Positions 1 to 27,019 of a stretch of 27,019 nt of DNA are shown here, in pieces. Position 1 is the first letter of the stretch. Each line of letters begins with the position of its first letter. A program made the translations under genes and the position numbers. The notes under the pieces were generated by a model. That model did not search any database. It worked only from the letters and a program-made list of their open reading frames with translations, and had not been told where the DNA came from. The DNA comes from Promethearchaeota archaeon (GTDB lineage Archaea > Asgardarchaeota > Lokiarchaeia > Sigyniarchaeales > SOKP01), in the NCBI GenBank assembly GCA_016839585.1, contig JAEOTZ010000037.1:1-27019 (forward strand), in the 5' to 3' direction.

Positions 1-253
1 CAAAAGCGAAATTGATTATTTTTATTTCTCGAATCTTTAAAAGATCCTTAAATAAATAGTTGAAATTATTCTTATAAGATTCTAATAGTTGGCTTTTTAT
101 ATTGTCTTTTTTCTCTTCTTCATAATCGTTTATATAGTTGACAATTCTTTTATAATCATCGAAAATATCTTGAGATAGAGCTGTTAATTCTGCTTGTTGA
201 AATTCATTAAGCCACTGCTGGTATAACTTCCCGTAATCCTTTCTTAAGTCCAT
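1..253 (-). CDS. DNA replication complex GINS subunit (GINS15/GINS51 type), 5' part only; runs off the window start
   Basis: ATG at 251-253 (minus) opens an uninterrupted frame MDLRKDYGKLYQQWLNEFQQAELTALSQDIFDDYKR...LFKDLLKIREIKIINFAF. The helical pattern resembles the GINS A-domain, and the gene lies directly downstream of priS as in the conserved archaeal PCNA-priS-GINS15 cluster. Confidence 0.7.
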   Translation of the reverse strand, partial: MDLRKDYGKLYQQWLNEFQQAELTALSQDIFDDYKRIVNYINDYEEEKKDNIKSQLLESYKNNFNYLFKDLLKIREIKIINFAF

Positions 254-317
254 AAAAATTGAAATTGATACTTAATAGTAAATAATAAATTAAATTCACA
301 TAAAATTTTATTATTTA

Positions 318-1589
318 CTAACTTAATTTTGCTACTTCTCTACATAATAAAAAAACAGCTATATGATGGGGGACCTCAATTATATCTCCTTTTTTATAAG
401 GTCCATATTTTTTTCCTTTTATTCTCGTTTCTGGCACATCATGTTCAATGATTTGAAGTTTATGAATATTTTCTTTACTTTTAAATACGATAGGATCAAG
501 CCTTTCATTGTTTTCATTTAATGGATTGAAATCATCAAGTTCATCATGGTTAATTTCTTGAGTTTTAAATCCTGTTTTACCATGTAAAGAACCAGGATAA
601 CGAATGAGTCTATGAATGTCAATTGTAACAGGTCCATCAATTTCTGCTCCAATATCATCTACTATTCCAAATAAAAATTTCTCCCAAGTTTTTATACCAA
701 ATCCTTCAAGGTTCCATATATTTTGTTTACTATTTGATATGATTTGTTGAAAATCCCTTTTAGAATTAATAAAACTCTTAACAATATTTCGATTTAAACC
801 ATATCTCAATAATAAAAGTTCAATTTCTTGATTAGTATAAGTTGTTAATATTTCTTCTATTTTTTTTATTATTTTTTGAGACCAACCAATATTTTCCTTT
901 AATAACCCAAGAATATTAGATCGATCTTGTCTTAACCCTAAAATTTCAAATGATATGTTTTCACCTGTAAGATAATCTGCAATCTCCCTACGCTCCTCAC
1001 TTAATAAAGTTCTTATTTTTTTGTTTTCTATTTTTAAATGATAACCTCTATGCCCGGAAAAAGCAATTTTTATTTCTTTATCTTTAATTCCAAAATCTGG
1101 AACTAAAAAATTGTTAATTAATTTAAAAACCTCATTCTTAGCTATTTTTAAACAGTCTTCACAGATCCAACTTAAAGATTTAGTCTTTATACTATTACAT
1201 TTAGTACATTTCTTAACTATACCTTTACCTGTCTTTCCGCATTCTTTACAATACCAAGTATCATGGACATCTTTACATGGTGTATAAAAATGATCAACAT
1301 CGATATCAATGATTAAATCACATCCTTGGTATCCTTTTTTATCCATATCCAGGTTATCTGGTTGTAAATAAGAGGCTCCACTTGAGTAAACGTGTTTAGG
1401 GCTTTCGTTGATTAGGTATTGTTTTAAATCTTCTGTAAATTTAAAACAAATATGTCTATTCATTATTTCTTTATCCCAGGGAATAAAACCAAATTCTCTT
1501 TTTTCTAACTTAGTGATAATAGGAATTTCTTCTCGTTTTTCTTTATAATAAGCTTGAAATACCCGTTTTAAATAATTTTTTTCGCTCAT
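318..1589 (-). CDS. priS: DNA primase catalytic (small) subunit
   Basis: REFGF, DLIIDID (catalytic DxD), FSGHRGYH and VTIDIHRLIRYPGSLHGKTG motifs; Cys-rich Zn-binding insertion. Confidence 0.96.
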   Translation of the reverse strand: MSEKNYLKRVFQAYYKEKREEIPIITKLEKREFGFIPWDKEIMNRHICFKFTEDLKQYLINESPKHVYSSGASYLQPDNLDMDKKGYQGCDLIIDIDVDHFYTPCKDVHDTWYCKECGKTGKGIVKKCTKCNSIKTKSLSWICEDCLKIAKNEVFKLINNFLVPDFGIKDKEIKIAFSGHRGYHLKIENKKIRTLLSEERREIADYLTGENISFEILGLRQDRSNILGLLKENIGWSQKIIKKIEEILTTYTNQEIELLLLRYGLNRNIVKSFINSKRDFQQIISNSKQNIWNLEGFGIKTWEKFLFGIVDDIGAEIDGPVTIDIHRLIRYPGSLHGKTGFKTQEINHDELDDFNPLNENNERLDPIVFKSKENIHKLQIIEHDVPETRIKGKKYGPYKKGDIIEVPHHIAVFLLCREVAKLS

Positions 1590-1595
1590 TTCCTT

Positions 1596-2765
1596 CTAAT
1601 CTTCTAATTTTTTGATTTTTTTAGATCCACGATATTGTTTTAACTGGATATAGAATAATGGATGAGCTAGGGTTTTTTTAGTATCTAATTTTTTTGAGAA
1701 ATATCCTTCTAAACAAATTTGATCATTATATTTCACTGCCATACATAAATTCAAGGATTTTAAAGTTGCACATGAGTGAGGGATGTAACCTTTTCTCTTA
1801 GCGAAATTAATTTGGTATTCAGTTTTTTTCTTATCAAAATCGGGCATTGTTGAAAACACATTAATTATTTCATCCTCAGGATAATCAAGAGCATTTAAGA
1901 AAAATGTAATAAACAATCTTTCAATATGAGTTAAGTTTTGTCCTTCCTCTGCTTTAAGAAGAATATCTTTAATACATGGAGGAAAGTCTTTTGAAATATT
2001 TGATCCTTTTTTGAAACTTATCTCAAAATTATATTCAAATTCCTCTTTCTTTAATTCCCAGTGACTCAGAATATTATCATATATCTCCTTAAATTCTTGA
2101 ATTTTTAATAGATTTTTTTTGAATTTATTGCTACTTTTTCCTTCATCATCTTCATTATTTAAGAATTTTCTACGTACGTATTCTTGTATGAGGCGAATTA
2201 GACTTCTTTTTTGAATAAAGACATATCCCTCTGAAAGAGCATTGTTTACTAACTTTCGGTACTCGTCTCTTAAATTAGCAGCTAATTTCAAATAATCAGC
2301 ATAATGAATTCTAAAATTTGTTTCAAGAATTTGTTTTTGATCTTTTGAAATGTTAATCCCATAATTTATAGGAGGTTGATAATATTTAATTTTTAAATTT
2401 AAATCTTGACAAATTTCATAAACAGTAGCATCAGCTTCTTTTAATAATTCATTATTCGTTATTTTCGAATACAAATTTGCAATTCTGTTTGAAATAGGTT
2501 TATTATCTAAAATATACAATAAAATTCTCAATATTAAATATAAATAGATGTTTAAATCATCGTTTTTATGACCTGAGAGATATTCTATGTTTTCAAATGC
2601 TGCTCTAAAAAATTTAAAGACTCTTTCTTGAATTTCACCATTAGGATATTTTGAAAAAAGTTCTAATAAATATTCATAAGGATCATCCTTCGAGTCAATA
2701 TAAGAGTATTTTTTTAATGAAGGAAGCCAAGGATAGCGTTTTACTAAATCAAAAATATTACTCAT
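1596..2765 (-). CDS. priL: DNA primase regulatory (large) subunit
   Basis: N-terminal YPWL; FPPCI, NLTHIERLF and HSCATLKSLNLC (Fe-S cluster cysteines); HPLFY; adjacent to priS. Confidence 0.95.
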   Translation of the reverse strand: MSNIFDLVKRYPWLPSLKKYSYIDSKDDPYEYLLELFSKYPNGEIQERVFKFFRAAFENIEYLSGHKNDDLNIYLYLILRILLYILDNKPISNRIANLYSKITNNELLKEADATVYEICQDLNLKIKYYQPPINYGINISKDQKQILETNFRIHYADYLKLAANLRDEYRKLVNNALSEGYVFIQKRSLIRLIQEYVRRKFLNNEDDEGKSSNKFKKNLLKIQEFKEIYDNILSHWELKKEEFEYNFEISFKKGSNISKDFPPCIKDILLKAEEGQNLTHIERLFITFFLNALDYPEDEIINVFSTMPDFDKKKTEYQINFAKRKGYIPHSCATLKSLNLCMAVKYNDQICLEGYFSKKLDTKKTLAHPLFYIQLKQYRGSKKIKKLED

Positions 2766-2887
2766 GACTCAGATATTCTCCCATTTTAAATTAATCTATT
2801 CATATTTAAAGAAAATGATGCAAATAATCATTAATAAATTGAGAGTAAAACGATTTAATATAACTTTATTAGAATTACAGCTTTGGG

Positions 2888-3691
2888 TTAAAATTCATCC
2901 ATACTTTCATCTTCTTCAAATTCTACCTCTTCGACTCTAGGGGCAAGGAAATAACTTAGTTCTCCACCTTCTAGTATGTTAAATATCATTTTCAATGGAT
3001 GATCAGATTTTAGCGAGATCTCTAATTTTTCGGTAATTGATGCAATTTTTAATATTGCTTTCAAAAAAGTTAGTGAATATGATCCGCTGCTAGTTCCATT
3101 TATATTTGAGTCAATTAAATCATCTTCATTAAGATCATATACCATTTCACCAATTTGTCCGGAAGAACTAAATATTAGTCCTTGTTTTTCAATTGCTTTC
3201 ACATTGAGAATATCTGAATAGATTTCAGCATCTTTAATTGCTTCAACTAAAAAGTCAGGTTCAATTACCCATGTTGAGGGATAGTCAATTTCTAATAATT
3301 TATCCATAGGGATTTCTTCAATATCAATATCTAATCGTGCTAAACTGAATGTTCTTTTGCGTGAAGTACCTTCTCTTTGCATTTCAATTTTAATTTTTTG
3401 GTCAGTCTCATTAAATTCTATATCGACAGAATCATTTGCTGCACTTCTTTTTAAAATTTTGTCAAGGTCATCCAAATTTAAACCTACTTTAGTTTCTTGA
3501 CTGCACTTAAACACATCAAAATCATCTTTTTTTATAGCTAGTTTTAACAAACAGATTCGACTTGGATCCATCGCAGAGATGGTAAAATCTTTAGGAGTGA
3601 CTCGAAATTCAGTTTCATCAATTATACTTGCTAGAGTTTCAACAATTCCTTTTAAAACCCGACTATTTTCCAATTTTAATGTAAAACTCAT
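2888..3691 (-). CDS. pcn: DNA polymerase sliding clamp (PCNA)
   Basis: AMDPSRICL, VGLNLDDLDKILKR, YSLTFL, PLKMIF and C-terminal FLAPRVEE followed by an acidic tail. Confidence 0.97.
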   Translation of the reverse strand: MSFTLKLENSRVLKGIVETLASIIDETEFRVTPKDFTISAMDPSRICLLKLAIKKDDFDVFKCSQETKVGLNLDDLDKILKRSAANDSVDIEFNETDQKIKIEMQREGTSRKRTFSLARLDIDIEEIPMDKLLEIDYPSTWVIEPDFLVEAIKDAEIYSDILNVKAIEKQGLIFSSSGQIGEMVYDLNEDDLIDSNINGTSSGSYSLTFLKAILKIASITEKLEISLKSDHPLKMIFNILEGGELSYFLAPRVEEVEFEEDESMDEF

Positions 3692-3871
3692 ATTCTTTCA
3701 GCACATTAATTCCATAATAATTAAGATAATTTAGTTTTATTGACATTATTAATAATATTTAATATTAGTGTTTTAATAAGATCAATTTTAGTTATTGAAT
3801 TAATTATTTATAGTTATCTTAAATTTTGAATGTTATATTGTATAAACAAATGATTTTTATTTAATAAAAAA

Positions 3872-4195
3872 ATGTTAAAACAGCATGCAAAACAAAGAAT
3901 TATCAAAGATATAAAAGATGATGATTTACGAATACAAATTACTGGTTATGTAAAAGAAATAGTTGATAATGAAAATATAATATTGGATGATAAAACAGGA
4001 GAAATAGAAGTAATTGTTAAAAATGTTGATTTTAGGTTTGATAAAAATGATTTAATTAATATTTTCGGAGAAATCGAAATTAGTATGGCAGGAGAAAAAT
4101 CACTTGTAGCAGATATCATTCAAGACAAGAAAAATTTGAATTTTGAATATTACCAAAAATTATATAAAATCAAAAAACAGCTAGACTTAATTTAA
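3872..4195 (+). CDS. Small OB-fold protein, replication protein A small-subunit (RPA14/RPA3)-like
   Basis: IQITGYV, IILDDKTGEIEV and LINIFGEI OB-fold pattern with a C-terminal helix (NLNFEYYQKL); lies within the replication cluster. Confidence 0.7.
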   Translation: MLKQHAKQRIIKDIKDDDLRIQITGYVKEIVDNENIILDDKTGEIEVIVKNVDFRFDKNDLINIFGEIEISMAGEKSLVADIIQDKKNLNFEYYQKLYKIKKQLDLI

Positions 4196-4291
4196 ATTAT
4201 CATATTTACCAAAATCTTATAGAATAAAACTTTTTAGAAATTAATATTTTTTAAGGGTATTACTTAACACTTCAATTAAAAAATTATTATT

Positions 4292-4624
4292 ATGGTTGAA
4301 TTTTGCCCTAAATGCTCAAATCTGCTGAGGAAAAGGAATGTGGGTGGAAGACTTACCTTGGTTTGTAAATGTGGTTATCAAAAACCACTTGAAAAGGATA
4401 ATAAAAAAGTAGAACAAAATATACAAAGAAAGAGTAAAGCTTTAGAAAAAAATTTAGTAATAGTATCTGAAAATATATCAGTACATCCAAAAACTAGTAA
4501 ATTTTGCCCTAAATGTGACCATAAAGAGGCAGAGACTTGGCAAATGCAGATCAGAGGTGCTGATGAACCAATGACTCATTTTTTTAGATGTGTAAAATGC
4601 AAATATACTTGGCGTGAACAATAA
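4292..4624 (+). CDS. tfs: Transcription factor S (TFS / RpoM family)
   Basis: Two zinc ribbons (FCPKC...CKCGY; CPKC...CVKC) and the acidic finger QIRGADEP. Confidence 0.95.
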   Translation: MVEFCPKCSNLLRKRNVGGRLTLVCKCGYQKPLEKDNKKVEQNIQRKSKALEKNLVIVSENISVHPKTSKFCPKCDHKEAETWQMQIRGADEPMTHFFRCVKCKYTWREQ

Positions 4625-4679
4625 TAAAATTTTCTATATTAAAATAAAAAGGATTATATCACCTAAGTATTAATAAATT

Positions 4680-4703
4680 ATCGTGAAAGAGGGGTTTCAC
4701 GAT
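4680..4703. repeat. Perfect 9-bp inverted repeat (hairpin or operator) downstream of tfs
   Basis: ATCGTGAAA-gagggg-TTTCACGAT. Confidence 0.6.
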
Positions 4704-4791
4704 CTTCAGATTATTAGGATAAGTAACTCAAAACTTAACACATATTTTTTATAATAGAAATAATTAAATTTTTAAATTTTTGTAATAAATT

Positions 4792-4874
4792 TGAAAAAAG
4801 CGCCTAAAGGAATATTTTATTGTTATTAACTATTAAAATATTTTTCAGCTCTCTTTAAATGGGCGTTTTTTTCA
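4792..4874. repeat. Long imperfect palindrome 1 with TGAAAAAA(N)CGCC arms
   Basis: TGAAAAAAGCGCC (4792-4804) ... GGCGTTTTTTTCA (4862-4874), with inner inverted pairs TAAAG/CTTTA and AATATTTTA/TAAAATATT. Confidence 0.7.
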
Positions 4875-4989
4875 CCTTATATACGTCTTTTTCCCTTATT
4901 AAATCATTAATAAAATTAAAAGCAGTAATCGTAGATTTTCTATATTTTAAAAACCATAATTTTATATTAACAAATTTGTATTAATTTAG

Positions 4990-5062
4990 TGAAAAAACGC
5001 CAATAGCTAAATAATTTCCATATTGAATTCACTTTTGATATTATTTAACAGGCGTTTTTTCA
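4990..5062. repeat. Long imperfect palindrome 2 with TGAAAAAACGCC arms
   Basis: TGAAAAAACGCC (4990-5001) ... GGCGTTTTTTCA (5051-5062) form a perfect 12-bp inverted repeat; inner pair TAAATAAT/ATTATTTA. Confidence 0.7.
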
Positions 5063-5148
5063 TTTCTTAAAAAGAATTTCACCTTTACTTTCATAATTAT
5101 TAAATTCTTTAGAGTATTATTGAGAAATACAAAATATTAATCCTTAAC

Positions 5149-6288
5149 ATGGTTAAATACATCTATAGAGAGTTTAAAAGCACTCTAAATATTTTGAAAT
5201 ATCCAGATTCATGGTTTTGGTCTCGTTATACTTTGAATACATATTCTGGATGTGCTCATGCGTGTATTTACTGCGATGCAAGAAGTCAACGATATTATTT
5301 GGATCAAGATTTTGAAAATGAAGTTATAATTAAAACTAATTTTGATAAAAAGTTAGATCAAAGATTAAAAAGAGCTCGAAAATTACTTCCCGATGTCATT
5401 GCTCCAGGAGGTGTAAACGACGCCTATCAACCTATTGAAAAAGAGGTTGAAAATACAAGAAAAGTCTTACAAGTTATTGCCAAACATCAATTTCCGCTTA
5501 ATATCGCTACAAAATCGAATCTCGTTACTAAAGATATTGATATATTGAAAAAAATTGCAGATGACGCTTGGTGTACGGTAGGGTTTTCAATCAGCACTAC
5601 TAATGAAGATCTTGCGAAATTTTTAGAACCATACTCATCACCTCCTTCTGAAAGATTAAAGGCTTTAACTACTATCAAAAAGGAAGCGCCAAATATTCAA
5701 GTAGGAACATATTTTATTCCAATTATTCCGTTTCTAGAAGATGATGATGAGAATATAGAGGATATTTTCAAGCAATCTAAGGAAGCTGGTGCTAACTTTG
5801 TTTTATTCTCTCCTGGTTTAACTATGCGCGATTCGCAAGCTGAATTTTTTATTAAAAAGTTGAAAGATAGTAAATATGGGCATATTGTTAAACCACTTTT
5901 AGATTTATACAAAGGAAAAATGCATCCTCCGGCAGAATATGCAAGAAAATTACATTCAAAATTGTTTAGCCTTGCTGAGAAATATAATCTTTCCATCCGA
6001 GTAAAAAGATGGATTCCAAAGGATTATCGAAAATGGAATTATAAAATTTCTGAGCTACTATTAAATACAGAATATAGAAAGGCTGTTAAAACCGGAAAAT
6101 CAAATAAAACAATGATGTGGGCAGGACTTAATCTCAATAATTTAGAAGAATCTATCTTAGATGTTTATAAAAGAAGAGAATTAAATAAATTAAGGAATTT
6201 TACAAAGAATATTATAGAATTTGTTGAACCCTATTTAGAGAAAAGTAAGGAATTCAAATTAAGAAAAGGACTGGATAAATTTTTATGA
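5149..6288 (+). CDS. Radical SAM protein, spore photoproduct lyase (SplB/COG1533)-like, putative DNA repair
   Basis: LNTYSGCAHACIYCDAR (CxxxCxxC), DAYQPIE, IATKS and LEPYSSPPSERL motifs. Confidence 0.88.
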   Translation: MVKYIYREFKSTLNILKYPDSWFWSRYTLNTYSGCAHACIYCDARSQRYYLDQDFENEVIIKTNFDKKLDQRLKRARKLLPDVIAPGGVNDAYQPIEKEVENTRKVLQVIAKHQFPLNIATKSNLVTKDIDILKKIADDAWCTVGFSISTTNEDLAKFLEPYSSPPSERLKALTTIKKEAPNIQVGTYFIPIIPFLEDDDENIEDIFKQSKEAGANFVLFSPGLTMRDSQAEFFIKKLKDSKYGHIVKPLLDLYKGKMHPPAEYARKLHSKLFSLAEKYNLSIRVKRWIPKDYRKWNYKISELLLNTEYRKAVKTGKSNKTMMWAGLNLNNLEESILDVYKRRELNKLRNFTKNIIEFVEPYLEKSKEFKLRKGLDKFL

Positions 6289-7034
6289 ATAATATTGAAA
6301 CAATTGTTAAAAAAATAAGAAATCTTTTGAAAGAAAACGAACCTACCCTTACTGAAGACCAAAAATCTAGAATGTTTAAAATTATAAATCCAGATATTTC
6401 AAATTATGAAATGTATGGTCTCAAAACTTCTGAAATTGAGAATATTGTAAAGACAGTTTTTAACTCTTATGAATGTAATTATGAGGATGCTGTTGAAATT
6501 TTCAAAGTTTTAATACGCTCAAATAATGAGGGTGAGAAGTTTGCTGCCTTCTTTTTTCTAAATAGATTTAAAAAATTTTTTAATGAAGATACAATCAAGC
6601 TTTTCCAAAGGGAATATTCTAAATATTGTAACACTTGGAGTGTGTGTGATAGCACATGTATAAGAGTTATCGGCCCCTTTTTAGGGAAAAAAGGAAATGA
6701 AGAATTAGCTACAAAAGTGATAGATAAATGGTCTGCTTCCAATGTGATGTGGATTCAACGAGCCTCTATGGTTATTTTGCTTAAAATTGTTATGATGAAA
6801 AGAGACTTCGACAATTCATACGTATTTAATCTTGTTGATAGAATGTTAAAATTTTCTGATCAAAATTATATAGAAAAAGGAATTGGCTGGCTTCTTAAAA
6901 CTTGTTCTAAGTATAATCCGGAATTGATTTATAATTATTTAATGGAAAATAAGGATAAGTTAACATGCTTAATCCTTAGATATGCTAGCGAAAAACTCCC
7001 AAAAGAAAAAAGATCATCAATTTTAATGAAATAA
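6285..7034 (+). CDS. DNA alkylation repair protein (AlkD-like HEAT-repeat family)
   Basis: NTWSVCD, WSASNVMWIQRAS and YIEKGIGWLLK motifs; ATGA overlap with the radical SAM gene. Confidence 0.85.
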   Translation: MNNIETIVKKIRNLLKENEPTLTEDQKSRMFKIINPDISNYEMYGLKTSEIENIVKTVFNSYECNYEDAVEIFKVLIRSNNEGEKFAAFFFLNRFKKFFNEDTIKLFQREYSKYCNTWSVCDSTCIRVIGPFLGKKGNEELATKVIDKWSASNVMWIQRASMVILLKIVMMKRDFDNSYVFNLVDRMLKFSDQNYIEKGIGWLLKTCSKYNPELIYNYLMENKDKLTCLILRYASEKLPKEKRSSILMK

Positions 7035-7045
7035 ACTTTATATGA
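6940..7045 (+). repeat. 106-bp direct repeat, copy 1 (3' end of the AlkD-like gene)
   Basis: Matches 11106-11211 with 6 mismatches and no gaps by manual alignment. Confidence 0.92.
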
Positions 7046-7107
7046 TATTTTATACTTTTTAAATTACAAATTTTGAGATTTCTTATATCAAGAGAAATGA
7101 TTAGGAT

Positions 7108-7590
7108 GTGGGGGAAATAAATATGGTCCAATTAGAAATAAGTCCATCTGATTGGAAAGGTTATGTTGGTAAAGAGATTGGAACTTCTGATTGGTATGAA
7201 GTTACTCAAGATGAAATAACCGAATATGGAAAAATTGTAGGCGATATGCAATGGATACATGTTGATCCTGAACGTGCTAAAAAAGAATCTCCTTATGGGG
7301 TAACGGTTGCACACGGCAATTGGATACTTTCTATTGCTTATCCAAAATTATTCTCCCAACTCTATACTTCAATAAATACGCGAATGACAATAAATTATGG
7401 TTGGAATAAAATTCGGTTTCCTGCTCCAACCCCAATAGGCAAAAGTATTAGATTGATTGCAAAAGTTGTAAATGTTAAGGAAGTTGGAGAGGGAGCATAT
7501 GATGTAGAGTTTGATTTCAAAATCTATGTAGAAGGGGAATCAAAGTCGTGCTGTGTAGCTTTAAAACTTACAAGATTTTATTCTCTTTAA
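7108..7590 (+). CDS. MaoC-family (hotdog fold) dehydratase; true start may be ATG 7123
   Basis: SDWYEVTQ, GDMQWIHVDPERAKKESPYGVTVAHG and NYGWNKIRFPAP motifs. Confidence 0.92.
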   Translation: MGEINMVQLEISPSDWKGYVGKEIGTSDWYEVTQDEITEYGKIVGDMQWIHVDPERAKKESPYGVTVAHGNWILSIAYPKLFSQLYTSINTRMTINYGWNKIRFPAPTPIGKSIRLIAKVVNVKEVGEGAYDVEFDFKIYVEGESKSCCVALKLTRFYSL

Positions 7591-7649
7591 AAATAAATAA
7601 AATTGTAAAGGTATCAAGAATCAAGATAAATAATACTTGATAAACTAAT

Positions 7650-8102
7650 TTATTTTTTTATATCTCTAACTTTTAAAATATAATGACAAATTCCTTGGTT
7701 ATTAAGCGGGATACAATTTAAAAAATCAGCTTCAGTCGTCAATTGAGGAAATAATTCACTTAAAAATCCTCTCATATAGGGAATACATATATTTTCTTGA
7801 AAAACAGAACCTCGAGAGGGATTATAAATCCCACCGATTGGACAAAATTTTTTAGAAAATTTTACAATCACATCAAAATTATTGTCATTTAATTTTATTA
7901 TCGTTGGTTTTCCTCTCAAGCCAGTATAAAACTGCTTTAAAACGACTTCCATATCTAATACTGACCCTCTTTCTTTATAAAACCTACCTAACTTTGAACC
8001 AGATTTTACTGAAATTGCTCTGGGTAAATTAATTCCCCCAATATCAATCATTTCTGTAACGTAAGCTTGAAAAAACTTTAAAACATCTTTATTTTTTGAC
8101 AT
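7650..8102 (-). CDS. Hypothetical protein, V4R/methanogen-output-domain-like
   Basis: 150-aa ORF with the CP...C...C...C-x-Y spacing seen in V4R-like small-molecule-binding domains; the family call is tentative. Confidence 0.5.
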   Translation of the reverse strand: MSKNKDVLKFFQAYVTEMIDIGGINLPRAISVKSGSKLGRFYKERGSVLDMEVVLKQFYTGLRGKPTIIKLNDNNFDVIVKFSKKFCPIGGIYNPSRGSVFQENICIPYMRGFLSELFPQLTTEADFLNCIPLNNQGICHYILKVRDIKK

Positions 8103-8233
8103 TTCTGCTAAACTTTCTTATTATAAAATAATGTAACAAATCTAGTTTATGTTTAGTTTTAGAATATTTAATACTTATTGTCAGAGTTGTTTACTTGACA
8201 ATAAATAACAATTTTAAAATTATTTATTGCTTA

Positions 8234-9024
8234 TTATTTACCGATAAACTCGGGTTCCTTTTTTTCTAGTAAGGCAAAAACACCTCTCTTATAATCTTCA
8301 GTTTCAGCAGATTTTATTTGCATCTGGCGTTCATTTTCGAGGTGCTCTTCCAAAGGAGTACTTAAAGCTTCGAAGAATAATTTTTTGGTTCTAGCATAAG
8401 CTAATGTTGGTCCTTTGGAAAGACGTTGAGCCCATTGTATAGATACTTCTTCTAATTTTTCAAGAGGAACAATTTCATTTATTAAACCTAGTTTATTAAG
8501 GTCTTCTGCTGATAATGTATCGCCAAAAAATGACATTTGAGTTGCTTGTTGCCATGTGAGCTGTCAACTTAACAAAATCGAACCAGCAAATCCAGAAATT
8601 AACGCAAGTTTACAAAAAGATTGGCTAAGTTTTGCTTTTTCTGAGGCAATAATGAAATCACATGATAGAGCAAGATTCATAACCGCTCCAATAGCCCAAC
8701 CATTCACAGCAGCGATAATCGGTTTTGGATAAGTCCGTAAAATTAAAGCTATTTTGTAAAGGTCTTTTGTTAAATCGTCCATTGCTTGACCCGATGTACC
8801 ACTTTCTATGCTTGATTTAAATAGTTTTAAATCTCCACCAGCTGAAAATACTCTCCCTGAACCGGTAATTATTATACTCTTACATCATTCTTTTCTCTGA
8901 GAGATTCTAATACTTCTAACAATTCTTTCACCGATTCTTTATTTAGAGGATTAAGATTTTCAGGATCACTAAATTTTATCGTAGCAATATTCTCTTTTAT
9001 TGTTAAATCAATTTTTTTACCCAT
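8234..9024 (-). pseudogene. Enoyl-CoA hydratase/isomerase (crotonase family) pseudogene
   Basis: ATG 9022-9024 gives MGKKIDLTIKENIATIKFSDPENLNPLN. A frameshift near 8880 precedes IIITGSGRVFSAGGDL, followed by PKPIIAAVNGWAIG...LALSCD. An in-frame TGA at 8564-8566 interrupts the frame, which continues into the 8234-8536 ORF (ETEDYKRGVFALLEKKEPEFIGK). Confidence 0.9.
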
Positions 9025-9098
9025 CTCTAATTCTTCTCAAATTTTATTTACTCTTACTTTTAATGGAGTTTTTAATTAAAAAATTATGAATTTAATAA

Positions 9099-9944
9099 TT
9101 AATCTTTATCTAAATAAGTAGTCCATTCTGCTTTTAAAACAAAATATTGATCAATCGCATCTCTCATAGTTTTTCGGCAAATCTCTATTTCTTTTATAGG
9201 TGGTGGATCAATTTGTTTCACTTCTTCAGCAATTTTTAAATCCCAGCCAGTATTTTCTTTAACTTGTTCTATTGTAATATTTGGATGTAGAACCTCCAGA
9301 AAGGCTTCTTTGGTTATCGTGTCGAATCGCATTATACAGAAAGGCGTGATTATAGAATCTGGACCTGTATCAGGAGGATATCCCGCTTTTAATCTACTAT
9401 CATATCCATCTAAATATCCAGGATCAGTAATATAGTCTAGTTTTTTGGCAAGTCTGCCTTTTGAGTGGTCATCTATAAGCCAAATCAATCTTTTTGTTAA
9501 ACCCGCGATTTCGGTAGCTCCACCCCCTCCTGGTAATCTATAAATGGGTTTTTCATAAGGACCGATTACAGTAGTATTACAATTACCATATTTATCTACC
9601 ATAGAAGTACTTAAAAGAGCTACTGTTATTTCTCCACGTTGAAGAATCGACAGTGCATCAATAGAATCTCCTACGAATAATGAATTTGGGACTAGAACGG
9701 GATCACTAATCGAGTATGGCATTTTATTAGGCTTAGCAAGTTCATCCTGAAATAATCCAACTTCTAAAACTGAGAAAAGATCGGGGCAATGAAGTAATTT
9801 TGCCATATGGACGGCGAGAAAAGGCCAATGAAAAGCATTAAATACAATATCATCATTTTTAATTTGTCTGCACGCCGATACCAACATCATTTCAAAACCG
9901 GTATATTCTGTACAAAACTCTCTATCATTAGAACCCATAATCAA
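9099..9944 (-). CDS. gctB: Family I CoA-transferase beta subunit (glutaconate CoA-transferase-like)
   Basis: VDKYGNCNTTVIGPY, RLPGGGGA, LDYITDPGY and VKENTGWDL motifs. Confidence 0.88.
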   Translation of the reverse strand: MIMGSNDREFCTEYTGFEMMLVSACRQIKNDDIVFNAFHWPFLAVHMAKLLHCPDLFSVLEVGLFQDELAKPNKMPYSISDPVLVPNSLFVGDSIDALSILQRGEITVALLSTSMVDKYGNCNTTVIGPYEKPIYRLPGGGGATEIAGLTKRLIWLIDDHSKGRLAKKLDYITDPGYLDGYDSRLKAGYPPDTGPDSIITPFCIMRFDTITKEAFLEVLHPNITIEQVKENTGWDLKIAEEVKQIDPPPIKEIEICRKTMRDAIDQYFVLKAEWTTYLDKD

Positions 9945-10863
9945 CAGCTCCTTGTATTAGACTATTAGCTTTTAGAAATTTTATTTTTTCCTCTCCCAGC
10001 ACTTTCAAGTATTCCTGTCGATCATTGACCCCAGTAATCCATTTTTCAAGCCAATTTTCCCAATCTTCAATTGTCTTTGTCTCCTTAGCATAATTAAATC
10101 TATATTCTAAGTCTGTATAGTAAAAACCTTGCACACTGCTAGGATGGGCTCCCCATGGTTCATGCACTACGGCATCAACTTTATGGGCACCTACAATTGT
10201 ACGCTCAGGAGACTCCATAATAATCTTTTTATCCACAATTTCCTCTGCTGCTACGATAATTTTTTTGCAGGCATTAATTCCATATTTAGTATCTCCTATT
10301 AGACCCCACATTTGGGCATTTCCTTCGCTATCTGCCCGTTGAACCTGAATCACTCCTACGTCAGGATTCATCGCAGGTACAACACAAATCTCTTCTCCAG
10401 TAAATGGACATTCCACTGTTGCGGCTTTTAATCCAACTTCTTTTGGATGATCAAAAATACCAGTTCCAACAATCGAACGAATTGGTACAAAAGGTATACC
10501 CATGTAGCCAGCAAAAAAAGACATGTTAATCATAAATAGCGATTGTTCATTGTAAATTATTTTTTGAGGTATTTCTTCCTCCATAGCTCTCTTAAGATTC
10601 CATGCTGGCTGTGGACCTGTGCCATTCCAACAATGGGATGTAATAATATGGTTCGTTACACCCGCACCTATCAATTGATCAAAGAGGATTCCTCCACCGC
10701 ATTTACTCACTTTTAGGTCCCTTTTCTTTTGTCTTATCATTTCATGAGCTGCGGAAAATGTCATCCCATTACCAAACCCCCCTAAAAAAATTAAATCTCC
10801 ATTTTTGACATTTTTTCCTATTGCCTCTTTCATAGACATTATTTTGGTAGTAATTTTACTCAC
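9928..10863 (-). CDS. gctA: Family I CoA-transferase alpha subunit (glutaconate CoA-transferase-like)
   Basis: HEMIRQ, DQLIGAG, CPFTGE, VQRADSEGNAQ, AEEIV and EPWGAHPS motifs; overlaps the beta subunit gene. Confidence 0.88.
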   Translation of the reverse strand: MSKITTKIMSMKEAIGKNVKNGDLIFLGGFGNGMTFSAAHEMIRQKKRDLKVSKCGGGILFDQLIGAGVTNHIITSHCWNGTGPQPAWNLKRAMEEEIPQKIIYNEQSLFMINMSFFAGYMGIPFVPIRSIVGTGIFDHPKEVGLKAATVECPFTGEEICVVPAMNPDVGVIQVQRADSEGNAQMWGLIGDTKYGINACKKIIVAAEEIVDKKIIMESPERTIVGAHKVDAVVHEPWGAHPSSVQGFYYTDLEYRFNYAKETKTIEDWENWLEKWITGVNDRQEYLKVLGEEKIKFLKANSLIQGAVDYGF

Positions 10864-11105
10864 CTCTACAGAAACTTAAAAGCTATAATAAGATTAGATA
10901 TTATATACTTAACTTTTAGACCATTTATAAATTTATAGATTTAGCTGAGATGCTCGAAAACCAAATTAAATTGAAAAGTTTATAAAGAAAATCACCTGTT
11001 TAAAACAATTTATTCCAAAATCGATCAAGATCAAAAAATTTAAGAGAAATTCAATTATTTTTCGTTGGACATTATTCTAAACTATTTGAAGAAATTTCTC
11101 AAAAG

Positions 11106-11211
11106 TAATGGAGAGTAAGAATAAGTTAACACGCTTAATCCTTAGATATGCTAGCGAAAAACTCCCAAAAGAAAAAAGATCAGCAATTTTAAGGAAATAA
11201 ACTTTATATGA
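11106..11211 (+). repeat. 106-bp direct repeat, copy 2 (orphan 3' fragment of the AlkD-like gene)
   Basis: Encodes MESKNKLTRLILRYASEKLPKEKRSAILRK*; ~94% identical to 6940-7045. Confidence 0.92.
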
Positions 11212-11263
11212 AAAAAAGTTCTAATTTTTTATAGGTGCGAACAGTATTTTTCCAGAATATTTC

Positions 11264-11776
11264 TTGAGAATTTACATTCTCGCAGATGAGGGAGTAGGAA
11301 AGCATACTTTATTAAGAGATCAAATCAAGTGTGATAAATTATTTGAAGAGGATCATATGGGAACAGTAGGGGTTCAAATTGAGTCAAAAGACATAATAAT
11401 TAATAAAAAATCGATAAAACTTAGTTTTTTTATGTTAGGGATGAAAGATTATTTTAGCCCATTTTATCGCGCATATTGTCAAGGAGCTGATAGTGCGATA
11501 ATAATGTATGATATTACAAACTCTGAGACTTTAGAGAGAGTTTCTGAATGGATTCAATTGCTAAGAAAAAACTCTGGGGATATTCCCATAATTTTGGTAG
11601 GAAATAAGGTAGATTTAAAAAGCAGAGAAATAACAACCGAGGAAGCAATGAAAATTAAGGATAAATTCAGTTTATCAGGATTTTTTGAAATTTCAGTAAA
11701 AACAGGTGTAAATGTCGAGGAAATGTTCAGAGAAGTAGTACAACTGACATTAAGCAATCGAGGAATAGTTCCTTAA
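11264..11776 (+). CDS. Rab/Ras-like small GTPase with degenerate G1 and G3 motifs
   Basis: ADEGVGKH (G1-like), TVGV (G2), GADSAIIMYDIT, IPIILVGNKVDL (G4) and EISVKTGVNVEEMF (G5). Confidence 0.85.
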   Translation: MRIYILADEGVGKHTLLRDQIKCDKLFEEDHMGTVGVQIESKDIIINKKSIKLSFFMLGMKDYFSPFYRAYCQGADSAIIMYDITNSETLERVSEWIQLLRKNSGDIPIILVGNKVDLKSREITTEEAMKIKDKFSLSGFFEISVKTGVNVEEMFREVVQLTLSNRGIVP

Positions 11777-11914
11777 AGTACCTAATGTATGTTTGAAGTA
11801 TGAAAATGAATAAAACAAAAAGAAAAAGCAAAAAAAGAATTTTTATTATTTCATACATTTTAATTGGAATTGAATCAATTTTTCTTTTTTTTACTCTAAT
11901 AATGCGGAATCAAA

Positions 11915-12925
11915 ATGAGCTATAAAAATAATACAATAGATGTATATAGGGATTTAAGACGAGAAGGTGCGAAATCTATCCTTCCTTACGCCCTAGGATT
12001 TTTAGTAGCACTAGTTATTTGGTTGATCTGGCTTTCTCTTCAATATGAAGTTGATGATGAGATAGATGCAGATCTTATTATCAGCATATTTTTTTTAATA
12101 ATTCTTCTTGTAGAAATTCCTATTGCTGTAATTAAAATCTATTTGACATATAGAAATAAAGTAGTTAAAATGAGACCTAAAAGCGCTTATAAATTAGAAA
12201 ATATCAATGATTTTCTAATAGCACAAGAACAATATAGAAGTGGCAATTATGAGTATGAAACCATTAAATCTGAAGAAGACATTATTAAAGCTCACAAAAT
12301 TGGGAAGAAAATTGTTTTCACGGCAAGAAAGACTGAAGAAAAAGTATTAATGTGGATAGGAAGTATATTTTTGATTTTTGGATTAATTATAAGCATAATC
12401 TCTTCTACAATGATTAGCAATATTCAATATAAAATTATTACTTTTATAGAAACACTTATAATCGTGAATTCCGTTTTTGGTTGTATCGGAGCTATATTTT
12501 TGCTTCCAAACTTTATTAAATTAAAAAGACTTCCAAGATCGTTTTTTGTGTTAGATAGACAAGGTATAGTATATAGAAGAATTTTGGGAGGCATAATGGC
12601 ATATTCATGGAAGGAGTTAGACCTAAAAATATTATCAGTTAAAACAATTATGAGAACTCTACTTGTTCTTAAAACGGAATTTCCTCAATCAGTTGAAATT
12701 CACGTGATATTACCTAATGGATCTGCTTTAAAATTTGATCCAGAAAAGTATCATCTTGATGAAATCCTATCCTTTGAAAAATTACTACAAGATCTTAATA
12801 GTAATTCAGAACTTAGTAAATCTCAGAAATATTTGATAGCAAAAGAAAAAAGAAATCAAACCCTGCATTTGGTTAGTATGACATTCAAATATTACTTCGA
12901 TTACGGCAAAACTCTTAAAATTTAA
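11915..12925 (+). CDS. Hypothetical membrane protein (about 4 TM) with a C-terminal PH-like segment
   Basis: 336-aa ORF with hydrophobic segments, then FVLDRQGIVYRR...YSWKEL. Confidence 0.75.
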   Translation: MSYKNNTIDVYRDLRREGAKSILPYALGFLVALVIWLIWLSLQYEVDDEIDADLIISIFFLIILLVEIPIAVIKIYLTYRNKVVKMRPKSAYKLENINDFLIAQEQYRSGNYEYETIKSEEDIIKAHKIGKKIVFTARKTEEKVLMWIGSIFLIFGLIISIISSTMISNIQYKIITFIETLIIVNSVFGCIGAIFLLPNFIKLKRLPRSFFVLDRQGIVYRRILGGIMAYSWKELDLKILSVKTIMRTLLVLKTEFPQSVEIHVILPNGSALKFDPEKYHLDEILSFEKLLQDLNSNSELSKSQKYLIAKEKRNQTLHLVSMTFKYYFDYGKTLKI

Positions 12926-12974
12926 GAAAAGACTATGTTCCCTGAGCATTTCTTTAGAGTTTAGATTCGTGCTT

Positions 12975-13022
12975 TCAATTCTAAATTACAGGTCCCATTG
13001 TACATCCTGGCTTAATAAAAAC
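12975..13022 (-). repeat. Cys-rich small-ORF repeat unit, degenerate 3' fragment (copy D)
   Basis: tcaattctaaattacaggtcccattgtacatcctggcttaataaaaac matches the corresponding ends of the copies at 14534 and 19526. Confidence 0.85.
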
Positions 13023-13148
13023 TTAACTTCTTTCCATAGTAGGTCTGTCACCTTTCAAATATTTTAATTACTCACCTCGTATTTGATTTCTTAGAAATAA
13101 AACTCCAAATTAATAGATATAAACTTTATATAAAAGAAAGTGATTGTC

Positions 13149-13348
13149 TTGAAAATAAAAGGAGAAACAACATTTTTTGGTGAAAAAATCAACACCCCCG
13201 AAGAATTCATTGAAGACCTATGCGAGAGAATCAACACCGTGTATGTACAGTAATGGAAGAAGATGACAAAATGCACCAACTAGCATACTTAATGGGATTT
13301 CTAACCGCCCTTAAAGGAAGACTAAATCGCGTATGTGAAAATTTATGA
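13149..13348 (+). pseudogene. Small helical protein gene (~66 aa) with a 1-nt frameshift
   Basis: TTG start gives MKIKGETTFFGEKINTPEEFIEDLCERINTVY; after a shift near 13245 it reads TVMEEDDKMHQLAYLMGFLTALKGRLNRVCENL*. A TTTATATA box lies upstream. This reads more like protein than the antisense 62-aa ORF. Confidence 0.6.
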
Positions 13349-13394
13349 ATTTCTCTATTTTGTATTTTTTATTCTTATTTTTCATTTCATTCCT

Positions 13395-13883
13395 TTAATT
13401 CCTTGATTTTAATTGTTCTTTCTTCTTAGCTCTTGAGGTTTTTAAAAAAGCGATTCCTAACCCTACTTCCATAATACCTCCTCCACATGGTCCAACAAGT
13501 CCAATTCCCGGATTTAAGTTATTCCAAATCCCATTGGGGTATAAATTATGATATGTATATTGGTTTAACAACACTAAAAAAACAATTATACCAGCAATGA
13601 TTACAATTCCATAACTTACACACAATTTCCCTATTTTTGTATCATCAATTTGATCTCTTCTATAATAATTTCCTGTTCTTATTAGCATTAATGAAGATAT
13701 AGCAATTATTATCGTTAATAAAATTCCAATCAAAAGAATTATAATATTATCAATAAGTTTGATGGTATTATCTAATCCTCTGTCATATATCAATCCACAT
13801 AACCAAATGCTAAAATTACTATATCTATCAAAGTAAGCTACTGGTACAAAAAGACATATTATGATAAGAACTCCAGTTAACAT
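13395..13883 (-). CDS. Hypothetical membrane protein (about 4 TM)
   Basis: 162-aa ORF with several hydrophobic helices and a basic C-terminus. Confidence 0.7.
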   Translation of the reverse strand: MLTGVLIIICLFVPVAYFDRYSNFSIWLCGLIYDRGLDNTIKLIDNIIILLIGILLTIIIAISSLMLIRTGNYYRRDQIDDTKIGKLCVSYGIVIIAGIIVFLVLLNQYTYHNLYPNGIWNNLNPGIGLVGPCGGGIMEVGLGIAFLKTSRAKKKEQLKSRN

Positions 13884-13958
13884 AACTGATAACCAATTAT
13901 ATTTAGCCCAAGCAACAATAATGAACCACCATTATATTTAATAACAAATTTCTAAATC

Positions 13959-14543
13959 CTATTTTATAGAACTTATTTTCTCTAATATATCAATATCCTT
14001 TGGGACAATGGGAATTCTAATTTCAATTTCTTCCGGATTGTTTCTCAAATGCATTGGTTTTTTTAAAAGTACTTTTATAAGATAATAATCCTTCCTTTCT
14101 AATGATTGTATGCTCTCAATATTTTCTAATGGTATAAAATAGAATTTACCAGAAATCTTCATAATCATCTGCCTATTTGTGAAGATATATTTAGATTTGT
14201 TTAATTTTATTTTGGATAATAAAATTGGAGAAAATATTCCACAAAAAAATAGAAATATTAATGATATAACAATACTAAAGATAAAAAAACCTTCCGAAAT
14301 GAAAAATGATTCTCTCATTCCGAGATATATCAATTCTAAGAAGAATCCTATCACTATACATATCCCTAAAATAATAAACATGAATATTTTAATTAAACTA
14401 AATTTTGGGGAATAATCTATTAACACACTCTCTTCTTTGTTTAAAAAATCTTTAACCTCTTTAGCATTTCTATCTAATATTTTACTTTTATTGATGAACC
14501 CCCATATCATAACATTACACCTAAACAACTCACTCAATTCCAA
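13959..14543 (-). CDS. Hypothetical membrane protein, 2 TM plus PH-like domain; start uncertain
   Basis: TM hairpin followed by YIFTNRQMIM...FIPLENIESI. Confidence 0.7.
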   Translation of the reverse strand: MELSELFRCNVMIWGFINKSKILDRNAKEVKDFLNKEESVLIDYSPKFSLIKIFMFIILGICIVIGFFLELIYLGMRESFFISEGFFIFSIVISLIFLFFCGIFSPILLSKIKLNKSKYIFTNRQMIMKISGKFYFIPLENIESIQSLERKDYYLIKVLLKKPMHLRNNPEEIEIRIPIVPKDIDILEKISSIK

Positions 14544-14725
14544 ATTACAGGTCTTGTTGTACGTCCTGGCTTAATAAAAACATTTTTGACCTTTCTTACT
14601 ACTCGAAGCCATCTACATCCTTGACATCTCTGAACTGAGACATTCTCATTTAATTTATTCGATCTAACACAAACTCTACCTTGACAAACTAAATGACAAC
14701 AATGTATTTCACTCATCTTCTCCAT
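14534..14725 (-). CDS. 63-aa Cys-rich basic protein (possible Zn-binding), intact copy of the repeated unit
   Basis: MEKMSEIHCCHLVCQGRVCVRS...RCQGCRWL...IKPGRTTRPVIWN. The second copy differs without indels and with several conservative substitutions (V/I, R/K, V/L), consistent with coding constraint. Confidence 0.65.
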   Translation of the reverse strand: MEKMSEIHCCHLVCQGRVCVRSNKLNENVSVQRCQGCRWLRVVRKVKNVFIKPGRTTRPVIWN

Positions 14726-14757
14726 AAATAATATATCATCATTCCTTTTAATTTTTA
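14534..14757 (-). repeat. 224-bp repeat unit, copy A (putative promoter + Cys-rich ORF)
   Basis: Aligns without gaps to 19526-19749 with about 22 mismatches (~90% identity). Confidence 0.92.
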
Positions 14758-14948
14758 CAATTTGAGGATAAGATTAACTTTTTAGATACTTAATATTCCC
14801 ACCTCAACATCAAATTCCCTACTTTCCCCACTTTCAAAAAATTTTTTAAGTTATAAACAAGCAACATTTTCAAATTTAAAGAATAAATCTTGATTTTTAA
14901 AATAAAAAATGAAATTGATATATAAATAAAAAATATTTAGTTATAGTT

Positions 14949-15386
14949 ATGGAGCCAAGGAAAAAAAGACGTTTACCCTTTTATATAATTAGTACAATTA
15001 TATTTTTTTTTCTCTTGTTTAACATATATTGGACACTTACGTTAGATAAAGAGTCACCTCTTAGGCAAACAATATTTTTGATTGATGGGAATCTAATGTT
15101 TTCTCTTTTTATAACAGGGCTTGTTGGTTATGTTATAGATAAGAAATTCGAGGCCTCTGATAAGGACAGTGAAGAAAAGAGAAAAATATTTAGAGAATTT
15201 TCAAAATATGAAAAAATTAGCACAATACTAACCATTTTTGGTTGTATTATTATGTCAGTGTCAATTTTAATCGGAGAATATTTATTACTTTCATTAGGTT
15301 CAAATATTTTTACAGATGTTTTTATTATTTTGGAATATGTAGGAATCGGTTTATTATTAATAGGAAGTATTCTAATTTTAAAATAA
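14949..15386 (+). CDS. Hypothetical membrane protein (4 TM)
   Basis: 145-aa ORF with two TM hairpins joined by a charged loop. Confidence 0.7.
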   Translation: MEPRKKRRLPFYIISTIIFFFLLFNIYWTLTLDKESPLRQTIFLIDGNLMFSLFITGLVGYVIDKKFEASDKDSEEKRKIFREFSKYEKISTILTIFGCIIMSVSILIGEYLLLSLGSNIFTDVFIILEYVGIGLLLIGSILILK

Positions 15387-15456
15387 TATTTGTGTTATTA
15401 ACTGGGAATAGTGTATCACAATTTTATTGAGAAATTGGGTAAAAATCAATTACTAG

Positions 15457-16356
15457 TTATTTTATTAATTTGTTTTTAGGAAATCTTTTTGATAATTTCT
15501 TCTCTCTGGCATCTCGTATTGATTCACTTATCATTGGAAATAAAACTATGGATAAAACAGAAGAGCTGATTGTTATTAATATAAATGTGAATATAAAAAT
15601 GGAATAAATATCATCAAATGTTGTTATAGATATGAGAAACATGACAAGTGATAACAATATCAGAATTAGTACATAAATTAAACAAAAATCTATACCTTTT
15701 TTATAATCATTTCTATTTAATTTTATTAATTCATAATCGGGAATCTCGTTTTTTTCAAAAATATTTCCATTACTAAATTCATTTTCTATTATTTGAATTA
15801 TGCAATTTTGTATTAAATTGTTATAACTAATATTAATTGTTAATTTTCCTATATCGCAATCAATAATTTCATTATTTTTACAGGTCGATAAATATAGTTC
15901 ATTATAAATAGAAGATTTTCTGATATTGATATCAGAACATGATATTAGATCTAAGAAACTAATTTTACATACTTCAATTGTTATATTTTGGCATTTATAC
16001 AAAATTACTGAACTAAGGGTACATTTTCGAATAGTGATATGAGATTTTAGTTTTTTCAATTTAAACGGTTCTGGGAAATGTTCTATAGATTCAATAATAA
16101 TTGGATTATCAATACTTCCTTCTCCTCTAAATTCAGATAAATTATATGTATCTTTCTGTTTAAATACCATAAAAAAAGATATCACGATTGAAAATATCCC
16201 AAACCATAGAGAAATTAAACCTAACCAAATAGGGATTATGATTAAGAATTTATACACATTACTTAATAATAAAAAAATAACAAATAATATCACTAAAAAG
16301 CCCTCAATAATTATTAGTGAGTTTGTTAAGTTAAATTTAGGATATCTTCTTTTCAT
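15457..16356 (-). CDS. Membrane protein with a right-handed beta-helix (NosD-like) domain
   Basis: Two TM at each end; GEGSIDNPIII motif followed by repeated C-x-N-I-x-I-x-x-C units. Confidence 0.72.
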   Translation of the reverse strand: MKRRYPKFNLTNSLIIIEGFLVILFVIFLLLSNVYKFLIIIPIWLGLISLWFGIFSIVISFFMVFKQKDTYNLSEFRGEGSIDNPIIIESIEHFPEPFKLKKLKSHITIRKCTLSSVILYKCQNITIEVCKISFLDLISCSDINIRKSSIYNELYLSTCKNNEIIDCDIGKLTINISYNNLIQNCIIQIIENEFSNGNIFEKNEIPDYELIKLNRNDYKKGIDFCLIYVLILILLSLVMFLISITTFDDIYSIFIFTFILITISSSVLSIVLFPMISESIRDAREKKLSKRFPKNKLIK

Positions 16357-16438
16357 TTATGCAGTCTCAACCACCTGACTCTTTTAAAAATCTAAAGTTT
16401 ATATCTTTTGTCAAAATTGATTGGTCCTTTTAATACTT

Positions 16439-17221
16439 TTATAAAATTTCGTACCCTCTTTTATAAGTATATGGATTTCTTTTTGCCTTTATATATGTTA
16501 TTATACTCCAAATATTGCCAATAACCCAAATAGCTATTATAAATAATAAAGATATTAATAATCCAAAAATATTACTTTCTTCTAATTCGATATATAATAA
16601 AATAAAAGATGTAGCTAGCCATAAACATGTGATATTAATTAAAATAACTGTTTTTTTAAAATGCACTTTAAATATTAATTTTTTATCTAAGAATTCTGAG
16701 ATTAAAGTTCCTAGGCGATCAAACCCTCCAATAATTGATTCCCTATAGATTTTAATCTTTTTCTTATTTTTTAAAATAAACGATAGATAATGCGGATTGC
16801 CAGTTAAATGTACCTCCTCACTAACATGTAATATATATTCAATCTCATTCATATTAATATGCTTAATTTGATTTCTTTTTTTTGATTTTTTTTGCTTTGT
16901 AATAATATTGGTTTCTCTATCAATATACCATTCTATAGGTTTACGATTAGATAGATAATAAGAGAAATCATTCAAAAATGCACCTAAGAACAATATTGAA
17001 ATAGAGGAAAAAAATATAGTGCTTGCAAAAGGATTATTAAAATAGTTCTGGATTAATAATATAATTAAAGTTATTAAAGTTATTAAAAATAAAGAAAAAC
17101 AACAGAATGGTATTTTTAAACCTGAATACTTATCGTTGGATTTATCAATTTGGATTCTAAGAATATTATCATCTTGCAATACAGAACAATTGGAATTTAT
17201 TCTTATCTTATTATCTTTCAT
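16439..17221 (-). CDS. Hypothetical membrane protein, TM hairpin + PH-like segment + TM hairpin
   Basis: 260-aa ORF with WYIDRETNIIT...INMNEIEYI between hydrophobic pairs. Confidence 0.7.
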   Translation of the reverse strand: MKDNKIRINSNCSVLQDDNILRIQIDKSNDKYSGLKIPFCCFSLFLITLITLIILLIQNYFNNPFASTIFFSSISILFLGAFLNDFSYYLSNRKPIEWYIDRETNIITKQKKSKKRNQIKHINMNEIEYILHVSEEVHLTGNPHYLSFILKNKKKIKIYRESIIGGFDRLGTLISEFLDKKLIFKVHFKKTVILINITCLWLATSFILLYIELEESNIFGLLISLLFIIAIWVIGNIWSIITYIKAKRNPYTYKRGYEIL

Positions 17222-17261
17222 ACTTTTATTATAACTTGATTTAATCCTTCAATCATAAACT

Positions 17262-17336
17262 CAATGTATTTCACTCATCTTCTCCATAAATAATAAATTA
17301 TCATTCCTTTTAATTTTTAATTGATACAATCGAAGA
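17262..17336 (-). repeat. Repeat unit copy C (promoter and first 8 codons only)
   Basis: caatgtatttcactcatcttctccataaataataaattatcattccttttaatttttaattgata..atcgaaga matches 14700-14757 and 19692-19764. Confidence 0.88.
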
Positions 17337-17485
17337 AAAATATAATCAAAGAAGAACTTCTTCCAAATAATTAATTTTTTTCATATTAAGGACTAAAAAG
17401 ATTTTTATGAGATTCTATACTTTAATCTCTATCTTATTAAGGATTAAATTTTATATTTAATTTAAAAATAAGATAAAACACCAGT

Positions 17486-17675
17486 GCCAAGGTATGGCCA
17501 AAGCCATTGTGCGGTAAAGGTGGCGTAGCAGATTTTCATTTTCTGAAGATCCGCGAAACCCGGGAAGGTATTAATTGAAAATTATTGCCCCTAACGCACT
17601 AGACTGAAGTGTAGAGTTTCATTCAAACCGTTCTCAGTTATCTAGGTATCGAGGGTTCAAATCCCTCCCTTGGCA
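17486..17675 (+). tRNA. tRNA-Phe: tRNA-Phe(GAA) containing four predicted introns
   Basis: Exons 17486-17490, 17519-17528, 17559-17566, 17595-17609 and 17640-17675 join to GCCAAGG TG GCGT AGCCCGGGA ACGC A CTAGA CTGAAGA TCTAG GTATC GAGGG TTCAAAT CCCTC CCTTGGC A (74 nt). All four stems pair perfectly, and U8, A14, G15-C48, G18G19, U33 and TTC are present. CCA is not encoded. Confidence 0.92.
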
Positions 17676-17684
17676 ATTGATGAA

Positions 17685-18416
17685 TTAAGTCCATCTCTGT
17701 TTTAAATCCTCTATTATTTTTCTCCCGTAAAAGTTCAGTTGTTTTTTCCGTTCTTTAGTTAATCCTGTGTAATCATCACTATAAGTCAACATCTTTTCAA
17801 TTTCTTTAATAAGAGATTCATTACTCACATTATAACCATGTTTGACGCACAAATTCTTTAAGAGATCTCTGTATTCATAAGAATAATTAACCCTTTTATC
17901 AGGGTATAACTCATGTAATTTCTTTTCTATTTTCACTCGTTTCTCAGGATCACTGATACTCTTTAATACTAATCCAAAAGTTTTAGCACGATATTCCCAC
18001 TTTTTAGGTTTTACCTTATACAAAAATTTGCTTACATTGCCTTTAGCTTCTAATCCTGTATTAAAAGTATCTCTTGCTTTGGTAGGAGAGATTTTGACAG
18101 TTTCAATATCATTAGCTCTACAAAGGTTTTTAAAATCTTCTACTAATGGAAACGAGGCGTTATTAAAACTAATATGGAGCGTCTTATTATGTTTATGAAT
18201 ATGTATGGAACCATCAGTATCTACTAATCCCCTTAAACCCTCAATCTGGAACTGTCCATTTTGTTTAATCACCTGAGGTACTTCAACTTGGTTTTTCTTC
18301 TTATCTCCTGGCTTATGACCTTTGTCAATTAAGCTTTCAATAATATTTTTTGGATGAATTTTAAACTTAATAGCATCTGCTTTTTTTGGTTCATATATAC
18401 TAGGTCTCCTTCTCAT
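17685..18416 (-). CDS. LAGLIDADG-family (intein/DOD-type) homing endonuclease-like protein, probably N-terminally truncated
   Basis: VEVPQVI...GLRGLVDTDGSI...ISFNNASFPLVEDFKNL resembles the second motif of two-motif LAGLIDADG enzymes. No first motif and no intein splice residues are visible, and the start overlaps the upstream gene. Confidence 0.78.
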   Translation of the reverse strand: MRRRPSIYEPKKADAIKFKIHPKNIIESLIDKGHKPGDKKKNQVEVPQVIKQNGQFQIEGLRGLVDTDGSIHIHKHNKTLHISFNNASFPLVEDFKNLCRANDIETVKISPTKARDTFNTGLEAKGNVSKFLYKVKPKKWEYRAKTFGLVLKSISDPEKRVKIEKKLHELYPDKRVNYSYEYRDLLKNLCVKHGYNVSNESLIKEIEKMLTYSDDYTGLTKERKKQLNFYGRKIIEDLKQRWT

Positions 18417-19395
18417 TTTTTAAGACTTTGATTTGGTTTAAAGCATTTTCACTTATTTTCTGGTATCTACTATTCTTTAAGTTAATCGTTCCCTCATATC
18501 CCTTATATAAATCAATTTCTTTAATATCCGAATTTTCGATGGATGTATCTTGACAAGCACCAAATTTTAATACATTTATTGAAACGAAATTCATTTCTAT
18601 ATCTGAACAAAATTTTAAATTACATGATTTTGAGATGTTATAGCTTTCTAAAGTTATATGTTTCGTATCATATAACGCTATTTTCTTTAAATCGAGGTTT
18701 TTAAAGATAACGAAATGTCTATTATGATAAAAAGTTAAATCTTTTACTTTTGCTTTTTTGATATTGTGACTATCAATTATGATCGGATCACTTTTAGTTC
18801 CCATTCCTCTACACTCAATCTCCTTTAAAACATTTCCGTGGAATAAACTAAATGTAGAAATAGAAAATGATTCAGTTGGTTCCTTTAATGGTTTTTGAAT
18901 TTCTAAGATCTCGTCAATCCAAGGATGATCAATATTCTCAAGATAATTTCCCCTACTTAAATTATCTGAATCAAAAAATATATCCCAATAACAGTTTTTA
19001 AATGTGTTATTATAGCATTTGTATAGTTTAAATTCCGTATCGAATTTTGAATCTTTTAATAGACAGTTTCGACATACGATGAGATTTATAAAATTAATTT
19101 CAGAGCTGTCAATCGTTATATTAATACAATTATATAAAAATGAAGATCTGAAGATACAGTTTTTCATAGTAATATTTTTACAATACCCTAATACTAGAGA
19201 ATTAAGGCGACAATTTTCAATAATTATAAACCTTTCAGATTCCAATATTTCAAAATTATTAGGGATACTCGATGAAGAATCAATTATGAAAGGATCTTCC
19301 TTAATACCAGTTCCTCTGCATTCCACTTCAAATTCTTCAAATTTTAAAGGTTCTCCGCTATGTTTATACGTGCCTTTTCTTAATTTTATTTTCAT
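18400..19395 (-). CDS. Beta-helix/solenoid repeat protein with an internal domain duplication
   Basis: EVECRGTGIKEDPFIIDS and EIECRGMGTKSDPIIIDS each open a run of C-x-N-I-T-x-x-N-C repeats; related in motif to 15457-16356. Confidence 0.75.
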   Translation of the reverse strand: MKIKLRKGTYKHSGEPLKFEEFEVECRGTGIKEDPFIIDSSSSIPNNFEILESERFIIIENCRLNSLVLGYCKNITMKNCIFRSSFLYNCINITIDSSEINFINLIVCRNCLLKDSKFDTEFKLYKCYNNTFKNCYWDIFFDSDNLSRGNYLENIDHPWIDEILEIQKPLKEPTESFSISTFSLFHGNVLKEIECRGMGTKSDPIIIDSHNIKKAKVKDLTFYHNRHFVIFKNLDLKKIALYDTKHITLESYNISKSCNLKFCSDIEMNFVSINVLKFGACQDTSIENSDIKEIDLYKGYEGTINLKNSRYQKISENALNQIKVLKNEKET

Positions 19396-19525
19396 AATGA
19401 ATTCTTTTCTTTACACTTTTAATTTTCTTTAATTATAAGAATAGTATATACTCTGATTAATTATGACCTCTTCCTCTTAAAACAGCTCTAAATTCTATAT
19501 TAGTCATATATATCTTTGTAATCAT

Positions 19526-19749
19526 TCAATTCCAAATTACAGGTCCCGTCGTACGTCCTGGCTTAATAAATACATTTTTGACCTCTTTTAATACTCGAAG
19601 CCATCTACATTATTGACATCTCTGAATTGAGACTTTCTCTTTTAATTTATTCGATCTAACACAAGTTTTACCTTGACAAATTAAAAAACAAAAATGTCTT
19701 TCACTCATCTTCTCCATAAATAATAAATCAGCATTCCTTTTAATTTTTA
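19526..19749 (-). repeat. 224-bp repeat unit, copy B (Cys-rich ORF 19526-19717 with an internal TAA; pseudogene)
   Basis: Translates MEKMSERHFCFLICQGKTCVRSNKLKEKVSIQRCQ*CRWLRVLKEVKNVFIKPGRTTGPVIWN; GGA of copy A is TAA here. Confidence 0.9.
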
Positions 19750-19903
19750 ATTGATAATCGAAGATAGAAGCTGAACATTTAACGTTCGTTTATAACAAAC
19801 GCTAAAACCTCTAAAATAATTTTTAATAGGTTATTTAAATGTTTTGAAGGGAGCAATCAGATTTAAAAATAGTATTTCTCTTATATAGATTGAAAAAACT
19901 AAA

Positions 19904-20677
19904 ATGAATGACTTAAAAAAGAATTTTCCAGAGGATTTAAAAACTGTAGTTGAAGATTGGAAATCTGGGAATTACATTCCTAAAAAGATTCAAGATATTT
20001 ATGATATTTTTAAAAATGTTAATCATGGCAAAACTTTTTTCATTAAATATGCGGAACAACAACCTAAGGGAGATCTAAAGTTTGGACTGAGTTTATTAAC
20101 AATACCCCTATTTTTCACTGCTTGGGTATATATATACTGTTTTGTTATATATATAACAGTATCCTCATATTATCTATTTTTGATTGTTCTACCCTGGATA
20201 TGGGGTATTCCATGTCCTACCGCATTTTTTCGCCTTTTATGTAATAGAAGACAAGAAATAATGAAGAAACATGGATATATTACCATTAATCCCAGAGGTG
20301 TTTTATATCGTTATTCACATAAAAAATTCGGATATTTTACTTGGAGTTCAATTGTATCCATTAAGGAAGGTGAAAATATTAATTATAAACATTATGGTAA
20401 GTATATTCATTACCAGTTAAAACCTCAAAAACTTACGGCTGAAAAGCGAAAATATACTCATTTAATTCGGTATGACAACATTGATACCACAGAAATTGCT
20501 TCCATAAAATTTTTTTATGAATTAGTTAACCGCTATTGGAAAAAATATCGAGATTTCAGCCCACCAAACTCTAAAATCCCAACTCCTTATGTCAGTGATG
20601 ATCTTATGTTTATAATAATGATGATTGGATTTTCCTTTATTCCAATTGATTTTATTTTATTATTATTTCTTATATAA
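19904..20677 (+). CDS. Hypothetical membrane protein, TM hairpin + PH-like domain + C-terminal TM
   Basis: GYITINPRGVLYR...FTWSSIVSIK follows two TM helices. Confidence 0.72.
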   Translation: MNDLKKNFPEDLKTVVEDWKSGNYIPKKIQDIYDIFKNVNHGKTFFIKYAEQQPKGDLKFGLSLLTIPLFFTAWVYIYCFVIYITVSSYYLFLIVLPWIWGIPCPTAFFRLLCNRRQEIMKKHGYITINPRGVLYRYSHKKFGYFTWSSIVSIKEGENINYKHYGKYIHYQLKPQKLTAEKRKYTHLIRYDNIDTTEIASIKFFYELVNRYWKKYRDFSPPNSKIPTPYVSDDLMFIIMMIGFSFIPIDFILLLFLI

Positions 20678-20775
20678 AAAGAACAAAATGATATTACTAA
20701 AGATCGCTTTTCAAAAGTAAAGGTGTAGCTTAAGCGGAGCGAGAAGGTTTGAGATGAGAAGGGATGGAGTATGAG

Positions 20776-20809
20776 TTAGATTTTGAGCTAGATTAGATTT
20801 TGAGCTAGA
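20776..20809. repeat. 17-bp tandem repeat, two copies
   Basis: TTAGATTTTGAGCTAGA occurs twice, intergenic between convergent genes. Confidence 0.8.
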
Positions 20810-20897
20810 TTTTATTTAATTTTTTCTAACTAATAGAAAAAGGATCTATTCTTAATTTTTAAATATTCAACAAAACCGATAATAAAAATGTTGAAAG

Positions 20898-22460
20898 CTA
20901 TTTTTTTCTAAGGTATTTTCTGATTGTAATAACGAGAAACAGAGAAACAAACAAACCTATGCTAAAAAGTGAATATAATGAATACCCGAAAATAGCTTTA
21001 TCATCCCCATATATATGGACTTCTACCATAAGACAGTTTGAACTAAGACTATATTTTTCATTTTGTGCTAAGATAAGGTAATAATAAATCCCATTTGTTA
21101 GATTAGCTATTGAAAAACTTCTTGAGTACTTTACATCCAAAATGTTCACTGTGTTATTAATTTGTGTTATAGAGCTATTGTAAGTATAAATAGTGTAATT
21201 GTCTGCGTTTCCAGGATCTTCCCAAGTTAAAGTAAAATTTCCATCAATATCGGGAGTCCCTGCATCCGTTGTTAGATTAAACGGTGATAATTCGATATTA
21301 TTATATAGTAATGTTATTCTCCCATTTTCTCCTCCCAAAGCCAAATAAATTCCATCATAATTATATGCTGAAGTACTGATATCTTCTCCAAGATTATGAG
21401 ATCCTGCACTTGTTAAACGATCATCGGAAATTCTTTTTCTAATTTTCATATTATCAAAATCATTTAAATAAGCGATGTATCTTCCATTACCACTAACAGC
21501 AGAATTAAACCTGGAAGTACCCCACGTATAACTGTTTGTACTTATTGTAGATCCGTCAAAATTACATATTCGTACTCTTGTCGGTTCATATAAACCCCAT
21601 TGATTTGCAAACACGATTGTTTTCCCGTTCCTTGACATTTCCATTGCATAAATCACACCAAGACCATAGTATAAATAACCAATGGTTCTACTCCATATCG
21701 GTGTTGAATCGGCTCTATTAAACATATACCCATATTCTTTTCCTGCACCACAGATATAATTGCCGTCCATGGTTACTCTTGTATAAAGAATATCAAGACT
21801 TTGGTTAGACCAAAGTAGATCTCCCGTGCGATTTAATACACAGATTTGACCATCTAATCCAGTGCCATATCCTCCCGCTACAATTGTATTAGCATCATAG
21901 GAAATATCGACGCTTACAACTATACCTACGGCCTTATAACTCCACATAGGGCCAGTCAAGTCGAATAAATGAATGTATCCATCAGCAGTCCCTGCTACGA
22001 GATATTTATTATTTACAGAAAAATCTATAGCAGTTATACTATCTCCTATGTCATAATTCCATAATGGATTTGAAGTTGTTGTATTAAATAACAAAACTCT
22101 CCCATTATCACAACCCGCAACACAATACGTACCATTAGGAGAGATTGATACTGATATTACCGGACTTCCCGTATCCCTAGTCCAAATTGGCTCGGAACTT
22201 GTGTTATTAAATAAAATTGCTTTATTATCATAATTTCCAGCAAAAAGATAGAATCCATCATCAGAAAGTGCCAAGGATCTGATTTCATCAGCAGTGTCTT
22301 TTGTCCAAACAATTTCTTGAGTTGATATCTTTGGATAAGAATAAACCTCTATTTCTCCATAATTACTCTTTCTGTCATAAGAAAATGGTGTTTCGAAACA
22401 ACTAGAAAGCACCGATATTACAAAAACTAATAATATAAATGAAATTTTGATTCTTTTCAT
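20898..22460 (-). CDS. Secreted, membrane-anchored WD40/PQQ-like beta-propeller surface protein with a Loki-CTERM-like C-terminus
   Basis: N-terminal signal peptide; repeated blades (PIWT..VISVSISPNG.Y.VAG); FN3-like region (DGNFTLTW...NGIYYY); C-terminal IFGY + TM + RKYLRKK. Confidence 0.88.
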   Translation of the reverse strand: MKRIKISFILLVFVISVLSSCFETPFSYDRKSNYGEIEVYSYPKISTQEIVWTKDTADEIRSLALSDDGFYLFAGNYDNKAILFNNTSSEPIWTRDTGSPVISVSISPNGTYCVAGCDNGRVLLFNTTTSNPLWNYDIGDSITAIDFSVNNKYLVAGTADGYIHLFDLTGPMWSYKAVGIVVSVDISYDANTIVAGGYGTGLDGQICVLNRTGDLLWSNQSLDILYTRVTMDGNYICGAGKEYGYMFNRADSTPIWSRTIGYLYYGLGVIYAMEMSRNGKTIVFANQWGLYEPTRVRICNFDGSTISTNSYTWGTSRFNSAVSGNGRYIAYLNDFDNMKIRKRISDDRLTSAGSHNLGEDISTSAYNYDGIYLALGGENGRITLLYNNIELSPFNLTTDAGTPDIDGNFTLTWEDPGNADNYTIYTYNSSITQINNTVNILDVKYSRSFSIANLTNGIYYYLILAQNEKYSLSSNCLMVEVHIYGDDKAIFGYSLYSLFSIGLFVSLFLVITIRKYLRKK

Positions 22461-22600
22461 AATGAATTCTCACTGCTTTTGTATTTATTTGAAGATTCTT
22501 GTGTTATATTTATCATTATTATATCTACCTTTATAAAAACATCGCTACATCACTTTATTAAAACAAGTGAAGGTTACGTAATAATCAAACAAACAAGTTT

Positions 22601-22864
22601 TTATGCGATATTTCTGGGGTTTTTAACGGATATTCTACCTTTCTTTTTAATATATTCAATATTTCTAGCATAAATTTTTTCATGGTTTTCAATACGCTTT
22701 GCATTAACTAATAGATTGATTCCCATAATTAAAAAAATAAAAAAGAGTATTACATTTCCAAATCGGAAGATATTGTAACAACCGCCATTAAATCCTTGTA
22801 AGAAGTTGATGAAAAATTCTTGAAAATCTTCTAACGGATTAGGAATTTGAAATAATGGCATCAT
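22601..22864 (-). CDS. Small membrane protein, possibly C-terminally truncated
   Basis: 87-aa ORF with one TM helix. Confidence 0.45.
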   Translation of the reverse strand: MMPLFQIPNPLEDFQEFFINFLQGFNGGCYNIFRFGNVILFFIFLIMGINLLVNAKRIENHEKIYARNIEYIKKKGRISVKNPRNIA

Positions 22865-23043
22865 AAAATGATTTTAGCAAAACTATAAAAAATCATAGAA
22901 AATTTAGCTTTAAATTTGTAATAATTCTTATAAAATGAGTTACATTTCCTTCTTCTGACATCATTTTTAATGAATTCACTGAATTCCTCGTTATCTTCAT
23001 CAATAAATTCCCAAAATTCTTCATACATATCTTTTAAAGTCAT
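22861..23043 (-). pseudogene. Orphan 3' fragment duplicated from the gene at 26006-26524
   Basis: MTLKDMYEEFWEFIDEDNEEFSEFIKNDVRRRK versus MTLKELYEEFWEFIDDDNEEFSEFIKGDVRRRK. DNA 22937-23044 versus 26016-26123 shows 8 mismatches in 108 bp. Confidence 0.85.
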
Positions 23044-23112
23044 TATTACTATCCTTGCTGTTTTTCCTTTTTATCAGCTGATAAACCTATATATTTTGGT
23101 TTCTTTAAATAG

Positions 23113-23790
23113 ATGAGAGTCAGAAACCATCAGAATTTAACAATCACTAAATTTTTTAAATCATTGAAGCATATATTCTCCACAATAACGATTCCAAATT
23201 TAAATTATAGTATTTTGGTGATTGATATTTTTAATTTATTAAAATGTGTTAGATGCGGTTCTGAAAATGTATTTGACAAACAATTTCATCTGAAATTAGA
23301 AGATAGCATAATGGTGCCTGTAGCAAGGGGTGTACGTATTACGGGAAAAAGATTACATATAGATCTTTCAGTTTGTAAGAATTGTTATGATGGATTTCAC
23401 AAGGCGAACAATCTAATGCAATTAAGTATGGCACTTTCCGTATTAGGAATGTGTCTGATTATACCAGGATTATTTTTTCTTTTTGGAAAAAATCCAATAT
23501 CTATTCTATTTTTCATTCCATTACCTACAGGTATTATATTAAGAATAAAAAACCGATTTAGTGAATTTTTTCCAGGAAAATTCTTCTCTTTTAAATATAG
23601 CATATTCCGTTTGAAACCGTTAACTGCTCCAGACTGGATTCGCTATGAAGATTGGGTTATCTCTGTGTTACAAGAAAAAGGTCATATAGAAATACTTGAG
23701 AAAGAAGAAGAAAAGGAGGATTGTCCTAATTGTAATTTAGCTCGTAAGATTAACCAATCAAAATGCCCTTGGTGTGGTAAAAACTTATAA
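23113..23790 (+). CDS. Zinc-ribbon membrane protein; true start probably further downstream
   Basis: CVRCG...VCKNC, two TM, and C-terminal CPNC...CPWCG. Confidence 0.75.
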   Translation: MRVRNHQNLTITKFFKSLKHIFSTITIPNLNYSILVIDIFNLLKCVRCGSENVFDKQFHLKLEDSIMVPVARGVRITGKRLHIDLSVCKNCYDGFHKANNLMQLSMALSVLGMCLIIPGLFFLFGKNPISILFFIPLPTGIILRIKNRFSEFFPGKFFSFKYSIFRLKPLTAPDWIRYEDWVISVLQEKGHIEILEKEEEKEDCPNCNLARKINQSKCPWCGKNL

Positions 23791-23811
23791 AGTATTAGAT
23801 ACTAATTAGAT

Positions 23812-24591
23812 ATGTTTAATAAAAATAATTCAGGGATATATATGGATAATTCCAATACTCGTAATCCTCTTGAAGAATTGTCTAAATATGAAAAAGAGTT
23901 AGACATTGCTAAAAATTCAGATAATATATCAGAAATTTTTCATTGTTTATTAAATCTAGGAAATCTTTGTAATGAAATTGAAGCAGATGAGTTAGGTTTT
24001 AAATATGTTCAAGGAGCAATAGAGCTTAGTAAAAAACATTCTGATTTTCCACATCTTTATGAGTTTTACAATTTATTAGGGGATTTCAATTTTAAACAAG
24101 GTTTGTTAAAAGAGGCACACGACGCATATAAAAGATCTAAAAAAATGTTACCCAAAAAAGAGAATTTAAAACTACGTGCAGAAATTAATTTTAAATTGGG
24201 TAGAATGAGTGAAATTTCAAATAATAAAAATATAGTTATAGGACACTACAGAAATGCAAAAAAAATATATGAAAAATTAGGATTACATGCAGAAGTAGCT
24301 AAATGCTTAAATAGATTGGGGTTGATTTATTTTAAAAAATTACCTCATGAAGATGAAATAAGAGATAAATATACAGGCACAGTAATGGATACTGCTTCAT
24401 TGATAATAGATACTGCTTCATTTATAAAAAATAAAGCAGATGTTGCTATGGCAAAGAAATATTTTGAAAATGCGATTATGATCTTAGAGCAAAATAATTT
24501 AACAGAAGTAGAGAGTGAATTATACAAGTCAATCAAAGTCTATTTGAACGCAAAAGCTTTTAAGAAAAAAAAAGAAAGCAGAAGCTTTTAA
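23812..24591 (+). CDS. Tetratricopeptide-repeat protein
   Basis: Repeated helical motifs LLNLGNL, YNLLGDFNFKQG...A..AY, CLNRLGLIY and AKKYFENAI. Confidence 0.8.
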   Translation: MFNKNNSGIYMDNSNTRNPLEELSKYEKELDIAKNSDNISEIFHCLLNLGNLCNEIEADELGFKYVQGAIELSKKHSDFPHLYEFYNLLGDFNFKQGLLKEAHDAYKRSKKMLPKKENLKLRAEINFKLGRMSEISNNKNIVIGHYRNAKKIYEKLGLHAEVAKCLNRLGLIYFKKLPHEDEIRDKYTGTVMDTASLIIDTASFIKNKADVAMAKKYFENAIMILEQNNLTEVESELYKSIKVYLNAKAFKKKKESRSF

Positions 24592-24633
24592 GAGTATTGA
24601 TGTATATTGCAACTCAATGCTTTTTCTTCTCAA

Positions 24634-25089
24634 TTAATTTTTACTTTTTTTCTCTAAATTTTCTCCACATTGGGAGCAAATATTGTATCCAGGTGACAAT
24701 TTTGCTCCACATTTAGGGCATATATCTTTTTTCCTCTTACTTTTAAATCTTATTCTCCCACCGCTTGAAAGTCCAGCAACTAAAAGTGTTATATTACTTA
24801 AAATCCATGAAATCAGTATGCTATTATCATATAGATTATTCAATGATAAATTGTAGTAAAAAGAAAATAAAGCTATAGGGAGGATGCCTACACCTGCAAA
24901 AATGAAAAAAACTAATGCTTGATCTATATTATCGTTATAATTACAAATAATTCCTGCAATTATTAAACCAATTGCAACAAATCCTAAGAGAAGGTCTTCC
25001 GTGCTCTTTTTATCTATTAATTGTAAAATGACTGAAAAACTAAGAAATAAGAGACTTACAATGGCCAAATACATTGATTTCTTTAACAT
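24634..25089 (-). CDS. Membrane protein (4 TM) with a C-terminal double zinc ribbon
   Basis: CPKCGAKLSPGYNICSQCGENL follows the hydrophobic helices. Confidence 0.78.
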   Translation of the reverse strand: MLKKSMYLAIVSLLFLSFSVILQLIDKKSTEDLLLGFVAIGLIIAGIICNYNDNIDQALVFFIFAGVGILPIALFSFYYNLSLNNLYDNSILISWILSNITLLVAGLSSGGRIRFKSKRKKDICPKCGAKLSPGYNICSQCGENLEKKSKN

Positions 25090-25243
25090 TTTATCGACTT
25101 AAATTCTATTGGTTTCATTTTATTAAGAACTATATTAATTACTATGCTTAGTCCATATTTAAATATACTAGGTTATTAATACCTATAGCAAGGACATAGT
25201 TTTTCAAAGAATTTTTCTTTCCCTTCCAGATATCAATAGATAA

Positions 25244-25906
25244 TTACATTAATTCCATTTTGAAGTTATATTTTAATTTTTTTAATCCATTCAGTAAGAG
25301 ATTTAAATTGCTTTTTAGATTATTTTCCTTTATCAATTCAGCTTTAACCAATAAAAGTTTAAGATAATTAGTATTATGAGACGATTGAGTCATAATTGAA
25401 TTTATAAGGCTTATACAATGTTTAATTATAATATCTTCAGAGAGGTCAATATCAGTTTTAGAGCCCTTATTAAAAAAGTCTTCAATGTTAGAGAAATCTT
25501 GCATATTGATTTCCCGATTAGAAGTAATATTAACCATCATTTCTTTAATTTGGTTGCCAATTTTTTTCATTTTATCTAAGAAAATTACATTTCCCTCATT
25601 TCTAAGTATTAAGATTATAAAACCAATATTTTCTACTTCAGACAATATATAGATATAATCATGATTTTGTATAACTGTAGTATTATAGGAACCATTTGAT
25701 ATTTCTGCATTAAATTGTTCTAAAGCAAAAAGTAAAGAACTTCCAGTTGGTCCTATAATTTCAGGAGCAATTTTTAAATCGGTATTAGAACAATTTGATA
25801 TAGGTAGACCATCATTATTAAAGATAAATGAAGAAATAAACGCGTCCCCAAAAATGGTCTTCACTCCTTTTAGAAGATTATCTAAATTATCTTGAATATT
25901 ACTCAT
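25244..25906 (-). CDS. Roadblock/LC7-like domain protein
   Basis: SSFIFNNDGLPIS, then a helix (IIGPTGSSLL..LEQFNAEI) and beta strands (TTVIQ..YIYIL..FIILIL), typical of the roadblock fold. Confidence 0.65.
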   Translation of the reverse strand: MSNIQDNLDNLLKGVKTIFGDAFISSFIFNNDGLPISNCSNTDLKIAPEIIGPTGSSLLFALEQFNAEISNGSYNTTVIQNHDYIYILSEVENIGFIILILRNEGNVIFLDKMKKIGNQIKEMMVNITSNREINMQDFSNIEDFFNKGSKTDIDLSEDIIIKHCISLINSIMTQSSHNTNYLKLLLVKAELIKENNLKSNLNLLLNGLKKLKYNFKMELM

Positions 25907-26005
25907 TTAACTAACACAAGATTTTACACTTTTAATTATATATTTCAATTTGATTTTTTAAAGTACTTTCTTTTAAGACAAAGGATCTTAAATTGCCATA
26001 AAATT

Positions 26006-26524
26006 TTAACAAAAAGAGTTATATTTCCTTCTTCTGACATCACCTTTAATGAATTCACTGAATTCCTCGTTATCATCATCGATAAATTCCCAAAATTCTT
26101 CATACAATTCCTTTAAAGTCATTTCTTTCTTTTCTTGATTATTGTTATTTTGAATTTTCGATTCTCTTGGTTTATATTCAAGGTAATTTCCCTCCATGAT
26201 TAGATTTTCAAAAAGATCATCGTCTGAATCATTAAAATCTTTAAATTCACTATTTTGATTTTCAACTTTGTTATTTTCAAATTCAAAATCTACTTTTTGG
26301 TACCCTCGTACGTTAAGATTTTTATCAACAAATGCTTGAAATTGGTGTTGGCAAACCAATCCTTTTGCTATTGACATTGTAGTTAGCTGTTTTGCTTGAT
26401 TGATGACTGATTTAGGAACCTTTAACACTTTCTTGGACTTACAGGCGGGGCAAATAAATTGGATCTTTATATATTCATGTAAATTAGCTATATTGACATT
26501 ACTTCTATTTTTTGTAATAGCCAT
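26006..26524 (-). CDS. Hypothetical Zn-binding protein (CxxC...CxH; FVDKN..VRGYQ motif)
   Basis: FICPACK...GLVCQHQFQAFVDKNLNVRGYQKVDF with an acidic/aromatic C-terminal motif. Confidence 0.78.
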   Translation of the reverse strand: MAITKNRSNVNIANLHEYIKIQFICPACKSKKVLKVPKSVINQAKQLTTMSIAKGLVCQHQFQAFVDKNLNVRGYQKVDFEFENNKVENQNSEFKDFNDSDDDLFENLIMEGNYLEYKPRESKIQNNNNQEKKEMTLKELYEEFWEFIDDDNEEFSEFIKGDVRRRKYNSFC

Positions 26525-26700
26525 ATCACTCTCTTTAAACTATTTCAAATTATAAATAAAAAGTCCAATATTCTTCTTGGAGAAATTGAATTTATATAAA
26601 TTTAGATCTAATAGGTTTAAATAAGAACTTTACTTAAATGTAAATTATACAGTTATATAATTTGGTATAATTGTAAAATTTTAAAAATTGGGTGAAATAT

Positions 26701-27019
26701 TTGAAGAATTTAAAGAAAAATGCGATATTTTTAGGATTTATATTTATATTATGTCTAAGTAATTGTGCACCTTTTCTCCTTACTGAGAATAATGCAATTA
26801 AAAATGAAATACAAGAAGACTTTTTACCAAAGCTTAATGCTGAAATGCTCAATCTAACCACTCCTGAAAATAAGACCTATTTTGAACCAATGAGTGGTCA
26901 TTATCCTGATCCGCATAGCTTTACACACGAAGCTCATGGGACTATGGGCGCAAATATAGATTTTGTAGATACATTTTGGAGAAATACTGCTATTACTTAT
27001 CTCTGGGCTCGGATTGATC
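26701..27019 (+). CDS. Secreted/surface protein, 5' part only; runs off the window end
   Basis: A GGTGA SD-like motif precedes TTG. The frame MKNLKKNAIFLGFIFILCLSNCAPFLL...NLTTPENKTYFEPMSGHYP stays open to the window end, with a signal-peptide-like N-terminus. Confidence 0.72.
   Translation, partial: MKNLKKNAIFLGFIFILCLSNCAPFLLTENNAIKNEIQEDFLPKLNAEMLNLTTPENKTYFEPMSGHYPDPHSFTHEAHGTMGANIDFVDTFWRNTAITYLWARID

What the first reader, a model, noticed from the sequence alone, without database searches (positions are those of the whole stretch)
17481..17523. Acceptor-stem intron at 5/6 whose splice motif needs the 5' leader and whose first bases mimic the exon
Seen in sequence: the intron 1 central helix uses leader base T17485, and leader CCA (17481-17483) can pair with exon-2 TGG (17521-17523). 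The intron begins GGTA, so the unspliced 5' end reads GCCAAGG-TA and can already form a complete decoy acceptor stem with CCTTGGC. Inference: splicing would have to precede RNase P cleavage and compete with acceptor-stem formation. Neighbouring BHBs draw on the same tiny exons, so removal is probably ordered. Position 5/6 is not a site I recognise as common.
Basis: partly seen in the sequence, partly recalled or inferred. Interest (0 to 1): 0.7.

Follow-up and report, generated by a model that had tools for sequence, protein, structure and literature searches.

The report
tRNA intron with two entry sites
The only phenylalanine tRNA gene found in this Asgard (Loki-type) archaeon has a small intron inside the stem that joins the tRNA's two ends; because the tRNA's first bases occur twice, it can probably be cut out in two ways, one that needs the upstream leader and one that does not, a twist on a rare but known kind of archaeal intron.

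Summary
17486-17675 is a four-intron tRNA-Phe(GAA) (5/6, 15/16, 22/23, 37/38), the only one found in a 99%-complete Lokiarchaeal genome. For the 28-nt insert only register 5/6 gives a 4-bp central helix; it uses leader base T17485, and the unspliced 5' end forms a perfect 7-bp decoy acceptor stem. Folding models put that helix at 99% in nascent RNA, 0.05% or less in full-length RNA. It gives an alternative 17-nt intron with the same 3' site and the same mature tRNA, needs no base upstream of 17486, and coexists with the decoy, which then helps. A very close relative and six other orthologues carry the doubled start without an intron. So an obligate splice-before-RNase P order is not established; forced intron order and leader covariation are not supported. 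The insert is a singleton among 92 orthologues; no RNA data. Acceptor-stem introns (3/4, Thermoproteales) and multi-intron Asgard tRNAs are published; this scan reported leader-built motifs and stand-in acceptor strands before on other DNA. New variant of a known kind; interest 0.45.

The parts
17395..17409 (+). Probable BRE/TATA promoter of the tRNA gene
   Evidence: Conserved motif 76-80 nt upstream of tRNA-Phe position 1 in most orthologues where it was found; function inferred
17431..17474 (+). Predicted hairpin at the start of an about 55-nt 5' leader (start site inferred at A17431)
   Evidence: Hairpin predicted at the same distance from the promoter motif in two unrelated leader sequence types; no RNA data
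17481..17485 (+). Leader bases: CCA (optional outer helix of site A), G17484 (mismatch), T17485 (first pair of the site-A central helix)
17486..17493 (+). First copy of the tRNA start (positions 1-8, 8/8 identical). Exon 1 (17486-90) for site A; complete stand-in acceptor strand (17486-92) for site B
   Evidence: lies at the ancestral start distance of 76 nt
17491..17518 (+). Intron 1, reading A: 28 nt at 5/6, HBh' motif with 4/4 central pairs, leader-dependent
17494..17507 (+). Hairpin ATGGC/GCCAT: intron stem in reading A; hides the second GCCAA and opposes reading B
17497..17501 (+). Second GCCAA: exon 1 in reading B
   Evidence: 87 nt from the promoter motif, like the 86-89 nt of relatives with a doubled start
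17502..17518 (+). Intron 1, reading B: 17 nt at 5/6, central helix 3/4 (G17496.A17516 mismatch), intron helix GC/GC, outer helix TAT/GTG
   Evidence: sequence
17519..17528 (+). Exon 2 (positions 6-15); shared 3' splice site 17518^17519
17529..17558 (+). Intron 2 at 15/16 (30 nt, central helix 3/4 with G.A)
   Evidence: shared with many orthologues
17559..17566 (+). Exon 3 (D loop)
17567..17594 (+). Intron 3 at 22/23 (28 nt, central helix 3/4)
17595..17609 (+). Exon 4, anticodon GAA at 17606-17608
17610..17639 (+). Intron 4 at canonical 37/38 (30 nt, full BHB)
17640..17675 (+). Exon 5; 3' acceptor strand 17668-17674, discriminator A17675, no encoded CCA

Best explanation
The insert is a real intron removed by the tRNA splicing endonuclease EndA, and the gene offers two 5' splice sites for one 3' splice site, both giving the same mature tRNA-Phe. 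Early, while the RNA is being made, the first GCCAA plus leader U(-1) folds the better motif (site A, 28 nt out). Once the 3' acceptor strand is transcribed it captures 17486-92 and closes site A; that capture keeps the 3' strand occupied and leaves the second GCCAA free to build a relaxed motif (site B, 17 nt out), after which the acceptor stem shifts to the second copy and RNase P trims 11 more bases at 17496/17497. Shown: sequence, registers, product identity, presence of enzymes, orthologue pattern. Inferred: actual cutting at either site, the time window, the second RNase P cut.
For: Spliced product matches intron-free orthologues (differs from G031 only by two compensatory T-stem pairs). 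Only tRNA-Phe found in a 99% complete genome. Genome encodes two EndA subunits, one with the crenarchaeal-type specific loop and His, one without His, the type that cuts relaxed motifs (PMC5829648), and an RNase P RNA. Folding cost of the motif in full-length RNA: A 10-15, B 7.7, introns 2-4 3.5-5.4 kcal/mol; in nascent RNA with leader A 5-6, B 6-10. Site B begins at 17493, exactly where the decoy stem ends. Its G.A end pair is the usual state of the 15/16 intron in this family (18 of 24). A very close relative (run X1; 4 listed differences in 281 upstream nt) has the first 10 tRNA bases doubled 13 nt apart and no intron, and six more orthologues carry a copy 5-10 nt upstream without an intron, so the product of site B has the layout of natural genes. 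In Methanopyrus, end trimming precedes intron removal (PMC3695527), which would trap an A-only precursor.
Against: No RNA data. No orthologue with the insert in 92 loci, in the GTDB class or in JGI metagenomes, so no covariation for either site. The hairpin 17494-17507 is 99.7% formed and hides the second GCCAA; the site-B central helix has probability 3e-5 in the model, and its cost exceeds that of the other three introns by 2-4 kcal/mol. After site-B splicing the secondary-structure model still prefers the upstream copy (98-99%), so the shift needs tertiary folding and irreversible trimming. The X1 sequence is rebuilt from a difference table of one contig at depth 7, with 3 of 14 substitutions unlisted.
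Confidence: 0.42

Rival explanations
1. Site A only: the 28-nt intron is cut using leader U(-1), before the acceptor stem closes and before RNase P acts; the second GCCAA is a harmless relic of an earlier duplication, hidden in the intron hairpin.
For: 4/4 central pairs, intron helix and 5-bp hairpin all fit this fold; central helix 99% in nascent RNA with the inferred leader; first copy lies at the ancestral start; intron 1A has the same length (28 nt) and first five bases as intron 3 and the same TGC before the central helix; precedent at 3/4 in Thermoproteales (PMC4090602).
Against: In full-length RNA the motif costs 10-15 kcal/mol, 15 after RNase P, two to four times the other introns, so any precursor not cut within about 150 nt of transcription would be trapped; the mimic base makes this worse by 5 kcal/mol; leader shows no adaptation.
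Confidence: 0.3
2. Site B only: the tRNA starts at 17497, the intron is 17 nt, and 17486-92 is a leader-encoded stand-in acceptor strand as this scan has noted for other archaeal tRNAs; site A is a by-product of the duplication.
For: Doubled start without intron in X1 and six orthologues; distance of the second copy from the promoter motif matches those genes (86-89); boundary repeat is an ordinary 2 nt instead of 5; compatible with trimming before splicing; cheaper than A by 3-7 kcal/mol in full-length RNA.
Against: Does not explain the 5-bp hairpin that blocks it, the GTA/TGC helix or the T17485-A17516 pair, which all fit site A; only 2 pairs in its intron helix; A17516 mismatches G17496.
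Confidence: 0.2
3. The insert is not spliced: either the decoy stem is used and a 28-nt arm at 8/9 is tolerated, or the gene is a recent defective allele and a working tRNA-Phe is missing from the assembly.
For: Decoy stem plus hairpin is the predicted ground state; the insert is a singleton; tRNA genes are often unassembled in such bins.
Against: Canonical motif arises in 0.6% of shuffles; exons show no decay; this is the orthologous locus with the conserved promoter; no second tRNA-Phe found; from general knowledge, an insertion between positions 8 and 9 would disturb the tRNA core.
Confidence: 0.08

Closest known systems
Acceptor-stem (3/4) BHB introns of Thermoproteales tRNAs (Sugahara et al. 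2008, as cited in PMC4090602)
   Same: Intron inside the 5' acceptor strand; by geometry the central helix must borrow leader bases and competes with the acceptor stem.
   Different: Position 5/6, one leader base only; Asgard host; doubled tRNA start giving a second possible 5' splice site. I could not read the primary paper, so I do not know whether it lists 5/6.
Multi-intron tRNA genes of Asgard archaea (PMC11291895; bioRxiv 10.64898/2026.10.13.758758)
   Same: [quoted passage not shown]
   Different: The preprint's main text has no mention of leaders or RNase P and no case of alternative sites; its supplement was not available.
Ordered removal of several BHB introns (Cyanidioschyzon merolae, Soma 2013, in PMC3978253; Methanopyrus tRNA-Glu, PMC3695527)
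   Same: Several motifs in one precursor; a preferred order by motif stability is plausible here too.
   Different: There the order follows stability, not exclusion; in Methanopyrus ends are trimmed first, the reverse of what site A needs.
Leader-encoded stand-in acceptor strands
   Same: A copy of the tRNA's first strand upstream of an intron whose motif borrows acceptor bases.
   Different: Here the upstream copy can itself be the exon; no conservation can be shown; similar copies occur in intron-free orthologues.

Membership tests
Archaeal BHB (EndA) tRNA intron | 4-bp central helix between two 3-nt bulges on opposite strands | tested here: met
   Site A 4/4, unique among six equivalent registers; site B 3/4
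Archaeal BHB (EndA) tRNA intron | At least one flanking helix (h or h') | tested here: met
   A: intron helix GTA/TGC; outer helix only after a G.G mismatch. B: GC/GC and TAT/GTG
Archaeal BHB (EndA) tRNA intron | Removal restores a normal tRNA matching intron-free relatives | tested here: met
Archaeal BHB (EndA) tRNA intron | Host encodes an EndA able to cut relaxed, non-canonical motifs | tested here: met
   Two subunits; catalytic one aligns with Aeropyrum EndA across the specific loop including its Lys-Pro; activity inferred from sequence
Archaeal BHB (EndA) tRNA intron | Actual excision and ligation | not testable with these tools
   No RNA run holds the locus
Leader-dependent acceptor-stem intron (3/4 type) | Junction inside the acceptor stem | tested here: met
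   5/6 in both readings
Leader-dependent acceptor-stem intron (3/4 type) | A 5' leader exists and supplies part of the central helix | tested here: met
   T17485 pairs in site A; conserved promoter motif implies about 55 nt of leader (start site inferred)
Leader-dependent acceptor-stem intron (3/4 type) | Splicing is impossible once RNase P has removed the leader | tested here: inconclusive
   True for site A in the model (15 kcal/mol), not for site B (7.7, unchanged)
Leader-dependent acceptor-stem intron (3/4 type) | Leader and intron covary across orthologues | tested here: inconclusive
   No second carrier found; leader bases match the intron-free background
Stand-in acceptor strand (scan-noted, unpublished) | Upstream copy pairs with the 3' acceptor strand without overlapping the splice motif | tested here: met
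   17486-92 pairs 7/7 and site B starts at 17493
Stand-in acceptor strand (scan-noted, unpublished) | Copy occurs with the intron and not in intron-free genes | tested here: not met
   Copies in six intron-free orthologues and X1, though the six pair only 5-6 of 7

The most novel reading that the evidence does not exclude
Duplications of the first 5-13 bases recur at this tRNA-Phe gene and pre-adapt it to take an acceptor-stem intron; the result here is a precursor with two working 5' splice sites for one 3' site, chosen by folding time (leader-dependent site during transcription, decoy-assisted site afterwards, followed by a second RNase P cut), both ending in one tRNA. I found no paper describing this.
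Probability: 0.35. Interest if true: 0.68.

Novelty: new variant of a known kind. Interest (0 to 1): 0.45.

Why it matters
It is a small, fully specified test case for two open points: how an intron in the acceptor stem escapes the usual archaeal order (ends trimmed first, introns later), and where the stand-in acceptor strands seen elsewhere in this scan come from. The near relative with a doubled start but no intron suggests the spare strand can come first and make such an intron survivable. A 190-nt transcript, three point mutants and recombinant EndA would settle it. Practical point: ARAGORN misses the gene and Rfam starts it at the wrong base. Its weight is limited by being a single genome without RNA data.

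Tried and rejected
RNA evidence: no RNA holder listed; only contigs of one unclassified run could be laid. Other carriers of the insert: class-wide pattern search of 161 genomes, JGI metagenomes (12 hits, all chance), GTDB contigs (only G071, G121, G077 doubled starts), viral contigs (35 hits, none tRNA-like), contigs of neighbouring proteins (52-64; P0002's contig has no tRNA there; L113, L114, L116 lack the 5' end; L115 has no insert). A phylum-wide search for doubled GCCA starts was mostly chance, and none of the 50 loci inspected was a tRNA; 17 family tRNA-Cys genes with upstream sequence had neither intron nor copy (82, 83), so I could not confirm the stand-in rule independently. Junction 9/10 rejected (G9 in orthologues). 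Registers 3/4, 4/5, 6/7, 7/8, 8/9 rejected (at most 2 central pairs). Forced order among introns rejected in the model. A donor for the insert elsewhere in the genome: none by short BLAST. HARP (protein-only RNase P) not found. A pseudoknot form in which the inner GCCAA holds the 3' strand while site A folds could not be scored. The leader copies of relatives were read by eye as possible short BHB introns and did not fit. Sigma-70 scan uninformative; alignment 103 used wrong coordinates and is ignored. Marck and Grosjean 2003, Sugahara 2007 and Tocchini-Valentini 2011 were not held; Sugahara 2008 is cited only through PMC4090602.

Full report
What is there. ARAGORN finds no tRNA in the window; Rfam finds one at 17514-17675 with a wrong start. 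Comparison with relatives resolves it as tRNA-Phe(GAA), 17486-17675, in five exons with introns at 5/6 (17491-17518), 15/16 (17529-17558), 22/23 (17567-17594) and 37/38 (17610-17639). The spliced 74-mer differs from the intron-free gene of G031 only by two compensatory T-stem pairs. It is the only tRNA-Phe found in a genome of 99% completeness, and among about 35 tRNA genes recovered the only one with an insert in the acceptor stem. The host is a Lokiarchaeon: a genome of the same family is titled Promethearchaeota (L320 = G121), as is a 73% identical homologue of the neighbouring gene. A Logan assembly gives the same sequence (possibly the source sample).

Checking the observation. AAGGT occurs at both ends of the insert, so six registers give the same product. 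Only 5/6 gives four central pairs, the first being leader T17485 with A17516; both bulges read AA^G; the intron helix is GTA/TGC, continued by the hairpin ATGGC/GCCAT. CCA 17481-83 pairs with TGG 17521-23 only beyond a G.G mismatch. The unspliced start 17486-92 pairs 7/7 with 17668-74. Shuffled inserts give a canonical motif in 0.6% of cases. All observed statements are correct.

The competition is real. With the leader, the site-A central helix has probability 0.86-0.996 in transcripts ending at 17530, 0.56 at 17660 and 0.00001-0.0005 once the 3' acceptor strand is present; without the leader it is 0.005 even in the short RNA. Changing G17491 alone restores it to 0.06-0.7 in full-length RNA, so the mimicry costs about 5 kcal/mol. 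The full motif costs 10-15 kcal/mol in full-length RNA against 3.5-5.4 for introns 2-4. These are secondary-structure energies without protein or tertiary terms. A leader very probably exists: a conserved BRE/TATA-like motif lies 76 nt upstream of 17486 (76-80 in most orthologues), and 22 nt behind it an A begins a predicted hairpin in two unrelated leader types, implying about 55 nt of leader from 17431 (inferred).

The insert contains a second GCCAA at 17497-17501 (2% of shuffles). Taking it as exon 1 gives a 17-nt intron (17502-17518), also at 5/6, with the same 3' site and the same mature tRNA. Its motif has three central pairs plus G17496.A17516, an intron helix GC/GC and an outer helix TAT/GTG starting at 17493, the first base after the decoy stem. 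The same G.A at the same place is the usual state of the family's 15/16 intron (18 of 24). Site B costs 7.7 kcal/mol in full-length RNA with or without the leader: less than A, more than the other introns, because the hairpin 17494-17507 must open. I came to this reading after seeing earlier scan notes on stand-in acceptor strands and then tested it here.

Relatives. None of 92 orthologous loci carries the insert, including the nearest genomes on an rpoB tree, G032 and G074, so it is a recent gain or a rare allele and no covariation test is possible. The leader is not adapted to site A: T at -1 is the commonest base without the intron (43 of 90), G at -2 the rarest (13 of 90). Six intron-free orthologues (G010, G026, G034, G071, G077, G121) have a 5-6 base copy of the tRNA start 5-10 nt upstream; five pass a 5-of-6 identity cut against 1.6 expected from shuffled leaders, and where the promoter motif could be anchored (G010, G034, G121) the leader is 8-12 nt longer (86-88), like the 87 nt to the second copy here. 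They fall at three to five separate places on the tree. The closest sequence found, a contig of run X1 with only 4 listed differences in the 281 nt upstream, rebuilds from the difference table as the first ten tRNA bases, three bases, then the intact tRNA start, with no intron (only one reading of the gap coordinates is self-consistent; one contig, depth 7). Its A7 allele exists in the family. The simplest history is a duplication of the start followed by a 17-nt insertion in the second copy; the order is inferred, not shown.

Enzymes. The genome encodes two EndA subunits: one aligns with Aeropyrum EndA across the specific loop and keeps the catalytic His, the other lacks that His. This is the two-subunit type with the L1 loop that PMC5829648 reports for Asgard archaea and links to cutting relaxed motifs. 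An archaeal RNase P RNA is present; HARP was not found.

Order among introns. The cores of neighbouring motifs do not share bases; only optional outer pairs do (G9, G10, C17). Costs are nearly additive: A 8.7 plus intron 2 5.4 against 13.8 together; introns 2 and 3 9.2 against 8.8. A preferred order by stability, as in Cyanidioschyzon (PMC3978253), is plausible, but exclusion is not supported.

Mechanism. Most likely (0.42) both sites work: A in the nascent RNA, B after the first copy has captured the 3' strand, followed by a shift of the acceptor stem and a second RNase P cut. A only (0.30) fits the pairing pattern best, and intron 1A resembles intron 3 in length and ends, but leaves a deep trap, the more so as Methanopyrus trims ends before splicing (PMC3695527). 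B only (0.20) fits the relatives best but leaves the hairpin and the extra A pairs unexplained. No splicing (0.08) is unlikely for a sole, undecayed gene. That the insert is removed by EndA in some way is about 0.9.

Relation to what is known. Acceptor-stem introns are published at 3/4 in Thermoproteales (PMC4090602). Asgard tRNA genes with up to five intervening sequences, recent gains and a few acceptor-stem cases are published (PMC11291895; bioRxiv 2026.10.13.758758). I found no paper on a doubled start giving two splice sites or on a stand-in strand, but three key older papers were not held. This scan has noted leader-built motifs and stand-in strands in many other genomes (65 notes match the words); those are leads, not support, and the intron-free copies found here weaken a strict link between copy and intron. 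Verdict: real feature, new variant of a known kind, interest 0.45.

Noticed in passing
window 17395-17474; L003, L005, L007, L017 and others: Conserved promoter motif followed by a predicted 44-nt leader hairpin in front of tRNA-Phe across the family, in two unrelated sequence types; an unusually long, structured tRNA leader if the start site is right.
   Followed up: partly
window 17685-18416 (-): Free-standing LAGLIDADG-like gene ending 9 nt behind the tRNA, convergent; 243 aa against 280-420 aa for most close homologues, so probably shortened. Homologues sit at the same place in L043, L095 (frameshifted), L002 (fragment) and L113-L116.
   Followed up: partly
L028, L035, L006, L037, L047, L091 and run X1: Recurrent short duplications of the tRNA-Phe start in intron-free genes, at several separate places on the rpoB tree; possibly scars of an element that inserts at the tRNA 5' end.
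   Followed up: partly
tRNA-Phe loci versus rpoB tree: Intron sets and promoter types do not follow the species tree: G024 shares introns 2-4 with this gene while the nearest genomes G032 and G074 share none. Suggests exchange of the locus, repeated gain and loss, or binning errors.
   Followed up: partly
window 17491-17518 and 17567-17594: Introns 1A and 3 are both 28 nt, follow AA, begin with the same five bases and have TGC before the central helix; possible copying within the gene, or coincidence.
   Followed up: partly
window 17514-17520: A third near-copy of the acceptor strand (6 of 7 pairs) spans the 3' splice site; Rfam takes it as the tRNA start.
   Followed up: partly
G004 (L017, L039, L062): Three different tRNA-Phe loci in one bin with 9% contamination; probably mixed strains.
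   Followed up: no
G000 C86 near 57300-57410 (+): A T-arm and 3' acceptor strand without a recognisable 5' half, close to the tRNA-Ile(TAT) gene on the other strand; a tRNA relic or integration scar.
   Followed up: no
window 4981-5070: Long intergenic inverted repeat (chance Rfam MIR6024 hit on both strands, far below the gathering score).
   Followed up: no
window 15457-16356 (-) and 18400-19395 (-): Two genes without Pfam family share a weak stretch (about 36% over 60-80 aa).
   Followed up: no
window 20898-22460 (-): 520-aa WD40 beta-propeller protein.
   Followed up: no

Follow-up and report, generated by a model that had tools for sequence, protein, structure and literature searches.

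A four-intron tRNA-Phe gene in a Lokiarchaeial genome, adjoined by a truncated LAGLIDADG homing endonuclease gene

Some bulge-helix-bulge (BHB) introns of archaeal rRNA genes encode LAGLIDADG enzymes of the I-DmoI type, and in the collaborative homing of cyanophage S-PM2 the free-standing endonuclease F-CphI lies beside psbA, which carries an ORF-less intron. In tRNA genes of the Thermoproteales, up to three introns per gene have, to our knowledge, been reported. For Asgard archaea, Valentin-Alvarado 2024 (PMC11291895, Supp. Data 4) lists four introns in the Arg-TCT, Ile2-CAT and Leu-GAG genes of Freyarchaeia and in the Trp-CCA gene of Atabeyarchaeia-2, with 92-95% of the tRNA genes containing introns (PMC11291895). 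Goswami 2026 (bioRxiv 10.64898/2026.10.13.758758) describes genes with as many as five intervening sequences, gives a miss rate of 30% for tRNAscan-SE, chiefly in the D arm, finds no enrichment of mobile elements within 5 kb of intron gains, and leaves open how Asgard tRNA introns arrive and turn over. The gene described here is a further example of this trait, now from a Loki lineage.

The window analysed is the whole of a 27-kb contig (C20) of a draft genome of 3.45 Mb in 91 contigs (29% G+C), estimated to be 99% complete with 2.2% contamination. Removal of four introns from a 190-nt locus (table 1) leaves a 74-nt product, ending in ...TTGGCA, that ARAGORN calls as tRNA-Phe(GAA) and in which all four stems are fully paired. 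The anticodon GAA lies in a 7-nt loop (CTGAAGA) with U33 and a purine at position 37, the discriminator is A73, and the product is orthologous to tRNA-Phe of related genomes. A split-tRNA solver anchored on the T arm and permitting BHB-type jumps ranks the four-intron solution first. The unspliced locus, on the other hand, receives no call from ARAGORN with the intron option on or off, and it stays under the Rfam tRNA gathering threshold, with a partial match of only 19.4 bits. The first-pass annotation of this DNA had described the collapse of the locus to a fully paired 74-nt cloverleaf and predicted that standard tRNA finders would probably miss or mis-call it; the coordinates and sequences that it gave are exact, and the prediction is borne out. 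The TATA-like box is placed as expected of archaeal promoters and would imply a short 5' leader. Judging from the sequence, we regard the locus with high confidence as a functional tRNA-Phe(GAA) gene, the only one found in this Lokiarchaeial genome, whose four introns would be cut by the splicing endonuclease EndA and whose exons would be joined by RtcB.

Table 1. Features of the tRNA-Phe(GAA) locus and its immediate surroundings in the window.
Feature	Position	Strand	Description
upstream flank	17358-17485	+	orthologous to G056: 90% identity over 136 nt, extending into tRNA nucleotide 8
TATA-like box	17450-17457	+	TTTATATT, about 30 nt 5' of the tRNA start; read from the sequence
tRNA-Phe(GAA) locus	17486-17675	+	five exons and four introns
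exon 1	17486-17490	+	5 nt, GCCAA, tRNA positions 1-5
intron 1	17491-17518	+	28 nt, position 5/6
exon 2	17519-17528	+	10 nt, GGTGGCGTAG, positions 6-15
intron 2	17529-17558	+	30 nt, position 15/16
exon 3	17559-17566	+	8 nt, CCCGGGAA, D-loop
intron 3	17567-17594	+	28 nt, position 22/23
exon 4	17595-17609	+	15 nt, CGCACTAGACTGAAG, contains anticodon GAA
intron 4	17610-17639	+	30 nt, canonical position 37/38
exon 5	17640-17675	+	36 nt: 3' strand of the anticodon stem, variable loop, T arm, 3' strand of the acceptor, discriminator A
8.3-kb block	17676-25995		absent from the close relative G043 (blastn and tblastn of the G043 locus against the window)
LAGLIDADG homing endonuclease gene	17685-18416	-	5'-truncated, 243 aa, Pfam LAGLIDADG_3

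The published BHB geometry has a central helix of four pairs, formed by the exon nucleotides that precede the 5' bulge and the intron nucleotides that precede the 3' bulge. Introns 1 and 4 show this helix with all four pairs: TGCC/GGTA (one pair being G-U) in intron 1, where both bulges read AAG and the inner hairpin has 6 bp, and CTGA/TCAG in intron 4, a strict hBHB with AGT and TTA bulges whose 5-bp outer helix is the anticodon stem. Introns 2 (GCGT/GCGA) and 3 (CGGG/CCCT) are relaxed BHB motifs with 3/4 pairs; the inner helix comprises 7 to 8 bp and begins one pair in for the former, and comprises 3+5 bp for the latter. At least one flanking helix accompanies the central helix in every case, and the helices as we recomputed them are identical to those originally proposed, including the division into two complete and two relaxed motifs. 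Altogether the four central helices contain 14 of 16 possible pairs, a total reached in 2 of 20000 intron shuffles, and placements of 28 or 30 nt at random in the window yield 4/4 pairs in 2.5% and at least 3/4 pairs in 17% of cases. The proposed boundaries give the best BHB fit among all shifts that leave the product unchanged. For intron 1 there are six of them, a consequence of the 5-nt direct repeat AAGGT at its two ends (17489-17493 and 17517-17521).

Folded without constraints, the precursor is more stable than shuffled sequences (z = -3.05) and contains the acceptor, the T arm, the intron 1 hairpin and an extended anticodon helix. The first bases of intron 1, GGT, mimic tRNA positions 6-8, and the unspliced precursor can form a 7-bp acceptor-like helix in which the first two G of the intron replace G6 and G7; this helix competes with the BHB motif of intron 1. 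The central helix of that motif draws on leader nucleotide -1, which suggests that the intron would be cut before the 5' end is trimmed by RNase P.

The machinery expected to process such a precursor is encoded in the genome. There are two EndA paralogues of about 200 aa each, encoded in the regions C2:77426-77650 and C39:1832-2080. The alpha paralogue most resembles the subunits that carry out catalysis in the heterotetrameric EndA of Aeropyrum (3P1Z_B, 3AJV_B), Sulfolobus and Pyrobaculum, with 3P1Z_B as its best structural match by sequence; its relatives are labelled as Promethearchaeota or Promethearchaeia MAGs, names that denote Lokiarchaeia. It keeps the catalytic Tyr, His and Lys and has an inserted specificity loop with K59 aligned to K44 of A. 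pernix, and the beta paralogue is devoid of the catalytic His. According to Kaneta et al. (PMC5829648), this loop, which TACK and Asgard archaea have conserved, confers broad substrate specificity together with its lysine. These features support a host EndA of the alpha-beta, broad-specificity type bearing the crenarchaeal-specific loop (CSL), in agreement with the broad-specificity enzyme that the first-pass annotation had postulated from the introns. A gene for the RtcB ligase is located at C7:4311-5618 (PF01139 match of 560 bits).

The following route of processing can be envisaged. A precursor of about 200 nt with a short leader would probably be transcribed from the TATA-type promoter, and each intron would form its own hairpin and pair its 3' part with the last four exon nucleotides ahead of the 5' splice site to create the BHB motif. 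The heterotetramer-type EndA, comprising catalytic alpha and non-catalytic beta subunits, would cut both bulges of each motif, intron 1 presumably being released ahead of leader removal by RNase P, and RtcB would then ligate the five exons into the 74-nt tRNA. We infer both splicing itself and this order of the cuts.

An orthologue of the mature 74-mer is present in 45 of the 53 other genomes of the genus; that of the close relative G057 was not found. Three species (G050, G051 and G001) have an uninterrupted gene that is identical at 68-70 of the 74 positions and scores 65 bits with the Rfam tRNA model. The existence of these intron-free orthologues means that the four inserts can be defined without recourse to any splicing motif, and indeed, spliced alignment to the three genes, using no such motif, returns the same four insertions. 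Extended to 33 species, motif-free spliced alignment finds no insertion in three species, one in six, two in 12, three in 10 and four in two, and a further species with four introns (G056) was added later, bringing the sample to 34. One essential gene of 74 nt thus has zero to four introns within a single genus, at eight sites (linear positions 5, 15, 20, 23, 31, 38, 52 and 59/60). The central helix has at least 3/4 pairs in 65 of the 68 motif-free insertions in the genus; the three remaining look like alignment slips. The mature tRNA-Phe is always 74 nt long in the 34 species, in 15 distinct sequences, and shows compensatory double changes at five of 21 stem pairs, with standard pairs in 313 of 315 cells. 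The constant length and the compensatory changes therefore indicate that the exons are under selection as a tRNA.

The individual introns differ in their distribution. Homologues of intron 2 occur in G024, G002, G014 and G042, and its hairpin shows compensatory changes. Those of intron 3, in G024 and G002, have a perfect CGGG/CCCG helix with 4/4 pairs, and the mismatch in the genome studied here is therefore a recent point change. Intron 4, at 37/38, is common to this genome and G024 only in the genus sample. As for intron 1, no copy with three or fewer mismatches exists in 54 genomes of the genus, and a search for paralogues of all four introns in their own genome with blastn-short returned only chance AT-rich matches; transposition from another tRNA gene is thus unsupported. 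We also considered that intron 1, which holds GCCAAAG and GCCATTGTGCGGTA, might have arisen when part of the 5' end of the tRNA was duplicated, and rejected this as the similarity is too weak.

The first-pass annotation had considered four introns exceptional. Four- and five-intron tRNAs have been published from Asgard archaea in 2024 and 2026, respectively, so any claim of a record falls. Further four-intron tRNA-Phe genes exist in G017 (L009), in G056 (L166) and in a metagenome contig (L172), all with other sets of sites: 20, 31, 52 and 60 in G017 and G056, and 15, 31, about 50-52 and about 59-60 in L172.

The gene immediately behind tRNA-Phe belongs to a LAGLIDADG family. It is oriented tail-to-tail with the tRNA gene, from which it is separated by 9 nt, and opens the 8.3-kb block listed in table 1. 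The ORF keeps motif 2 (LRGLVDTDGS) and has no motif 1, hence not the two motifs of a monomeric LAGLIDADG enzyme; no match to motif 1 (IGLGDGS) and to the 60 or more N-terminal residues of its relatives was found in the window. Full-length relatives have 303-420 aa and both motifs, and they align only from residue about 61-176 onward, the ORF corresponding to the C-terminal 243 residues of the family (84% to P0003). It is thus a member of the family by descent and, to judge from the missing motif, probably inactive. Members of the family lie tail-to-tail with tRNA-Phe, 9-80 nt behind it, in all eight loci with a readable flank (the present one, G023 (= L169), L172, L173, L174, L175, L176 and L184), and G024 retains a remnant of 74 residues. 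The closest relative (84%, L174) has as its neighbour an allele containing the 37/38 intron, which is rare elsewhere. There is no single intron position common to all endonuclease-linked alleles, so a relationship in which an intron confers immunity is unsupported; the narrower idea of an anticodon-arm intron as immunity in every such allele fails on L184, which has none.

The sequences flanking the tRNA gene have different affinities. The upstream flank (130 nt) is 89% identical to that of G056 and 77% to that of G024, and the downstream flank (60 nt) is 73% identical to that of G024, its 55% identity to G056 being at noise level. In G043 the orthologue of ORF 26006-26524 is only 14 nt away from the 3' end of the tRNA, and synteny with this relative resumes past the 8.3-kb block, with 91.6% nucleotide identity at 25996-26604. 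Flank synteny was also tried as a species marker and discarded, the downstream ORF being common to G023 and G024 only.

Several other rearrangements are apparent around the locus. A direct repeat of 122 nt (90% identical; 22923-23044 and 26002-26123) corresponds to the 3' end of ORF 26006-26524. Its two copies enclose about 3 kb with ORFs 23113-25906 and look like the scar left by a second insertion at the same place behind tRNA-Phe. On the other side, a block of about 4 kb (13374-17357), ending 128 nt before the tRNA, is absent from G056, where the matches to 13265-13373 and 17358-17493 adjoin; of its five ORFs, four have no Pfam match and one has a weak sub-threshold match. A 64-nt sequence occurs three times (14701-14764, 17263-17326 and 19693-19756; 88-95% identical; see also 14530-14757 and 19522-19749), each copy just upstream of a minus-strand ORF (13959-14543, 16439-17221 and 18400-19395), which may mean that these ORFs have a promoter or leader in common or that the copies form a small repeat family. 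Another direct repeat, of 106 nt (94% identical; 6940-7045 and 11106-11211), is also found just upstream of the tRNA-Phe of G043 (L165 1655-1835), and copying or relocation of this intergenic piece has thus taken place around the locus. Typical of Asgard genomes is a gene for a small GTPase of the Ras family (11264-11776; Pfam Ras, 106 bits), which is 5.7 kb away from tRNA-Phe here and adjoins it in G056.

How did this set of introns come about? Species relationships were judged here from two proteins (RtcB and EndA alpha) and from local synteny. By the proteins, G043, G056 and G057 are nearest (94-96% identity), other species of the genus showing 79-85%. In G043 tRNA-Phe is interrupted at 20 and 31, and in G056 at 20, 31, 52 and 60, in no case at a site used by the gene studied here; its three older introns, at 15, 23 and 38, are instead homologous to those of G024 (73-87% identical), a species whose proteins are 79-82% identical. 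We prefer, as an unproven explanation, that recombination, perhaps driven by the endonuclease, put a foreign allele in the place of the resident one. Our more specific proposal, which is possible but decidedly tentative, is that the whole set was swapped in one step, when a LAGLIDADG cassette arrived from a distant congener and the donor tRNA gene with its introns was copied over the resident one. After entry of the cassette, repair would have copied the donor introns (15/16, 22/23 and 37/38) over the resident ones (20/21, 30/31 and others), and copying would have halted near the tRNA 5' end, the site of the unique 5/6 intron. If this is true, gene conversion driven by homing endonucleases would be a route by which ORF-less tRNA mini-introns pass between species. 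The claim of replacement is limited by the modest identity of the shared introns (73-87%) by the broken state of the endonuclease copy and by the lack of an intron position shared among all alleles linked to the endonuclease; no source of intron 1 was found in its own genome or the 54 genomes of the genus, and no donor allele among the sampled genomes.

The main competitor concerns the origin of the introns only, and not the identity of the gene. An ancestor of the genus may have had introns at most of the eight sites, with differential loss thereafter and the endonuclease as a coincidental neighbour. Introns at the same site are, indeed, homologous across several species, and the intron-free alleles show that losses occur. 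Moreover, the exons resemble those of close kin (they are one base pair from G056), and the introns shared with G024 are so diverged, at 73-87% identity, that a transfer would have been not recent or from an unsampled donor. Yet none of the 4+4 sites (or 4+2) is shared with G056 or G043 in spite of 94-96% protein identity, which would require about eight losses in a short time. Vertical inheritance, moreover, leaves aside that the downstream flank and three introns match G024 (79-82%) while the upstream flank matches G056, and that an endonuclease remnant is present both here and in G024. We consider vertical inheritance unlikely, without dismissing it, and keep allele replacement as the preferred reading.

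A more radical doubt is that the locus might be a tRNA pseudogene, full of insertions and in decay, with phenylalanine codons being decoded through another gene that is unassembled or unrecognised. One could point to the silence of the standard finders at the locus and to the rearranged region with insertions on both sides, as well as to a tRNA census in which about a quarter of the expected genes are unresolved. This census, anchored on T arms, contains one Phe gene among about 33 solved tRNAs, with about 46 expected, and the solver mis-solves some genes whose introns fail its BHB filter. Only 24 tRNAs lie above the Rfam cut-off in this 99%-complete genome, from which it follows that many genes escape recognition and that the census falls short of the full set; standard tRNA finders evidently under-call such genomes, and about one in four of the expected tRNA genes is still hidden, probably behind T-arm or multiple introns. 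No second Phe-like locus was found in the assembly, however, either in the census or by a blastn-short search with the mature sequence, which matches only T arms of other tRNAs, and no other GAA anticodon arm occurs in a tRNA-like context, the three further matches being AT-rich and in a non-tRNA context. The ARAGORN 'tRNA-Phe' at C87:56208-56343 proved to be a misinterpretation of a tRNA that has several introns and the anticodon CAT (Met or Ile2 type); it directly follows another tRNA (C87:56090-56192). As only about 33 of about 46 tRNAs were solved, a very divergent second tRNA-Phe is no more than unlikely. Nor does the gene itself look decayed, as its exons are unchanged outside compensatory stem pairs, being the same as those of G017, G049 and G056 but for one base pair, and all four inserts lie at BHB motifs. 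We therefore judge the pseudogene explanation highly improbable and retain the functional gene.

It is even less credible that the mosaic locus is a chimera of metagenome assembly, in which two Loki populations were joined at the conserved tRNA exons: such exons are plausible switch points and the draft has 91 contigs with an estimated contamination of 2.2%, but two switches would be needed, since the contig returns to synteny with G043, the 122-nt repeat marks real insertion scars, and the four-intron structure is independent of the flanks. Just as implausible is a gene with three introns, in which a single intron of 55 nt (17532-17586) replaces introns 2 and 3 and leaves a 12-nt D-loop; the split-tRNA solver scores it only 0.3 points under the four-intron solution, but it deletes most of exon 3, which is contiguous with its neighbours in every orthologue, the intron-free ones included, and destroys the conserved AGCCCGGGA D-loop with G18G19.

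The gene with four introns thus shares with the published Asgard tRNAs the presence of several short (about 20-30 nt) BHB introns per gene, many of them non-canonical, including in the D arm, and its host shares with the published ones two EndA paralogues and a standard annotation that misses many introns. The lineage here is Lokiarchaeia (Promethearchaeota), a name absent from the main text of Goswami 2026, and unlike in the published cases a single gene was followed here over 34 species. A further difference is that no link to mobile elements was seen by Goswami 2026, whereas the present locus abuts a homing-endonuclease remnant; its intron set also disagrees with how the genomes are related. 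Together, the intron set and the adjoining remnant hint at a clue to the movement of tRNA introns between species. With tRNA-Phe as the constant site at which a family of homing endonucleases docks, the arrival and turnover of such introns can be addressed in a concrete and testable case.

The Thermoproteales with their multi-intron tRNA genes (Sugahara 2008; Fujishima 2010) resemble this lineage in having non-canonical BHB introns at many positions and an alpha-beta EndA with the crenarchaeal-specific loop. They differ in that related introns recur across their tRNA genes, pointing to transposition, whereas the four introns studied here have no paralogues, as reported for Asgard archaea by Goswami 2026.

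The comparison with collaborative homing cuts both ways. The endonuclease of the present locus has lost its first catalytic motif and is probably dead, and no single intron position is shared by all the alleles linked to the family. The resemblance lies in the association of a LAGLIDADG family with one particular RNA gene whose introns are ORF-less, the gene and the endonuclease appearing to travel together.
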